A DNA stretch of 64,000 nt from Promethearchaeota archaeon Loki_b31. GTDB lineage: Archaea > Asgardarchaeota > Lokiarchaeia > Sigyniarchaeales > SOKP01. The position numbers and the translations under genes were made by a program. Below, piece after piece: positions 1 to 64,000 of the stretch. The notes below the pieces were generated by a model, which saw nothing but the letters and a program-made list of their open reading frames with translations, ran no database searches and had not been told where the DNA came from. The DNA is taken from the NCBI GenBank assembly GCA_005222975.1, contig NJBI01000002.1:1-64000 (forward strand). The letters run 5' to 3'. Within the stretch, counting starts at the first letter, position 1; every line of letters starts with the position of its first letter.

Positions 1-34
1 TAGCTTTTTTAATTTCAGAAGGTTTAGCTGGCAT
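1..34 (-). CDS. 5' end of a gene running off the window (MPAKPSEIKKA...)
   Basis: ATG at 34 with an open frame to the window edge; too short to identify. Confidence 0.35.
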   Translation of the reverse strand, partial: MPAKPSEIKKA

Positions 35-277
35 TAAATAAAATAAGGATTTAACGAAGATAAATCTTTCTATTAAGCTCAAGGAGCCTATTTATTTTTG
101 TCGGGTGAGTGTTGTTTGACACTAAAGTTTTTTTTTGTCTTAATATCTCGATTTTTGATTTTTCCTAATTAAAGCTTTAAGATTATCCACTAGCTGAAGT
201 GGTAGTTAAAAAATAGGTTTCTAACTACTTTTATTTCTTTTTTATTCCTTTTTTTTAACTGCCAAGTTTCATATTTT

Positions 278-1468
278 TTACAATAAGTCTGAAGGCAAGG
301 TTTGTTCAATAAATAATCTACGAAAATGCTTCGGGGATGGTTGATTGCCAAATTTTTCAGTTATAAGCCGTTCTCCTTGGTATATTAGTACATAAGGAGC
401 CCATAAATCATCTGATATAAATTTTAATATTGCTTTAATTCCTGCATCAGGAATCACTTTAAAACTCTTTGCATATTTTATAAGTTTATCATCCGTCCAT
501 TTATGAATATATTTATTGTAAGCCATATTACTTTCAAATCTCCTGAATCCTCTTCTAAATTCGCTCTGTTCAGCTAAAGTCTCAATAGTATCTTCAATTT
601 TGGGATTGGGATGAAGTTCTTCTAATAAGATTCGTGCACTTTCAATAGGATTAAATAAAACACTTTCAGCTGTTACTCCAATCCCTTCTGACACTACCAT
701 CTCAGGTGTATAAATTAGTAGAATAGAGCTTTCAAAATAACCTTTAGCGCGATATAAAAGATTTTCTCGTACTATCCGTTCAGTATGATGTCCTGGATAC
801 CCCTCATGGCACATAATATGTAATAATTGGGTCCAGTAATAAACATTAGTAATATCAATCTCTATTCTTGAAGCATAATTTCCTAGATACCAACAATATA
901 ATGACCAACTTTGGTCTTCCACTTCAACTATTTCAACCTCTTCATTATCCGGTAGCAGATTAGGAAAAAGTTCTTTCGTTCGTGTTTGTGCTATGCGAAG
1001 CGCTTTCATAAACACGGATTTTAAACGATCTGCTGGAATAGTCCTTTGTATAGCATACCTTTTTATTCGTTCGGATAAAGTTCCTTTTCCCTTATACAAT
1101 TTATCTGCTTTTGATGCTAGATTATAAAAAAAGTTATCGTCGTATAATATCGGCTCAAAATCAAACAATTTCTCGACATGTTCTAAGTATGGAATTTTCT
1201 CGCCATTTAATGTTTTTAATGTGGTTTCAATAGCAGTAAGAGTTTTATCTAGGAATTTATAGCGCTTTTTTTCGAATCCTTGCTTTGGTAATTGAGCAAT
1301 GAGAGCTCTACAATCTTTTAGGAGTATTATAGGAGAACATTTTTCCTCCATATCCACCATTTTTTTTAATTTAGGGGGACCATAATAATGCTCAACATAG
1401 CCATCTATATGCTTGTTAGTCCTTAATCCTAAGCATAAATATTTTATGGCAAAATCATTTAACTCCAT
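278..1468 (-). CDS. DUF885-like putative metallopeptidase
   Basis: HEGYPGHH motif followed by a downstream EG motif, typical of DUF885 zincin-like proteins. Confidence 0.7.
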   Translation of the reverse strand: MELNDFAIKYLCLGLRTNKHIDGYVEHYYGPPKLKKMVDMEEKCSPIILLKDCRALIAQLPKQGFEKKRYKFLDKTLTAIETTLKTLNGEKIPYLEHVEKLFDFEPILYDDNFFYNLASKADKLYKGKGTLSERIKRYAIQRTIPADRLKSVFMKALRIAQTRTKELFPNLLPDNEEVEIVEVEDQSWSLYCWYLGNYASRIEIDITNVYYWTQLLHIMCHEGYPGHHTERIVRENLLYRAKGYFESSILLIYTPEMVVSEGIGVTAESVLFNPIESARILLEELHPNPKIEDTIETLAEQSEFRRGFRRFESNMAYNKYIHKWTDDKLIKYAKSFKVIPDAGIKAILKFISDDLWAPYVLIYQGERLITEKFGNQPSPKHFRRLFIEQTLPSDLL

Positions 1469-1533
1469 ATTAAACAGCCAGTTTTGCTATTTTCTTTCTA
1501 TCTCTTCAATTTTTCTTGATTAGCTTTAATTAG

Positions 1534-2382
1534 TTAATTAGTATTTTCTTCAAGACCTAATTGCGACACCATCATTCTTTTCAGCTCTTCTTTATTTTTA
1601 GGCAAACCAAACATATCTGCATACTTATCTGTTGTAGCCAATTCAGCTGACCTTCCTTTTTTTATTGCCGATATTAGATCGTTTTCTAAAAGGTATTTGA
1701 CGTGCTCGTAAGCCCCACTTCCTCTTAATTTAATAACAGTTGATTTTAAAATTGGCTGTTTCAGCGCTATAATCGTTAGTGTTCTTAAGTAACGCTCAGC
1801 AATAGCGCCTCCTTTGGCGAATTTAGATACTGTTTCGGTAAGTTCAGGTCTAAGCTGCATCTGGTATTTCTCTCCAATTTGAGCGACAATTAACGCGCCA
1901 GAACATTCTAAATAATCAAAAGCAACAACTCTTACTAATTCTTCAACTTCTTTTTTGGGAATTTCTAATTTAGTCGATAATTCTTCGACATCAAGGGGTC
2001 TACCTGCTGCGTAAAGGGCGCCTTCTATTAGATTTCTCCGTAGTTCTTTTAATTGTATTTTTAAATCTTCTTTCGTGATTTCTTGGGGAATTTGGGGTTC
2101 TTCACCGTCATTTCCTATAATTTCTATTTCCAGTTCACTTAATATTTCTTCTGAGTTTTCGGAACTTAATGTGTCTTCTTCAAATTCTTCTTTGGATTCT
2201 TTTTCAAGTTCTTCTTCGATATTCTCATCGGTATCAATAGTATCCTCTAATTCTTCCGGAATCTTTTCTACTTGAGAGATATCTTCTTCTATTTCACTTA
2301 TATGTATTTCTTCCTTCTCTTCAACTATTTCAGTTTCAATTTCAGGTAGTTTTTCCAGTTCTTTTTCCCTATTTTCGTTCAT
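1534..2382 (-). CDS. scpB: SMC-Scp complex subunit ScpB with long acidic N-terminal extension
   Basis: IEGALYAAGRPL, YQMQLRP, LRTLTIIALKQPI...LRG and TTDKYADMFGL ScpB motifs; follows smc and scpA. Confidence 0.9.
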   Translation of the reverse strand: MNENREKELEKLPEIETEIVEEKEEIHISEIEEDISQVEKIPEELEDTIDTDENIEEELEKESKEEFEEDTLSSENSEEILSELEIEIIGNDGEEPQIPQEITKEDLKIQLKELRRNLIEGALYAAGRPLDVEELSTKLEIPKKEVEELVRVVAFDYLECSGALIVAQIGEKYQMQLRPELTETVSKFAKGGAIAERYLRTLTIIALKQPILKSTVIKLRGSGAYEHVKYLLENDLISAIKKGRSAELATTDKYADMFGLPKNKEELKRMMVSQLGLEENTN

Positions 2383-2411
2383 AATTTATCACCAAAATTA
2401 TTTTGTCAAAA

Positions 2412-3419
2412 TTATTTTTTTAAGTTAATCGAAATATTTTTAAAAACGTCTTCTTGTGATAACGTTAGCTTATTGCCCGTAGACAGGAACATAAGCGCCA
2501 AAAACATTCTTACAAAAGCAAACTTTTTACCAAGGTCGCTTTCTTCTTCAGTATTAATAATTTTTGCTATTTCAAAAAAAGTCGTTTCTTTACCGTCAAG
2601 TTGTATTTTCGATTTAATGCGGTTAAACCAAGAATTGTGCAGTTCTGCTACCGTTTGTTCTTTTCCACTAATATGTTTCAAAAGTTCTTTTGGTAATTGA
2701 GCTTTTGATTTCGTTTGAATTCTTTGTTGTTTTATTTCGTCCCTCCGCATTCTCCGCCGTTTTAATTTTTCTTTCTTTTGCATAGTTTCGATTATGGCAG
2801 ACCTCATCGCGTCAAATAATTCATCTTTAGTGGAGATCAGCATTTTTGGCTGGATGGGTTGCGGTAATGCCTTTGGAATTGTTCGAGAATGTTTTTCCCG
2901 GAATTTCTCTAATTCTTCTTTTTTTTGAATTTGTTCTTCTTCTCTTATAATACTCGAAATTTTATAATGATGAAGTACTGCTGATGTTTTGAGAGCAATA
3001 CCTGAAATCTTATAATTGATTAAATCTTCGTGTAGCATTTTATCGAAAAATTTATCTACCAACGATGCCAAATCATAGAACGCAACATTTGATTCTTTTG
3101 CGATTTCACTATCTAATAGCGAATTATAGGGGGGTTTTTGCCAAAATTTAAAATCAAATTTTTGTTTATGAATCAGTGCAGGATCTTCTTCTTCGCCAGC
3201 AATTAACTCTTCTTCAATTATTTCTTCCACATCTTCCTGTTCTTGAGTTCTATCTACAAATTCTGGATGAGAAGTTATCTCGCTTAAAAACTTTATAATA
3301 TCGTTCTTTTTGGACTTAGAAGGGATTTTAATCTTATTTTTGCTCGCAAATTCTCTTAATTGCTTAACACTCCATTCCGTGAAGGCGTACTTCTTTTCTA
3401 AGGCATTTTTTTCAGGAAT
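2412..3419 (-). CDS. scpA: Kleisin ScpA with N-terminal HeH/Rho_N-like extension (probable ATT start; ORF track starts at 3230)
   Basis: N-terminal kleisin helices (ISGIALKTSAVLHHYK) and C-terminal FLALMFL...QEDVF; frame stays open upstream of 3230 to ATT at 3419 behind AGGTG. Confidence 0.8.
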   Translation of the reverse strand: MPEKNALEKKYAFTEWSVKQLREFASKNKIKIPSKSKKNDIIKFLSEITSHPEFVDRTQEQEDVEEIIEEELIAGEEEDPALIHKQKFDFKFWQKPPYNSLLDSEIAKESNVAFYDLASLVDKFFDKMLHEDLINYKISGIALKTSAVLHHYKISSIIREEEQIQKKEELEKFREKHSRTIPKALPQPIQPKMLISTKDELFDAMRSAIIETMQKKEKLKRRRMRRDEIKQQRIQTKSKAQLPKELLKHISGKEQTVAELHNSWFNRIKSKIQLDGKETTFFEIAKIINTEEESDLGKKFAFVRMFLALMFLSTGNKLTLSQEDVFKNISINLKK

Positions 3420-3451
3420 AATATTACACCTAAAACTTTTGATTGTTAATT

Positions 3452-6400
3452 TTAATTTTCTTCTACATTTGTGGGCACATCTGGAAGTTCAAGTAACCTC
3501 TTGGCTTCTTCTTCCAAGTCTACGCTAAAGATATCGGTTATTCCACTTTGTGGCATGGAAACGCCATAAATTCGATCAGCATTTACAATATTTTCCTCTC
3601 TATGACTGATTACCATAAATTGTGCTTGTCTCGCAAATTCCTTTATAACCACACTGACTCTATGCACATTTGGGCCGTCTAAAGCGGCGTCAATCTCATC
3701 CATGATGTAAAATGGAGCAGGATAAAATTCTTGAACGGCAAATATAAAGGATAACGCAACCAAAGTTTTTTCACCCCCACTAAGGATCTGCAAACTAGAG
3801 ATACGTTTTCCACGAGGTCGAGCTTCAATAGTAACACCTCCCTCAAACGGTTTATCTGGCCGATCAAGAATCATTTTAGCTGATCCCCCAGGCGAAAGTT
3901 TCTGGAAAATGCGTGAAAACTCTCGGTTTATCTCGTGGTATGCTTTCATGAAGGTTCTAGTCTTCTCCAATTCAATCTTATCAATTGCATCAAGTATAGC
4001 TTTCCTCTCGCGTTGAATCGTCTGTCGCCTCATATCAATTTCGTCGAATCGCTCTTTTACAGTATCATATTGAGTAATTGCCTTTAAATTAACGGGTTCT
4101 ATTGCTTTTTTCTTGCTATTGGTAGTTGAAATATCCGATTGCAAACCAGCTTCAGATAAGTCGTCAGTAACTGGGGGTAATGAGCCATAATCTTTAGATC
4201 GTTGATATAACATTTCAATTTGATCCGTGGTGATAATTTTTTTAGATTCGTAATTATTCAATTTAGAACGTTCCATAGAGTGGTCTGATTTAAGTTCATT
4301 CAATTGATTATGATAATTTTTTTGTTTTTTCCAAGATATATCCTTTCCTTGAATTTCTTTGTTTATCTCTTCTTGCTTGAGGCTCTTTTTATCGTTTTCC
4401 TGGTTTAGGTCGTCTTTAACATTTTCAATATCTTTTAATATAGAATCAACTTGTTTTTCGGCATCTTTAATATCTTCGTGTAAGGATATGATTTTTTGTT
4501 CTCTTTCCTTATTTTTGTTTAATTCGTTTAATTTAGCTTGAGATTTGTGAAGATCTTTGTTATATTTATTTAATTTTTTTTGAGCTCTCTTTTGGGCGTC
4601 TAACTCTTTGTTTTTATCCTCATGCATTGAATTTATTATTTGTTGTACCTCGTCAACTTTCTTTTGTACTCCATCTACCTGAGAGTTAAGCCCTTCTGTC
4701 TCTTGATTACAAATTGTAATTCTTTTGCTTGCTTCAACATTTTCCTTGGATAATTCTTCAATTGAATTTATAATCATCATTACATTTTCAAGACCCCTTA
4801 ACTTATCCATGGTCGTTTCTAAATTCTTGTTCTGTTCATCAATTTGTGTTCTTAACTTTTCAGTACTTTCCCAAAAGTTGTCTTTTTCAGAAAGACGGGC
4901 TTTTATTTTTGAAATTATTGCATCTTGCTCTAGCTTAAGATTCTTTATATTTTCTTCAGTATTGATTATAACATTTTTCTTCTCTTCTATATTACTATTT
5001 AATTCTTTTATATTACTTTCAATTTCAATAATATTGTCGTAAAACGATTGAATACCTTGTAGTTCTTGTAGTTTCTTTTGCAGCCCACCTAATTCTATTT
5101 GTTTGCCTTCAATATTTTTTTTAATTATCGAAATATCGTCCCAATACATGTTTTTTAACTGCTTTAAATTTTTAATCTCAGCCTCAAAATTTTCTTTTTG
5201 CTTCTCTTCTATTACCAAGTTCCTCTGCTCAATTTCATCCCCAGATTTCTTAATTTTTTCATTAATTTCGCTAATTCTTTTATTAACATCTTCTAGTCTT
5301 TTATTACAAGCAGTAAGATCTACTGAATCGTGGTTGTTTTGAGTGCTAATCACGCTTAATTTTTTGTCAATAGTATTTAAGTCGTTATTTTGAGAATGAA
5401 AATTTTCAGTGATTTCTTCGAGTTGTTTATATAAATCTTGGCTTTTCGACATAGTTAACTTTCTTAACGAAAGATATACATTTTCAAGGATCTCCATTAA
5501 ATCTTGTACAAAGCTATCAAAGGTTGAGGTAGATTCTTGTATCTCCACATCTGCTGATTCTTTTACCTTATCTATTAATTGATCTATGGTAGAATCAATG
5601 TTATCAGTAAAGAGTGCTAAAGTTTGAAGGATAGATTTAAGAGTTTCAGACATTTCAGAAGCATCAGATCTTTCTTCAGCTTCAGAGCTAACTCCTTCAA
5701 TAGTTTTCATAATGTCAACTATGTCTAAAACAAATTGTTTAAAATTCGTTCCACTGGTTTCGATAGCTTCTGCGTTTGATTGTTGAATGTTACCCTTTAT
5801 TGATTCAACGGATATATTGATGTTTTGAGTTAACATATTTAAAATCTGAAGGATTCCTGTAATATCTTCTGTGTTTCTTTCGTATTCTTCTTCTGTACTT
5901 TCAATCTTCACCAATAAACTATCTTTTTCGGTTGAAAGTTCCCCCAGGCGTCTTTGAATATTTTCTTTTTTCTTATTCAAATTTTGTGATTCTTTGTCTG
6001 TTTTAGTAAGGTTACCGCTTAAAGTAAACGATTTTAAATCCAATTCACGCTTTTCGCGTTCAAGATTTGTAAGTTCTTTTTTAATTAATTTTAATCTAGT
6101 ATTGATATTTTCAATCCTAGATTTGTTATCATAGATTTCATTTACGATAGAATCTTGTTTCATTAACAATAATTCTAAATTTTGTTCATTTTTTCTATAA
6201 GTAGAATCTTCTTCTTTAGTTTGTCTTCTAAACTCGTTAATATCTTTAAGCAAAGTATCTCTTTTTTTCAACAATTCTTTTAAAACTTCTTCTGTATCTT
6301 TTCCTTTATTAAGGTCTTTAATTTTATTTTCAGTAGCAACTTTTCTCAATTTTAATTTCTCAATACGGTCACTATTCATTTTAATTTCCGTATTCAATGA

Positions 6401-7909
6401 GGATAGCATAGAGTTGAAATCGGCTATTTTCGAATTTAATTGGCTCTTTTCATCTCGTAATTCATTTATATCTTTTTCTAATTCTTTCTGGTTATCGTTT
6501 TCCTTAGAAATTTTTACATTTAAGTTAACTACTTCTTTTCTTATAATTTCCGCTTCCTTTTTTGTGTTTTTTATCGCTTCCTCTACACTCTCAGAATCTC
6601 CTTTCAATTTATTAAGTTCTGCTTTCAACTTTATTTTCTTCTCTTCATTTTTTTTAATGTTTTCTTTTAGAAACTTTAATTTGGCTTTAGTTGAGGAAAT
6701 GCTCTGCTTAATCGTTGAAATTTCTCGATTAAGTGTAGATTTTGTGTTGTTATTATTTTTGATTTTAGTATCAATTTCTGCTTGTTTTTGTTGTTTACTT
6801 TCGATTTCGTCTTTAGCCTCTTCAATCAAGTTATCTGTTTCCTTTATTACCTTTGATTCTGACTCTATTAAAGAATCGTAAGTCTGACCCTCTTCAAGTT
6901 CCATTTGTAAATTTTCTAACGTTTTTATCTCTTGAGTTAGTTTTTCTATTGATTTTTTAAAATTTTTTAAAGAAGTTTGATTCGAAGATTGTTGGGTTTT
7001 TAATAGAGTAATATTTTCGGTAATGACTTCTCTTTCATTTTCTTTCTCAGATATAGTTTTTTGTATGTTTTCCATAACTAGGGTTTCTTGTTGTAGCAAC
7101 TCTTCTTGTCTTGTTAATTTTTCCTGCAATTCTTCAATAATAGAATTAGATTCCTCTATTTTAACCTCCAATTCGTCCTCTTCTTTCCTCAATTTTGAAA
7201 TCTTTAAAGCGATCAATTGAGCATTGTAATACGAAACCTTTTCATCTAGTTCCTTCCAAGCTAAAGCATCGTTTTTTTCTTTTTCAACCTTTTTAAGTTG
7301 AGAAGACACTTCTTTAAAAATTGCTTCAAATTGTCCTAAATCGCGCTCGGCTTTTTCTAACTCTTTCATCGTTGCGTCCTTCATTTCGTCGTACTTTTGA
7401 AGGCCAATTAGATTTTCAATGAATAGTCTACGACCCTCTTCGTTCATATGAGTCAATTCCACGATTTTTCCTTGCAAAACAAATTGGTTGCTGCCATCAG
7501 GATCTACATTAGCTACAGCTAAAGCGTTAAGAATTTGTTGACGGGTAGCTTTTTTCCCATTCATTTTATAGCCGCCACCACCCCCTCTTTGTATAGTTCG
7601 ACTAATTTCAAAAGTATTAGTTCCGCCTGGAAATATTTTTTCGGAATTATCAAAATATAGAGACACTGTGGCTCTATTTGAAGGGTTTTTACCTCGAGAA
7701 CCAGCAAAAATTAAATCTTCAAGACTTTTAGCTCTCATAGTTTTCTTGCTTAATCTACCTAAAGCAAAAGTTAATGCATCAATAATATTGGATTTACCGG
7801 CCCCATTAGGCCCTACGATGCATGTAAAACCTGAAGAGAGCCTTATAGTTACCGTACGATCTCCGAAGGATTTAAATCCTGTCATCGAAATTTTTTTAAT
7901 ATAGGTCAA
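3452..7909 (-). CDS. smc: Chromosome segregation protein SMC (1485 aa, non-canonical hinge)
   Basis: GFKSF, Walker A GPNGAGKS, Q-loop VLQG, signature LSGGEK, Walker B FYIMDEIDAALD, long coiled coils; operon with scpA and scpB. Confidence 0.93.
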   Translation of the reverse strand: MTYIKKISMTGFKSFGDRTVTIRLSSGFTCIVGPNGAGKSNIIDALTFALGRLSKKTMRAKSLEDLIFAGSRGKNPSNRATVSLYFDNSEKIFPGGTNTFEISRTIQRGGGGGYKMNGKKATRQQILNALAVANVDPDGSNQFVLQGKIVELTHMNEEGRRLFIENLIGLQKYDEMKDATMKELEKAERDLGQFEAIFKEVSSQLKKVEKEKNDALAWKELDEKVSYYNAQLIALKISKLRKEEDELEVKIEESNSIIEELQEKLTRQEELLQQETLVMENIQKTISEKENEREVITENITLLKTQQSSNQTSLKNFKKSIEKLTQEIKTLENLQMELEEGQTYDSLIESESKVIKETDNLIEEAKDEIESKQQKQAEIDTKIKNNNNTKSTLNREISTIKQSISSTKAKLKFLKENIKKNEEKKIKLKAELNKLKGDSESVEEAIKNTKKEAEIIRKEVVNLNVKISKENDNQKELEKDINELRDEKSQLNSKIADFNSMLSSLNTEIKMNSDRIEKLKLRKVATENKIKDLNKGKDTEEVLKELLKKRDTLLKDINEFRRQTKEEDSTYRKNEQNLELLLMKQDSIVNEIYDNKSRIENINTRLKLIKKELTNLEREKRELDLKSFTLSGNLTKTDKESQNLNKKKENIQRRLGELSTEKDSLLVKIESTEEEYERNTEDITGILQILNMLTQNINISVESIKGNIQQSNAEAIETSGTNFKQFVLDIVDIMKTIEGVSSEAEERSDASEMSETLKSILQTLALFTDNIDSTIDQLIDKVKESADVEIQESTSTFDSFVQDLMEILENVYLSLRKLTMSKSQDLYKQLEEITENFHSQNNDLNTIDKKLSVISTQNNHDSVDLTACNKRLEDVNKRISEINEKIKKSGDEIEQRNLVIEEKQKENFEAEIKNLKQLKNMYWDDISIIKKNIEGKQIELGGLQKKLQELQGIQSFYDNIIEIESNIKELNSNIEEKKNVIINTEENIKNLKLEQDAIISKIKARLSEKDNFWESTEKLRTQIDEQNKNLETTMDKLRGLENVMMIINSIEELSKENVEASKRITICNQETEGLNSQVDGVQKKVDEVQQIINSMHEDKNKELDAQKRAQKKLNKYNKDLHKSQAKLNELNKNKEREQKIISLHEDIKDAEKQVDSILKDIENVKDDLNQENDKKSLKQEEINKEIQGKDISWKKQKNYHNQLNELKSDHSMERSKLNNYESKKIITTDQIEMLYQRSKDYGSLPPVTDDLSEAGLQSDISTTNSKKKAIEPVNLKAITQYDTVKERFDEIDMRRQTIQRERKAILDAIDKIELEKTRTFMKAYHEINREFSRIFQKLSPGGSAKMILDRPDKPFEGGVTIEARPRGKRISSLQILSGGEKTLVALSFIFAVQEFYPAPFYIMDEIDAALDGPNVHRVSVVIKEFARQAQFMVISHREENIVNADRIYGVSMPQSGITDIFSVDLEEEAKRLLELPDVPTNVEEN

Positions 7910-8059
7910 ATTAAAACTGCCATTTCTTTATATTTTTTTTAAAATTAAAGAATACATTCGTATATTTATATACTAATACTCAGTATTTAAAAAAATAAGG
8001 TTGTGGTTTTTTATTTTGCTACATTTTTGAAAAATCTAGAGTTAAGAGCATAATTGATA

Positions 8060-9259
8060 TTAAAAAAGAAAATTGTGTTTATTAAAAATTGCGTCTAAAA
8101 TGCTTTTTAATTGCCGTGGATTTATCACCATGAAATAAAAATTGTAGTTTAATATGTTATCGGAAAAATTTCTATAATCGTTTAGGTTATTTTTTTTAGA
8201 GGCGTTTAAAATTCCAATGTTTCTAAGTGTCGTAATCAAATTTTTAAATTCTTCCATATCTTTTTCGTAATCAATTGATTCACACGAAACAAGATAAAGA
8301 TCTTTTAATTCCTTTATAGTTATGTAAAGATTTGAGTTTTTTAAGAAATGGTTCGATAAATTGTCTAAAAAGATTATTGTTAATAATTCTGCTTCAGAAA
8401 TATAAGAAAGCATGCTAAACTCGTCTGTAGCTTGAAGCGAAACGAACTGATTTCGAAGGATTTCAGAGATTTCTAGATTGTTTAAACTACCTTGCTGATT
8501 TAATACGGGATAAACCTCCCGTAATATTTCGATCCCTTTTCCTGGAACTGGCACATAATGCTCGAAAATTAAATCGGTTATAAATTCTACTAATTCTTTG
8601 TCAACTTCATGTAAAAAAGTTAAGGAGACTCTTTGTTTTAGAATGTCGAAAAGTTCCTTATATGAAAAATAATTTAATTTCTTCTTTAAGTCAAATTCAC
8701 TTATGAGATCTAATGTTGAGGGTTTTAAAGCCTGATTTACGGTAGCTAGAAAGCTAACGCTCGTATCTTTACCGTATTGTAAGAATTTTTTGAAGATTTC
8801 TGGCTCCAAATGCTCGATATTGTTAAAAATGAATACAAGGTTGTGATCAACTTTTCTACACGTTAGTTTAAATAGATTCCATAAATTTGATATATTCGAA
8901 TTTATAATGCTTTTAAAATTAAAATTAGTATTTTGATTTTGACCAATTTTAGTTAGTAAAGAAATAATAATTTCCTCTAGATTTTTTTCCCTACAATCAA
9001 CTTGGATGTTTAAAAATTCGGTGTTCAAGTTTGATAAATCTCTAATAACTTTATTTATAATAACTTGCTTTCCAATTCCTTGGATTCCTTGATATATGAT
9101 AGATAAACTAAAATCATCTGAAAATGAATCTTTTAGAATTGAAAATAGAGATTTCTCTTCTCTATTGCGATACAATATTTTGGGTGGGACATATTGTGCG
9201 TCAAATAAAGCTCGAGGACCTACATAACTACTATTATTAACCTTTGGTGTTGATATCAT
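8060..9259 (-). CDS. Divergent Orc1/Cdc6-like AAA+ protein (degenerate Walker motifs)
   Basis: FDAQYVPPKILYRNRE start, GIQGIGKQ P-loop, YSYKELFDILKQR, C-terminal wH-like region. Confidence 0.7.
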   Translation of the reverse strand: MISTPKVNNSSYVGPRALFDAQYVPPKILYRNREEKSLFSILKDSFSDDFSLSIIYQGIQGIGKQVIINKVIRDLSNLNTEFLNIQVDCREKNLEEIIISLLTKIGQNQNTNFNFKSIINSNISNLWNLFKLTCRKVDHNLVFIFNNIEHLEPEIFKKFLQYGKDTSVSFLATVNQALKPSTLDLISEFDLKKKLNYFSYKELFDILKQRVSLTFLHEVDKELVEFITDLIFEHYVPVPGKGIEILREVYPVLNQQGSLNNLEISEILRNQFVSLQATDEFSMLSYISEAELLTIIFLDNLSNHFLKNSNLYITIKELKDLYLVSCESIDYEKDMEEFKNLITTLRNIGILNASKKNNLNDYRNFSDNILNYNFYFMVINPRQLKSILDAIFNKHNFLF

Positions 9260-9421
9260 TTTTTTTTTTATTTTTTATTATTATTTTAAATTTTCATATA
9301 TAAACCCCTCGGGGGGATAGGTCATTGGAACTAAAAGTTTTTTAAAAATTAAAATATAAAACCAGTTATCCAATTAGAAAAAAAATTAGAACCCAAATTT
9401 AAAAATTTGATTCTTAATTTC

Positions 9422-10237
9422 TTACATCTTAACTTTTCTTACTTTTAATGAGTTCTTATCAATAATCTCCTTAAATCGCAATTTTCGAAGCTTTTTTGGA
9501 AAGTCTAAATTAATCTCATCATATACAAATCCATTGGAATCAATAGGACCTTCAACTACTCTTAACTTAGAAGGCGAAATATAATTTTTCACAAACGAAA
9601 TTATTTTACTTTGTCCAGGAAATTTTCTTTTTAATAAACTTCCATAGGTATTACAAGCTACTACAGGAATTCGATTTTCAAGCGCTCGCGCTTTTAAATA
9701 TATTTCCCAGTTTTTGATTCCCTCCGCTCTGATTTGTGTAGGGGAGAATAATATCTCCGCTCCATTTTCGGTTGCTAAACGAGGCGTTTCGAAAAAAGCA
9801 ATGTCAAAACAAATAAGAATTGCAAACTTCGATTCACCTAATTTAAAAATATTTAACACCCGTCCCGGTTCGAATTGCCCCTGTTCATATGAATAGAGAT
9901 GGATTTTATCTTGCCTTCCTATTTCTTCACCTTTTTTATTGAAATAGTAGCATGTTATAAATGGTTTTTTTTGATTATTCCTTTTTTCCCAAATTGCTCC
10001 AGATAAAAAGGAAATTTCATATTTATTTGCCAAATCTTTAATAAACTCATAATTTTCACCTCTTTCTTCTTGAATATTTAGAGGAATATCATTGAAAAAG
10101 GGAGTCCATCTTTCTGGTAAACAAATAATATCACAATTATTAAATTCATCTAATAAATTTTTCAATAGATATTCGATTTCAGAATAACATTTTTCGATAT
10201 CTTTATGAAATTTTGGTTGAATACATGCAACTTTCAT
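9422..10237 (-). CDS. Carbon-nitrogen hydrolase (nitrilase family), chimeric intact copy
   Basis: Catalytic triad motifs LPE, KIHL, ICFD; RALEN. Confidence 0.9.
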   Translation of the reverse strand: MKVACIQPKFHKDIEKCYSEIEYLLKNLLDEFNNCDIICLPERWTPFFNDIPLNIQEERGENYEFIKDLANKYEISFLSGAIWEKRNNQKKPFITCYYFNKKGEEIGRQDKIHLYSYEQGQFEPGRVLNIFKLGESKFAILICFDIAFFETPRLATENGAEILFSPTQIRAEGIKNWEIYLKARALENRIPVVACNTYGSLLKRKFPGQSKIISFVKNYISPSKLRVVEGPIDSNGFVYDEINLDFPKKLRKLRFKEIIDKNSLKVRKVKM

Positions 10238-10341
10238 TTTTTTTCTTATATTTTATAGTAGTATAATCATAAAAATATATAATTAAAAATACGATAAAAA
10301 GAATTTAAACTTTAACTGGTAAGAAAACCTAATTAAAATCT

Positions 10342-11853
10342 TTAAAGCCCAAAGAAAGAATCATAATCAATATTCATAATTTGAAGATCGGAATCTAAAT
10401 CCCGAGTTGAAAATAAATCTCTTCCATATTTTTGAAGAAATTGAGCCTGAAGATTTTCGTAGAAATCTCGTAAATCTGTTAAATTAAAAGAATAATAAAG
10501 ATTTAAAGCATGGTTAAAATATTCTAGAAACTTTCCTTCTAAAACAATCAATTCTGCAAATAAATCATACCTGATAATGATTACATTTCTAAATTTTGTA
10601 TATATAATTTGTTTAATAGCATTTTTTATCCATCCTTTCCATCGGGTTCCGACAATGAATAACATCATATCTTTTTTTTGATATTTAATCGTTTTATCTT
10701 TAATATTATCATTAGAAAGATCACTCGTATAATCAAACATGAACGCACTTAGTATTCTTAAGGAATTAATATCTAATCCAAGTCTATTCAAAAGTTTTGG
10801 ATTATTGACGAGCCTAAAAAATAAATATTTCATGTTATTTATGTTTAAAAGAAGTGAATCAACTTTATATTTTCTCCTCGTTGAAACTATAGTTTCTGAA
10901 TATATTTTCAGTTGTTTTGACATAAAAAACATTGTAATAATATACTGAAAAGCTAAATGTAAATATGTTCCCATAAGACCATATATTTCAACGCAATCGG
11001 GACATCCTCTGCCTCTTTGAATAGAATTATAACTTGCCTTCCACACATGGTCTGAAACCGCCATACATTGCCATCTGAGTTTCGTCTTGTTCGGAGGTTT
11101 CTTTCCCCTACAACGCATTGTCGCTTTAAATTCCTCACGAGTCATATCCAATTCCAGGTCATCCCTAGAATTTCCCAATAATACACAATCCTCATAAGAA
11201 ATTTCTCTACAACGAGGACAACCAGTACCTCCAGCAATGCTTCTATAATGTGCAAGCCATGTATGGCTTGAATTTATTGAACATCGCCACGTTAACTTTA
11301 CTCTGCTGGGAGACACATTTCTCCTATTGAGCATTGCGTTATCAAATTCCTCACGAGTCATATCAAATTCCAAATCATCTCTAGAATTTCCCAATGCGAC
11401 ACAATCTTCATAAGTAATTTCTCTGCAATGAGGACAACCATACCCTATTTTAATAAAACTATAGCCTTTTTCCCAAAAATGGCGTGGATTTATCGAACAT
11501 CGCCATCTTAGCATTACTCTGCTGGGAGACACATTTCCCCTATTGAGCATTGCGTTATCAAATTCCTCACGAGTCATATCAAATTCCAGGTCATCTCTAG
11601 AATTTCCCAATGCGACACAATCCTCATAAGTAATTTCTCTGCACTGAGGGCATCCATAACCTATTCTAATAAGGCTGTAACCTTTTTCCCAAAAATGGCG
11701 TGGATTTATCGAACATCGCCATCTTAGCTTTACCTGGCTTGGACTTATTGTTCCTCTGTTTCTTATAACCTCATCAAATTCCTCACGAGTCATATCAAAT
11801 TCCAGGTCATCTCTAGAGTTTCCCAATGCGATACAATCCTCATAACTAATCAC
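10342..11853 (-). CDS. Protein with four tandem zinc-ribbon repeats (DUF4379-like) and possible C-terminal nuclease domain
   Basis: 4x WxC..H.W...GxGCPxC; C-terminal E..VD..D pattern weakly PD-(D/E)xK-like. Confidence 0.7.
   Translation of the reverse strand: MISYEDCIALGNSRDDLEFDMTREEFDEVIRNRGTISPSQVKLRWRCSINPRHFWEKGYSLIRIGYGCPQCREITYEDCVALGNSRDDLEFDMTREEFDNAMLNRGNVSPSRVMLRWRCSINPRHFWEKGYSFIKIGYGCPHCREITYEDCVALGNSRDDLEFDMTREEFDNAMLNRRNVSPSRVKLTWRCSINSSHTWLAHYRSIAGGTGCPRCREISYEDCVLLGNSRDDLELDMTREEFKATMRCRGKKPPNKTKLRWQCMAVSDHVWKASYNSIQRGRGCPDCVEIYGLMGTYLHLAFQYIITMFFMSKQLKIYSETIVSTRRKYKVDSLLLNINNMKYLFFRLVNNPKLLNRLGLDINSLRILSAFMFDYTSDLSNDNIKDKTIKYQKKDMMLFIVGTRWKGWIKNAIKQIIYTKFRNVIIIRYDLFAELIVLEGKFLEYFNHALNLYYSFNLTDLRDFYENLQAQFLQKYGRDLFSTRDLDSDLQIMNIDYDSFFGL
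10987..11850 (-). repeat. Four 216-bp (72-aa) intragenic tandem repeats
   Basis: aaattcctcacgagtcatatc recurs at 11128, 11344, 11560 and 11776. Confidence 0.95.
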
Positions 11854-12016
11854 ATTAATTACCTTTTTTCAATTTTTTTTTTAAACTCTTTTTAAAATAA
11901 TAATAAAAAATAGGATTTAAATATCTTTCGTGATTTACATATTTTGAAAATGTAATAGAATTAGTTTACAATCATGAAATAATTGTAATTCAATATTAAA
12001 AATATAAACATGCGAT

Positions 12017-13681
12017 TTGATGCCAACTTACGATATATTACTTAAAACTTTTACTACCCGAAAACTAAATTACTTATTTGCTATAAGTAAATTTGTTTGT
12101 GATACAAGAACACCTATTCCACCGTTAAATAATAATGACTATAGGATAAATAGAGAATCTTATAGAACATATTTAGAAAAGCTAACTTCTCTAACAGGCA
12201 CCTCCCTCCATTCATCATATATACGACAATTGGAATCATTAGAAATAGATAAATTATTATTTAAAGATAAAAATAATAATTTGAGATTTACTGAACTAGG
12301 ATTAAGCGTAGCCGATTTTTTTAATCAGTTACATATATTTTTTGGAGAATCAGATTTCTTCTATTTTCTTGAAAATACAAAGGATTATTTTAAAAAGAAG
12401 AAGACAAAAATTATTTTTTTTTTTGTTATATCAGAAATAATTTCAATTGCATCATACTTAGACTCATTATGGAAACTGAAGAAAATAATAGAGTATTCAG
12501 ATAAAGAAAGAATATCTATTTTTGAAATACGTAATATTAAACGCGAATTTGAATCAGAAATGCCAGTTGAAGGTTCATTATTAGGATATTTAAAAATAGA
12601 TAATTTTAAAACATTTATTGAAAATATTGCTTTAGCTTTAAAAGAACTACCCGCATATACAGAACGGAGAAAGAAATTGTTAATTAGAATAGATTCTGCT
12701 TTTCAAATATTACTGGGAAAAAATTACGATAAAAAAAAAATAGCTGATTTTCTATCCTTAGAAAAAAGTTTTAGCGAATGGGGATTTTTACAGCCAAATC
12801 TCCAATCTAATATTCAACCTCCTTTAGGATTTGATGAAAAGCTTTCAAACATCCTTAAGGAAGAAATTCAACCCACATATGCGTTTGTAAGGGAAAGATT
12901 TGGAAATGAAGATCTCAAATTCTGTTCCAAAATCCTTAGAAAAAATGAATCCAATCGAATTTTAGTTTCGAATAAAATCATTGAAATATTACCCTTATTA
13001 AAGCATATAGGTAATGTATTACACGTTCCTTTTACAAGTCTTAAATTAATTGAAATTTCAATCCTAATTCCATATATTGAACAACAAGCTAAACCCAATA
13101 TTTATTTAATACCATTTGACAAAGGATTTTTCTTAGTAACAGCATTAGTTCCTTTATATCGATATTCTTCGCCTCCAATCAGAAAATTATCTATAACATA
13201 CCCCTTGAATTTGACTATAGCCGAACATATTTATTATACTTTAAAAGATAAAACCTTTATGGATTTAAACAATTTTGATGTACGAGTAATTTATTATCTG
13301 CTCCGTTCCCTTGAAAGGATTGTATATGGAATATATTTTAAAAAATTATATACTAAAAGTGAGGAAGCAGATTTAATAAAGGAGTGGGGTGTTGGCTCAG
13401 AGCATTATGACACTTATAGAGTAGGTTCAGAATTCTTCAAAAAAGATACAGAATTTAATTTTGAAAGAATTAATTCAAGAGAAGATCCTTTATATAGTTC
13501 AGAAAATTTATGTATTTTGCTTGTTCCGAGAGTTAAGATATATTATGATAATTATTTCATATCATGTGGAATAACTATTGAAGCAAAAAATCACATATAC
13601 TTTCAAGCATTTGAATCTAAAAATTCTCCAAATCCGATATATTCTAAAATAATTAGACTTGTAGGAACTTCATTAAAATAG
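12017..13681 (+). CDS. Hypothetical protein (possible N-terminal winged helix)
   Basis: 554-aa ORF; LESLEIDKLL...LRFTELG resembles a wHTH wing. Confidence 0.6.
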   Translation: MMPTYDILLKTFTTRKLNYLFAISKFVCDTRTPIPPLNNNDYRINRESYRTYLEKLTSLTGTSLHSSYIRQLESLEIDKLLFKDKNNNLRFTELGLSVADFFNQLHIFFGESDFFYFLENTKDYFKKKKTKIIFFFVISEIISIASYLDSLWKLKKIIEYSDKERISIFEIRNIKREFESEMPVEGSLLGYLKIDNFKTFIENIALALKELPAYTERRKKLLIRIDSAFQILLGKNYDKKKIADFLSLEKSFSEWGFLQPNLQSNIQPPLGFDEKLSNILKEEIQPTYAFVRERFGNEDLKFCSKILRKNESNRILVSNKIIEILPLLKHIGNVLHVPFTSLKLIEISILIPYIEQQAKPNIYLIPFDKGFFLVTALVPLYRYSSPPIRKLSITYPLNLTIAEHIYYTLKDKTFMDLNNFDVRVIYYLLRSLERIVYGIYFKKLYTKSEEADLIKEWGVGSEHYDTYRVGSEFFKKDTEFNFERINSREDPLYSSENLCILLVPRVKIYYDNYFISCGITIEAKNHIYFQAFESKNSPNPIYSKIIRLVGTSLK

Positions 13682-13745
13682 AAGGTTTGCTATGTTTCAG
13701 AAGTAAATTATATCGAGTGTTTCTTCTAAAATTCTCAACAGATAA

Positions 13746-15134
13746 TTATTCACTTACATCATCCTCAATATTGATAATTAACCTCTCCCAAAGATCACAT
13801 ATTTCGGCAGTTTTTTTGGGAGCTATCCCAATATAATTTTCTGGATGTAAAATTAGCTTTATATGGTTCTCATTAAATTTCTTTAAATATGGTTTAATAG
13901 TTTTATCCTCGAAAATTAATTTTATAAGAGATTTACTTTCTTGATTAGATACTATAGTCAATTCTCGCACTTTTTCATATGCATTTGAATACCCTGATTG
14001 AGAAAGTAATATCTGTAATGGCTCAGCAATGATTTTATCTGCACTTTGTACGAAATTTTTCTTCATTTTATCTCTGTTTATCTGTAAATTTTTTGTGACA
14101 TTAATTGCTCGTTTTACAGAAGAATCGAATATAACAAATAATTCAGGTAAATACCTTGATGATAAAGAATTGGTTAAATCACCTTGATGTTCAATGATTT
14201 GATTTAAGTACAATGTTATCATTGTTGGCATAAATTTTTTCCAAGAACTTTTTATATTTTCAAAATTAATAGGATTTCTCTTCTGAGGCATTGTTGAAGA
14301 TCCTATTTGTTTTACATCAAAACTTTCATATACTTCTCCGATCTCTGTTCTCTGTAAATTTCTCATATCGTCAGCATAATTAGCCAGAACTCCCCAACCT
14401 AAAACAACTGTATGAATTAAGTTAATTAATGGTTCTGGAGGCAAAATTTGAGTAGAGATTTTTGATGATTTTAATCCCAAACTTTTTAATAAATCATATT
14501 CAAATTTTTCAGGATTGTCTAAAAATAAGGATAAAGCATTATAGGCCCCAATAGACCCACTAAATTTTCCTACTAAATTATTTATAGCATTTTTTACTTT
14601 TAAAATCATATTGCCCCATCTATTAACATATTGAGCAATAAAAAATCCAAAAGTTAATGGTTCTGCATGTTGTCCATGAGTTCTACCCATTTGAAGTGTG
14701 TTTTTTTCATTTCTAGCCATTTCAATTAATGAACGTTCTAACTTGACCATATCTGGCAAAATTATGTCATAAAACGCATTTTTATATCTTAAAATATTAG
14801 CGATATTAATAATATCATAAGAAGTCGCTGTTAAATGAATATAGAGCTTTGCTTTGGGGGATACTTTACTTTTTATAATTTCAACTAATGCTCGGATATC
14901 ATGCTTTAATTCTTCCTCCTTTTGATATACTTCTTTTGTATAGATTTTTTCACTAGCTTTTTCAACTTCATCTATTATATCTTTAGGACATATACCATAT
15001 TCCGCAAGTTTCCTTATAAGTGCAACTTCTACAATTGTTTTATATTTAATAAAAGCATCTTCAGTTAAGTAATCCTTTAATTCTTCTACTGAATATCTAA
15101 AATCGGTTGGAGAAAAACAATCAAATTTTTTCAT
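13746..15134 (-). CDS. purB: Adenylosuccinate lyase (island-borne)
   Basis: KHDI, HLTATSYDI, MGRTHGQHA and SSTMPQKRNP fumarase/lyase signature. Confidence 0.92.
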   Translation of the reverse strand: MKKFDCFSPTDFRYSVEELKDYLTEDAFIKYKTIVEVALIRKLAEYGICPKDIIDEVEKASEKIYTKEVYQKEEELKHDIRALVEIIKSKVSPKAKLYIHLTATSYDIINIANILRYKNAFYDIILPDMVKLERSLIEMARNEKNTLQMGRTHGQHAEPLTFGFFIAQYVNRWGNMILKVKNAINNLVGKFSGSIGAYNALSLFLDNPEKFEYDLLKSLGLKSSKISTQILPPEPLINLIHTVVLGWGVLANYADDMRNLQRTEIGEVYESFDVKQIGSSTMPQKRNPINFENIKSSWKKFMPTMITLYLNQIIEHQGDLTNSLSSRYLPELFVIFDSSVKRAINVTKNLQINRDKMKKNFVQSADKIIAEPLQILLSQSGYSNAYEKVRELTIVSNQESKSLIKLIFEDKTIKPYLKKFNENHIKLILHPENYIGIAPKKTAEICDLWERLIINIEDDVSE

Positions 15135-15739
15135 TGAATTTCATTTATAATTTTTGTTCTTATTTGTTTAAGTTTAGGATTATCAACATTTAATTCTAAT
15201 TCATCAACATTGATGAACCAAATTTTGCTTTTTGTCATAAACTTAAAGAAATTCTTAATTTTTTCATGGAAGTCCATAAAATATCCTGGGTCCGCATTCT
15301 TCTCATACTCACGACCTCTTTGTAATATTCTACGCTTTAATATTTCAATTGATAAATCTAAATATATTACTAAATATGGAATTCCTACTTTTCTTATAAT
15401 ATAATCATAAAGATTTTTAAAAATCTTCAATTCTTCATCTTTTAAATTTAATTCTGCAAATACTAAATCCTTTTCAATTGAAAAATCTGCTATTAAAAAT
15501 GAATTTTGGCAGTTTTTAATAGAGTCTTTCAATTGTGTAAAATGAATTAAAAGAAATGTAACTTCTGTCTCAAAATTTATACTTAAATCTCCACTATAAA
15601 ATCTTTTCAGGAAAGGATTTATATTATATTTCTCAAGTATTTTCCCGATTTTTAATTCACGAGAGAAATAGTTAGTTAAACTTGTTTTACCAGAACCTAT
15701 ACCTCCTTCGAAACTTATTAATTTCACCATAATAATCAA
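15131..15739 (-). CDS. Deoxynucleoside kinase (dGK-like)
   Basis: EGGIGSGKT P-loop, NPFLKRFY, ADFS..KD.VFA, lid RILQRGREYE. Confidence 0.85.
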   Translation of the reverse strand: MIIMVKLISFEGGIGSGKTSLTNYFSRELKIGKILEKYNINPFLKRFYSGDLSINFETEVTFLLIHFTQLKDSIKNCQNSFLIADFSIEKDLVFAELNLKDEELKIFKNLYDYIIRKVGIPYLVIYLDLSIEILKRRILQRGREYEKNADPGYFMDFHEKIKNFFKFMTKSKIWFINVDELELNVDNPKLKQIRTKIINEIQ

Positions 15740-15812
15740 TATTATAATGCTACTAAATTTTTTACAATTAAGAAAGATTTAAATTATAATCCAAGAGTTA
15801 TTGCATTAACTT

Positions 15813-16820
15813 TTATTTTTCTTTTTTTTTCTTTAATCCTTTAAATAGATTAATATTAATTAATGCCTTTACACTAGAATTTTTCTCTAAATGCATATTT
15901 TTCTTGACTCCTATTTTATATTTCGGTTTTTTTTGAGATTTATATAGTGCAATAAAAGCAATTAAAATCGCAAAAAAAGATAGAATGAGACTTATAATAC
16001 TTATATTACTTGTTTCTGTTTCATCAAATTTAATTGAACTTGATGAAAAAGTAGTGATTATGGTAAGAGCCGTTATTAAGATTGCTAGAACAGAAAAAAC
16101 TGTAGTACTAAGTGTGTCTATTCGTTTTGAGAACGCTTTTTGAAAGTCTTCAATATTTTTATCCATTTTATCTAATCGCTTTGGTATTCGTGCAAATAAA
16201 CCACTTTTTAATTTAGTATTATAATGGTAAATATCATATATTTCTGTAGGTCGATTTTTATAAGGCAGACTGACTCCTTCTTTATATTTAGTTGTTCTAA
16301 CAAAATCTATTAAAGCCAACTTTTCCCCTAGCTTAAATGTTACATTCTCATCGGATAAATTAAAGATAGGACAATGTAATGGACCGACCCAGCCAGGATC
16401 GACTTGTAATGCTCCAAGCCAGAGCAACCCTTTATATATCATACTTACTCGAAGATTCCACCTAGCTATTAAAAATGCTGGTAAATTAATTCTCTCGGCA
16501 GTACTAATAATTACACATTGGAATGGAGGGATATTGATTTCATTAGAAATTTTGTCAAGTTCATAAACTTCTTCATTTTGAGCATATTGCTTTCCTATTG
16601 TTAATAGATATCCCGCAGGTTTTAAATTTTCTTTATTAAAATGTTCTTTATCAATTAATTCACATTTTTCAACTAAACGCTCTATTTCATCACTTAAAAG
16701 TACTCCTGCTTCTCCATTTGAGTCCTCCTTTAAATAAATTGCATTTATCTTTTCAGTCTCTTTCGACTTTTCCCTATCAGATTTTCTTTGTGTTTTTTTA
16801 CTACTTGGTTTTTTACCTAT
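15813..16820 (-). CDS. dCTP deaminase/trimeric dUTPase-fold protein with two C-terminal TM helices (probable ATA start; ORF track starts at 16442)
   Basis: Frame open upstream of 16442: VLLSDEIERL, LKPAGYLLTIG, STAERINLP, RWNLRVS, VDPGWVG; two hydrophobic C-terminal segments; GGAGGTG 7 nt before ATA. Confidence 0.8.
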   Translation of the reverse strand: MGKKPSSKKTQRKSDREKSKETEKINAIYLKEDSNGEAGVLLSDEIERLVEKCELIDKEHFNKENLKPAGYLLTIGKQYAQNEEVYELDKISNEINIPPFQCVIISTAERINLPAFLIARWNLRVSMIYKGLLWLGALQVDPGWVGPLHCPIFNLSDENVTFKLGEKLALIDFVRTTKYKEGVSLPYKNRPTEIYDIYHYNTKLKSGLFARIPKRLDKMDKNIEDFQKAFSKRIDTLSTTVFSVLAILITALTIITTFSSSSIKFDETETSNISIISLILSFFAILIAFIALYKSQKKPKYKIGVKKNMHLEKNSSVKALININLFKGLKKKKEK

Positions 16821-17865
16821 ATTTCACCACCTCCACTATTTTTCTATCAATAAGTTCTTCGTCCATAGGACCTATACCAAGAAAATTTATCTTTGTCTCT
16901 AATCTTTCTTCTAAAAAATAAATGAATGACTTAGTTTCTTGTGATAAGTCTTCAAATGTCTCAACACCTTTATTTCTATAATCAAGATAATCAGTTCCCA
17001 TTAATGCTATTTCTGTGGGTCTATTTATAAAAACTGCTTTTTCGACTATGTCAATATCAAATCTCGCTACACGTCTTAGCCTTTTAGTTACAGATGTAAA
17101 TTCTTGAATTTTATATGGATAATTACTTTCGCTTCTTATTGTTTCCCAATCAATTTCATTTGGAAGAGGTCCAGAATTTCCGCCAACTCTAATGGGAAAT
17201 GTCCTTATTACCATTATAATATCGGAAACGATTAATGGACTAATACCTACTTCACTTATAAATGCGGCAGCTGTTGTATCTCTACTCGTTGTGTATGGAT
17301 AATATTTACTATGATAAACAGAAAGACCGAATCCCTGAGTTCCCTCGATTACAATTTTATTATTATCTGAATAATGCTCCATTACTTTTTTATGTGTACA
17401 AGCTAAATATTGTTGTAATTCAGGAACATCTTTCGCAAGTTTTATATCTTTAGTTCTTAAAGCTCGTTTTGCTACGGCAATCCCAGTTCCTGTGCATGTT
17501 GATCCTATACGATTATTCAAATTATTTCTAATTTCTTCTTGATCATATCCTTCGTCTATAATGACAGCATTGCGATCTATACCTAATCTATCTGGAAACA
17601 GTTTAAACAATTTAATTTCCTCTAATAATACTTCTAAGTCAATGAGACAACCAGCAGCAAGATATAATCTAGCAGATGGATTTACAACACCTGCAGGAAT
17701 TTGTCTAAGAACCACAGGTTCGTTATTAATATTTATTGTATGTCCGGAATTTGGTCCACCACATCTAATAGCGACATTATAATTATGATTGCGACATAAA
17801 TGTGCGGTTACCTTCCCTTTCCCTTCAGATCCAAATTGACCTCCTATGACAACAGTAATAGTCAA
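16813..17865 (-). CDS. Adenylosuccinate synthetase homolog, PurZ/PurZ0-like (putative 2-amino-deoxyadenylosuccinate synthetase)
   Basis: PurA fold (GPNSGHT, EGTQG, YPYTTS) but GSEGKG, FPIRVGGNSGP and EFTSVTKRLRR. Confidence 0.85.
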   Translation of the reverse strand: MTITVVIGGQFGSEGKGKVTAHLCRNHNYNVAIRCGGPNSGHTININNEPVVLRQIPAGVVNPSARLYLAAGCLIDLEVLLEEIKLFKLFPDRLGIDRNAVIIDEGYDQEEIRNNLNNRIGSTCTGTGIAVAKRALRTKDIKLAKDVPELQQYLACTHKKVMEHYSDNNKIVIEGTQGFGLSVYHSKYYPYTTSRDTTAAAFISEVGISPLIVSDIIMVIRTFPIRVGGNSGPLPNEIDWETIRSESNYPYKIQEFTSVTKRLRRVARFDIDIVEKAVFINRPTEIALMGTDYLDYRNKGVETFEDLSQETKSFIYFLEERLETKINFLGIGPMDEELIDRKIVEVVKYR

Positions 17866-17887
17866 TATTATTCACCTTTTTTTATAA

Positions 17888-19519
17888 TTATATTAATCTT
17901 GGAATTATTAAATGTTCTTCAACATCATTTCCTAAAGCTTCATATTCCTCAGCAAGATAAAAATAACCAACAAGAGCAGAAGTAAAAGCATCGAGTTCAT
18001 CGTGAGTAATTTTTTCATTTTTTGAAATAAATTTTATTCCTAAATTCTTTAATTCTATTTCTAATTCTTTTAAATCAACTTTTTTTCTTGGTATGCATAA
18101 AATATCTTGAGCGGCACCAGGATAACTTTCTATTACTTTAAAACCTTTTTCACGAAATATACGAGATAATTTAATCCCCCTTAGAGTTAATTTTTGCATG
18201 CTTTTAATGAGACTTGGATATACATTTATACCTCTACTCTTAAGAATTCTTTCACATTCGCGTGTAATTCCAAATTTTCTGCATTTACAAGAGTCATCTG
18301 CACAACATCTCCCTTTAGGTAAACCTAATGGAGAATCTATAGATATAATAGTTGGCTTTGCATTTATTGTTTTAGAAATAATATCATCATCATTTTCTAA
18401 AGGTGATAAATATGCCTCTTTATCTTTAAGAATACAAAATCCAGAACTTCTATTTTGAGAACCTGTTAGGTCTATTCCAACAGACACGCATGAATTATTA
18501 TGTTTTTTAATCTTTTTAATCATATTCTCTAAATTAATATTAACTCTTTCAATTTTCTTTGGATTTATACAAAATAAGAGTTCATTATTTAAATAAACCT
18601 CAATTATACCGTTTGGTCTATTTTGTGTAATAATTTTTGGAATAAAATGCTCTGATTTCTTTTTTAAATTCTCTTTTTCTTTTCTTATGATTTCTTTAAA
18701 ATTTTTGGTATGAGGTTGTTGAATTAATTCACCTAAATAATATGAAATTGTCTCTTTTTCATCTCTAATTAATTTAGATTGAATTTGAGATAATTTTTTT
18801 AAAAAACAAAGATCCATAATGTATTTTAAATTAATAATATCATAGATATTATATAAAACCAAGTTCTCTAAAGCTTTATTATTACCTCTTAAAAATTTAT
18901 TCCAAAAAGAGACTGCTTCTCTGCCATTTACTTCTTGTAGATTATCTGGTCTTTTAATATTTAATTTTTTTTCAATTTTTTTTAAAGGTCCTTTTAATCC
19001 TAGACTCCTTAAAAGATATCTTAAATCTATATGTAATGGAGGAAGTCTAATTTCAGGAAGCTCCTTTTTTATAAAGGGAATATCAAATAATTTACCATTA
19101 AAAGTAATAATAATTTCATAATCTTTGATATAATCAATAAATTCTTCTAAATTACTATCTTTTATAAAAATCTTAACCTCTTTTCCATTATAAGTACCAA
19201 TTACGGTGATTTTGTCATAATATAAAGATAATCCTGTCGTTTCAATATCCAAAAATATCGTCTTATCGATGAAATCTTTGTAAACTCTCCAATATTCTTT
19301 CTTTGGTAAGTATTTAACAAAATATGATATAAGATTTCCATAGAATTCTCTCTCTATTTTGTCTAAGTATTCATTAATAAGTTCTCTCTTGTTTTTACTT
19401 AATCCAAATATTTTTGATTTTCTTCTAAAGATTTCCCAGGTCAAAATGCCCATATTCCATAAATGTTCCTCTGTTTTTTCTCCAATTCCCGGAACACAAA
19501 TAAAAGTACTTTTCATCAT
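17888..19519 (-). CDS. YprB-like RNase H-fold 3'-5' exonuclease fused to DUF429 nuclease domain
   Basis: HhH VPGIG; LDIETTG, TFNGKLFD and YNIYD Exo motifs; then GIDL, IDSPLGLP, IESYP, HDELDA. Confidence 0.85.
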   Translation of the reverse strand: MMKSTFICVPGIGEKTEEHLWNMGILTWEIFRRKSKIFGLSKNKRELINEYLDKIEREFYGNLISYFVKYLPKKEYWRVYKDFIDKTIFLDIETTGLSLYYDKITVIGTYNGKEVKIFIKDSNLEEFIDYIKDYEIIITFNGKLFDIPFIKKELPEIRLPPLHIDLRYLLRSLGLKGPLKKIEKKLNIKRPDNLQEVNGREAVSFWNKFLRGNNKALENLVLYNIYDIINLKYIMDLCFLKKLSQIQSKLIRDEKETISYYLGELIQQPHTKNFKEIIRKEKENLKKKSEHFIPKIITQNRPNGIIEVYLNNELLFCINPKKIERVNINLENMIKKIKKHNNSCVSVGIDLTGSQNRSSGFCILKDKEAYLSPLENDDDIISKTINAKPTIISIDSPLGLPKGRCCADDSCKCRKFGITRECERILKSRGINVYPSLIKSMQKLTLRGIKLSRIFREKGFKVIESYPGAAQDILCIPRKKVDLKELEIELKNLGIKFISKNEKITHDELDAFTSALVGYFYLAEEYEALGNDVEEHLIIPRLI

Positions 19520-19663
19520 ATTTACTTCTGAATCACCATTTTTTATTACATTTAGTCCTATTTTTATCTTTTTATTTTGAATTGTAATTAGATTTTGTAT
19601 TAATTGATTTTTATTGAAGTATTTTAACCGAATGTATTTAAAAAAAAAGTTAAGATACTATGT

Positions 19664-19837
19664 TTTATGTATAAAATTATATATAAAAATATTCTTATTA
19701 AGCCCTAAGTATTTTACGATTTTATTAAATATATGAATTATACATAAAATTACATATAAAACATTCCTATTAAATCCTAATATTATTTCATCAAGAAAAA
19801 TCTATAATTAATGAAATTACACATAATTTTATATATA
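19664..19837. promoter_or_regulatory. Divergent promoter region with repeated AATTAYAYATAA motifs and a ~38-bp direct repeat
   Basis: Imperfect direct repeat 19671-19708 / 19744-19780; core motif at 19675, 19736, 19748 and 19815. Confidence 0.45.
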
Positions 19838-19857
19838 ATCCTTTTTTTAAATTTTTT

Positions 19858-20247
19858 GTGACCGACAAAAAAGACCTATATATTATTATTGGTGGACTTG
19901 AATCACTATGCAAAAATCTAACACAACTATCACAAAATCTCATATATGAAGTAAATAATATAAAAAGCTTAATTAATTCTTCAGAAAGTAATAATTCTGG
20001 AAAGAAAATTTCTAAAATTGAATTACCAAATTATGCTCGTACTTTTTATGAAAATTATTTAGTAAAAATTTTAAATAATCATAAAGAATTAACAAAAAGA
20101 GAAATAAAAATTGAATGTGAACTCAGGGGAAAGAAACTTACTTATTCCGCAATAACTAAATATTTAACTAACCTAGTAAAATATAAATATTTAATATCAA
20201 GAAAAAATCCTAAAAAAAAAAGTGAAATGTTATATAAATTAAATTAA
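19858..20247 (+). CDS. Winged helix-turn-helix putative regulator
   Basis: LTYSAITKYLTNLVKYKYLISRKNP...YKL; divergent from the island operon. Confidence 0.65.
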   Translation: MTDKKDLYIIIGGLESLCKNLTQLSQNLIYEVNNIKSLINSSESNNSGKKISKIELPNYARTFYENYLVKILNNHKELTKREIKIECELRGKKLTYSAITKYLTNLVKYKYLISRKNPKKKSEMLYKLN

Positions 20248-20378
20248 AAATAAAATCTTCTTTTAATATTTTAAAATCCTTTAATACCCAAAAAGATAAG
20301 AGAGAACAAGAAGTAATTGAAAAAAATAATGTAATTAAAGTTAAATGTGTTTTTATAATTGCTAACCAAATTGAAACA

Positions 20379-20858
20379 TTATACCAAAAGATTCATTGTA
20401 ACCCAAAAGAATTTATTGAACATGTCAAAGCAAATTAAAATTGCAAAATAAATTTTATTAAAGGGAAATAACACTAACTCTTTTCCTGGCTCAAAATTTT
20501 GTCTTTCATAAGAGTATAAATGGATTTTATCTTGTCTACCAATCTCTTCTCCGTCTTTATCAAAATAATAACTAGTAATTCTCGGTTTGATAGAATTTTT
20601 CCTTCTTTCCCAAATAGCTCCTGAGATTATACTTATACCGTACTCTTTTGCTAGATTTTTAATAAAGTTGTAATTATTTCCTCTTTCATTTTGTAAATTT
20701 AGTTCTTTTCCGTTTGTTAAATTTACCCACCTTTCTGGTAGGCATACGATGTCGCAGCTATCAAATTCTTTAATTAATTTTTTTAATATTTCTTCTACTT
20801 CAAAATAGCATTTATCTCTTTCTTGGAAAACTTCTGGTTGAATACACGCAATTCGCAT
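20379..20858 (-). pseudogene. Truncated 5' half of the original nitrilase gene
   Basis: Colinear with 9422-10237 up to ICFD, then an unrelated 14-aa tail; directly follows the HAD gene. Confidence 0.8.
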
Positions 20859-20860
20859 AG

Positions 20861-21616
20861 TTAAACTTTACCAATATAAAATCTTTTATTTATGTCAATA
20901 ATTATATCAAAGAGTTCATTCAACTTAGAGATTTCGTAATCGGGTTTATATTCTTTTGGAGTCTGTTCACCTGTTATATTAGTGTCGTATTTACCACCGC
21001 GATGTATATATACACTATGAATGTCGTTTAGTTTTGCCGGCACTATATCTTTATATATATTATCTCCAACATAAATTGTCTCGTGTCCTTTTACATTGAA
21101 TTTATTTAGGCAGTACGAGAAAAGTTTTGGGTTTGGCTTTCTAATCCCGATTTCGTCTGTTATAACGACTAAATCAATTAAATCGTCAATACCAAGCCTC
21201 AATATCTTTTCGTATTGCTTGATAGGGATCCCATCTGTTATAATTGCTGTTTTAATAGAAGTCTCTTTAAGTTTCTCTAAGCAACTTTTTACGTCGTCGT
21301 ATAACTTTATAAGCTTAATTTTTTGGGCGTGATAAGCCATTACAGCAGCGGCAATATATCTAACCTGATCGATGAATGAAATAGAAAACTTTTCAAGCTC
21401 GTTTAATCTTCTAATAAAATAATTATAATGTTTTGGAGAATTGCTTCCATATTCTTTAACGATTTCATCGATCAATATGAGGGCTTTTTGGCGATCAATT
21501 TTCAACCCGAAGTTTATCATCACGTCTATACCCTCAATTCTTGCTCGTTGAGAAAGCATCGTGGAATCAAAAAGGCAGTCATCCAAATCAAATCCTACTA
21601 GTTTTATAGGACACAT
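20861..21616 (-). CDS. HAD-superfamily hydrolase (TIGR02253-like)
   Basis: FDLDDCL, ITDG, KP, VGDN...DI motifs. Confidence 0.9.
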   Translation of the reverse strand: MCPIKLVGFDLDDCLFDSTMLSQRARIEGIDVMINFGLKIDRQKALILIDEIVKEYGSNSPKHYNYFIRRLNELEKFSISFIDQVRYIAAAVMAYHAQKIKLIKLYDDVKSCLEKLKETSIKTAIITDGIPIKQYEKILRLGIDDLIDLVVITDEIGIRKPNPKLFSYCLNKFNVKGHETIYVGDNIYKDIVPAKLNDIHSVYIHRGGKYDTNITGEQTPKEYKPDYEISKLNELFDIIIDINKRFYIGKV

Positions 21617-21822
21617 AATCTTTTTCGGTTTAACCTTTTAGTTTTATTTAATTGAAATATTAATACATTATATTTTACACTACAGTAATAGATGACTATG
21701 TAAGATAAATTTATTTATCCTTACGAATATATAATTTTTAATATTAATTTATTCTAGGTAATACTATAAATATATTAGCCATAAAGATATTAAAAATATA
21801 ACACTTAATGGAGTTTAATTAA

Positions 21823-22980
21823 TTGAAACCCGTCGTTGCATTATCTTATTTCCATCGAAAAATCGGTCCACTAGTTTTTTATTCCTATCCAGATAGTATA
21901 CTAGACGAGCAGCTTTCAATCAGAATCGCAAATATAATGGATCAAACAGTTAGTGAAGGGTTTTTCACACACTCGTTCGAGAAAAATAACTCAAATAATT
22001 ATTACTTCGAGATTTCTTCAGACTGGGCACGGGGCAATAGAGATATGTTAATGGTTTCGATTATCTTCGATGAACAGATTACTCCAGAAATCGAACAAAT
22101 TGTGCACAAATTATGCTTAGAATTTTCAGAAAAGCTTTTAAAAACCGAAGAAATTTTTGCAGCATTTTACATCTCCGATATAAATAACTTTGAAGAAGAA
22201 GATAAAGAGGTTATCTACAAATACAATGCGTTGGTTAAACTATGGGTCCAAGAATTATACTGGAATGTACTTGAAGATACTAGGGAAAAAAGCGAAGAAG
22301 AAAAGATTGCAACATTATTGAACAAAAAACACATGTTCCTGACACTAAAAAAGTTATCCAAAGGTCCAACTACGCTAGAAGGATTAAGAGAATGGTACAA
22401 CGAGACCTTTCCAAAATTAGATTTTAAAGAATTAATTGATACGCTTGTTAGAAAACAGTTTATTTTCATAAATCAGATTGGAATTGTAGAAAAATATGTA
22501 TTACTACTAAAAGAAGTTAACGCCGAAAGAATCCCTCCCGATAGCGTCATAGAATACATCGATGAAACTCCCGAACTAATTGAACCCGAATTAATAGAGT
22601 TATTACTTCCGAAAGTCCAAGAATATTTTAGTACTTATGAGAACAAAAGTAAGGAAGAATTAGAAGAAGATACCTTTACATTATTTCAAATTGTATCTGA
22701 CCCTAAAAAATATAATGTGCTTTCAGAATTAAGGCACGGGCTAATAGCTAGCGATAAGCTACCAAAGTTAGTCTCCAAGACGACTTTAGACCATTTAAAT
22801 ACTTCGTTAATTTTTCTAAAAAAACACGACATTATTGAAGAATTAAAGTTTAAAAACGAGAGTTATATCTTTTTAAAAGCAAATATCCAAATAACTACCG
22901 CATTCCCCGAATATTTAAGAAAATCTTTATCGAAAGAATCTAAACCCATCAAAGCTAAAACCAAAAGGGAAATAACATGA
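21823..22980 (+). CDS. Asgard longin/uDENN-like domain protein
   Basis: LSYFHRKIGPLVFYSYP...YYFEI.S.WARG N-terminal pattern. Confidence 0.55.
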   Translation: MKPVVALSYFHRKIGPLVFYSYPDSILDEQLSIRIANIMDQTVSEGFFTHSFEKNNSNNYYFEISSDWARGNRDMLMVSIIFDEQITPEIEQIVHKLCLEFSEKLLKTEEIFAAFYISDINNFEEEDKEVIYKYNALVKLWVQELYWNVLEDTREKSEEEKIATLLNKKHMFLTLKKLSKGPTTLEGLREWYNETFPKLDFKELIDTLVRKQFIFINQIGIVEKYVLLLKEVNAERIPPDSVIEYIDETPELIEPELIELLLPKVQEYFSTYENKSKEELEEDTFTLFQIVSDPKKYNVLSELRHGLIASDKLPKLVSKTTLDHLNTSLIFLKKHDIIEELKFKNESYIFLKANIQITTAFPEYLRKSLSKESKPIKAKTKREIT

Positions 22981-23231
22981 GTAAAGTCGACGATTCTCTC
23001 AAAGATATAAAGTATTTACTAGGGAATATGGGTATGGACATCTTTTTTGCCATCGATAATGGAGCAAAAGATTACGAGACTATAAAAATCTTCTCTGGAC
23101 TTCCAATGGCTTGCGTTAAGGGACGATTACCAGTTCTCCTCGACCTCCTACTCGTTGTAAAAAACGATGATGGCTACTTTTTAACTAATAAAGGATTAAA
23201 TTTTAAAGCTCAGATCGAAAATAACCCTTAA
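22977..23231 (+). CDS. Small winged-helix protein
   Basis: YFLTNKG wing; ATGA overlap with the upstream gene. Confidence 0.55.
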   Translation: MSKVDDSLKDIKYLLGNMGMDIFFAIDNGAKDYETIKIFSGLPMACVKGRLPVLLDLLLVVKNDDGYFLTNKGLNFKAQIENNP

Positions 23232-23237
23232 TTAAGA

Positions 23238-23318
23238 TTTAAATTTCAGATTGGGGCGACAACGTCATCGCTAGAGCTTAGCTCTTATCTATTGTCATAA
23301 GTTCATCATTAATCTAAA
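23238..23318 (-). ncRNA. C/D box sRNA, predicted guide for 23S rRNA Gm2251 (E. coli numbering)
   Basis: C box AUGAUGA, D' UAGA, C' GCGAUGA, D CUGA, 8-bp terminal stem; D guide UGUCGCCCCA is complementary to the P-loop UGGGGCGG(C/U)A. Confidence 0.7.
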
Positions 23319-23851
23319 TTCTTACTTTTATTAAGGTCGTTATTAGTTAAATTTTTTGCTCTATGGTACTTCCTTTCAAAGTAGCCGGGCGTCTTTAAAC
23401 CACCATACTCGTTTATTAATTTCTGTAAACCCCCCTCTTCTTTTATCCGATTTTTTAAGACATTGTATTCTTGGAGGGTTAATTCTTTTCTTTCTAAAAG
23501 ATAATCTAAAATAGCAAACGCTTCCTCGTTTTCCGTACAACGCCTAATGAAATCGATTGCACCAGTATTTCGTAAGTCCTCGCAATAATCGTTAACTTGA
23601 ACCAACTGTGGTTCCTCATCGCAACGTTCAATCTCGTAATCTACTGCCTTAATCTTTAAAGATTTACTCTTTTCAGATAATTCGCGCATTAGTCTAGGAA
23701 ATTGGCGCTCTATTTTTGCTTTGTCGTACGACATTTTCAAACCGTCCTCATTAATAACATCTATATTCTTCTCTAAATCTTTAAGCTCCTTCTCATTTTC
23801 CTTTTCTTCTTTTGCATTTTCACCGTTTATGTTTTTTCCCGTTTTCTCCAT
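23309..23851 (-). CDS. DUF2095 family protein
   Basis: FPRLMREL, IDFIRRC.EEA..ILDYL..R.E, K.PGY. Confidence 0.75.
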   Translation of the reverse strand: MEKTGKNINGENAKEEKENEKELKDLEKNIDVINEDGLKMSYDKAKIERQFPRLMRELSEKSKSLKIKAVDYEIERCDEEPQLVQVNDYCEDLRNTGAIDFIRRCTENEEAFAILDYLLERKELTLQEYNVLKNRIKEEGGLQKLINEYGGLKTPGYFERKYHRAKNLTNNDLNKSKNLD

Positions 23852-24152
23852 TTGTAAATCGATTTCCTGTAGTAGTAAATTCTATGAGAGTTTGTTAATT
23901 ATAAAAATCCAATTAAAATTATAAAAATATCTGTTAACAAAAATAGGAAAAGATTAACTTATGCGCCCTTCGAAATGAAATCTATACCCGCTAAACTTAA
24001 ATTTTAGCTATTATAGAAATTATAATAAAAATATAACTAAATTTAATGACTACAGATAAAAGATGTGAATATTTTAAATATTATTGCCAATTCAAAATGC
24101 TAACAAAATAATAAAATTAATTAATTTTACATAATTTCAATATTTATTAATA

Positions 24153-24767
24153 TTGGATTGCTATTGGAGATTGACTAAATTGACTAAATCGGGATATAGT
24201 TATGTAAAAGAAACATTCGAAAAACACGAAACTGGGTATCAAACAAATCACTGGGAAAGAGGAATCAAATACAGAAAGGGAAAGTCTGTCGAACGGGTTG
24301 AGAGGCCGACTAAATTGCATAGGGCACGAACTCTTGGCTACAAAGCTAAACAAGGTTACATCGTTGTTCGAGCGAGAATTAGAAAAGGGGGAATGCACAA
24401 GGTTCGGCCGAAACGAGGTAGAAAGCCTCGCGCGATGGGTGTCTCTAAATATACTACCGGTAAAAATTTACAATGGGTCGCTGAAGAACGCGTACAACGT
24501 AAATATCCCAACATGGAAGTACTTAATAGCTATAAAGTATATGCCGATGGTCGAAGTTGGTATTACGAGGTTATACTTGTAGATCCATCGCATCCTGCAA
24601 TAAAAGCAGACCCAAAAATTAATTGGATTTGCGAAGCACCTCATAAAAGGAGAGTTTCCCGGGGTTTGACCTCTTCGGGAAAAAAAGCTCGAGGGTTACA
24701 TAAAAAAGGATGGGGCTCTGAAAAGACTCGCCCGAGCTTAGGCGCAAATAAAGGGCGTGGTAAATAA
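24153..24767 (+). CDS. rpl15e: 50S ribosomal protein L15e (start more likely TTG at 24180)
   Basis: RPT..RARTLGYKAKQG, AEERVQRKYPNMEVLNSY, YEVILVDPSHPAI, RGLTSSGKK. Confidence 0.97.
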   Translation: MDCYWRLTKLTKSGYSYVKETFEKHETGYQTNHWERGIKYRKGKSVERVERPTKLHRARTLGYKAKQGYIVVRARIRKGGMHKVRPKRGRKPRAMGVSKYTTGKNLQWVAEERVQRKYPNMEVLNSYKVYADGRSWYYEVILVDPSHPAIKADPKINWICEAPHKRRVSRGLTSSGKKARGLHKKGWGSEKTRPSLGANKGRGK

Positions 24768-24888
24768 AAAGGTTTTTTAGGATTTAAATATTTATTTTGG
24801 GTTTTATCTAATCCAAATCCATTAATCAAAAGAAATTATTATTAGAATATTAGTAAGTTTTGATTTTGAAGTCATTTGATGTGCCAAT

Positions 24889-25689
24889 TTATAGTTTATT
24901 GATGGAGACTGTCATTCCGCCGTCTAGAATTATGTTTTGGCCAGTTATGTAGTCAGCTGTTGGAGAAGCTAAAAATAGGGCGAGATCTGCCACCCATTTG
25001 GAATCTCCAATTTTGTCTATAGGGATTTTAACTCCTCTCGTTTCTAGGAATTGTCGAATTTTTCTTGGGTCGTTATCATATATTGGGGTAAGGAACACTC
25101 CCGGCGATAAAGCATTGACAGTTATATCAACTGGGCCAAGTTCCAAAGCCCAAAGTTTTGTAAACGCAATAACTGTGGCTTTAGAAGCGCTATATATACC
25201 TAACATTGGATTTATTCCATTCGCTGTTCCAGCACAGGATGCAATATTGATGATTTTAGCCCGAATTGGTTTAAATTGCCTTTGGCTTTTCATTTTTCTA
25301 AAGAAAGTCTTAGTCACATTCCAAGTACCTTTAGCATTGATCCCCATAACTTTATCGTATGTTTCTTCTGATGCAGAGAGCGATTTATATGCACCACCAT
25401 CAATTCCAGCGTTATTAATCAATATAAATACATTATCAAACCAATCAAACACTTGTTTTTTCATTCTTTCGACGTCTTCTAACTTTGAAATATCTGCTTG
25501 AGCGAGAAGTATTTCCACATTACTATCTTTTAAAACCAAATCACGCGTTTCTTCAAGACCCTTCATAATGATGTCATTCAATACTAAGTTTGCCCCTTTA
25601 CTGGCGAAAGTTATAGCCATTTCTCTTCCAAATCCATTTCCCGCCCCAGTAATGAGAACTACTTTACCATCTAAAAATTTATTTTCCAA
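24889..25689 (-). CDS. Short-chain dehydrogenase/reductase
   Basis: TGAGNGFG, NNAG, YSASK. Confidence 0.92.
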   Translation of the reverse strand: MENKFLDGKVVLITGAGNGFGREMAITFASKGANLVLNDIIMKGLEETRDLVLKDSNVEILLAQADISKLEDVERMKKQVFDWFDNVFILINNAGIDGGAYKSLSASEETYDKVMGINAKGTWNVTKTFFRKMKSQRQFKPIRAKIINIASCAGTANGINPMLGIYSASKATVIAFTKLWALELGPVDITVNALSPGVFLTPIYDNDPRKIRQFLETRGVKIPIDKIGDSKWVADLALFLASPTADYITGQNIILDGGMTVSINKL

Positions 25690-25737
25690 AATTTATTTCA
25701 CTTCCAGTTTATAAAAAATTATAAGATAAATTAAAAA

Positions 25738-27480
25738 TTAGTAGCCTGCTTCGAATAATCCCTTATTAGCTTTATATTTTCCTAAAAATTTTCCAGCTGG
25801 TGGTGATTCAAAAGCGATAGCTATATTAAGAACACTTGGGAGTCCAGAATCGAAAGCACGTTTTAATGCGGGCTTAATATCCTCAGGTTTCTCTATATTT
25901 TCTCCATAGCACCCAAAACTTTTCGCGATTTGAGAATAATCAATACTGGGAAGATCAACATCACAATATCGTCTTTTCATATTATTTTTCTGGTAAGTTT
26001 TTAGCATTCCCCACGCACAATTATTTGCTACACAGATTACGATGGGAAGCCCTAACCTAACAACAGTTTCAAGTTCTTGAACATTAAACATGAATGAACC
26101 ATCACCATTAATACACACTACTGGTTTATCAGGTTTTGCTAATTTTGCGGCAATTGCAAAACTCGACCCTACTCCTAGATGTCCCATTCCTATAGAACAA
26201 AACGTACTTCGTGGATTTCGGTGATAATTAGAAATCAATCCAAAAGTAAATAAAGCAATATCTCCCCCATCCACTGCTATAAGTGTGTCTTGAGGGATGT
26301 TTTCCAGAATTTCTATAATCATTCGTTCTGGTTTCATAGGAATTTTATCAGATTTTAAAATTTTATCAATTATATTTCTATCAATTTCACGAGCTGTTTG
26401 AAGATAGTCATTCCATTGAGACCATTTACTAACCATACTTTTTTGAAGATCTTTTTCCATATCCACAATTAATTGGTTGATTACAGCCTTTACATCTCCG
26501 ATTATTGCAATCTCAGCAGGTCTATTTTTACCTATTTCTTTTGGATCAATATCCACTTGTATGATTTTTTGATCCTGATTCCAAAGAGGTCCAGAACCAT
26601 ATATGGTAGTATAATCCCATCGACATCCGAATGATAAAACTACATCTGCTTCTGAAGCCGCTCTACGATATGTGCTAGATAAAGGATAGGATCCTGCGTA
26701 GGTATTCTCATCGATCGAGATTGCTCCAATACCATTAATTGTTGTGAGCGCAGGGATTTTATATGTTCTCGATAACTTTTTTAATTCATTTGAAGCTTCA
26801 GAGGCAATAGTTCCACCTCCGGATATAATAATTGGTTTTTCAGCTTTTTTTAAAAGGTCAACAGCAGCTTTAATCATTTCAGGATTTCCACTAGGTCTGT
26901 AGAAAGGACGGTATTTTTCTGGAGAGATTAACTTCTTGAAATCATTTTCAGTTGCGTTTCGAACCAATGCAGTTTCCCTAAGTTCAAGAAAAACAGGACT
27001 TCTTCTTCCAGATAATGCTGCTCTAATGCATCGTTGTACTGCAAAAGGAATTTCATAAGGTTCTTCAACAGAAATCTGTAATTTAGTTATCGGCTTCATT
27101 AATTCCATTTGGTTTAATCCACCTTGTAAAATTCCAGTATCATCGAACATCCTAGCTATTTGGGCTCCAATGACTAACATGGGTATAGAATCTGCTTGAG
27201 CGGCAGCAACGGCGGGTACAAGGTGGGTCACACCTGGCCCTGCTGTACCGAGGCATACACCTATTCCTCCCGTAGTTCGCGCCCAAGCATCAGCCATATG
27301 GCCCCCCGCTTGTTCGTGACGGACCATTACAGTATCTATACCTTCCTCGCGACCAAACCTTTCGATAGCGTCATAGACTCTTGTTAATTCACCACCAATA
27401 ATTCCAAACATTTTAGTAATTCCTTCATTTAGGAGACATCTAACAAGTAGATCGCCGCCATTAGATAATTGTTTAGACAT
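25738..27480 (-). CDS. Thiamine pyrophosphate-dependent enzyme (acetolactate synthase/lyase-like)
   Basis: RHEQAGGHMA, TAGPG, GDGSFMF...NN. Confidence 0.9.
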   Translation of the reverse strand: MSKQLSNGGDLLVRCLLNEGITKMFGIIGGELTRVYDAIERFGREEGIDTVMVRHEQAGGHMADAWARTTGGIGVCLGTAGPGVTHLVPAVAAAQADSIPMLVIGAQIARMFDDTGILQGGLNQMELMKPITKLQISVEEPYEIPFAVQRCIRAALSGRRSPVFLELRETALVRNATENDFKKLISPEKYRPFYRPSGNPEMIKAAVDLLKKAEKPIIISGGGTIASEASNELKKLSRTYKIPALTTINGIGAISIDENTYAGSYPLSSTYRRAASEADVVLSFGCRWDYTTIYGSGPLWNQDQKIIQVDIDPKEIGKNRPAEIAIIGDVKAVINQLIVDMEKDLQKSMVSKWSQWNDYLQTAREIDRNIIDKILKSDKIPMKPERMIIEILENIPQDTLIAVDGGDIALFTFGLISNYHRNPRSTFCSIGMGHLGVGSSFAIAAKLAKPDKPVVCINGDGSFMFNVQELETVVRLGLPIVICVANNCAWGMLKTYQKNNMKRRYCDVDLPSIDYSQIAKSFGCYGENIEKPEDIKPALKRAFDSGLPSVLNIAIAFESPPAGKFLGKYKANKGLFEAGY

Positions 27481-27525
27481 AAATTGAACTTATTTTAAAT
27501 CAATAAAAAAGTTTCTTAAAAATAA

Positions 27526-27969
27526 TTAAAACTCTATAAGTTCAATATAGTATCCTAAAGTGTCTATTGTATCTAAATATGTAAAGTTCAGTTTTCCTAC
27601 TTTTCCAGTTTGGGCAATTTCTACATTAAACTTATTTTTAAAATCTTCTATAAATGGTTTCGCGTCTTTTACATAAACCCCTATATGATGTAAACCAGTT
27701 TTTCCCTCTCCAATAAAATCCGAATACAAATTAGGTCCAGTTGTTTCAATTACTTCTGCAATTTCAAATTGCTTTCCCCCAAAGAATTGCATTATCTTTT
27801 TCATTTTAAATGTAGTTTCTTTACCTTTATACATTACAGTAGCATCTTGCGTGACTATATTAATTGGCCCTTTAAAGTTGAAATAAGTTCGATAAAATTC
27901 AGCAGCCTTCTCTATATCTTTAACAACAATTCCTATTTGATCGAATTTATCTAATTTCATTTCTGACAT
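27526..27969 (-). CDS. VOC/glyoxalase family protein (methylmalonyl-CoA epimerase-like)
   Basis: QIGIVVKDIE, GLHHIG, YIELIE. Confidence 0.85.
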   Translation of the reverse strand: MSEMKLDKFDQIGIVVKDIEKAAEFYRTYFNFKGPINIVTQDATVMYKGKETTFKMKKIMQFFGGKQFEIAEVIETTGPNLYSDFIGEGKTGLHHIGVYVKDAKPFIEDFKNKFNVEIAQTGKVGKLNFTYLDTIDTLGYYIELIEF

Positions 27970-27986
27970 GATCTTAATCAGACATC

Positions 27987-29285
27987 CTATTTAAGTGATT
28001 CGGCAAAATCTAGTCTGCCAGTGGGGTGTTTTAAGACGAACTCTCCGTTTAATATCTTTGTTTTTAGTTCTTCTGCTAATTTAATTGCTCCGAATCTATC
28101 CGACTGTCTTAAAACGACTGGAATTTCGCTTCCTTCGAACTCAATCGATTTTAGGTCCAATTTAAAAGCATCGGGACACAATCGAACGCAAGTACCGCAA
28201 TTAAAGCATCGAGACCTATCAATTGCTGAGATAGCTCCGTCTTTTATTATGAACGCGTTTGTCGGGCAGTAATCGATAGTTTTGCATTCTTCGCAATCTT
28301 TACACACTTTAGAATCGAACTTCATGAAGAAATTGTTATCCCAAACATCGGCGTAGGTGATTTCTCCCACTTTCTCTCTTCCGACAAGGCTTAAAATAGT
28401 TAAATTAACATCTTTATCCGATTGTATTATGTTATCGAATATTTCTTCGTTGAGAATTGGAATTGGCAAGGCTATGCTACAGATAGGTTCTAGACCGTAC
28501 GATGTTTTAAACGCACCCATGTATTCTGGCTTCATTTGAATCATTGGAGCTATAGTCATCATGTTTGGTTTTGCGACATAGTTACGGGTTCCAGGGCCAA
28601 TAAGATAACCCATGCTACCGTTAACTAAAAGCGGCGAACCTACGCCGAAGGACTGAAATTTTGGGTCGTTTTGAAATGGATTTAAAGCGCCACATCCAGA
28701 AAAGGTAAGTTCTGTTTTGTTTGCTTCAAAAGGAAGGCAAGAAAATATGGTATCAACTTTATAAGATTCACAATTAAGCATTGCGTTGTAATTTTTTATA
28801 GCTTGCCTTGTGCCTACTAACTTTGCATATTGCATTTCCTCTAAAGTCATTTCTTTTTCGACTTTTTCTCCTTCGCTACTTTTTGCTACAAGTTCTACCG
28901 CTTTCCCTTCGACGAGTTCTCTAAAAAGAGAGCCTCCACAATAGCTATCTCTTTCTTGACTTTGAGCGGTCCCATATACGATCAAATCGACAATACCTAG
29001 ATACTCGTTTGGGCACGGACCTGGAAAAGCAGGAATTCCATTTATAGAAATCTCAGTAAATTTTCTCAATGTTTTAGGTGCGACCAGCCTGAACGAGAAA
29101 ACCCCCATAATTCCACTCATTAGGCCTTTAGTGGCCGTAGTAATCACATCTACATCTTCAAATTTAATGAGCTCGCCGTTATCCAATCGATTGATAAATT
29201 CCTGAACTGTGACAATGTTCGCAGTTCCGGTATTAATTTTCCTTCCTATATCAGAAAGCTTTCTTTTCTTAGGCAAGAGAACCAC
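27987..29285 (-). CDS. DUF39 / methanogenesis marker 16-like metalloprotein with ferredoxin domain
   Basis: VDVITTAT.G.MSG, GPCPNEYLG, FSGCGALNPFQND, C-terminal CxxCxxC...CP and CxxCxxCxxxCP. Confidence 0.8.
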   Translation of the reverse strand: MVLLPKKRKLSDIGRKINTGTANIVTVQEFINRLDNGELIKFEDVDVITTATKGLMSGIMGVFSFRLVAPKTLRKFTEISINGIPAFPGPCPNEYLGIVDLIVYGTAQSQERDSYCGGSLFRELVEGKAVELVAKSSEGEKVEKEMTLEEMQYAKLVGTRQAIKNYNAMLNCESYKVDTIFSCLPFEANKTELTFSGCGALNPFQNDPKFQSFGVGSPLLVNGSMGYLIGPGTRNYVAKPNMMTIAPMIQMKPEYMGAFKTSYGLEPICSIALPIPILNEEIFDNIIQSDKDVNLTILSLVGREKVGEITYADVWDNNFFMKFDSKVCKDCEECKTIDYCPTNAFIIKDGAISAIDRSRCFNCGTCVRLCPDAFKLDLKSIEFEGSEIPVVLRQSDRFGAIKLAEELKTKILNGEFVLKHPTGRLDFAESLK

Positions 29286-29412
29286 TCATAATATAAAACG
29301 CTTTATCATGTAAAATATTTATCTTAATAAAATTTTTTTTATTTAAAAAATACTTTAAATTCTTAAAACGCTACATTAAATTCAAAATCTTAAAACAGAG
29401 GTCTAATTCTAA

Positions 29413-30138
29413 TTGTCTTACTTTGAATCTAGGTTAAAAATAAACTTAAACGATTTCGCAGAGATTGAGAGAAAGTTAAAATTCTGTCAAGAATTGCGGA
29501 TAACCAATTTAATTTTAGAACCAAAAAATGACATCATAAAGCTCAATTCAGAGTTGAAGCAGCGAATTAGTAAAATCTCGACTCTGAACCTCTACTATCG
29601 CATTAATTTGAGGCCAAATAGCCTAAACGACCTAAAAAAACTAATACAACTTTATAATAATTTCTCAGATATTATTTCGGTGGAATCTATGGATAAAAAC
29701 ATTCAAATTCAAGCTGCTAAAGATTCTCGAGTGGATATAATTTCGTTTTCAGACCAAAATGTAATCAAGACAATTTCTCCAGGAATTATTTCCCTTATAA
29801 AACAAAATAGGTCTTTCATAGAATTTTCGCTAGCATCAATAATGACGAGAAACCAAGCAGTTCAATCGAGGTACTTGAGGAGTTTATATCGTGCAGTCCA
29901 ATTAGCAATGCAATTAAAAGTTAACTACATTATAAGTGGAAATTTTGACGACATCTTTAAACTAAGACATCCTAGGGCTTTAATTAGCGTTTGTCATACG
30001 TTGTTGGGCATACCTTTATTGAGCGCCAAGAAAGCTTTTTCTGAAAATGTGTTAACCTTAATAAATCGCGTACAGGCACGTCAAGACAAGAATATCATCG
30101 AATCCGGGGTAAAGCTATTAAACGAGGGTGAGCTATAG
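29413..30138 (+). CDS. rnp3: RNase P protein component Rpp30
   Basis: AAKDSRVDIIS, IEFSL, IISG...LRHPR; adjacent to Pop5. Confidence 0.8.
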   Translation: MSYFESRLKINLNDFAEIERKLKFCQELRITNLILEPKNDIIKLNSELKQRISKISTLNLYYRINLRPNSLNDLKKLIQLYNNFSDIISVESMDKNIQIQAAKDSRVDIISFSDQNVIKTISPGIISLIKQNRSFIEFSLASIMTRNQAVQSRYLRSLYRAVQLAMQLKVNYIISGNFDDIFKLRHPRALISVCHTLLGIPLLSAKKAFSENVLTLINRVQARQDKNIIESGVKLLNEGEL

Positions 30139-30479
30139 TGGTAAAAAAAGAAAGAAATAGGTACATTCTATTCAAAGTAATTGCAAAAGGAAACTCCGAT
30201 TTGGACCAAAGAGAGGTTTTAAACGCTATTTGGCAATCAATTTGGAAATATTTTGGATTGAGAGAAGCAAGTAAGATCGGCTTATGGCTGTTAGATATAG
30301 ATTTCAAGGAAGGTTTCGGCGTCATTCGGTGTTCTCATAACACGAAGGAAATAGTTATTTCGGCAATAACTCTGATTACTGAAATATCTAGCAAAAAGGT
30401 AATTTTATCTCCAATAAAGACTTCCGGAACGATTCGTAGCATAAAGACTTTAAAAAAATTAATAACAAATAAAGGATAA
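30138..30479 (+). CDS. rnp2: RNase P protein component Pop5/Rpp14
   Basis: RNRYILF, YFG, GVIRCSH, KTSGTIR. Confidence 0.9.
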   Translation: MVKKERNRYILFKVIAKGNSDLDQREVLNAIWQSIWKYFGLREASKIGLWLLDIDFKEGFGVIRCSHNTKEIVISAITLITEISSKKVILSPIKTSGTIRSIKTLKKLITNKG

Positions 30480-30512
30480 ATTAATTAGATATTACAATCA
30501 TTAAAAAAGAAA

Positions 30513-30953
30513 ATGAAAAAACCAAGCCTTACAGTCGCCCAAATCAAAGAAATTGACGAATCTTTTAACTTAAATTTGAATATTTCATTATTACACATTA
30601 AAGAGAAACACAAATACAGTTATTTATTAATTGTCAAATCAGAAACTACCAGATTTGCAAAATTAACAATATACCCTATAAAAAAAGAAAATGTCATAAA
30701 GGTTACATTAACGGGTTTAAACCAAATTGATGAATATATAGAAAACTTCTCTATGAAACTTCACGAATACGAGATCATTCATTCTTCGGGGTTGGTTTTG
30801 GTGGAGGGAAAATTATTTTTTGAGTGCTACCTTAATCTTTCATTAGGTGACGAAAAACATAAAGATTTAAAAACGCTTTTGGATAAGAATAAAAATAAAT
30901 TCAAAGATATAAAAATAGAAGAAATAAGTTTAGCTAAAAGTAAAGTGAATTAA
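30513..30953 (+). CDS. Hypothetical protein
   Basis: 146-aa ORF in an operon-like run. Confidence 0.6.
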   Translation: MKKPSLTVAQIKEIDESFNLNLNISLLHIKEKHKYSYLLIVKSETTRFAKLTIYPIKKENVIKVTLTGLNQIDEYIENFSMKLHEYEIIHSSGLVLVEGKLFFECYLNLSLGDEKHKDLKTLLDKNKNKFKDIKIEEISLAKSKVN

Positions 30954-30957
30954 ATAA

Positions 30958-31407
30958 ATGAAAACATGGAAAGTTTTTCTGAAATTCTCTGATGGTACGG
31001 AAAAAGAGCTAGAATTATTCGATGCTAATGTATATTTTAATGGGTATTTAAAATTAAAAAGGTCTTACTTTATACGTTTGGTAAAAGCAATAAAGATGAC
31101 TAAAAAATATACTACTGGACACGCGATTGAGAAAATCATTGGACCGGATGCAAAAGAATGGACTTTAAACGCTTGGATGTTGCTTTTGATCAAAGATAAC
31201 GAAAAAAAGAAGCCGTTTTGGCTTTTCATTAAAAGAGAGAAAGATTTATCTGGTCTACTAATTGCGATAGGGCCAAAAGCGTTCGCAGAATATAATAATA
31301 GTAATATGCTTGAAGCAAAGCGTGATATAAAGCGATTAATAAATTACATTATAGCGTATTTAAACAAGTTTAATTGTAGCGTCCTACTTCCCAATTATCT
31401 CCCTTAA
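30958..31407 (+). CDS. Hypothetical protein
   Basis: 149-aa ORF 4 bp after the previous gene. Confidence 0.6.
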   Translation: MKTWKVFLKFSDGTEKELELFDANVYFNGYLKLKRSYFIRLVKAIKMTKKYTTGHAIEKIIGPDAKEWTLNAWMLLLIKDNEKKKPFWLFIKREKDLSGLLIAIGPKAFAEYNNSNMLEAKRDIKRLINYIIAYLNKFNCSVLLPNYLP

Positions 31408-31555
31408 ATTGAGGTTTTACGCCATCATTATAGAGATGAGTTCTTTTATTAAAATATAATGAATGATAATATTTGATTAATATCGTTAATAATTAATTAA
31501 GTAAAGAAAAAATATTAAATTCAATTTTAATTATCATTTTTAATTAAATGCTAAA

Positions 31556-32410
31556 TTGAACAATTCAAAAAGTGGATATAGAACTTTGAAAAAAAACACA
31601 ATAAAATTCTTAACTCTAATTGTCATAACCCAAATATTCTTGAGCTCCATATTTTTAATAACAAATGGCTATGGAGATCCAATTGAAATTAAAGTAGGTT
31701 TTGGAGCTGCCCCCGTTATAGACGGGATCATTGATGGCACTACGGGCGAGTGGGATCAAGCCAAGAAGCAAAACATTAACTTATATCCCAATATATCCGT
31801 TCCAGAAAACGGATTGGCAATTGACTTATGGGTCATACAAGAGGGTTTAAACTTATATATATTAGTACGATTTGACTTGCAAGATCATGGTTCTAGTAAA
31901 TACGATAACGAGTTCATAGGAATATTAATTGCGGATGAAGGTTCTAACTCTGATTTTGCTGACGCTAAAATTGTTCAATATTCAAACATAAGTGAGAACA
32001 CATTTCAATATCTAGATTACCATATTAATGATACAGAGTACGAAGAAGATATTATTTCTAATGGAGCCGGTGCAGCTAACTTAGAGGAAAATCAAATAAC
32101 ATATGAATTTTCAATGCCGGTTAAAGATACTGAAGATGAAGTTCAAGATGTTTATTTAAATTATCAGGATTTTTATGATTTTAAAATTGTGTTCGGAAAT
32201 AAAACAGCGCTTTACCCAGATGATATTATGATTTCAAATATAGTATCATTATTTTTAGAATATAAACCAGGAGGTCCTGACAAACCGTTAAGCGAATTAA
32301 TAATGTTTATTTCAACAATCGTTATTTTCAGCATAATTAGCGCTCTTTATATTTTTTATATATATCGAATAACTCAACTCAAGAAAGAAATCAGAAGAAT
32401 AAGGAGTTAA
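31556..32410 (+). CDS. Secreted membrane-anchored protein (CBM9/DOMON-like)
   Basis: N-terminal signal/TM, PVIDGIID...EW, LYILV, YEFSMP, C-terminal TM plus basic tail. Confidence 0.6.
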   Translation: MNNSKSGYRTLKKNTIKFLTLIVITQIFLSSIFLITNGYGDPIEIKVGFGAAPVIDGIIDGTTGEWDQAKKQNINLYPNISVPENGLAIDLWVIQEGLNLYILVRFDLQDHGSSKYDNEFIGILIADEGSNSDFADAKIVQYSNISENTFQYLDYHINDTEYEEDIISNGAGAANLEENQITYEFSMPVKDTEDEVQDVYLNYQDFYDFKIVFGNKTALYPDDIMISNIVSLFLEYKPGGPDKPLSELIMFISTIVIFSIISALYIFYIYRITQLKKEIRRIRS

Positions 32411-32411
32411 C

Positions 32412-32828
32412 ATGTCAAAAATTAATAAAAATAGTGTTAAATCACAACCAACTAAAAAGAAGGAAAGATTAGAAGAAAAATTTGCATATCGTTCAGTTAT
32501 TCTCTCTGCGATATTTGGAGGGCTATTTTTAACAATTTCAATTTTATTAAATGGAGAAATAATTACATTATTTCTGGGTGATAACCCATTTTTGTTAGCT
32601 TTAGATATTACAATTAAAGTTCTCGTTATTCTAATATTTAACATTTTAATCATGATTAGTCTTGGGAATTACAAAGAATTAACGGGCAAACCAGTAGATT
32701 TTAAAATAATAGGGCTGTTATTTTTCTTTTCGTTAATTCAAGCATTTAGAGATTCGTTGGTTTTCTCCTTTACTCTAGTAGGTCTATTAACTATCGTTCT
32801 TTACTTGTATTTAGTTCAAGAGAGCTGA
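32412..32828 (+). CDS. Membrane protein
   Basis: About four hydrophobic segments. Confidence 0.65.
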   Translation: MSKINKNSVKSQPTKKKERLEEKFAYRSVILSAIFGGLFLTISILLNGEIITLFLGDNPFLLALDITIKVLVILIFNILIMISLGNYKELTGKPVDFKIIGLLFFFSLIQAFRDSLVFSFTLVGLLTIVLYLYLVQES

Positions 32829-32862
32829 AAGTCATTATTTTTTTAACATTTTAAATTCAAAC

Positions 32863-33606
32863 ATGAAAAGCAATTTACTGTTTATTGGTCACAGAGGGAC
32901 TAGAATCAATAACAATGAAAATACGTTAAAATCATTCGAAGCAGCGATTAAATCCGGAGCTCAGTACATTGAATTTGATGTTCGGAGATTGAACGATGGA
33001 AATTTGTTGGTCTTTCATGATGCCTTCATAGACTGGACTATAGTTGGCTCTGTGTATCTAAAAGATTTAACTTACGATGAACTGAAAAATTGTAAAACTA
33101 AAATTAGAACTGCTGAAATTCCTCTTTTATCTGAAGTGTTAGATAAACTTGCAAAAAGGACGAAGTTCATGATTGAATTAAAAGAAGAAGAAATAAAAAA
33201 TGATGTAATCAATATGGTGATTAAGAAAGGATTATTAAAAGATTGCGTTATTTGCGGAAGAAATTATGATTTATTAAAGATAATTAAAAAAGAATTTCCT
33301 AAATGTCAAGTTTGTTATAATATTACTAAAGGAAAGGGATTAAATTTAAAAGAATTTATAAAATTGGGGAATCAGAAGAATTTACATTTCATACCAGACA
33401 TGATAAGTTTAAAGTCAAATTTAATTAAAGCTAATTTTATAGACATTTGTCACGAAAACGGTATTAAAGCTCTTGCTTGGGACTTTATTAAATACGCTAA
33501 TTCTGTTAAAATGATTAAAGATTTAATTAAACTTCAAATAGATGGGATTTTATTTGATGATCATAAAAATATTAAAATTATAAAGCAGTGGTTAAAAAAA
33601 GCTTAA
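32863..33606 (+). CDS. Glycerophosphodiester phosphodiesterase
   Basis: GHRG, ENT, IEFDVR, VFHD, IELK. Confidence 0.92.
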   Translation: MKSNLLFIGHRGTRINNNENTLKSFEAAIKSGAQYIEFDVRRLNDGNLLVFHDAFIDWTIVGSVYLKDLTYDELKNCKTKIRTAEIPLLSEVLDKLAKRTKFMIELKEEEIKNDVINMVIKKGLLKDCVICGRNYDLLKIIKKEFPKCQVCYNITKGKGLNLKEFIKLGNQKNLHFIPDMISLKSNLIKANFIDICHENGIKALAWDFIKYANSVKMIKDLIKLQIDGILFDDHKNIKIIKQWLKKA

Positions 33607-35660
33607 CTTAATTTCGTTATTTTAGATGTTCCGGGAGGAAGTATAAGGATAATATCGTCTAAAGACAAAATTTTTACCCACTTTTTATTATCCACTTCAG
33701 AGTTATTAAGAAAGATTGATTTCAATTCCTTTGCTAACTTTCCTTTGGTTAGTCCAGATTTTGAAGGTTTAATTAGTATTGAATTGCTTGTTTTATTTTT
33801 AATGGTGCCTGATGGCTCGCAAATTACTTGCGGATATAATATTTTAACATTCGGATTAGCTCCGTCTTTGATTTCTATGAACTCTAATCGAAGAGTTAAC
33901 TCAGTTTTAGCGTCTTTAATTACATTCTTCTTTCCAGAAATCATAAAAGAGCCTTTAGGTAAATACTCGCCAGAAGGAGGTGTTTTTGAAATTTGATTCG
34001 CTAAAACATAAAAAACATCAACAACGCCCCAATTTTCTTTCCAAGCTATAGAAAAACTTGCTACGAAGTCAGCCGCCTCCTTAATTGAACTTTCGGGAAT
34101 TTCTTTATTTTCTGGATTTTTAATTACGGTTAGAGGAGAGCCCGGAAAATTTGTGTGAAAAATTAAATCGTAAGGCGTTATATATTTTTTAAATATCGTT
34201 TCGTTCGAACTCGCGTCCCTTCCGCCAATTACTAAGAAACCATCTGAAGAAATAAACCACCTAAATTTTTCATACCATTTTTTTGTTGGTTTTTTAATTA
34301 AAAAATTCACTTCTAATTCGATTGATTCTTTTTTAAGTTTTAGTTTTTCAACGTTGCTTTTTGTTTTTTCAATTGCCGGAAATGTTCCGGTTAATTTCTT
34401 TTCTGCTTTTTTACCTTTAGAATAAATTAAGTTTGCGTTTTCGCCAACCGATTTATTTAAATCCAAATATACTTCGTTATTGTTAATGTCAATTACAACT
34501 TGTTTGGTTGCGGGGATTATTTTAACAAAAAATGCTAACTCTTCTAAGCTTTCGTTTTTAGCACTTTGTAATTTAGCGTTAATTTCTTCCCAACCGTAGC
34601 CTTTAGCTTTTGCGTCTAAAATTCCATCAAATAACTTATATATGGCATTAAAATTGGCGTATATAAAATCTCCATATTCGTAATACATGTCTTTTCTTAT
34701 TTTGAGTTCTTCAAGGTATTCTTGTTGATTTCTTAATATCTTTTCCTGAGATTTTATTTTTTGATTGATTGATTGATCTTGTGGCGTTATCAAATTACTG
34801 GAATCTATTTTTGAAAAGTATTCATCAACAGCGTCATTAAAAGAATTCACTTGTTTTTTCTTATTGTTTTTGAAAAGTTCTAATTCAAAAGGGATAACGG
34901 AGATCTCTTCTTCGTCCTCATTAAAAACAATCTGTGCATTTATTTCACCAAAAAGCAATTTATTTCTTAAGTTTTTGAAAGCGTGAAATAATAAATTCAA
35001 TTCTTCTTGATTTAGATCGTTACTGTTTTTAGATTTATCAATCTTTGCCATATGACAAATTTCTTCACCATATAATCCTGAAATGTTTATATTTCGTGCT
35101 AAAATTCTTACTATTTCACCCTCAAAATTATGAATAATTTCGTTAAAGTCATTTTGATTAATAGTTAGAAAATCTATTCCCCTAGATTTTGGATATATGT
35201 ATTCTCTATTAGCTAAAATATCCCTATCTCTATATTTGCTGTAGCGTTTTGCTATTTTTACAAGGTTTTTATCGTCTAATACTATATAATTTCCCTTATT
35301 GAATAGTTCTATTATAAATTTCCAGGGTTTTCCCTCTATATTGCTTAATTCGAATATAATAATTCTATCAAAATTATGTTGATTGATTGCTAAAATTCTT
35401 CTATTCTTTAGAAGTTTTCTTAGAGACCCAATGTATTGACTTGGATATTTTGGTATTGGGTAATCGTAATTAGTAAAATTTATACGCGAATCGTTTTTAA
35501 CGATTAATATTTTTTTTTCATTTAATTTAGTCTTAATTTTTAAAATTAATATATCCTCAATTTCGTAGATATTAGTAATTTTACCTTGAGTTAGAACTAA
35601 ATCTAATTCTTTCGTAATAGCAAATACATCGAAATTTGAAAATTTAATATTTTTTTTCAT
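33603..35660 (-). CDS. rqcH: Ribosome rescue protein RqcH/NEMF (NFACT family)
   Basis: FDRII, IELF.KGN, WYEKFRWF.SSDG.LVIGGRDA, PPSGEYLPKGSFMI.G. Confidence 0.9.
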   Translation of the reverse strand: MKKNIKFSNFDVFAITKELDLVLTQGKITNIYEIEDILILKIKTKLNEKKILIVKNDSRINFTNYDYPIPKYPSQYIGSLRKLLKNRRILAINQHNFDRIIIFELSNIEGKPWKFIIELFNKGNYIVLDDKNLVKIAKRYSKYRDRDILANREYIYPKSRGIDFLTINQNDFNEIIHNFEGEIVRILARNINISGLYGEEICHMAKIDKSKNSNDLNQEELNLLFHAFKNLRNKLLFGEINAQIVFNEDEEEISVIPFELELFKNNKKKQVNSFNDAVDEYFSKIDSSNLITPQDQSINQKIKSQEKILRNQQEYLEELKIRKDMYYEYGDFIYANFNAIYKLFDGILDAKAKGYGWEEINAKLQSAKNESLEELAFFVKIIPATKQVVIDINNNEVYLDLNKSVGENANLIYSKGKKAEKKLTGTFPAIEKTKSNVEKLKLKKESIELEVNFLIKKPTKKWYEKFRWFISSDGFLVIGGRDASSNETIFKKYITPYDLIFHTNFPGSPLTVIKNPENKEIPESSIKEAADFVASFSIAWKENWGVVDVFYVLANQISKTPPSGEYLPKGSFMISGKKNVIKDAKTELTLRLEFIEIKDGANPNVKILYPQVICEPSGTIKNKTSNSILIKPSKSGLTKGKLAKELKSIFLNNSEVDNKKWVKILSLDDIILILPPGTSKITKLS

Positions 35661-35773
35661 TGTATATTATAATGATTCTCTTTTTTTTTCTTTTATTAAA
35701 ATATCAAAAATAAATTGAACTAAATCTAATTTACAAAATTTTAATAAAAAAAATAATATTAATAATACTAATT

Positions 35774-36193
35774 ATGGGAAAAAAAGATAAACGGCCGAAA
35801 AGGGTTAATATTAAAAAAGAACGGCAAAGACTTATAAAAGAGAAAAAAAAACTACTTCCAAAGCAAGATCTTCAGGTGGATAAAAAAGCGACCAAAAAGA
35901 TTGATATTCGATTAGAAAAAGAGACAAGATTATATTGGGTAAGAGCGATTTCAGGCGCTTTAAGCGGGTTAATAGGAAGATTGTTGTTTGATTTGTATGG
36001 TTGGAGGTTGTTAATTTGGATGTTATGTTTTTGGATTATTACGCCATTTTTTGTTAGTTTTATTGTGTATAAATACGAATACGATAAAGAGGAATGGAGC
36101 TGGAAGAATATTATAAAACCAGGTATTGGAATATTTTTCTTATTATTTATGATTGTTACTGTTATTACACATACATTTTTAGCTTTTCTCTGA
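35774..36193 (+). CDS. EMC6-like membrane protein
   Basis: Basic N-terminus, LYWVR...G..G, three TM segments. Confidence 0.45.
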   Translation: MGKKDKRPKRVNIKKERQRLIKEKKKLLPKQDLQVDKKATKKIDIRLEKETRLYWVRAISGALSGLIGRLLFDLYGWRLLIWMLCFWIITPFFVSFIVYKYEYDKEEWSWKNIIKPGIGIFFLLFMIVTVITHTFLAFL

Positions 36194-36199
36194 ATCGAA

Positions 36200-36703
36200 C
36201 TATAATTGTATTGTTTGTTTTATTTTCTTCTCAATCTTCCCCTTAGAACTAAAGACAATTTCGTCCAATTTATATATCCTGTTGCAGTATATGCATTGAA
36301 TTTTCAGTGGTTTTTCTTCTAGAACCATGAATTCTGTTTCAATTGGTTCATTGGAATTAGAAATGCACGTCTTGTTCCGGCATAAAATTAATTTCTTAAT
36401 TACTTCAGGGAGGTTTACCTTTTTCTTTTCAATAACCTTATATTCTTCAATTAAAGAGATATTCGCATTTGGAGAAAGTATAGAAATTTGTTGCATTTGT
36501 TTTTTGTTAAGAAATACGCCTTCAATTTTTATAATATCTTTTCTTTGATATTTCTTAGACGAAACATTAACACCAATTGTAATAAGATTTGGAGATTCGT
36601 CAAGTCCCGTTAAACTCATAATAGTTAACGCGTATCCGGCGTCAATATGGTCAATAACAGTTCCCTTCTTTAATCTGGCTATTTTTAATTTTTCTTCCAA
36701 CAT
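36200..36703 (-). CDS. pyrI: Aspartate carbamoyltransferase regulatory subunit
   Basis: GTVIDHI, KDIIKIE, CxNxxC and CxxC zinc ligands. Confidence 0.95.
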   Translation of the reverse strand: MLEEKLKIARLKKGTVIDHIDAGYALTIMSLTGLDESPNLITIGVNVSSKKYQRKDIIKIEGVFLNKKQMQQISILSPNANISLIEEYKVIEKKKVNLPEVIKKLILCRNKTCISNSNEPIETEFMVLEEKPLKIQCIYCNRIYKLDEIVFSSKGKIEKKIKQTIQL

Positions 36704-36767
36704 TTTCTTAATTATTAAAAATTATTTAATTGAAAAATTTTACTAAATAAATTATTACTTTAATTTC

Positions 36768-37859
36768 TTAAATTAATATTAATATCGATATAAAAAATAA
36801 AACTGTTGACACAATAAAATTATAAGACAAGTTATCGTCAACCTCCAAATCCAAAAAATCTAAAAATCCAATAATTACAGCTCCAACTAAGGGAATTAAA
36901 ATTAAACTTACGGGTTTTAACATATACACTTGTCTTAAAAGCAATAAAGTGATAATTCCAGAGATATATGCAACACCCATACCCGCAAATAAACCCTCAT
37001 AAGTTTTTTTTGTATTTCGAATATTCTTGCGCCCAAATTTTTTTCCGACTAAATTTGCAGTCATATCAGCAAAAATTGACATCGTCATTGAAGTGCAAAT
37101 TACCAATGGACCTATAGGTTGAAACATCCCATATAAGATTATTATTGAAAAACAACCAATTCCCATGGATATATGTGGGCCCAATCTCATGTGTCGCTCT
37201 TTTTTTCTTAAAATTCGATTAACTGGCTTCAAAGGGTAGAGGTCTGGTCTTAAAATTCTAATAAAATCGGCAGATAACATACCAAGTAAAGAGACTCCAA
37301 CTAAAAAAACTACTAAATATTGAGTAAAAATCATTTTATTAACCTCTATGTTATAGATGGAAAAGAAGATCTCTGAAATGATATTAGGGAAAAATTCTAA
37401 AACATCTCTAAATATGTTTTGAACTAGAAAACCTAAAGTGAAGTAAAAAAAAACAATCCCTAAAACAACCAAATGAGTTAATTTTCTATAAAGTTCGTAT
37501 TTAAATGGAAGCACCTCAGAGAATAAGGAGAAATCTTCTTTCCAAGGTTTCTCTTTTAAATCTCTTTTAACAATTCGCTTTTCTCTATAAATCGAATAAT
37601 AAAAAAGAGGAAGAAAAAATATGATAAAGATTATCATAAAAATATCAAATGGAAAAACTATAAAATCAATATTCGAAATGTGTAAAAAGTTGATAGTAAT
37701 TAAATTGATTGTTATACTAATTATTAGTATTAGAGAGTTTACCAAATTATTAATAAAGGCCCCTCTTTCGCCTCTTTTCTTCGCTAAAAGGGCGGTATAT
37801 AATGAGATTAACCCATAAAGGTATAAGGTGCTTGTAATAATAAATGATAAAATATTCAA
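36768..37859 (-). CDS. Dolichol/phytol kinase-like membrane protein
   Basis: RKLTH, AD..A.LVG..FG, KKTYEG, DDNL. Confidence 0.8.
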   Translation of the reverse strand: MNILSFIITSTLYLYGLISLYTALLAKKRGERGAFINNLVNSLILIISITINLITINFLHISNIDFIVFPFDIFMIIFIIFFLPLFYYSIYREKRIVKRDLKEKPWKEDFSLFSEVLPFKYELYRKLTHLVVLGIVFFYFTLGFLVQNIFRDVLEFFPNIISEIFFSIYNIEVNKMIFTQYLVVFLVGVSLLGMLSADFIRILRPDLYPLKPVNRILRKKERHMRLGPHISMGIGCFSIIILYGMFQPIGPLVICTSMTMSIFADMTANLVGKKFGRKNIRNTKKTYEGLFAGMGVAYISGIITLLLLRQVYMLKPVSLILIPLVGAVIIGFLDFLDLEVDDNLSYNFIVSTVLFFISILILI

Positions 37860-37971
37860 AAATTAACAATCTCCTTAAGTTTTCTTATAGATATTATCTG
37901 TGAAATATTAAAATCTTTATTAAAATTGAATTGATAAACAATTAAATTAAAAAAAAAATTGAAAATTTGAC

Positions 37972-39372
37972 CTAAAAACGGGTTTCGTCAATATTGGGCA
38001 TATCCGGTGCGGTTAAAGCTTTTTGAATTTCTTCATACGGTAGCTCGTAATCTACTAAATTGCCATTCATGTATTCTTTGTATGCTAATAAGTCGAAAAA
38101 TCCATGACCACTTAGACAGAATATAATATTCTTCTTTTCGTTGTTTTCTTTAGCTAATAAGGCTTGATCTACTGTTTCTTTTACAGCGTGAGCCGCTTCA
38201 GGTGCGGGTAATATGCCCTCTGTTTTAGCAAACATTAATCCTGACGCAATAGCTTCAGTTTGATGGTGCATAACAGACGAGATTATCTTCTTACTTGATA
38301 AAATTGAAATTATCGGCGCCATACCATGGTAACGTAAGCCTCCTGAGTGAATTGGGCTAGGAATGAAATTATGTCCGAGCGTGTACATTTTTAAAATTGG
38401 AGCTTTTTTCGCAGAATCTCCGTAATCCCATCTGTACTCTCCTTTATTAACGCTTGGACAAGCTCTTGGTTCTACTCCAATGATCTCTATATCAGGGTTT
38501 TTGCCTTGCAGTTTGTCTCTAACGAAGGGTATCATTAATCCTCCTAGATTAGACCCCCCACCCATACATCCTATTAATATATCAGGTTGAATATGAATTT
38601 TGTTAAGTTGAGCTTTCACCTCTTGTCCTATTATCGTCTGATGTAATAGGACAAAATTTACAACGCTACCCAACGAATATCTTGCTTTATCACTTCTCAT
38701 ACTATGCTCTACTGCTTCAGATATAGCTATTCCTAGACTTCCGGGGTGATCTGGATCGTTTTCATAGTAATATTTTCCAGAATCCGTAAGGTTAGAGGGG
38801 CTTGCATGAACTTGTGCATTAAAAGCCCTCATTAATATATTTCTTCCAGGTTTTTGCAAAAAACTAGCTCGTACCATGTAAACCGTACAATTTAAATCGA
38901 ATAAATTGCACCCGTAGGACAAAGCTGAACCCCATTGACCAGCCCCAGTTTCAGTGATCAACTCACTTACTCCATCTCTTTTAGAATAATAGGCTTGAAC
39001 TAAAGCTGTATTTGGTTTGTGTGAACCTGTTGGAGAGACTGATTCGTTTTTAAAAAAAATTTTAATGTCATCGCCTACTATTCCAAGTTCTTTTTCTAAA
39101 CCATAGGCTCTATGAAGAGGGGTGGGGCGGTATGATTTTGCAAAAATCTCCCTTAATTCTTTCGGGATGGGGATTAATGGATCTTGAGAAATTTCTTGAA
39201 GTACACACTCTTTTGGAAATATTGCAAAAGCAAGTTCTGGAGGTGCAGGTTTTCCATCCATTGGATTTATTAAGGGCGTCATAGGAGCAGGTAAATCGGG
39301 TAAAATATTAACCCATTCCTTTGGTAACTCGTTTGGTTCGAGTAAAATTCTTGTTTTATTAAAATCTATCAT
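37972..39372 (-). CDS. trpB2: Tryptophan synthase beta chain 2 (TrpB2)
   Basis: RPTPL.RA, SPTGSHKPNTA, TETGAGQWG, HSGGLRYHG, LSGHG. Confidence 0.93.
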   Translation of the reverse strand: MIDFNKTRILLEPNELPKEWVNILPDLPAPMTPLINPMDGKPAPPELAFAIFPKECVLQEISQDPLIPIPKELREIFAKSYRPTPLHRAYGLEKELGIVGDDIKIFFKNESVSPTGSHKPNTALVQAYYSKRDGVSELITETGAGQWGSALSYGCNLFDLNCTVYMVRASFLQKPGRNILMRAFNAQVHASPSNLTDSGKYYYENDPDHPGSLGIAISEAVEHSMRSDKARYSLGSVVNFVLLHQTIIGQEVKAQLNKIHIQPDILIGCMGGGSNLGGLMIPFVRDKLQGKNPDIEIIGVEPRACPSVNKGEYRWDYGDSAKKAPILKMYTLGHNFIPSPIHSGGLRYHGMAPIISILSSKKIISSVMHHQTEAIASGLMFAKTEGILPAPEAAHAVKETVDQALLAKENNEKKNIIFCLSGHGFFDLLAYKEYMNGNLVDYELPYEEIQKALTAPDMPNIDETRF

Positions 39373-39672
39373 ATCATATTCCTTTTTAATATTATTTCAT
39401 CATCTATTTTATTTGATGTCTCATTTTAAGATTGGAGCCCAATTATAATAATGCCCAATTGCAAATGCAATTGAAATTTAAAATTCGATGTTTAGAAATA
39501 AAAAGAGCACGAAGTATGGTTTAACCATTGAAAAAGCGTTTTCAGGAACGCCAAGGCCACTGCCAACAAAAAAGAATATCTTCAGTAACCATAGATATAA
39601 ACCATGCTTTTATATAGTGATATTATTGTCAGAAACTTATAAAGTTAATCCTCTGTGTTAAAAATGTATCTG

Positions 39673-40080
39673 TTATTTCCCTTCAAAAATACTTGCTAAA
39701 TTTTTAGCTGCTACCCTCATTACCTTAACGGTCTTCATTAAAGTGTCAATAAGTGTTCCCGCACATACAATTACTAAACGTCCGGCATTACTAACGATAA
39801 TGTAACCATCTTCTGCCCTCACAATTATTTCACTTAGCTCCTCTTGAAATAATGTTTTGATTGTTGAGCTTCCGGTCATCAGCAAAGCGCTCGCAAGCCC
39901 ACAGAATTGATCCCCGTCTACTTTATATTGCGGAAGCGCCGAAAATGCGATCTGGTACCCTTCTACGCTTACGAGGGCAATGGCTTCTATGTCTGCGTTT
40001 GAAGTAATAAATGTAATTTGAGGGCTAATTTTTTCAATTTCTTCAGGTCCTATTCCTAAGTCGCTTCCAAATTCGATAAT
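39673..40080 (-). CDS. Roadblock/LC7 domain protein (probable ATT/ATC start; ORF track starts at 39885)
   Basis: Frame open upstream: DIEAIALVSVEGYQIA...LASAL...EIIVRAEDGYIIV; in-frame TGA just upstream of 40083. Confidence 0.85.
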   Translation of the reverse strand: MIEFGSDLGIGPEEIEKISPQITFITSNADIEAIALVSVEGYQIAFSALPQYKVDGDQFCGLASALLMTGSSTIKTLFQEELSEIIVRAEDGYIIVSNAGRLVIVCAGTLIDTLMKTVKVMRVAAKNLASIFEGK

Positions 40081-40328
40081 ACATCACATTCTGGGGTAAT
40101 TTTTTAATTTATTTGAATTTAAAGATTTTACAATATTTTAATTATAATTAATATAATGTTGATACTTTTTATTTTTTTATTTTTTGTTCCTCGTACTTTT
40201 AATAGAGTTACTATTTAAATCTTTTATCTGAAGAAAATAAAATCCTTAAAAAATAATTTCTATTGCTAAAAGTTAAAATAGATCATTATTATTCTATATA
40301 AAATTAAATTTGAAAAAACAACGAAATT

Positions 40329-42635
40329 ATGATAACTACAAGAGAATCAATAAATTTTCAATTTTCTTTAATTTTTGGTTACTCTAGTCCAACAGATTTA
40401 ATAGTTGGTGATGTAATTGGGCCGGGCAAGTTAACTAAAGAAAAAGTTAACGAACTAACGCAAGATGTAATTAAATTCTTGCGTATGTATAACGCTATTC
40501 TAAGAGATTATTCAGGTTCAGAAGTTTTTAGTATTGAATTTGAGTTGTATAATTTTGACGAAAAAGATGCGATGGTTAATATTTATCCAAAATCTATGTT
40601 ATTAATTCCGGGTAAGTTTAAAGACTGTGAAAGTTTATTACTTGCTTTGAAACCGGAAACGGGCTATTTGGATCCTCATAAATCAAGGAAGTCTGTTAAC
40701 CACATTAGTAGACTATTTTTTGAAGTGGAAGAGTTTACGAGTCGGCCCGAATTGGGAACTAGTGATAAAACTCAAGTCCTTAAAAAATTTGCTACGCGTT
40801 TTAGCAAAAAACTTTATGGAGATTTAATTGAAGATAAATGGAATAAAAAATTAATTGGTTTAAGCGTTTCTCTTCCAACCGAGAAAGAAATGTTAATTAC
40901 TTATGCTGCGATAAAATCTGACACCAAATTTCTATGGAATAAAAGACCTATTGAAATGGTATTTTCAAATCATAAATATGAGCGCTTTAAATCTCCATTT
41001 ACGGGCAAATCGATAATTGATCATCTTAAATATACAATATCTGAGCCTAGTGCTAATTTTATAATAGAAAAAACCTTAAAGTTAGGGACTAATCTCCTTA
41101 AATTAGCAAATACGGGGACTATAGATGAAATACAAGATAAGTTAATCTCTTTTTTTATCGTAAAAATCAAAGAAAAACTTGAGAATGTTAAAGAATTACA
41201 TTCTGGAGATTGGGTAATTTCTAATATTGAGAGCATAATAAAAGAATTGGAGTTAAATATTGACAGTTTTTTAAAATACTCTAAAAAATTTCTAACTACG
41301 GGGGAAACTGGAGATTTGTTCGAACTTTTGGATAAATATAACAAATACATTATTAGTATTGCTGGAGATAACCTCAATATTTTTAAAGAACTTTGTCAAT
41401 TTGCAACTGAATCTATTAAGTTATCAATTAGTAGTGGAGAAAGATTTAGAGCTATAGAATTAAGCTCTGTAATCAATTATTTTGCGGAAGTTATTAAGAA
41501 TAGTTTTATGCTAATAATAGAGTCGCTTCCTCAATATCTCTCGAGACGTAGACTAAAAACCTTGACTTATTATTTTAGTGGTAATTTAAGCGAAAAATTC
41601 GATAAAGAACAGAAACCTTCGAAAACTTTAGGTCAAAACATATTAACTAAGTTTGAACAATATTTAATAAGCCAAATAGAAATAAGTCCAAGCGTATTGT
41701 CAAAAGTAAATAAATTCAATGAAGATTCTTTAACAAGAGAATTTAAAAAAATAGTAAATGGGAATATTAAATCGTTCTTTGAAGGGATTAAGTTAAATAT
41801 AAGTGATTTAATTGCCTTTGCAGAAATTCAAATGGAAAAAGACTCGAAGGTAATAAAATCACATATAGTTAAATTTGAGCGATATTCTAACGAACTAAAA
41901 TATTTATTGAATTACATTCTAAGGTACACTACGATAAATCGGTTTTTAAAAGAAGAACCAGATGTTGAAATAACAGACCCAGTAACTTTTTCGAATAGGT
42001 TTCATCGATTCTTAGAAAAGAGAGTTGGTGGGATTGATTTAGCCTGGAAAACTTATGTACTAGAATGGATAAAAGATTATGCTAAGAAATTCTTTAAAAT
42101 AGAAGAAAAAAGAAATTGGTCTTTAGATGAGACCGTATTTGATTTCATAAGATATCTTGAAGAAAGGGAATCAAAAGAGCAAGAACCAGAAAGTTTTCTC
42201 AAGTTATTAGATAAATATATTTTAACCGTCTCAGATGAGATGGAGAAAGAACATTTAATAGATTTTTATAAGCATTATGATTTTTGCATTGATATAAAGA
42301 CAGAATTTCCAAAATACATTCAAAATAATGTTGAAAAGGAAATTAATTTATTAAACATTAATCGAGAAAAAATAATTCCCGTTAAATATTTCAGCATTGA
42401 TGGGGCAGAGCCGTTCTATAATTACATAAAAGAGAGAAAACTGAAGTATTTTTCGAAGTTAATACCAAGGCCTGTATCCTTGATTTTAAAGCATGAATTA
42501 ACAAATGAAGAAAAAGAATTGTTTAATGCTGATTTATATCACACTTTTAATTTTAAATATTGGTATAAAAAAGCCAAATATGATATCGCAGATAATTTTA
42601 AGGAAGTATATCGAGAATGGATAAAAGATTTATGA
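40329..42635 (+). CDS. Large hypothetical protein
   Basis: 768-aa ORF, no recognisable motif. Confidence 0.75.
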   Translation: MITTRESINFQFSLIFGYSSPTDLIVGDVIGPGKLTKEKVNELTQDVIKFLRMYNAILRDYSGSEVFSIEFELYNFDEKDAMVNIYPKSMLLIPGKFKDCESLLLALKPETGYLDPHKSRKSVNHISRLFFEVEEFTSRPELGTSDKTQVLKKFATRFSKKLYGDLIEDKWNKKLIGLSVSLPTEKEMLITYAAIKSDTKFLWNKRPIEMVFSNHKYERFKSPFTGKSIIDHLKYTISEPSANFIIEKTLKLGTNLLKLANTGTIDEIQDKLISFFIVKIKEKLENVKELHSGDWVISNIESIIKELELNIDSFLKYSKKFLTTGETGDLFELLDKYNKYIISIAGDNLNIFKELCQFATESIKLSISSGERFRAIELSSVINYFAEVIKNSFMLIIESLPQYLSRRRLKTLTYYFSGNLSEKFDKEQKPSKTLGQNILTKFEQYLISQIEISPSVLSKVNKFNEDSLTREFKKIVNGNIKSFFEGIKLNISDLIAFAEIQMEKDSKVIKSHIVKFERYSNELKYLLNYILRYTTINRFLKEEPDVEITDPVTFSNRFHRFLEKRVGGIDLAWKTYVLEWIKDYAKKFFKIEEKRNWSLDETVFDFIRYLEERESKEQEPESFLKLLDKYILTVSDEMEKEHLIDFYKHYDFCIDIKTEFPKYIQNNVEKEINLLNINREKIIPVKYFSIDGAEPFYNYIKERKLKYFSKLIPRPVSLILKHELTNEEKELFNADLYHTFNFKYWYKKAKYDIADNFKEVYREWIKDL

Positions 42636-45028
42636 TAAGTGGAGTAAAGCGAAAAACAACTGCTGTAGAAAGCACCTATAGATTTTTTCAGACGATTGAT
42701 CTGATAATTTCGCACTTGAAGCGAGAAGCCGATAAAAAGATAATTTTTGCATTGATTCATACGGCCCCTACATTGCGCTCATTGCTAATTGCTACGGCGG
42801 CAGTACATTTGTACCATTATATGGGTATTAAAGTGCAAGAATCGTTGGAGTCAAACAAATTTACTTTCGATTCAACTAAAGAACTAGAATTAAAAGAAAA
42901 AAAAATTTTGATAGAGGAAGTTGATTCCTTTTTAAAAACATCATTTGAATTGGAAGGAAGCATATTTAACAATATAATTGATTTAGAGAATTTGTTTTTG
43001 ACGCTATTAATTGAAGAAAGAACAGGTGATCTTCAACAAACTCAGAGAGTGAAAAAAATAAACGATATTGAAACCCAAATTGAACGCGAACTGTTAAATA
43101 TTATCTCTAAATTCCCATCCTTTTATTTTTACGATTTTATTGGAGATTTAATTGGGCTTAATGATATTATAAAAAGAGAAATCTTAGAGGAAAGCGCGGG
43201 ACTTAAAAGTACATCGATTGAGATGGAAAAAAAATTAGAAAAAGAGGATAAAGAGGATAAATATATTGAAGTATCCACATTAAATCGCTTAATCGAAAGA
43301 ATGCAAAAGCAGTTTGAGTTCAAATCATACAAGGAGTTACAAGTTCAGACAATGCCCATAAGAATGATAAAAAAAAGAATATTAGAGCATGAATTTAATA
43401 AGTTTCCAATATCAGTTCCAGGATTAAGAAATTACTTAGAAGGAAATAATTTAAAAAAGAGAATAATAAGGTCTATTGAGAGTGCTTTCAAAGAAAATAT
43501 AAATTACGAACAATTTGAAGAGAAAATCCTATCAGAATTAAAATCTGAATTAATAAAGCAATTTAAGACAAATCCAAACGATTTTATTTATTTTCTTCAA
43601 AGTTTATATGAATCTAGTTTTGAAGATATTATTTTTTTAATTAACAAAAGAGGAATTAAGGATATTTTACATTTAATTAATGTCGATTATGAGTTAGTTG
43701 AAAATGTAAAGAAAAATATGATTAGATATAACATTAAAGAGCAAGATTTAATTGCTTTAAACGATAAAAAGAAAAATTTAATTAATTTAGCAAAAAAATC
43801 ATTGTGTAATCTTAAATTTCCCTTTCTTGAAAACATAATTGCAAAATTTGGCAATTTTACAGAATTTAACCTGTTAAAAATTCTTTATAGAAATGATGTT
43901 GAACTTGAAGAGTTATGGAAAATTTTAGAGAAGACATTGGGTTTTTCAATTAATGATTTAAGAGAATTCGTAAGGAAAAAGCAAATTATCGACAAAAATT
44001 TTTTCCAAGATTTAGGTTTGAGCAATTATTCCCAAATAATTCTTCTTAATGATTTTGATAAGATTTTGAATAATTTAGTGAAAGATCTATTTTACTTTAT
44101 TTTATCTAAAATTTTAAGACAACTAAGTCGGATCATTGAATTATATGGCATAATTTCAAACGATAAAGCGCTATTTATTTCAGCGTTAAAACGTGCAGGA
44201 AAAACTATAGATATTGAAGATTGGGCTCAAATAAAATTAGAAGAATTAAGCATCGAACGATTGATAAAAAGGCAGAATGAATTAGTTGTTGTTTTTAACG
44301 CTAATAATCAAGTTTTTCTTGTAAATGGTTTTATATTATCACGTTTAACTAATACATCATTAGAGGAAAGCATTTTTGAATTGAAAAATGAAGATAGTTA
44401 TATCTACAAAGAAATTTTACCTTTAAAATTAAAAGCCGACTTAATATCCCCCATTTCATATTGTATCGCCTATGATTTAATTAAAAGATTTGAAAGTTTT
44501 GAAAAAGTAGAGAAAGAAAAAGTTGATATTGCCACAGAAGCTGAAAAGAAAATAGAGAAAGATAAGAAAATAGAAATTCGTAAAATACAAGAAGAAAACA
44601 CTCTTAATTGGATTGAACGGAAAATAACTTCTACTTTAATGGGCATAAATCGTCCTGGTTTGAACCCCCGTCAATTCTATTGGCAAAAAAAAGATACTAA
44701 AATCGCAACAGAACAGATTATAATACATAGCAGGTTAAAAGGTGGCTGCTTTAATAGGTTTTATGAATTTTATCATTTTGCTGTAGAAAAAATTAAATCT
44801 CACATGGTAAATATGAATTTACCTAATTATGACAGAATTAAATCTGATGTCTCAGCTATTATAGATAGAATTTTATCTGAAAGATTGGGTCATGCTCCAA
44901 ATTCTGTTGAAATTGATAAAATTCTTGATGGAGAGAGATACGAAATAGCTAAAGAAATTGTAAAAAAGATTGGGGTACTTTTAGACGACGCAGCTTATTT
45001 AAAATTCAAGAAAAAACCGAAGAAATAA
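42617..45028 (+). CDS. Large hypothetical helical protein (start may be 42632, ATGA overlap)
   Basis: ~800-aa ORF coupled to the upstream gene. Confidence 0.75.
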   Translation: MDKRFMISGVKRKTTAVESTYRFFQTIDLIISHLKREADKKIIFALIHTAPTLRSLLIATAAVHLYHYMGIKVQESLESNKFTFDSTKELELKEKKILIEEVDSFLKTSFELEGSIFNNIIDLENLFLTLLIEERTGDLQQTQRVKKINDIETQIERELLNIISKFPSFYFYDFIGDLIGLNDIIKREILEESAGLKSTSIEMEKKLEKEDKEDKYIEVSTLNRLIERMQKQFEFKSYKELQVQTMPIRMIKKRILEHEFNKFPISVPGLRNYLEGNNLKKRIIRSIESAFKENINYEQFEEKILSELKSELIKQFKTNPNDFIYFLQSLYESSFEDIIFLINKRGIKDILHLINVDYELVENVKKNMIRYNIKEQDLIALNDKKKNLINLAKKSLCNLKFPFLENIIAKFGNFTEFNLLKILYRNDVELEELWKILEKTLGFSINDLREFVRKKQIIDKNFFQDLGLSNYSQIILLNDFDKILNNLVKDLFYFILSKILRQLSRIIELYGIISNDKALFISALKRAGKTIDIEDWAQIKLEELSIERLIKRQNELVVVFNANNQVFLVNGFILSRLTNTSLEESIFELKNEDSYIYKEILPLKLKADLISPISYCIAYDLIKRFESFEKVEKEKVDIATEAEKKIEKDKKIEIRKIQEENTLNWIERKITSTLMGINRPGLNPRQFYWQKKDTKIATEQIIIHSRLKGGCFNRFYEFYHFAVEKIKSHMVNMNLPNYDRIKSDVSAIIDRILSERLGHAPNSVEIDKILDGERYEIAKEIVKKIGVLLDDAAYLKFKKKPKK

Positions 45029-45130
45029 TTAAACACTTCAAAATAAAATAACAAAAATATTAAAATCATCATAATTTAGTTTATATACAAATTTTAATTT
45101 AAAACACCATTAAACGCGTATGATTAAACC

Positions 45131-45397
45131 ATGTCGTGGCTTAAAAAAGAATTGGGCTATATAAAAGATTCATTTTCTCAAGTAATTAAAGGATTTATTC
45201 TTTTTGTTTGCGCAACTTCGGGTTTAGGATGTGCTTTATTATTAAGACATCTAGGGTATAATGGGACAATAATTGCATTTACCGGAATAGTTGTAGAAGC
45301 AATTGGCTTATTTTTGAGCTACTTGTTTTTCCAAAAGCATTTTACGCTAGAAGAAGAAGATGAAGCAATGCAAAAAGGGAAGAAATCATTTAAGTAA
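45131..45397 (+). CDS. Small membrane protein
   Basis: Two hydrophobic segments. Confidence 0.6.
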   Translation: MSWLKKELGYIKDSFSQVIKGFILFVCATSGLGCALLLRHLGYNGTIIAFTGIVVEAIGLFLSYLFFQKHFTLEEEDEAMQKGKKSFK

Positions 45398-45404
45398 ATT
45401 AGAA

Positions 45405-46139
45405 TTATTTTACAAAGTCTTCCCATTTCCTTTTATTAATTCGATGAGAAACCAAATAATCCTTTACTTCTGTTAATAAAATTACGGGGTCATATTCCCA
45501 AGCTTCCGTTTTATTGAAAGAAAGGCATTTAATTTGTTGTAATTCAAATTTTGACTTTATTAAAAGGCCATAAGTAGCAACTTGTGGTAATGAATTCATA
45601 AAGTTTCCTTCTGGTTTATAATCAATCACTTTTACTATGTTGTCCTCAATTTGAATAAGATCTATGTGTCCGGTAATGAAGTTATTGTTAATCTTTTTCC
45701 AGATTGGAACTTCAATTGCGACTGAATTCTTATCTTTGATTAAAATGTTCTTTAAAACAGGTTCGTGACCAGGAACTTTTCCAATTTTATTGGTTTTAAA
45801 ACTTTCAAATACATTTTGCGTGTAATTTGGTAATTTAGAATCTGAACCGAGGTATCGTATTTTTCCTTCTCGAATCAATTTTTTACTGAAACTTGTGATA
45901 AAAGCCGGTTTTAACCCTCTCATTTTAAATTGTGAGACGCGGGAAAGTCCTTGTAAATTGAACAAGTCATTGGGAATTTCTCCTTTATATATTCTCTTAA
46001 AATAGGAACCTAGCTTAATGAATTCTTCTCGATTAGGGTTTTTTTGCAAAATCTTTTCCTTATGATGGGCAATATTCCAATTAAAAGCATAAGGGATGTT
46101 CTGATGTACAAAAATCTTTTTTTTAAGCAAATTTACCAC
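45405..46139 (-). CDS. PD-(D/E)xK nuclease family protein
   Basis: H...IEVPI...GHIDLI...IDYK...QVATY. Confidence 0.8.
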   Translation of the reverse strand: MVNLLKKKIFVHQNIPYAFNWNIAHHKEKILQKNPNREEFIKLGSYFKRIYKGEIPNDLFNLQGLSRVSQFKMRGLKPAFITSFSKKLIREGKIRYLGSDSKLPNYTQNVFESFKTNKIGKVPGHEPVLKNILIKDKNSVAIEVPIWKKINNNFITGHIDLIQIEDNIVKVIDYKPEGNFMNSLPQVATYGLLIKSKFELQQIKCLSFNKTEAWEYDPVILLTEVKDYLVSHRINKRKWEDFVK

Positions 46140-46406
46140 TCAATAATATAGAATCGTATTTTTAGCGGAATTTTAAAATGTATTAACATTTAATATTAAT
46201 AGTGTTCCAAATTTAAAAGAAAATCATATTAACAAATTATTAATTTTTTGTTAGCGAGTAAGATATTTTCAGTTACGAATCGATTGCTATTAACCGTGTT
46301 TAGATTTTTACGAATTTGAAAATAAAGCTTAAATATTTATTAAAATGTCTCTAAACAAAAAATTTAAAGACGATTTTATATTTATTATTATAACTAAAAT
46401 TGAATA

Positions 46407-46481
46407 GGACCTGTAGCCAAGCCTGGATATGGCGTCGGACTTCTAATCCGAAGATCGCAGGTTCGACTCCTGCCAGGTCCG
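46407..46481 (+). tRNA. tRNA-Arg(TCT), intronless, CCA not encoded
   Basis: Acceptor stem GGACCTG/CAGGTCC, anticodon arm TCGGA-CTTCTAA-TCCGA, GTTCGAC T-loop. Confidence 0.96.
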
Positions 46482-46678
46482 CTTCATTAATTCAAAGAAT
46501 TAACTCCTGTTTTTATATTTAAAAACATCATTGATACTAATACCATAATGTGCAAGTTTTTTATGAATCTTGTTTCTATTATACTCTTTTTGATTACTTT
46601 CTAAGATTTATTAAATCGTTCAATAGAGATTTAAAAAAGAAAGGAAAATAATTAGTGGTCTTATAAAGAGCATTGACT

Positions 46679-47836
46679 TCACATAACATGCTTAATTTTT
46701 ACATCCACCACTATCAAATCGGATTTAGGAGAAAACGGTTTAACGATCTTAGAGTTAATTATTTCTTCTATGTACCATCCCATCCTATTTAACTTAGTTA
46801 TTAAATTTTTAATTCCTTTTTCAATTGGATCTGGTTTTTCACAGAATTGATATAAATGTAAAATTCCGCCTGTTTTTTTCATCAGGAAGCATGCTATATC
46901 TACGTAATTAATAGATTGTTCCGGTAAATTCATTATTATTCTATCTAAGCGGTTTTTCAAATTAATTCCTAATTCATTGGATGAATTTATAAGGTCCATG
47001 ACATCGATGTTATAAGCAAGAATTTCTCCTTTCAGTTTATTTAATTCTATATTTTCAATGAGATATTTATATGCCGTTGGATTAATATCGAAAGAATAAA
47101 TTTTTACATGGTTGATTCTTGCTATTTGAATAGAGATTGGCCCAACACCCGCAAACATATCTACGATTAATTCATTTTTTGCAAATTTGAGTAAACTTAA
47201 CCGTTTTCGCTCAAAAACTAATCTTGGCGTGAAATATGTATTTTTTACGTTTAATTTAAAAATACAATTATTTTCTTTATGAAATGTTTCAGGGTTATTT
47301 ACGCCAAAAAGAGGTTGTAATTCTTTTAGCCTATATTTTCCTTTTACTTCGCTCTTTTTCTCGTAGACTGTTTCTACCGTCTTATTCACTTTTGCTATCG
47401 CCTTAGCAATTTTTCTCTTATATAATGAGGTTTTGTCCACACTTAACGAGTTTAATTGGTCAAATTCGATAATAGCAATTTTTCCAATAACATCATAGGA
47501 TTTTGGTATTAAATCTATAATATCTTCTGATAATTCGCCTACTAAAGCTTCTTCAAGGGAGCGAAATTTATAATTTGGATCCATTTCCCCCTTGGCGTTA
47601 ACAATTTCAAAATTTAAATCGTTTACATTGCTTTCATTTAATTTGTTAACATTTTCCTTGTTCTTTATTAAAGGAAAGAGCACATAAGCTCCACTATGTA
47701 TAACTTTTTTTCTTTTATCTATAATATTTTCATCTGAAAATTTTGTTTTAATTAATTTTAGAAATTTTTCAGCGGAATCCTTTTTAATTTTTAAAAATTT
47801 AGTGTTTTCTTTTCCAGTTCTATTCATATGTATCAT
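46679..47836 (-). CDS. Trm5/Tyw2 (Met-10+) tRNA methyltransferase family
   Basis: SYDVIGKIAI, YFTPRL..ER, DMFAGVGP, RIIMNLP. Confidence 0.88.
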   Translation of the reverse strand: MIHMNRTGKENTKFLKIKKDSAEKFLKLIKTKFSDENIIDKRKKVIHSGAYVLFPLIKNKENVNKLNESNVNDLNFEIVNAKGEMDPNYKFRSLEEALVGELSEDIIDLIPKSYDVIGKIAIIEFDQLNSLSVDKTSLYKRKIAKAIAKVNKTVETVYEKKSEVKGKYRLKELQPLFGVNNPETFHKENNCIFKLNVKNTYFTPRLVFERKRLSLLKFAKNELIVDMFAGVGPISIQIARINHVKIYSFDINPTAYKYLIENIELNKLKGEILAYNIDVMDLINSSNELGINLKNRLDRIIMNLPEQSINYVDIACFLMKKTGGILHLYQFCEKPDPIEKGIKNLITKLNRMGWYIEEIINSKIVKPFSPKSDLIVVDVKIKHVM

Positions 47837-48251
47837 TAACCTTGAAAAGTATTGAAATTTGTTTCTTGGAATTAGTTAATTTGCTAATAATATTCCTGTT
47901 CAATTCCCTTGAGGATTTTGTACAATTTATAAGGATGGTTCTATCGCATATATAATTGCTTTTTCGAAAAACCAAATCTTTTTTACTTAGCAAAGTTAAG
48001 TTTTTATTGCCATAGCCGTAAAAAGAATCGGTTGTATCATCTAATTTTATTACGACATCGATCTTTTCCCCGTTCTTTACTTTTTTCTTTAATACTGAAT
48101 TTAAATCATAACAAGATTTTGACGCTTTAATACCCAAAATACAGGTTCCCTTTTTAGTAAGGTAATCGTCCTTAGTTAACTCTATAGTTGTACTATGAGT
48201 ACATTGAATAAGGGGATGGCCAACTGCATTGATTGAGTCTAATATAATCAT
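47820..48251 (-). CDS. DUF371 family protein
   Basis: GHP.I...H.TTIE.TKD..LT..G.CI.G, VFRKS.Y..RT. Confidence 0.85.
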   Translation of the reverse strand: MIILDSINAVGHPLIQCTHSTTIELTKDDYLTKKGTCILGIKASKSCYDLNSVLKKKVKNGEKIDVVIKLDDTTDSFYGYGNKNLTLLSKKDLVFRKSNYICDRTILINCTKSSRELNRNIISKLTNSKKQISILFKVNDTYE

Positions 48252-48254
48252 TTC

Positions 48255-49907
48255 TTATTCTTCCTTTAAAAATTGAAAAAGTTCATCTATTTGTTTAATC
48301 ACACAAGAATTTGATTCGTATATTCTATTTAAGATGCTTTTAAGCCCGTTAATTGGATGTGTGTTTGGAAATTGTGTAGATTCGTTAAATTGGTTAACAT
48401 AAAATTCTGGAATGAGAAGGACACATTTTTTATAATTGTTCGAACGAATTTTTAAAAACGCTTCTGAATTTTTTATGGAATTTTGATAGAAAACATCATT
48501 AATAGAAGAGGAATAGCACGATTCGTATTGTCCCATTGGAAACGAATCGATTAATTCATATGGAATAATCCCGAAAATTATAGAATAAAAAACCAAATGG
48601 ATTTCATTTCTTTGAATAAGTTGATTGTTATTTATTATATTTAACCAGTTACTCATGGTAGGCGAGTTTTTACCTTTTACATCCAATTCGGGTAAAATTA
48701 TTAGATATTTAGCTTCTTTAGGGGGGCGGTAATTGTTAATTATTTTTTGTTCGAAACGATAGATTAAAGGTCTATCTAAACTTTCGGTACACGCATAAAG
48801 CCTTCCATGATTTTTATATACTTTCTCGTAAATCTCAAAAAAAGGTTTATTCTTTTTTATTAGACTGGCGGCTTTCACTAAATTAGGATGAGCTCGAATC
48901 CTTTGTTCGACTAACTCCCATAGATTTCCTTCTCTTATTGCTTGTCTTATCGTTCTTAATTCGGAGAAAGATAAGTATAAGTTGTGCTTTGCGAGTAATT
49001 CAACCCTTAAATTATCTTCAAAATTTTTAATTTCCTTAGGTGTAAATTTTGAGCAAATTGGGCAATGACACGGGAATTCTTTTAATTCTTCAAGATTTTT
49101 AGTACCTGTTGATAAGGAAAAATAGCGATTTTGCTTTGCAAATAATATATATGCTGCCGAATCCATTAAATCACAACCACACGCGACCGCCAAAGAAAAA
49201 TATTGCGGCAATCCTAAACCAAACATGTGAATTGGTTTGTTGGGAGCAATATACTGTTTTACAGTCAATAACATTTGTGTGGTTAATTCAAACCTGTAAT
49301 TTAAAAACGCTTTTACTATTCCGCCGATAGCGTAGACTCCAAAATCTAATTTACTCATTTCGAGTGAGCTTTCTTTCAGCAAGTCTAAATGTTTTCCTCC
49401 GTGTATTGGACCAAACCAATAGCAATCTGAGCGTGATCTCCTTGAAATATTACCTTTTGCCCTTTGAATAGTAGTTAACACTTTTTCCTTTGCAATATCA
49501 TAGTGATCTTCTAATTGAACTGGTATATCTAATATAACAGAAAAATCAGCTCCTATACTTTCTTGAAATTTCTCAATACTATTCGCATCAATATCTAATG
49601 AATCATTATTATACATATATTGTTGAAACGCACCACTATCGGTTGCTATTATTCCATCATAATTTAAATATTCGTGAAGTCCTTTCTGTAGAACTTGAGT
49701 TCTTAAGTTTTCCTTTTTATAAATAATGTATGCGTTAGTAAAAAGACATTGCGCACCAATTTTCTTTAAATTGAGAGGGGAAATAATGTTTTTGTAAGGA
49801 TGTACTACTGGAAATAAATTAGGAGTAAGCATCTCTTTATTGTTTAATTTAATGCTACCTAAACGCGCTAATGCATCGATATCATTTATTTCAAATTTCA
49901 TATTCAA
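48255..49907 (-). CDS. tgtA: tRNA-guanine(15) transglycosylase (archaeosine TGT)
   Basis: TPNLFPV, TDSGAFQ, HMFG, DLMDSAAY, CxCxxC...HN, LWELVE.R.RAHP. Confidence 0.92.
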   Translation of the reverse strand: MNMKFEINDIDALARLGSIKLNNKEMLTPNLFPVVHPYKNIISPLNLKKIGAQCLFTNAYIIYKKENLRTQVLQKGLHEYLNYDGIIATDSGAFQQYMYNNDSLDIDANSIEKFQESIGADFSVILDIPVQLEDHYDIAKEKVLTTIQRAKGNISRRSRSDCYWFGPIHGGKHLDLLKESSLEMSKLDFGVYAIGGIVKAFLNYRFELTTQMLLTVKQYIAPNKPIHMFGLGLPQYFSLAVACGCDLMDSAAYILFAKQNRYFSLSTGTKNLEELKEFPCHCPICSKFTPKEIKNFEDNLRVELLAKHNLYLSFSELRTIRQAIREGNLWELVEQRIRAHPNLVKAASLIKKNKPFFEIYEKVYKNHGRLYACTESLDRPLIYRFEQKIINNYRPPKEAKYLIILPELDVKGKNSPTMSNWLNIINNNQLIQRNEIHLVFYSIIFGIIPYELIDSFPMGQYESCYSSSINDVFYQNSIKNSEAFLKIRSNNYKKCVLLIPEFYVNQFNESTQFPNTHPINGLKSILNRIYESNSCVIKQIDELFQFLKEE

Positions 49908-49928
49908 TCACTTCTAGTTCAGAATTTA

Positions 49929-50522
49929 TCAATCAAAAAATTCTTGTAAACGGTTTTCTTGAAATAATTTTTCTAACCAGTCTACTTTCCCTGCGTAATA
50001 CTTTTCTATATCTTTTTCTTTTATAATATCATCCATTATCGTTTTAGTTATTGATTCAATATTTATTTTTGTGGTATTAATTTCTAATATGGGCGTATCT
50101 AATTGTTTATTCATAAAAAATTTTACGCAGTTTCCTAAAATTTCTGATTGAACATTTTCTCTAATTTTTTCTATTTTATATCCTCTTTTTTTTAACCTTA
50201 TAAATAATTCATCTGGATCACATCTCAATATTATAACCCAATCGATATATCGTTCGGGAACAATGTCTGAAAAATGGCTTTCAATTATTAAAAACTCAAA
50301 ATTTTCTTTTCTATATTTTTCTATTAACTTAATTAAAAAGGGAATTAATTTACTTCTATTTATAATAGATGTTTCTCTTTTAGTGTCATAATCTATTATT
50401 AAATTTTCTGAAATTGCTAATTCATTTAAACTAATTACTTTAAGTTTAAGATAATTAGCGATGTTATTTGAAACAGTAGTTTTTCCCGTTCCTGGGGTGC
50501 CAGAGATCACTAAAATTTTCAT
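49929..50522 (-). CDS. Adenylate kinase AK6/Fap7 family
   Basis: SGTPGTGKTT, IIESH, LRC.P..L..RL..RGY...K..EN..E. Confidence 0.88.
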   Translation of the reverse strand: MKILVISGTPGTGKTTVSNNIANYLKLKVISLNELAISENLIIDYDTKRETSIINRSKLIPFLIKLIEKYRKENFEFLIIESHFSDIVPERYIDWVIILRCDPDELFIRLKKRGYKIEKIRENVQSEILGNCVKFFMNKQLDTPILEINTTKINIESITKTIMDDIIKEKDIEKYYAGKVDWLEKLFQENRLQEFFD

Positions 50523-50857
50523 GTTTAAATAAGTAAAATCATCGGTAAAATATAAAATACATTCACCTAATAATAAGAATATCTTAAAATTTAATTACTG
50601 CTAATAAGAATTATCCGTGTTAAAAAAGAAAGAAAAATAAATGGTGGGCTTACATAGAGCGCTAAAGTAAAATGCTCTTATAAGAAGCACCAAATTATGG
50701 ATTAATATAACCTTGACCTGGCATTACTCTCACTTTAAATATTAATTCGGTTAATTTTCTGATAAATTTAAACAAAAGATGGAAATTTTTTTCATCTTTT
50801 CATTAACTAATTTTCATCTTTTTTATTTAAACTTCGAGTATGATCTTTGAATAATAG

Positions 50858-51886
50858 CTAACTTTTTAATTCTTCCAAAACGCTTGGAACTATGATGAAA
50901 GGACACTCAAGATAGTATTTAAGTCTCATCTCCAGAGTTTCAACCGTTCGCATTCCGAACTGCGTTTGATACAGTTTGTTAATCTTTCTCATGGTCGATT
51001 CATCAACTACTTTTATCGACTTAACGTTCTTTAACGCCGGATATTTCTTAATTAGCACTTGGAAACGAAAGATTTGCTCCTCACACCTTATTAGCGTATC
51101 TACGGCACTTTTAAGCCAAGAATGACAATTTTCTGAAACAAGCCTTAATAAGAAGTTTAAAGAACATCGTTTTGCAGGGGAGAGGCGAAATTGATAATAA
51201 AATTTAGTCATGATTCTACGGATTGGGCGAAGCCACGGAAATTTTACCAGTGCTTTTCTTAACGCTTTCTTTTCGAATCGATCCATGTTTATTGGGTTCA
51301 TTAAAACCAAGTATTTTGCGTCTTGGAAACCAGATTTTAAGTCTTCTAATTCTTTGCGAAAAGAACGGATAATTGCCCTCCACGCTCGATAAACCCTTGA
51401 ATTAAAGGTTTTGAGCCCTTTCTCGGTAAGACCGTGTGCGGGAATGAACGACCCGCATTTTTCTTTTAATAGATTCGCACCTTTCCAGTGAGTCAATGAC
51501 AATTCACTCAAAAATTGGATGAAGCGAGTTTCAATCTTAGCAGGGTTGCTTAACGAAAAAAGTGAGCGGAGCTTCAAGTAGATCTGCCAAGCTTTTTTAG
51601 AATCGGCAAATTTTAATTCCCTTTGCTTGTTATTCCGTTTTTTCGCTTCAAACTCTAAAGAAAGGCGTCCTAAGGACGACAATTCCTGAATTTCATCTTG
51701 ATATTTTTCGTTTTTAAGCCTCGTTAACTCTTTTAATAAGCCCCTATTTAAAAGTTGAGGTGCGTGGAAGGCACATTTTAGAATTTGCTCTTCGTTAAAA
51801 AATTGTTTCACGCCAGCTTCAAGGCGGGCGGAAAAATCAATAGTCACGTAATTGATTGGTCCTAACCACTCTATTAATTTTTCCAC
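50858..51886 (-). CDS. Transposase C-terminal part (frame open upstream to ~52020)
   Basis: VTIDFS, CAFHAPQLLN, K..QTQFGMRT; reached by a -1 shift. Confidence 0.75.
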   Translation of the reverse strand: MEKLIEWLGPINYVTIDFSARLEAGVKQFFNEEQILKCAFHAPQLLNRGLLKELTRLKNEKYQDEIQELSSLGRLSLEFEAKKRNNKQRELKFADSKKAWQIYLKLRSLFSLSNPAKIETRFIQFLSELSLTHWKGANLLKEKCGSFIPAHGLTEKGLKTFNSRVYRAWRAIIRSFRKELEDLKSGFQDAKYLVLMNPINMDRFEKKALRKALVKFPWLRPIRRIMTKFYYQFRLSPAKRCSLNFLLRLVSENCHSWLKSAVDTLIRCEEQIFRFQVLIKKYPALKNVKSIKVVDESTMRKINKLYQTQFGMRTVETLEMRLKYYLECPFIIVPSVLEELKS

Positions 51887-51984
51887 GAAAAATGCCGTGT
51901 CTTCTTCGCTTTCGCTTTTAACTATGGCTCCTGCAAGGTTCTTTTTTGTAACTCGGTCGTTTGCTACGAGTATTCCTTTCTTGT

Positions 51985-52515
51985 CTACTTTTTTGTTCCC
52001 GTTTTGAGATCGTTTTTTTTTGTAGTCGCCGCTTTAAACGTCCCGTCAATGGAAATGAATCCCGAAAAATCTTTTGGAGGTTCTTCGTTAGAAAAATCAA
52101 CGTTTAATTCGCCCCGTTTTCCCTCTTTATCGACCCATAATTTAACTTCACTAACAGAAACTTCTACGTTATGTAACTCGTTAAGATCCTTAGTTACGCG
52201 ACGAATAGAATCTCCTTCTTTTAATATTCTTAATGTAGCGTATTTTATTACTCCGGGCATGTATGAAGTGCGAGGAGGTATGAGGGGATGCCTGATCGTG
52301 AATGTTTTCTTACAATCCTTACAAATGAATGTTACTTTCTCGTATCTTATCCGCCTACAGATCGTCGGCGTGCCAAGGTCTTGAATTGTTCGCATTTTAT
52401 ACGTTTTGCGTTTAATTTTTTCGCTACCGCAAGAGGGACATTTTTCAGGGAAGAAATCTGCGTCCGAATGCTCGCGAATTTCAACTTCTAACTTATCTTC
52501 GTGTTTTTTTTCCAT
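51985..52515 (-). CDS. Transposase N-terminal part (zinc finger, HTH, first catalytic Asp)
   Basis: CPSCG..., CKDC, SIDGT. Confidence 0.8.
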   Translation of the reverse strand: MEKKHEDKLEVEIREHSDADFFPEKCPSCGSEKIKRKTYKMRTIQDLGTPTICRRIRYEKVTFICKDCKKTFTIRHPLIPPRTSYMPGVIKYATLRILKEGDSIRRVTKDLNELHNVEVSVSEVKLWVDKEGKRGELNVDFSNEEPPKDFSGFISIDGTFKAATTKKNDLKTGTKK

Positions 52516-52818
52516 GAATAATATTTGTTTTTTGAAGATTTAAGTTTTTTGTTTCAATTGGTTGGTAGAATTGGAGGATACGGGAATTGAGATGCGTAAT
52601 AAGAAGCAAGCTATACTTTTTAGAGGAAATTTACTTGATAAGCTAAATAAGTTGAATAAAACACAAATTTTGTCGAATGAAAACACTTAAATGATTTATT
52701 AGCTATTCTTTAATAAACATACTCTATTTTTTAAAAGAATTAGCAATTGATTTTTTAATTTTAAAATCTAATTTTTATAAATTGATGTTGATTTCGTTCT
52801 TATGCTAATTATTTTGAC

Positions 52819-53511
52819 TTAAAGACCGCTCGTACTTGTAAGAAGAACCATAATATAATCGGCAACGCCTTCAATAGAATCGGAAATAGCTTCCAAAATA
52901 TCGAATATGTTTCCTATAGTAAAAATTGTAAAAAAATTTACGTTGTAGTCTGTTTCTTGAAGGCTTTTTCTTAATTTAATATTTAATAGGTCCACTTCGT
53001 GTTCGTATTGATTTATTAGCTTAGCGTACGGTCTCACATTTTTCCTTTCTTCCACTAAATCAATCACAAGCTTATCTAAATATTCAACTGCTTCTACGGT
53101 TGTTTCTATTATTTTCAAGATAATACTTACAGTCTCTTCGCTACATTGTTCCCAAAAACTTATTGGTATCGTAAGAATTCTTCGAGCAACACCAGTACTA
53201 CAATTTGCTACATCATCCAATCTTTTTACTAAATGTGATAAGTTTTGTCTTATGCTGGGGTTTAATTCTCCTTTAGAGACGTCTTTTTGGATTCTCCTTC
53301 TTAATTTATCCGCATCGTCTTCTAGAAGATCAACTTTTAGAAAATTTTTATTAGCTTTTTCGAGATTTTTGTCTTTTAATAATAAATTTAACCCAACTTC
53401 TAATTCTTTCACGCATTCTTGAACGATTTGCGCGTGTTTGATCGTTTTTTCCAAGACATTTAAAGCCGTTTCTCTTTTTAAAAATTCTATTAATGAACCC
53501 ATTTTTATCAC
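52819..53511 (-). CDS. DUF47/PhoU-like phosphate transport regulator
   Basis: LEDDADKLRR, LDDVAN, YEHEVD, LEAISDSIE. Confidence 0.88.
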   Translation of the reverse strand: MIKMGSLIEFLKRETALNVLEKTIKHAQIVQECVKELEVGLNLLLKDKNLEKANKNFLKVDLLEDDADKLRRRIQKDVSKGELNPSIRQNLSHLVKRLDDVANCSTGVARRILTIPISFWEQCSEETVSIILKIIETTVEAVEYLDKLVIDLVEERKNVRPYAKLINQYEHEVDLLNIKLRKSLQETDYNVNFFTIFTIGNIFDILEAISDSIEGVADYIMVLLTSTSGL

Positions 53512-53564
53512 ATTTTTTTATTTTTTTGTAATGCTCTATATTACAATATATTATATATATTTTA

Positions 53565-54596
53565 TTAGGTTAATCCAAATAAATTAAATCCAAAATAAAT
53601 AAACCCAGCAAAAGCAGCAGCTATTGGAAAAGTAAGAACCCAATATATCCCCATTTTTCCTAATCCTTTATAATCTACTTCTTTTTTTTGAGCTAAACCC
53701 ATACCAATTATACAAAATACGATGACGTGACTATGAGATATTGGTAAACTTAATAATGTAGCAACCATCAAAATTAAGGCAGTACTTAATTGAATAATTA
53801 AACCTTCGCTCGGACGAGAATCAATCATTTGCGACGCTAAGTTTCTAATTACATATCGTGCGGCAATATATATTCCAATACAAGAAGCAATCCCGCATAT
53901 AAATGCGTAGAATAAATACTGCCCCATATCCAACGAGCCATTGTCCAATAACCCATAAAGGATACCTAAGGCCTCGCCCGAATTTGCTCCCACCCATATC
54001 TCGGCAAAGATAACAGTAATTAACAATAACCATTTGAAAATCTTTTCAGAATTCTCGATCTGGTTCAAACCTTTTAATTTGGATAAATAAGTTTTAGCAA
54101 TTATTTTAAAAAGTACAAAAGTAATAATTAAACCAAACACAGGCGATATAAACCAACTAAGGACAACATTTCCCAATTTAACCCAATTAAACGATGTTTC
54201 TGGATTTACTCCTCCTTGTAAAAAAGAATACACGATTACAACTCCAACTATGCTCCCTATTAATGAGTGAGTGCTGCTTAAAGGAATTCCCGCGAAACTC
54301 CCAATTACTAACCAAATTATACTGCTTATCAAAACAGTTAACAACATAAAAGTAGTATAAGTTAAACCCTCTCCTAATAAATCAGCACCTACAGTTTTTG
54401 CTACAAACGCAAAGCTAAAGGAGAACATCCCAGCACCAACGGCTATACCCCCAATTAATAATGCAACCTTAAACTTCAAAACTCCTGCTCCTACTAACGA
54501 AGATAAAGTTTCGTCATTAGCGCCTATAGCGAATGCAAGGGAGATTGCCAAAAAAATTAAAACGATAACTAAAATTGAAGTTAGGTCGCCCGCCAT
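53565..54596 (-). CDS. PiT family inorganic phosphate transporter
   Basis: GAND, PLSSTHS, PISHSH, W.LT.P; multiple TM segments. Confidence 0.9.
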   Translation of the reverse strand: MAGDLTSILVIVLIFLAISLAFAIGANDETLSSLVGAGVLKFKVALLIGGIAVGAGMFSFSFAFVAKTVGADLLGEGLTYTTFMLLTVLISSIIWLVIGSFAGIPLSSTHSLIGSIVGVVIVYSFLQGGVNPETSFNWVKLGNVVLSWFISPVFGLIITFVLFKIIAKTYLSKLKGLNQIENSEKIFKWLLLITVIFAEIWVGANSGEALGILYGLLDNGSLDMGQYLFYAFICGIASCIGIYIAARYVIRNLASQMIDSRPSEGLIIQLSTALILMVATLLSLPISHSHVIVFCIIGMGLAQKKEVDYKGLGKMGIYWVLTFPIAAAFAGFIYFGFNLFGLT

Positions 54597-54617
54597 ATTA
54601 AATCGTAGTTTTATATT

Positions 54618-55280
54618 TTAATCGAAAATTAAATATTTAGTCGCTAAAAATTGAATGTACTCTGAAAAACTCTTGATGTGGTCAGCCAACATCATTACAC
54701 CTTCTATTAATTCTTTCAAGTAAAGGAAGGTCCTTGATAAATAATCCATATCATAATTATACAGCCTGTTAAGAAGTTGCCACTCTTCTATTCTCATCTT
54801 ACGCCTTTCGTTTTTGATATTTTCGCAGATATCGTGAGCTTTGATTAAATCAGAACCAATAAATTTGATTGCGTCTGTTAATTGACTTGAAATCAATTTT
54901 AATGATTTAAGTATATTCAGTATTTGGAGTTTAAACTCTTCATCAGGAAATACAACTCTATAAAGGAGCATTTTGTTAGCAGAAAATTCTCCAATATTTT
55001 TGATATCGTTAATTTTATTAAATAGTTTTAGCCTATCCGCCTTTGAAAACATTAACTTAGATTTAAATATCTTAGATTCAAAAGCTTTTTTGATTCGAAC
55101 TTCAGTGTTAGTCTCAATGACATAATTTAGGTTTTGTGTGAAATTGTCAAAATCTTCCTCGACAAGAAATTCAATACCTTCAATTAATTTCAAATTTTGT
55201 TCGTTTATGTTGTCAACAAATAAGTGCGTTAATTCATCAATACTTAATTTTTTTAGCTCTTTCTCACTTATCTCCTTCAT
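54618..55280 (-). CDS. Divergent DUF47-like protein
   Basis: Helical, FSKADR..L, LADHI; upstream of pit. Confidence 0.6.
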   Translation of the reverse strand: MKEISEKELKKLSIDELTHLFVDNINEQNLKLIEGIEFLVEEDFDNFTQNLNYVIETNTEVRIKKAFESKIFKSKLMFSKADRLKLFNKINDIKNIGEFSANKMLLYRVVFPDEEFKLQILNILKSLKLISSQLTDAIKFIGSDLIKAHDICENIKNERRKMRIEEWQLLNRLYNYDMDYLSRTFLYLKELIEGVMMLADHIKSFSEYIQFLATKYLIFD

Positions 55281-55460
55281 ACTGAATATAACCCTTGAGA
55301 ATTCTTAAATTTTTGATATATACGATATATATAATTAATAATTTCTATTGGGAATTTAATTTTACCATTTTTTTATTAATACCAAAATATATACATTGTA
55401 TGTTAGAAAACTAGTAGCCTTACTTGAAATTTAAATTAATTTTTTTATTATCACCTTAAG

Positions 55461-55706
55461 ATGCGCAATGTTCAAAAGTTCTACTTTTTTCGGTGTTATC
55501 ACTGTGGTGAATGGTTTTATAGCAATAAGATATTAAAATCAAAAAAATGTTGGAAATGTAGTCGGTCGTTTCAGTTTAAAAATTCTTTTAAAATTTCCAA
55601 GATGGTAACGCTCCAAGAAGCCATTAAAACTATCAAGAAACTAAAGATGAGTGGAGAAAAAGAATCTCTTTTTTATTATCTTAACCCAAAAGATAATTTT
55701 AAATGA
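55461..55706 (+). CDS. Small zinc-ribbon protein (DUF1922-like)
   Basis: FRCYHCG...KKCWKC. Confidence 0.65.
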   Translation: MRNVQKFYFFRCYHCGEWFYSNKILKSKKCWKCSRSFQFKNSFKISKMVTLQEAIKTIKKLKMSGEKESLFYYLNPKDNFK

Positions 55707-55811
55707 AAATTATTATAAAAAATAAAATTATTTAAACCTCTATTCTTCAATCTTTTTAAGATTCTAAATATAATATTATTAAATTTTTATTAATAATTCA
55801 TATACGGTGAT

Positions 55812-57275
55812 TTGGTGAATACTACGGAAATTAAAGACGAATTAAAGCTATTTGATAACAGTTTTATAAATCACTTAACTCAAGAAGCGGGAAACCAGAT
55901 CGATTATTGGGACATAAGAGCAACGATAAGCAATGGAACAACTATAGATTTTACGGATCAAAAAAGTACAGAAATCTCTTCCTATGAAATTACAAATTGT
56001 GGAATACGAACTTTTGTAAATGGGGGAGTAGGATTTTATGTGTTGAAAGATCTTAACAAAGATTTAATTAAAACAAGCTTTTTGAAATCGATTAAGCTAG
56101 CTAAATTAACAGAGTCTTTATCAAAACACAAGTTCAAAATCAAAGAAGTTGATCCTATTAGGAAAAACTTTAAAATTAAGAGTAAGAGAAAGCTTGCAGA
56201 TGTAGATATTGAAGAAAAGATTCTTCTCGTAAAACATCACGAAAAGCTTGCATCTACTTATTCTAAAAAGGTAAAAAATACGCATACGATTTACATGGAT
56301 GGCGTTAAAAGCTATGTTTTTATAAACTCGTTTGGTAGTAATATTTATCAAGATTTTTCATATTTACGCTTACTGAACATAGTTTATTCCCAAAAAGGGG
56401 GTGTAATCCAAAGATCGATTAATTCTGTCGGAGGTTTAGGGGGGTTCGAAATATTATCTACAGAAAAAGCAGAAAATTTAAGCGTTAAAACAGCAAAAGA
56501 ATCGATTCAATTATTAGAAGCAAAATCTCCTGTTGGAGGAAAATTTACGATTATAGCCGATCCTAAACTTGCCGGAACCTTAATTCACGAAGCACTTGGA
56601 CACGCTTGTGAAGCAGATTTGGTTTTGAGCAAAGAAAGCATATTGGAAGGAAAGATTGGTCAAGAAGTGGCTTTTGACGATATTAATGTAGTAGATGATC
56701 CCTCAATGGGACAAGGTTCTAAATTTGGATTACCATATGAGTTATTTGGGAGTTATTTTGTAGACGATGAAGGTATCCCTTCCCAAAAAACAGTACTAAT
56801 TGAAAATGGAGTGTTTAAAAATTATTTACATAACTTAGAAACCTCTTCTAGAATGAATGTACCTCCAAATGGCCATGGAAGAGCTTCATCTAGCTCTTCT
56901 AAACCTCAAGTTCGAATGGGATTTACTTATATCGAACCAAAAGACTGGAATGTCGATGAAATGATTCAAGACACAAAAAACGGAATTCTTTGTGAAGATT
57001 TTTTATACGGTTATACGAATCCGACCACAGGAAACTTCCAATTTAAGTGTAAGTTTTCCTATAAAATTAAAAATGGAGAAAAACAGGAATTGATGAGAGA
57101 TGTTGCGTTGTCAGGTATGATTTTAGAAGTTTTAAAAAAAATCTCCGCTATTGGTGATAATAATACATTCACCTTTTCATCTGGAATATGTGGTAAGGGT
57201 GGCCAGAGCGTTCATGTAAGTGATGGAGGGCCATACATTAGGATCGACAATATAACCGTAGGGGGATTGAATTAA
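55812..57275 (+). CDS. tldD: TldD metalloprotease
   Basis: HEALGHACEAD, DDEG, GHGRA, CGKGGQ...GGP. Confidence 0.92.
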   Translation: MVNTTEIKDELKLFDNSFINHLTQEAGNQIDYWDIRATISNGTTIDFTDQKSTEISSYEITNCGIRTFVNGGVGFYVLKDLNKDLIKTSFLKSIKLAKLTESLSKHKFKIKEVDPIRKNFKIKSKRKLADVDIEEKILLVKHHEKLASTYSKKVKNTHTIYMDGVKSYVFINSFGSNIYQDFSYLRLLNIVYSQKGGVIQRSINSVGGLGGFEILSTEKAENLSVKTAKESIQLLEAKSPVGGKFTIIADPKLAGTLIHEALGHACEADLVLSKESILEGKIGQEVAFDDINVVDDPSMGQGSKFGLPYELFGSYFVDDEGIPSQKTVLIENGVFKNYLHNLETSSRMNVPPNGHGRASSSSSKPQVRMGFTYIEPKDWNVDEMIQDTKNGILCEDFLYGYTNPTTGNFQFKCKFSYKIKNGEKQELMRDVALSGMILEVLKKISAIGDNNTFTFSSGICGKGGQSVHVSDGGPYIRIDNITVGGLN

Positions 57276-58652
57276 ATGGATAATACGATTGATATTTTTG
57301 AGCTTGCCAATTATGGGATAAAAATCGCCGAAAAAAAAGCTCCAAATTTTAAATGCGCAGAAATTTTCGTTGGCAAGAACGAATATACTAATATTGAACT
57401 CGAAGAAAATTCAATAAAATACAGTGAAATTGGAAGTGACCATGGAGTTTCGATTAGAATTTACAATAAAAGAGGTTCTCTAGGGTTTGCGTTTACAAAC
57501 AAATTAAATAAAAGAATTATTGAAAAAATTATTAAAAACGCTATAAAAATGATGAATGCAGGCACTGCCGATCCTAACTTTCAAAATTTGCCATTAAAAT
57601 ACAAAACTTATCCTAATGTTAAACAATTATACGATATCAGTATAAAAACATTAACCATCGAAGACTCAATTGAATACGTTAAAGAATTGATTAAAGTATG
57701 TAAAGACGATGACTTAGCGATTTCTCAATCTGGTGATTTCACATCTAATTGCAATATCTCCTATGTATTCAATTCAAATGATATTGAAGTGTTTGAAAAA
57801 GAAACCGAATTTTCAATTTCATCAAACATTATTGTAAAAAATAAAAGTACTGGAGAGACTTCAAATGGGTACGAATCCCAAATGAAAAGAAAACTAAAGG
57901 ATATTAACGGAATAAATACCGCGATTGAAGCTTTAAAAAACGCGAAAAGAAATCTTAATAGAATTAAAATTAAGACCAAAAAGATGCCTATAATTTTATC
58001 TCCTAAAGGGACTATTAATCTTATTTTAAACCCAATTGCTTCCGCCATAAACGCAGAACAATTTCAATATAAACGAAGTTTTCTGGTTGATAAGAGAGAA
58101 GAAGTTATTGGTTCTGAATATTTAACTCTTGAAGATAACGCATTGATAGATGGTGCTGTAGGATCTAGTAATTTCGATGGAGAGGGCGTCCCTTGCAAAA
58201 ATAAAAAAATTATTGATGAAGGAATTTTTTTGAAATCGGGCTTATTACACAACAGTTATACAGCAGGGAAGGAAGGCGTTGAAAGCACTGGAAACGCTTC
58301 TAGAAGGTCCTTTAGTTCTGTCCCTTCCATAGGTATATCAAATTTCGTTATGCAAACTGGAACTTCTTCTATAGAAGAAATGATACAAGATGTTAAAGAG
58401 GGCATATTCTTAAATTCTACCGGAGATTCTGCAAATATTGCTACAGGGGACTTTAGTGGATTAATCTCTCAAGGAAATTTAATTATAGATGGAGAAATAA
58501 AACAAGCTTTAAATGAAACTATGTTTGGAATAAATCTATTGGATTTATTTAAAAATATTGATGCCGTATCAAAAGATTATAGAATTTATGGGCCATTTAA
58601 AGCCCCGTATGTAAGGGTTAACGATGTACAAATTATAGGATCTAAAAATTAA
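57276..58652 (+). CDS. pmbA: TldE/PmbA
   Basis: FDGEG, STGNA.R, ATGDFS; no HExxH; paired with tldD. Confidence 0.88.
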   Translation: MDNTIDIFELANYGIKIAEKKAPNFKCAEIFVGKNEYTNIELEENSIKYSEIGSDHGVSIRIYNKRGSLGFAFTNKLNKRIIEKIIKNAIKMMNAGTADPNFQNLPLKYKTYPNVKQLYDISIKTLTIEDSIEYVKELIKVCKDDDLAISQSGDFTSNCNISYVFNSNDIEVFEKETEFSISSNIIVKNKSTGETSNGYESQMKRKLKDINGINTAIEALKNAKRNLNRIKIKTKKMPIILSPKGTINLILNPIASAINAEQFQYKRSFLVDKREEVIGSEYLTLEDNALIDGAVGSSNFDGEGVPCKNKKIIDEGIFLKSGLLHNSYTAGKEGVESTGNASRRSFSSVPSIGISNFVMQTGTSSIEEMIQDVKEGIFLNSTGDSANIATGDFSGLISQGNLIIDGEIKQALNETMFGINLLDLFKNIDAVSKDYRIYGPFKAPYVRVNDVQIIGSKN

Positions 58653-58691
58653 ATTATTATGATTTAGTTTATTGCTATAATTTCACGATTA

Positions 58692-59216
58692 TTAAAAAGT
58701 AATATTTAATTTTAAAAATACCACATCATAAAATCTTCTAATACCTACAGAAGGGATTTCCCATAATTCCGCAATTATAATTTGATTCATTCCGGCCTGT
58801 GAAAAGGAAACATTAAATGCACTTGAAATCCAAACCTCTCTATGATGTAAAGTAATTGTCGACGAATTTACAAATGAGGTCGCGTTTAACGAGGGTGATG
58901 AGCCTAGTACAGTATCGTTATTTCCCTTCAAAATTTCTATATGGAATGAAAAATCCCGATTTAAATAATTTCCAACAGAAATATAAAAAGTAATATTTTC
59001 ATCAACTGCAGCATTTGTAGGGTAATTTTCTGCTTTTTTGTCAGAATTCAAAATACCAAGATACCAATAACCCGGTTTAGGAGTTAATACGGCATAAATT
59101 ATAAAGCCAGATACAATAATTATACCGATAATTAAGAGAATCTTGAGAATTTTATCAAATTCTTCATAACTGTTAAGTACTTTTTTTTTTCCTTCTTTAA
59201 GATTCATTTTGAACAT
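58692..59216 (-). CDS. DUF1616 family membrane-anchored protein
   Basis: TM then IL...KAENYPT, V.N, C-terminal L.LNI. Confidence 0.7.
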   Translation of the reverse strand: MFKMNLKEGKKKVLNSYEEFDKILKILLIIGIIIVSGFIIYAVLTPKPGYWYLGILNSDKKAENYPTNAAVDENITFYISVGNYLNRDFSFHIEILKGNNDTVLGSSPSLNATSFVNSSTITLHHREVWISSAFNVSFSQAGMNQIIIAELWEIPSVGIRRFYDVVFLKLNITF

Positions 59217-60270
59217 TATCTTTAAACCAAGCTATTGTTTTCAATAACCCATCTTTTAGAGAAGTTGTAGGTTGCCAATTTAGAATTTTTTTAGCTTTTC
59301 TTAAATCAGCAGATCTTCTAACAGGATCGTCAATAGGTAAAGACTTGAATACAATTTCTGAATTAGAATTAGTCAATTCTGTTATGATTTTAGCTAATTG
59401 TAAAATAGTGTATTCTTTATCGTTACCCAAATTAATCACTTCTCCAATTGCTTCGTCTTTATAAACTGTCTTTAAAATTCCTTCAATCTCATCTACAACA
59501 TAAATGAAAGAGCGAGTTTGAGAACCATCGCCAAAAATTGTTATATCTTCGTCGCTTAACGCTTGACGAATAAAGTTTGGAACAACTCTTCCAAACTCCG
59601 GCCCAGATCTGATTCTTGGTCCCGAAGTGTTAAAGATTCTTACTACCTTCGTTCTCATTTCGTGTTGTAATTCATACGCCTTGACAAAAGCTTCTCCAGC
59701 CCTTTTAGACTCATCGTAACAACTTCTGGGACCTACAGGGTTTACATGCCCAAAATAGGTCTCAGATGTCGGAATTGCTTCATCGGGAGGATTACCATAC
59801 ACTTCCGAAGTACTTGTATAGAAAAATAACGCATTATGGGCTTTCGCAATACCTAAAGCGTTCATGGTTCCAAGAGTATTACTTTTTAGTATTGGAATTG
59901 GAAATCTTTTGAATTCAAATGGAGACGCCCTGCTAGCCATATGCATAACAATATCAATTCTCTTAATATCGCCCACGCAAATCCCGTTTGGATGATGAGT
60001 CAATCCAAAATAAATAGGTTTAGAAATATCGTGATTAATAAAACGGAAATATTCTTTTTCCATCAAATGAGAGATGTTATCGAACCTCCCTGAAGATAAA
60101 TTATCTAAACATATGCAATATGCCCCTTGTTTTACTAGAACATCGCACACCCAAGAACCTAGGAATCCTGCGCCTCCAGTTACTAAAATAGTTTTATCTT
60201 GAAATGAAATATTATCTTTTCTTAGGCGATTAATTATTTCAGTAATATCATCTTGTATCTTATAAGTCAT
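59197..60270 (-). CDS. UDP-glucuronate decarboxylase-like NAD-dependent epimerase/dehydratase
   Basis: TGGAGFLGS, ASRASP, STSEVYG, RSCYDESKR, GDGSQTRSF. Confidence 0.9.
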   Translation of the reverse strand: MTYKIQDDITEIINRLRKDNISFQDKTILVTGGAGFLGSWVCDVLVKQGAYCICLDNLSSGRFDNISHLMEKEYFRFINHDISKPIYFGLTHHPNGICVGDIKRIDIVMHMASRASPFEFKRFPIPILKSNTLGTMNALGIAKAHNALFFYTSTSEVYGNPPDEAIPTSETYFGHVNPVGPRSCYDESKRAGEAFVKAYELQHEMRTKVVRIFNTSGPRIRSGPEFGRVVPNFIRQALSDEDITIFGDGSQTRSFIYVVDEIEGILKTVYKDEAIGEVINLGNDKEYTILQLAKIITELTNSNSEIVFKSLPIDDPVRRSADLRKAKKILNWQPTTSLKDGLLKTIAWFKDNVQNES

Positions 60271-60342
60271 TTTTACAACGCCTTTTTATCTTTATAAAAT
60301 TTTCAAAAAATTATAAATAATTAATTTCCTAATATAGTAGAA

Positions 60343-60933
60343 TTAGCGAGTTTTTTCCCCACAATATTGGCAGTATTTTAGCTCTAAGGGATAAAATTTA
60401 TTACAACTAGAACATTTTTTTAAAGAATTCTTGAGAATCTGTCGTCCAAGCATCTCGAAGACATTTTCTACATTTTCTCCCGTCTTTGAAGAAACTCCAA
60501 TTATTTCTCCTTGAAATTTGTATTTATTAAATAGTTCGTTAGCGTCTTCATGTTTGACTTCCCTTTGGTTTTCTAAATCAATCTTAGCTTCAATCATTAA
60601 TTTTGTTTTTGGAGAATTTGGAACTGAAGTAATAACCTTAACCCAATCGTGAAGATCTTTTAAGGAATCTCTATTCGTAATGTCATATAGAATAAGAGCT
60701 CCAGAAGCGCCCGAGACGTAAGAGGGTAATAAAAGACGAAACTTTTTTTCTCCAGCAAAATCCCAAATGTTGAGAAGTATCTCTGTATCGTCCACTACAA
60801 CCTTTTTTGTTTCGAAATCAACCCCTATTGTCGATAAAGTTGATTTATCAAACTTTCCAGTGGCATAGCGCCTAATGAGAGATGTTTTTCCTACATTTTT
60901 AGCACCTGCTACTATTACTTTAAATTTGATAAT
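60343..60933 (-). CDS. Rab-like small GTPase with C-terminal zinc ribbon (probable ATT start; ORF track starts at 60795)
   Basis: KFKVIVAGAKNVGKTS, TIGVDF, WDFAGE, AKID, SSKTG; CSSC...CQYC. Confidence 0.9.
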   Translation of the reverse strand: MIKFKVIVAGAKNVGKTSLIRRYATGKFDKSTLSTIGVDFETKKVVVDDTEILLNIWDFAGEKKFRLLLPSYVSGASGALILYDITNRDSLKDLHDWVKVITSVPNSPKTKLMIEAKIDLENQREVKHEDANELFNKYKFQGEIIGVSSKTGENVENVFEMLGRQILKNSLKKCSSCNKFYPLELKYCQYCGEKTR

Positions 60934-61247
60934 TGTTTTTACACCAAGTTTTTTTGATTATAATCTTATTATTGTAAATATTAGAATAAAAGTATTAATC
61001 TTTAATCATAAAAATTTTATTACTAAATTTAATTGTTTGTTTTTTCAATTTTTAAAAAATTTCTCATGCAATTATGAAATTTTATTACAACCTTTTTAGT
61101 ATTATTTGCCATAAAAAGTATCCTTTTATTTCTAGAATTCAATTTTAAATAAAAAAATACTAAATTTACTTCCACGCGTGTGTTCTTTCGCTTTTACATT
61201 AAAAACTATAAGCAATATTTTAATAGAAAAAAAAATATTGTCAAATC

Positions 61248-62555
61248 ATGGAAAATCGTTCAAATAAAAAATATATTGGGACTTTATCACAGAAAGAGTT
61301 AATGAAATTATACGCAAAGCATGTGAACGCACCAAAAGTTCGCACTTTTAAAGGATTTGGGTTAGGAATCGTACCAGGAGAGAGGAAAGGAGTCAAATTT
61401 AGGACACTTGCTGGACCAAGACCCTCTGATTCACCAATGGAACTGTTTGATTGCCACACATGTGGAGGTGTTTATAATTTAGGTCATCAAAATCCAAGAA
61501 TTATTCAAGTTCTTAAGGATGCTTTAGATGGTGGGCTAGATATCGGTGATCATCTGCAATTATCAGAATGGAGAGCTATTTTGGGGAAAAAATTAGCGGA
61601 ATTAATGCCTCCAGGAATAACAAAAACCACATTTGGAGTTAGCGGTGGTGAAGCAGTTGATACTGCCATTAAGTTTTCAAGGGCATATACAAAAAGGAAA
61701 GGATGTATCTCCGCAATTGGAGGATTTCACGGACATACCGGATTTGCCTTGGCAACTGGAGACCCTGGCTTTAAAGAAAACTTTCTATGGAATCTTCCTG
61801 GTTTTGAGCAAGTACCTTTTGGCGATGGAGACGCCTTGAAAAAAACTATTTCGGATGATGTTGCGTGTGTTATTTTAGAAACTATTCCAGCAACAGGCGG
61901 AGTATTAATCGCTCCAGAAGGTTACTTTTCAGAAGTTCGGGAACTCTGCGACGAACATGGGGTTATGATGATCATTGACGAAGTTCAAACCGGACTTGGA
62001 CGAACAAGTCATTTCTGGGCGATTTATGGCGGTTTATATGAGAATGAAAAAGTTGTTCCTGATTTTATGGTTTTAGGGAAAGGTATGAGCTCTGGGATAT
62101 ATCCAATCTCTACTTGTAGTTACAAACCATTTATAGAGAAGTCAGTTTTTAAGGAGGATCCGTTCATTCATATTTCTACAACTGGTGGCTCAGATTTAGG
62201 TTGTACGATTGCGTGCGAGATGTTAGACATACAGTCCGATCCCGAATTTTTAAAACATGTAAAAGAAATGGGTAAGTTATTTGGTAAAGGTTTAGAAGAA
62301 ATAGCGGACGATAATTCTGAACTAATAAAAGAAGTGAGGGGAAGAGGGCTTATATGGGGAATGGAGTTTAATAGCGAAACATTTGGGCAATTAGCTATGC
62401 TCTCCATAATAAAAGAAGGCGTCTTACAAAATTACTGTGGTAATAGAAAAGATACTCTTATTATGATGCCACCATTAATCGTGAAAGAAGAAGAAATTGA
62501 AGAGATTATAGAGAGAATAGGTAAAGGTGTCCATAATCTTAAAAAATTAAGTTAA
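61248..62555 (+). CDS. Class III aminotransferase
   Basis: SGGEAV, FHGHT, DEVQTGLGRT, GK, VRGRGL. Confidence 0.92.
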   Translation: MENRSNKKYIGTLSQKELMKLYAKHVNAPKVRTFKGFGLGIVPGERKGVKFRTLAGPRPSDSPMELFDCHTCGGVYNLGHQNPRIIQVLKDALDGGLDIGDHLQLSEWRAILGKKLAELMPPGITKTTFGVSGGEAVDTAIKFSRAYTKRKGCISAIGGFHGHTGFALATGDPGFKENFLWNLPGFEQVPFGDGDALKKTISDDVACVILETIPATGGVLIAPEGYFSEVRELCDEHGVMMIIDEVQTGLGRTSHFWAIYGGLYENEKVVPDFMVLGKGMSSGIYPISTCSYKPFIEKSVFKEDPFIHISTTGGSDLGCTIACEMLDIQSDPEFLKHVKEMGKLFGKGLEEIADDNSELIKEVRGRGLIWGMEFNSETFGQLAMLSIIKEGVLQNYCGNRKDTLIMMPPLIVKEEEIEEIIERIGKGVHNLKKLS

Positions 62556-62573
62556 TAATATTTTTTTCTCAAT

Positions 62574-64000
62574 TTAGGAGTCACTATGATATTTAAATCT
62601 ACTTAATTTATAGATTTCTTGAGCGATTTTCTTTCCAATATTCTCAACTTTTAATAAATCACCAATTTCAGCGTTGAAAATATCTTGGAGGGATTTCAAT
62701 TCTCGAAGAAGGTTTCTTGCTCTAAGCGAATTTACGCCAGGAACGCCTGCAACAATATATTCTAATAAACGAGAAATTTCGATGGGTTTCTTCTCAAACC
62801 TTAGTTTTAATTCACCTTTAATACTAGATTGTTCTTTTTTCGCTAATTGAAAAAGGAAAGTAGCAGTTTCAGTGGAATCTTTTGTTTTGTATATAGAAAT
62901 TCCTAAATTCAAAATAATGGAAGTTATTGCACCGTAGAGCGCGTTTTGATTAATATTTGAATTAATAAAAGGGTCTCCTTCTAAAATTAAGATGGGTCTA
63001 ATAAAGTTATTTTTTAAATCGTTCAATTCGTTAAATAATCTTCCATCTTTAATAGAATCATTAAAATCTTGGGCAGATTTTCGTTCAATCCCAACTCTTT
63101 CCGACACTATGTAATCAGCCACAGCTAGTTGTTTTAATTTTAAATCAACTCCCATTAAAGATAGTGTTCTAACAACCGCAGAGGCTGTTTCTCTATTGTC
63201 ACAAATAATTGTAAATTTTTCAGCACCTTCAATTTTTTGGATCAACTGAATTTCATTTTGATTTTTTAAATTAGCCTTATCTCTACCTTCTTTTTCTTTT
63301 TTAACGAAATTTAAGAGACTCGATTGCCCAACAACTTTAGAGTTGGAATCAGTTTCTTTTATTTTTTTTAAACTCTGTTTCATAGTACGCTCCTTAGCTC
63401 TTTCTGCCCAATAGTACCCTTCATCACGGGTACCCTCAGCCATTAAAATAATAACTTTTCCTTCTTTTTCTCTACCAGTCCTCCCGCGACGTTGAATTGA
63501 ACGTACAGCACTCGGAACGACATCATAAAAAATAACTAAATCACATTCTGCTATATCTAATCCTTCTTCGCCAACACTCGTCGCTATTAACGTATTGTAA
63601 ATTCCCTTTTTAAAGTCGTCAAGAAGTCTTATTTGTTCCTTTTGAGTTAAACCTTTGTCAGATGTTTTACTCTGTTGTCCAACGAATTTATGTGCCGTTA
63701 TGCTTGGATCTTTTTTAAGAAATTTAACTATATTGTTAACAGAATCCCGAAAATGACAAAATACCAAAATTCTTGAATTATTATCTCCAATTATCTGATT
63801 ATGTAGAATTTCCGCTAATTTTTCTAGTTTAGGATGTACAACTCCCTTTATTTTGTTAGATTCAATTAATTTAATAACGCGTTTAATGTCAGGATCTCTT
63901 AGGAGTTCTTTTAACGATTTATTTGCTGTATTTTGTTTTATCTTTTCTATGTTTTTTTTCATGTAATCATCTAAAGCGCTCAACCCCTGAGTTTCTATTA
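62574..64000 (-). CDS. hef: Hef/FANCM-like helicase-ERCC4 nuclease (5' part outside window)
   Basis: HPKL, ATSVGEEGLDI, QRRGRTGR, ERCC4 DNRE...ADY...ERKS..D, C-terminal HhH. Confidence 0.9.
   Translation of the reverse strand, partial: IETQGLSALDDYMKKNIEKIKQNTANKSLKELLRDPDIKRVIKLIESNKIKGVVHPKLEKLAEILHNQIIGDNNSRILVFCHFRDSVNNIVKFLKKDPSITAHKFVGQQSKTSDKGLTQKEQIRLLDDFKKGIYNTLIATSVGEEGLDIAECDLVIFYDVVPSAVRSIQRRGRTGREKEGKVIILMAEGTRDEGYYWAERAKERTMKQSLKKIKETDSNSKVVGQSSLLNFVKKEKEGRDKANLKNQNEIQLIQKIEGAEKFTIICDNRETASAVVRTLSLMGVDLKLKQLAVADYIVSERVGIERKSAQDFNDSIKDGRLFNELNDLKNNFIRPILILEGDPFINSNINQNALYGAITSIILNLGISIYKTKDSTETATFLFQLAKKEQSSIKGELKLRFEKKPIEISRLLEYIVAGVPGVNSLRARNLLRELKSLQDIFNAEIGDLLKVENIGKKIAQEIYKLSRFKYHSDS

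What the first reader, a model, noticed from the sequence alone, without database searches (positions are those of the whole stretch)
15813..16820. dCTP-deaminase-fold protein without the deaminase Glu, fused to two TM helices
The real ORF is ~335 aa, not 209: the frame upstream of 16442 encodes the N-terminal half of the Dcd fold. The RSS motif reads RVS and the catalytic Glu after DPG..G is replaced (DPGWVGPLHCPIFN), so deamination is unlikely, while the dUTPase-type Asp remains. A short helical linker and two TM helices follow. A ligand-binding domain plus 2TM is a common effector layout in nucleotide-signalling defence systems. It could be the receptor for a dZ nucleotide, or a membrane-bound dNTP pyrophosphatase supplying dGMP (inference).
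Basis: partly seen in the sequence, partly recalled or inferred. Interest (0 to 1): 0.72.

Follow-up and report, generated by a model that had tools for sequence, protein, structure and literature searches.

The report
Membrane-anchored Dcd-fold partner of PurZ-like enzyme
This Asgard-archaeal gene encodes a membrane-anchored protein with the dCTP-deaminase/dUTPase fold that cannot deaminate. Across bacteria and archaea its family sits almost always directly behind a cellular relative of the phage enzyme that starts 2-aminoadenine (Z) nucleotide synthesis, which points to an undescribed nucleotide-conversion cassette, probably used in conflicts with viruses.

Summary
The minus-strand frame is open from 16823 to the stop at 15813-15815 and encodes 335 aa: a Lys-rich N-terminal extension, a DCD/dUTPase-fold core, a conserved flap, a helical stalk and two TM helices. 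The deaminase Glu is Pro151, RSS reads RVS, and the motif III Asp (D141) is kept. There is no ATG/GTG/TTG upstream of 16442. The likely start is ATA at 16820-16818, where relatives have ATG.

This is not a one-off. It belongs to a family with 387 representative clusters at E<=1e-30, all Glu-less and nearly all with 1-3 TM helices. The family was not found in the viral, phage or plasmid collections at comparable similarity.

In 59 of 61 well-flanked genomic loci the gene lies next to a PurZ-like synthetase (Ser in place of the PurA Asp13). Both sit in a modular cassette with an exonuclease, P-loop kinases and a deoxynucleoside kinase. The closest solved relatives are archaeal DCD-type dUTPases.

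Function is unresolved between two readings:
- A membrane-tethered purine dNTP pyrophosphatase that feeds PurZ-like. I prefer this one, at about 0.4, by analogy with phage DutZ.
- A nucleotide-gated membrane effector, at about 0.3.

No paper on the family was found. This scan has met the same cassette before on other genomes.

The parts
15813..16820 (-). Whole gene: 335 codons plus TAA stop (15815-15813). The probable start is the non-canonical ATA at 16820-16818.
   Evidence: (the collection holds the same 335-aa product, P0002)
16710..16820 (-). Lys-rich N-terminal extension (residues 1-37). Relatives carry a comparable extension, often with a C-P-E-x-D motif; here it reads L-K-E-D-S.
   Evidence: AlphaFold2 helix 7-28 at moderate confidence
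16694..16717 (-). Out-of-frame ATG behind AAGGAGG (16730-16724) opening a 7-codon mini-ORF. One more G after the ATG, as in the 71%-identical relative P0003 whose product starts M-G-E-P-G-V, would put it in frame.
   Evidence: inference about the missing G
16287..16709 (-). DCD/dUTPase-fold core (residues 38-178). Majority-residue conservation is 0.72 across the family.
   Evidence: (pLDDT mostly above 90)
16443..16451 (-). Motif II reads R124-V125-S126, where Dcd and dUTPases have R-S-S or R-S-T.
16359..16400 (-). Motif III, D141-P-G-W-V-G-P-L-H-C-P-I-F-N. The Asp is kept. Cys150-Pro151 stand where Dcd has Leu-Glu (catalytic Glu) and archaeal dUTPase P45 has Leu-Met.
16197..16286 (-). Conserved C-terminal flap (residues 179-208) with Tyr and basic residues; conservation 0.60. 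It leads directly into the stalk.
16122..16196 (-). Basic helical stalk (residues 209-233), continuous with TM1 in the model.
16047..16121 (-). TM helix 1 (residues 234-258).
15939..16004 (-). TM helix 2 (residues 273-294).
15816..15938 (-). Lys-rich C-terminal tail (14 K+R), predicted cytoplasmic.
16813..17865 (-). Upstream partner gene: PurZ-like adenylosuccinate-synthetase homolog (G-S-E-G-K-G-K, Ser at the PurA Asp13 position). Its stop overlaps the start region of the target gene.
17888..19519 (-). First cassette gene: DEDDy-type exonuclease (RNase_H_2) fused to a DUF429-like domain.
15131..15739 (-). Downstream cassette gene: deoxynucleoside kinase (dNK).
13746..15134 (-). Last gene: a dedicated extra adenylosuccinate lyase (PurB). 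A housekeeping PurB lies on another contig.

Best explanation
The gene encodes the membrane-anchored, non-deaminating DCD/dUTPase-fold partner of a cellular PurZ-like synthetase.

Shown:
- It belongs to a large, strongly conserved family whose catalytic Glu is always replaced (Cys-Pro or Ile-Pro).
- The C-terminus of the family always carries a helical stalk and 1-3 TM helices.
- The gene lies next to a PurZ-like gene in about 97% of well-flanked loci, within a modular cassette of exonuclease, P-loop kinase, PurZ-like, this protein, and dNK or another small protein.

Inferred mechanism (my preferred reading): the domain forms the usual trimer on the cytoplasmic face of the membrane and hydrolyses a purine dNTP (dGTP, perhaps also dATP) to the monophosphate. 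That hands dGMP to PurZ-like. The cassette's own PurB, or elsewhere the host's, then yields 2-amino-dAMP. The net effect is to drain and convert the G/A deoxynucleotide pool. This is the job the soluble dUTPase-fold enzyme DutZ does for PurZ0 in Z-genome phages. Here it is used by a horizontally acquired cellular cassette, most likely against invading DNA.

The membrane tether would then localise or regulate the enzyme. What it responds to is unknown.
For: Fold and nearest relatives: the closest solved structures are real dUTPases, T. pacificus 8y1w with dUMP and P45 9ln0 (profile E 3e-26, TM-score 0.84, 33% identity). P45 also lacks the Glu (T-L-M-L).

Retained residues: motif III Asp and motif II Arg are invariant or nearly so, and a conserved Tyr/Arg-rich flap follows. 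Conservation of the core (0.72) exceeds that of the TM part (0.43-0.50).

Partnership:
- PurZ-like lies within 4 kb in 59 of 61 DCD-anchored loci.
- The DCD-like gene is present in 43 of 53 PurZ-anchored loci.
- The genes often overlap.
- Their divergences are correlated, Mantel r 0.53, with 0 of 999 permutations reaching it.
- A bare two-gene core sits on a Sinorhizobium medicae conjugative plasmid.

Precedent: all 98 PurZ0 phage genomes carry dutZ, and DutZ hydrolyses dATP and dGTP to the monophosphates (PMC12884076).

Parallel: a Glu-less, single-TM DCD-like protein on a S. fredii plasmid sits beside thymidylate synthase genes, another partner that uses a dNMP.

Dedicated PurB in the window, with housekeeping PurA, PurB and a canonical five-motif Dut elsewhere in the genome.

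Accessory status: not found in 16 same-genus or 40 same-family genomes searched.
Against: - Several residues that bind the triphosphate and Mg2+ in Dcd and dUTPases are not kept. The motif I Asp is variable (Leu72 here), the motif II serines are Val plus a variable residue, and the motif IV Arg/Gln are lost. Hydrolysis is therefore not assured, and the ligand could be a monophosphate.
- A metabolic pyrophosphatase has no obvious need for a membrane anchor, yet the anchor is universal in the family.
- In 7 of the 53 PurZ-anchored loci scored (8 loci in the ORF clustering) the position is taken by an unrelated protein of about 750 aa with a Cdc48-like AAA+ module and no DCD domain. That looks more like exchange of an output module than of an essential pathway enzyme.
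- No activity was measured.
- The substrate of the PurZ-like enzyme is itself inferred. Its best solved match is archaeal PurA 2d7u at 221 bits, against PurZ0 7vf6 at 152 bits.
Confidence: 0.4

Rival explanations
1. Nucleotide-gated membrane effector. The DCD-fold trimer has become a receptor for the product of the PurZ-like pathway (succino-amino-dAMP, dZMP or dZTP). Ligand binding orders the C-terminal flap, which runs straight into the stalk and TM helices. The membrane is then breached or depolarised, which aborts infection.
For: - TM segments are universal in the family.
- Phosphate/Mg-binding motifs are lost while the nucleoside-binding motif III is kept, as expected of an enzyme turned sensor or of a monophosphate ligand.
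- The flap, stalk and TM1 are contiguous.
- Two-gene 'synthase plus TM protein' cores sit on a conjugative plasmid next to toxin-antitoxin genes and beside an MmeI restriction system.
- The position is taken by an AAA+ protein in 7 of 53 PurZ-anchored loci scored.
- Distribution is patchy and accessory.
Against: - Homology to PycTM is not supported: 0 of 30 members hit PF18967.
- The domain was never found fused to another effector type, unlike typical sensor domains.
- The number and topology of TM helices vary (1, 2 or 3; C-terminus in or out), which suits an anchor better than a defined pore.
- The core is as conserved as an enzyme.
- No toxicity data exist.
Confidence: 0.3
2. Self-protection or sanitising enzyme. 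It hydrolyses dZTP, or another product of the cassette, to keep the non-canonical nucleotide out of the host's own DNA. Alternatively it acts as a regulatory, G-protein-like dUTPase-fold switch.
For: - The fold is that of nucleotide-pool sanitisers.
- It is coupled tightly, apparently one-to-one, with PurZ-like.
- Staphylococcal phage dUTPases are a precedent for signalling by this fold (PDB 3zf3, title listed).
Against: - Hydrolysing the pathway's end product next to its synthase would be a futile cycle.
- The reading does not explain the membrane anchor.
- Cassettes with the AAA+ protein have no such enzyme.
Confidence: 0.12
3. In this particular genome the gene is silent or damaged, or the assembly is wrong at its 5' end. 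There is no canonical start codon, and a well-placed ATG lies out of frame.
For: - There is no ATG/GTG/TTG in frame upstream of 16442.
- AAGGAGG plus ATG at 16717 opens only 7 codons.
- The closest relative starts M-G-E-P-G-V at that spot.
- The genome is a 99-contig draft, 92% complete.
Against: - All 335 codons are open. About 35 extra stop-free codons in 30% G+C DNA have roughly 5% chance odds, by my estimate.
- ATA sits behind GGAGGTG at the stop of the upstream gene, exactly where relatives have ATG or TTG.
- All family-invariant residues are intact.
- The extension resembles those of relatives, including an Asgard (Hodarchaeota) homolog.
Confidence: 0.1
4. An ordinary housekeeping dCTP deaminase or dUTPase.
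For: Some sources annotate family members as 'deoxycytidine triphosphate deaminase'. It matches Pfam DCD.
Against: - The catalytic Glu is absent throughout the family.
- TIGR02274 scores 50.9 bits against a cut-off of 92.8.
- The genome has a canonical five-motif Dut elsewhere.
- The gene was not found in 16 same-genus genomes.
- It has TM helices.
Confidence: 0.02

Closest known systems
Archaeal and rudiviral DCD-type dUTPases (Thermococcus pacificus dUTPase 8y1w, 'P45' 9ln0/9ln3, SIRV dUTPase)
   Same: They share the fold and are the closest by sequence: profile E 3e-26, 29-33% identity, Foldseek TM-score 0.82-0.84. They share the P-A-G-Y, N-L-R and V-D-P-G-W/F-x-G motifs. P45 also lacks the deaminase Glu.
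   Different: - Those enzymes are soluble proteins of about 155 aa.
- They keep the motif I Asp, the motif II R-S-S/T and the motif IV Arg/Gln.
- The present family has lost these. It has its own invariant residues: R120, W121, N122, Y129, Q139, P151 and D172 are invariant, and C150 nearly so.
- It also adds an N-terminal extension, a stalk and TM helices.
DutZ of PurZ0-type Z-genome phages (PMC12884076)
   Same: DutZ is a dUTPase-superfamily protein genetically tied to a PurZ-type synthetase. DutZ hydrolyses dATP and dGTP to dNMPs and so feeds and clears the way for Z synthesis. This is the functional model for the present protein.
   Different: - DutZ is a soluble Dut-type (PF00692) enzyme, described as a homolog of E. 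coli Dut, and is often fused to DmtZ.
- It is phage-encoded.
- The present family is of the DCD type (PF22769), membrane-anchored and cellular. It was not found in 2.9 million viral contigs or in isolated phages beyond rudivirus dUTPases.
- No activity is known for it.
dCTP deaminase Dcd and bifunctional Dcd-Dut (E. coli 1xs1, M. jannaschii 1ogh, B. halodurans 4xjc)
   Same: Same fold and the Pfam family under which it is annotated.
   Different: The catalytic Glu is Pro, the serines of R-S-S and the following Arg are replaced, and it scores far below the equivalog cut-off. It is membrane-bound.
TM effectors of nucleotide-signalling defence systems (Pycsar PycTM, CBASS 2TM/4TM effectors)
   Same: The architecture is a 'nucleotide-binding domain plus a few TM helices' encoded next to a nucleotide-making enzyme, on accessory DNA.
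   Different: - There is no supported homology.
- The partner is a PurA-family synthetase, not a cyclase.
- The binding domain is an enzyme fold with high conservation.
- No swap of effector domains on the same sensor was found.
Anti-phage dNTP-depletion systems (kinase-fused dCTP deaminase 'dCTPase', dGTPase; PADLOC)
   Same: The theme is the same: manipulating the deoxynucleotide pool. The cassette's P-loop kinases of about 190 aa match the kinase part of the PADLOC dCTPase model (E 1e-17).
   Different: The present protein itself does not match that model. From my own knowledge, the defence deaminase has the zinc cytidine-deaminase fold, not the DCD fold.

Membership tests
dCTP deaminase (Dcd, TIGR02274) | DCD/dUTPase beta-barrel fold | tested here: met
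   Pfam PF22769 39.7 bits against a cut-off of 27. Foldseek hits to Dcd structures at E about 1e-9.
dCTP deaminase (Dcd, TIGR02274) | Catalytic Glu in D-P-G-x-x-G-x-x-T-L-E (E138 in E. coli) | tested here: not met
   Pro151 stands at that position. The pair is Cys-Pro or Ile-Pro in almost all of the ~117 members scored.
dCTP deaminase (Dcd, TIGR02274) | R-S-S motif and the Arg four residues later | tested here: not met
   Reads R-V-S-M-I-Y. Val125 and Tyr129 are invariant in the family.
dCTP deaminase (Dcd, TIGR02274) | Score at or above the curated equivalog cut-off | tested here: not met
   50.9 bits against 92.8.
Archaeal DCD-type dUTPase (P45 / 8y1w type) | Closest sequence and structure relationship | tested here: met
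   Profile E 3e-26, TM-score 0.84, 33% identity.
Archaeal DCD-type dUTPase (P45 / 8y1w type) | Motif I Asp, motif II Ser-Ser/Thr, motif IV Arg and Gln | tested here: not met
   Leu72 here (variable across the family), Val125, and Lys/Leu at the motif IV positions.
Archaeal DCD-type dUTPase (P45 / 8y1w type) | Motif III Asp (general base) | tested here: met
   D141 is invariant.
Archaeal DCD-type dUTPase (P45 / 8y1w type) | dUTP pyrophosphatase activity | not testable with these tools
   Needs an enzyme assay.
DutZ (dUTPase-fold dATP/dGTP pyrophosphatase of PurZ0 phages) | Genetic linkage to a PurZ-type synthetase | tested here: met
   Adjacent in the window, and in 59 of 61 loci.
DutZ (dUTPase-fold dATP/dGTP pyrophosphatase of PurZ0 phages) | Dut-type (PF00692) sequence family | tested here: not met
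   TIGR00576 scores only 19.6 bits against a cut-off of 102.55. PF00692 is matched by 2 of 30 members.
DutZ (dUTPase-fold dATP/dGTP pyrophosphatase of PurZ0 phages) | Phage-encoded | tested here: not met
   No relative in IMG/VR contigs. Among isolated phages only rudivirus dUTPases match.
DutZ (dUTPase-fold dATP/dGTP pyrophosphatase of PurZ0 phages) | Hydrolysis of dATP and dGTP to dNMP | not testable with these tools
   Needs an enzyme assay.
Pycsar PycTM-type TM effector | Homology of the TM module to PycTM (PF18967, PADLOC PycTM) | tested here: not met
   A single weak PADLOC hit, E 2e-4. None of 30 family members matches PF18967 at E<=0.01, and the TM region gives scattered unrelated membrane hits. 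One relative, P0020, carries a precomputed PF18967 label.
Pycsar PycTM-type TM effector | Partner pyrimidine cyclase | tested here: not met
   The partner is a PurA-family synthetase.
Anti-phage dCTP deaminase defence (PADLOC dCTPase) | Match to the system's protein model | tested here: not met
   No hit for this protein. Only the cassette's kinases hit the kinase part of the model.

The most novel reading that the evidence does not exclude
The DCD-fold/TM protein is a trimeric, nucleotide-gated membrane effector. It senses a 2-aminoadenine-type or succino-deoxynucleotide made by the neighbouring cellular PurZ-like enzyme, so archaea and bacteria would use a Z-pathway intermediate as an immune second messenger. 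This signalling chemistry and receptor class would be unrelated to cyclic-nucleotide systems.
Probability: 0.27. Interest if true: 0.9.

Novelty: new variant of a known kind. Interest (0 to 1): 0.66.

Why it matters
PurZ and its dUTPase-fold helper are known only from phages that replace adenine by 2-aminoadenine. Here a helper of the same fold superfamily has become a membrane protein. It is locked to a PurZ-like enzyme in cellular genomes of many bacterial and archaeal phyla, including an Asgard archaeon that acquired it on an island.

Either reading would be new biology: a membrane-tethered dNTP converter or a nucleotide-gated effector. Cells would be making, or at least handling, Z-type deoxynucleotides, probably to fight invading DNA.

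The protein is small and its soluble part is easy to express. Its substrates are commercially available, so the question is directly testable.

Tried and rejected
1. Housekeeping Dcd or Dut. Rejected: the Glu is missing, the score is below the cut-off, a canonical Dut lies elsewhere, and congeners lack the gene.
2. Homology of the TM part to Pycsar PycTM. A weak PADLOC hit was not reproduced in the family.
3. Phage or plasmid origin. There is no relative in viral contigs. Isolated phages give only rudivirus dUTPases. Plasmids give only distant relatives, one of them a PurZ-like plus DCD-like pair.
4. Fused forms. None of 588 aa or longer was found (weak evidence). Short TM-less forms are few (14) and look like fragments.
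5. A DCD domain hidden in the alternative AAA+ partner. hhalign finds none.
6. Identity of the ~262-aa alternative downstream gene (D-P-D-N-G motif). There is no Pfam, PDB, PADLOC or Atlas name.
7. A DatZ-like HD neighbour as a general cassette member. It occurs only in two rhizobial loci, with a weak YfbR-like match.
8. Literature. No paper on the family or the cellular cassette came up. The search for '9LN0' returned only unrelated material.
I therefore could not read the DNA of the two closest relatives (P0003, P0004) to settle the start-codon history.
Full report
WHAT IS THERE

On the minus strand the frame is open from 16823 to the stop at 15813-15815. A mechanical ORF list gives only 209 aa from the ATG at 16442, because there is no ATG, GTG or TTG in frame upstream. 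The upstream 126 codons are nevertheless coding. Pfam DCD (PF22769) matches residues 42-175 over almost the whole profile, E 6.8e-10, above the gathering score. The protein collection holds the same 335-aa product (P0002).

The frame opens three codons before the stop of the upstream PurZ-like gene. Its second codon is ATA (16820-16818), preceded by GGAGGTG. In relatives the N-terminal extension starts with ATG or TTG one to three codons after the equivalent in-frame stop, so ATA stands where they have a start codon. Relatives at 46-50% identity, including a Hodarchaeota (Asgard) protein, have similar Lys-rich extensions of 40-50 residues.

A second oddity is an out-of-frame ATG at 16717 behind a perfect AAGGAGG. 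It opens only seven codons. The 71%-identical relative P0003 starts M-G-E-P-G-V at exactly this spot, so one missing G would explain the shift. I take the 335-codon reading with the ATA start as most likely and give about 0.1 to a silent gene or an assembly error.

ANATOMY

- AlphaFold2 on a 30-sequence alignment gives mean pLDDT 79.5. The core (residues 38-175) is mostly above 90. One long helix runs 207-260 and a second helix 270-297.
- Hydropathy peaks are 2.25 and 2.86 at residues 234-258 and 273-294.
- Basic residues number 8 before TM1, 1 in the loop and 14 in the tail. This places both ends in the cytoplasm.
- Motif II reads R-V-S.
- Motif III reads D-P-G-W-V-G-P-L-H-C-P-I-F-N, with Pro151 in place of the Dcd catalytic Glu.

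THE FAMILY

A word-indexed search gave 304 relatives at E<=0.001, of which the best 120 were listed. An exhaustive profile search gave 387 representative clusters (50% identity) at E<=1e-30 and 2548 at E<=1e-10.

All 120 listed relatives carry Q-V-D-P-G-[WYF]-x-G-x-L-x-C-P-[IL]-[YF]-N-L-S or a close variant, followed by hydrophobic helices. A second subfamily, L-V-D-P-G-F-x-G-x-L-x-I-P-x-H-N-L-T, has one TM helix followed by a coiled coil.

Among about 117 scored members, 43 have two TM segments by a crude threshold, 38 have three, 19 have one and 4 have none. Forms of 183 aa or less are few (14) and look like fragments. No long fused form was found.

Majority-residue conservation is 0.72 in the core, 0.60 in the flap that follows it, 0.41-0.50 in the stalk and TM helices, and 0.22 in the loop and tail.

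RELATION TO KNOWN ENZYMES

The best solved relatives are the archaeal DCD-type dUTPases 9ln0 (P45) and 8y1w (T. pacificus, with dUMP): profile E 3e-26, Foldseek TM-score 0.83-0.84, 29-33% identity. They lie far ahead of Dcd-Dut 4xjc (E 4e-9) and E. coli Dcd (E 2e-3). P45 itself has T-L-M-L instead of T-L-E-L, so the missing Glu alone is what one expects of a dUTPase-type rather than a deaminase-type member.

Compared with P45 and the rudivirus SIRV dUTPase:
- The family keeps the motif II Arg (R124) and the motif III Asp (D141).
- It has lost the motif I Asp (variable, Leu72 here), the motif II serines (Val125 invariant), the following Arg (Tyr129) and the motif IV Arg/Gln.
- It has invariant residues of its own: R120, W121, N122, Q139, N154, S156, D172, F173, T176, T177, S206 and L208.

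It is thus a distinct family of the superfamily, not a member of Dcd (50.9 bits against a cut-off of 92.8) nor of the Dut family.

The genome has a canonical five-motif Dut on another contig.

CONTEXT, THE MOST INFORMATIVE RESULT

Seventy-nine loci in one-genome-per-species prokaryote genomes encode a relative. They are spread over Acidobacteriota, Dehalococcoidia, Alphaproteobacteria, Binatia, Halobacteriota, Methanophagales, Archaeoglobaceae, Thermoplasmatales and others.

Clustering of the neighbouring ORFs and domain scans show a modular cassette:
1. A DEDDy exonuclease fused to DUF429, with a P-loop (AAA_18) kinase of about 190 aa fused or separate. Alternatively, an HhH-PHP-kinase protein of about 970 aa.
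2. A PurA-family synthetase with G-S-E-G-K-G-K.
3. The DCD-TM protein.
4. A deoxynucleoside kinase or an unnamed ~262-aa protein.

With at least 3.5 kb of flank on both sides, 59 of 61 DCD-anchored loci have the PurZ-like gene within 4 kb. Of 53 PurZ-anchored loci, 43 have the DCD-like gene and 7 have instead a ~750-aa protein with a Cdc48-like AAA+ module. That protein has no DCD domain.

Divergence of the two partners is correlated across 39 loci (Mantel r 0.53, with 0 of 999 permutations reaching it). This shows co-inheritance; the loci are kin and not independent.

A bare two-gene core lies on a conjugative Sinorhizobium medicae plasmid between toxin-antitoxin genes. A Mesorhizobium copy lies beside an MmeI-type restriction enzyme. 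Several acidobacterial copies sit next to dnaA-dnaN-gyrB.

The cassette kinases match the kinase part of the PADLOC dCTPase defence model at E 1e-17. Neither the DCD-TM protein nor the PurZ-like protein matches any PADLOC model.

No relative was found in 2.9 million viral contigs.

THE WINDOW'S COPY

The window has exonuclease-DUF429, PurZ-like, DCD-2TM, dNK and an extra PurB, co-directional and tightly packed. Housekeeping PurA and PurB lie elsewhere in the genome at 27-29% identity. PurB accompanies the cassette in only two other loci.

The family was not found in 16 same-genus and 40 same-family genomes searched. Only three distant matches appeared in 200 genomes of the phylum.

The cassette lies between two nitrilase 5' halves that are 69% identical.

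WHAT IT DOES

Published work supplies a direct model. In PurZ0-type Z-genome phages every genome has dutZ, a dUTPase-fold enzyme that hydrolyses dATP and dGTP to the monophosphates. It so feeds dGMP to PurZ0 and removes dATP. The same paper notes four archaeal PurZ-group sequences with Ser or Gly at the catalytic Asp position (PMC12884076; see also bioRxiv 10.1101/2025.10.22.683976).

A further parallel is a Glu-less, single-TM DCD-like protein on a S. fredii plasmid, which sits beside thymidylate synthase genes. Those are again partners that use a dNMP.

On this basis my preferred reading (about 0.4) is a membrane-tethered purine dNTP pyrophosphatase that supplies PurZ-like, within a cassette that converts or drains G/A deoxynucleotides in conflicts with invading DNA.

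The points for it:
- Loss of the phosphate/Mg-binding motifs would suit a monophosphate ligand such as the PurZ product.
- The flap that closes over the nucleotide in this fold (established knowledge of Dcd and dUTPase structures) runs straight into the stalk and TM1.
- The position is occasionally taken by an AAA+ protein.

The points against it:
- The PycTM similarity is not supported.
- The domain is never found on another effector.
- TM number and topology vary.

Lesser rivals are a sanitising or regulatory role (about 0.12) and a gene that is silent here (about 0.1). Which nucleotide the PurZ-like enzyme uses is itself inferred. Its best solved match is archaeal PurA 2d7u (221 bits), ahead of PurZ0 7vf6 (152 bits) and PurZ 6fm1 (137 bits).

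NOVELTY

Six literature searches found no description of the family or of the cellular cassette. One paper notes adenylosuccinate-synthetase genes beside an ART-like family and AAA/NUDIX genes in bacteria (PMC12522546).

This scan has met the same cassette and the same membrane-anchored Dcd-fold protein several times on other genomes, with similar readings. Those are unchecked AI notes, not independent evidence. What I tested myself agrees with them.

I class the protein as a new variant of a known kind: a dUTPase-superfamily helper of a PurZ-type enzyme, with a new architecture, a new sequence family and a cellular setting.

Noticed in passing
window 16694-16730 (- strand): A perfect AAGGAGG followed 6 nt later by an ATG lies one base out of frame with the gene and opens a 7-codon mini-ORF. 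The closest relative starts its protein at exactly this position. This could be a decayed start, a homopolymer error or a small upstream ORF.
   Followed up: partly
window 9884-10230 and 20505-20851: Two nitrilase 5' halves, 69% identical in DNA and 60% in protein over 146 aa, bracket about 10.6 kb holding the cassette, an HNH/DUF4379 endonuclease gene and a 554-aa ORF without any family match. This is consistent with an inserted island.
   Followed up: partly
window 10342-11853 (- strand): The HNH/DUF4379 treble-clef endonuclease-like gene has paralogs on three other contigs of the genome (30-43% identity). It may be a mobile or homing element.
   Followed up: no
L107, L129, L134, L135, L140, L144, L150, L151 (about 7950-10650 in each): In these PurZ-like loci the place of the DCD-TM gene is taken by a ~750-aa protein with an unknown Trp-rich N-terminal region of about 450 aa and a Cdc48/IetA-like AAA+ module. 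It is often accompanied by an HhH-PHP-kinase protein of about 970 aa instead of the DEDDy-DUF429 exonuclease.
   Followed up: partly
L163 5857-6642 (Sinorhizobium fredii plasmid pSfreNXT3a): Another Glu-less DCD-like protein (V-F-A-V-F-N) with a coiled coil and one TM helix sits among two thymidylate synthase genes, a nucleotide kinase, an NTP pyrophosphohydrolase and an ImmA/IrrE-HTH pair. Membrane-anchored DCD-like proteins therefore pair with more than one kind of dNMP-using enzyme.
   Followed up: partly
L164 3956-6717 (Sinorhizobium medicae plasmid pMl5); also L141: A minimal PurZ-like plus DCD-1TM pair on a conjugative plasmid is transcribed divergently from a 200-aa HD-type protein with a weak YfbR/DatZ-like match (E 5e-4). 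The HD protein recurs only in a Mesorhizobium locus.
   Followed up: partly
L002 6260-6832, L010 4879-6918, L152 1927-4626: The cassette's AAA_18 P-loop kinases, free or fused to the nucleases, match the kinase part of the PADLOC model for the anti-phage dCTP deaminase (dCTPase), with E down to 1e-17.
   Followed up: no
L020, L047, L125, L146 and other acidobacterial loci: In several Acidobacteriota the cassette lies within a few kb of dnaA-dnaN-gyrB. It is preceded by a divergently transcribed ~130-aa protein with a faint HTH match, present in 30 loci.
   Followed up: no
L060, L063, L066, L075, L100 (Dehalococcoidia): These genomes carry a second, longer DCD-TM paralog (370-496 aa by my ORF call, 3-4 TM helices) on the opposite strand, right next to the cassette's own copy.
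   Followed up: no
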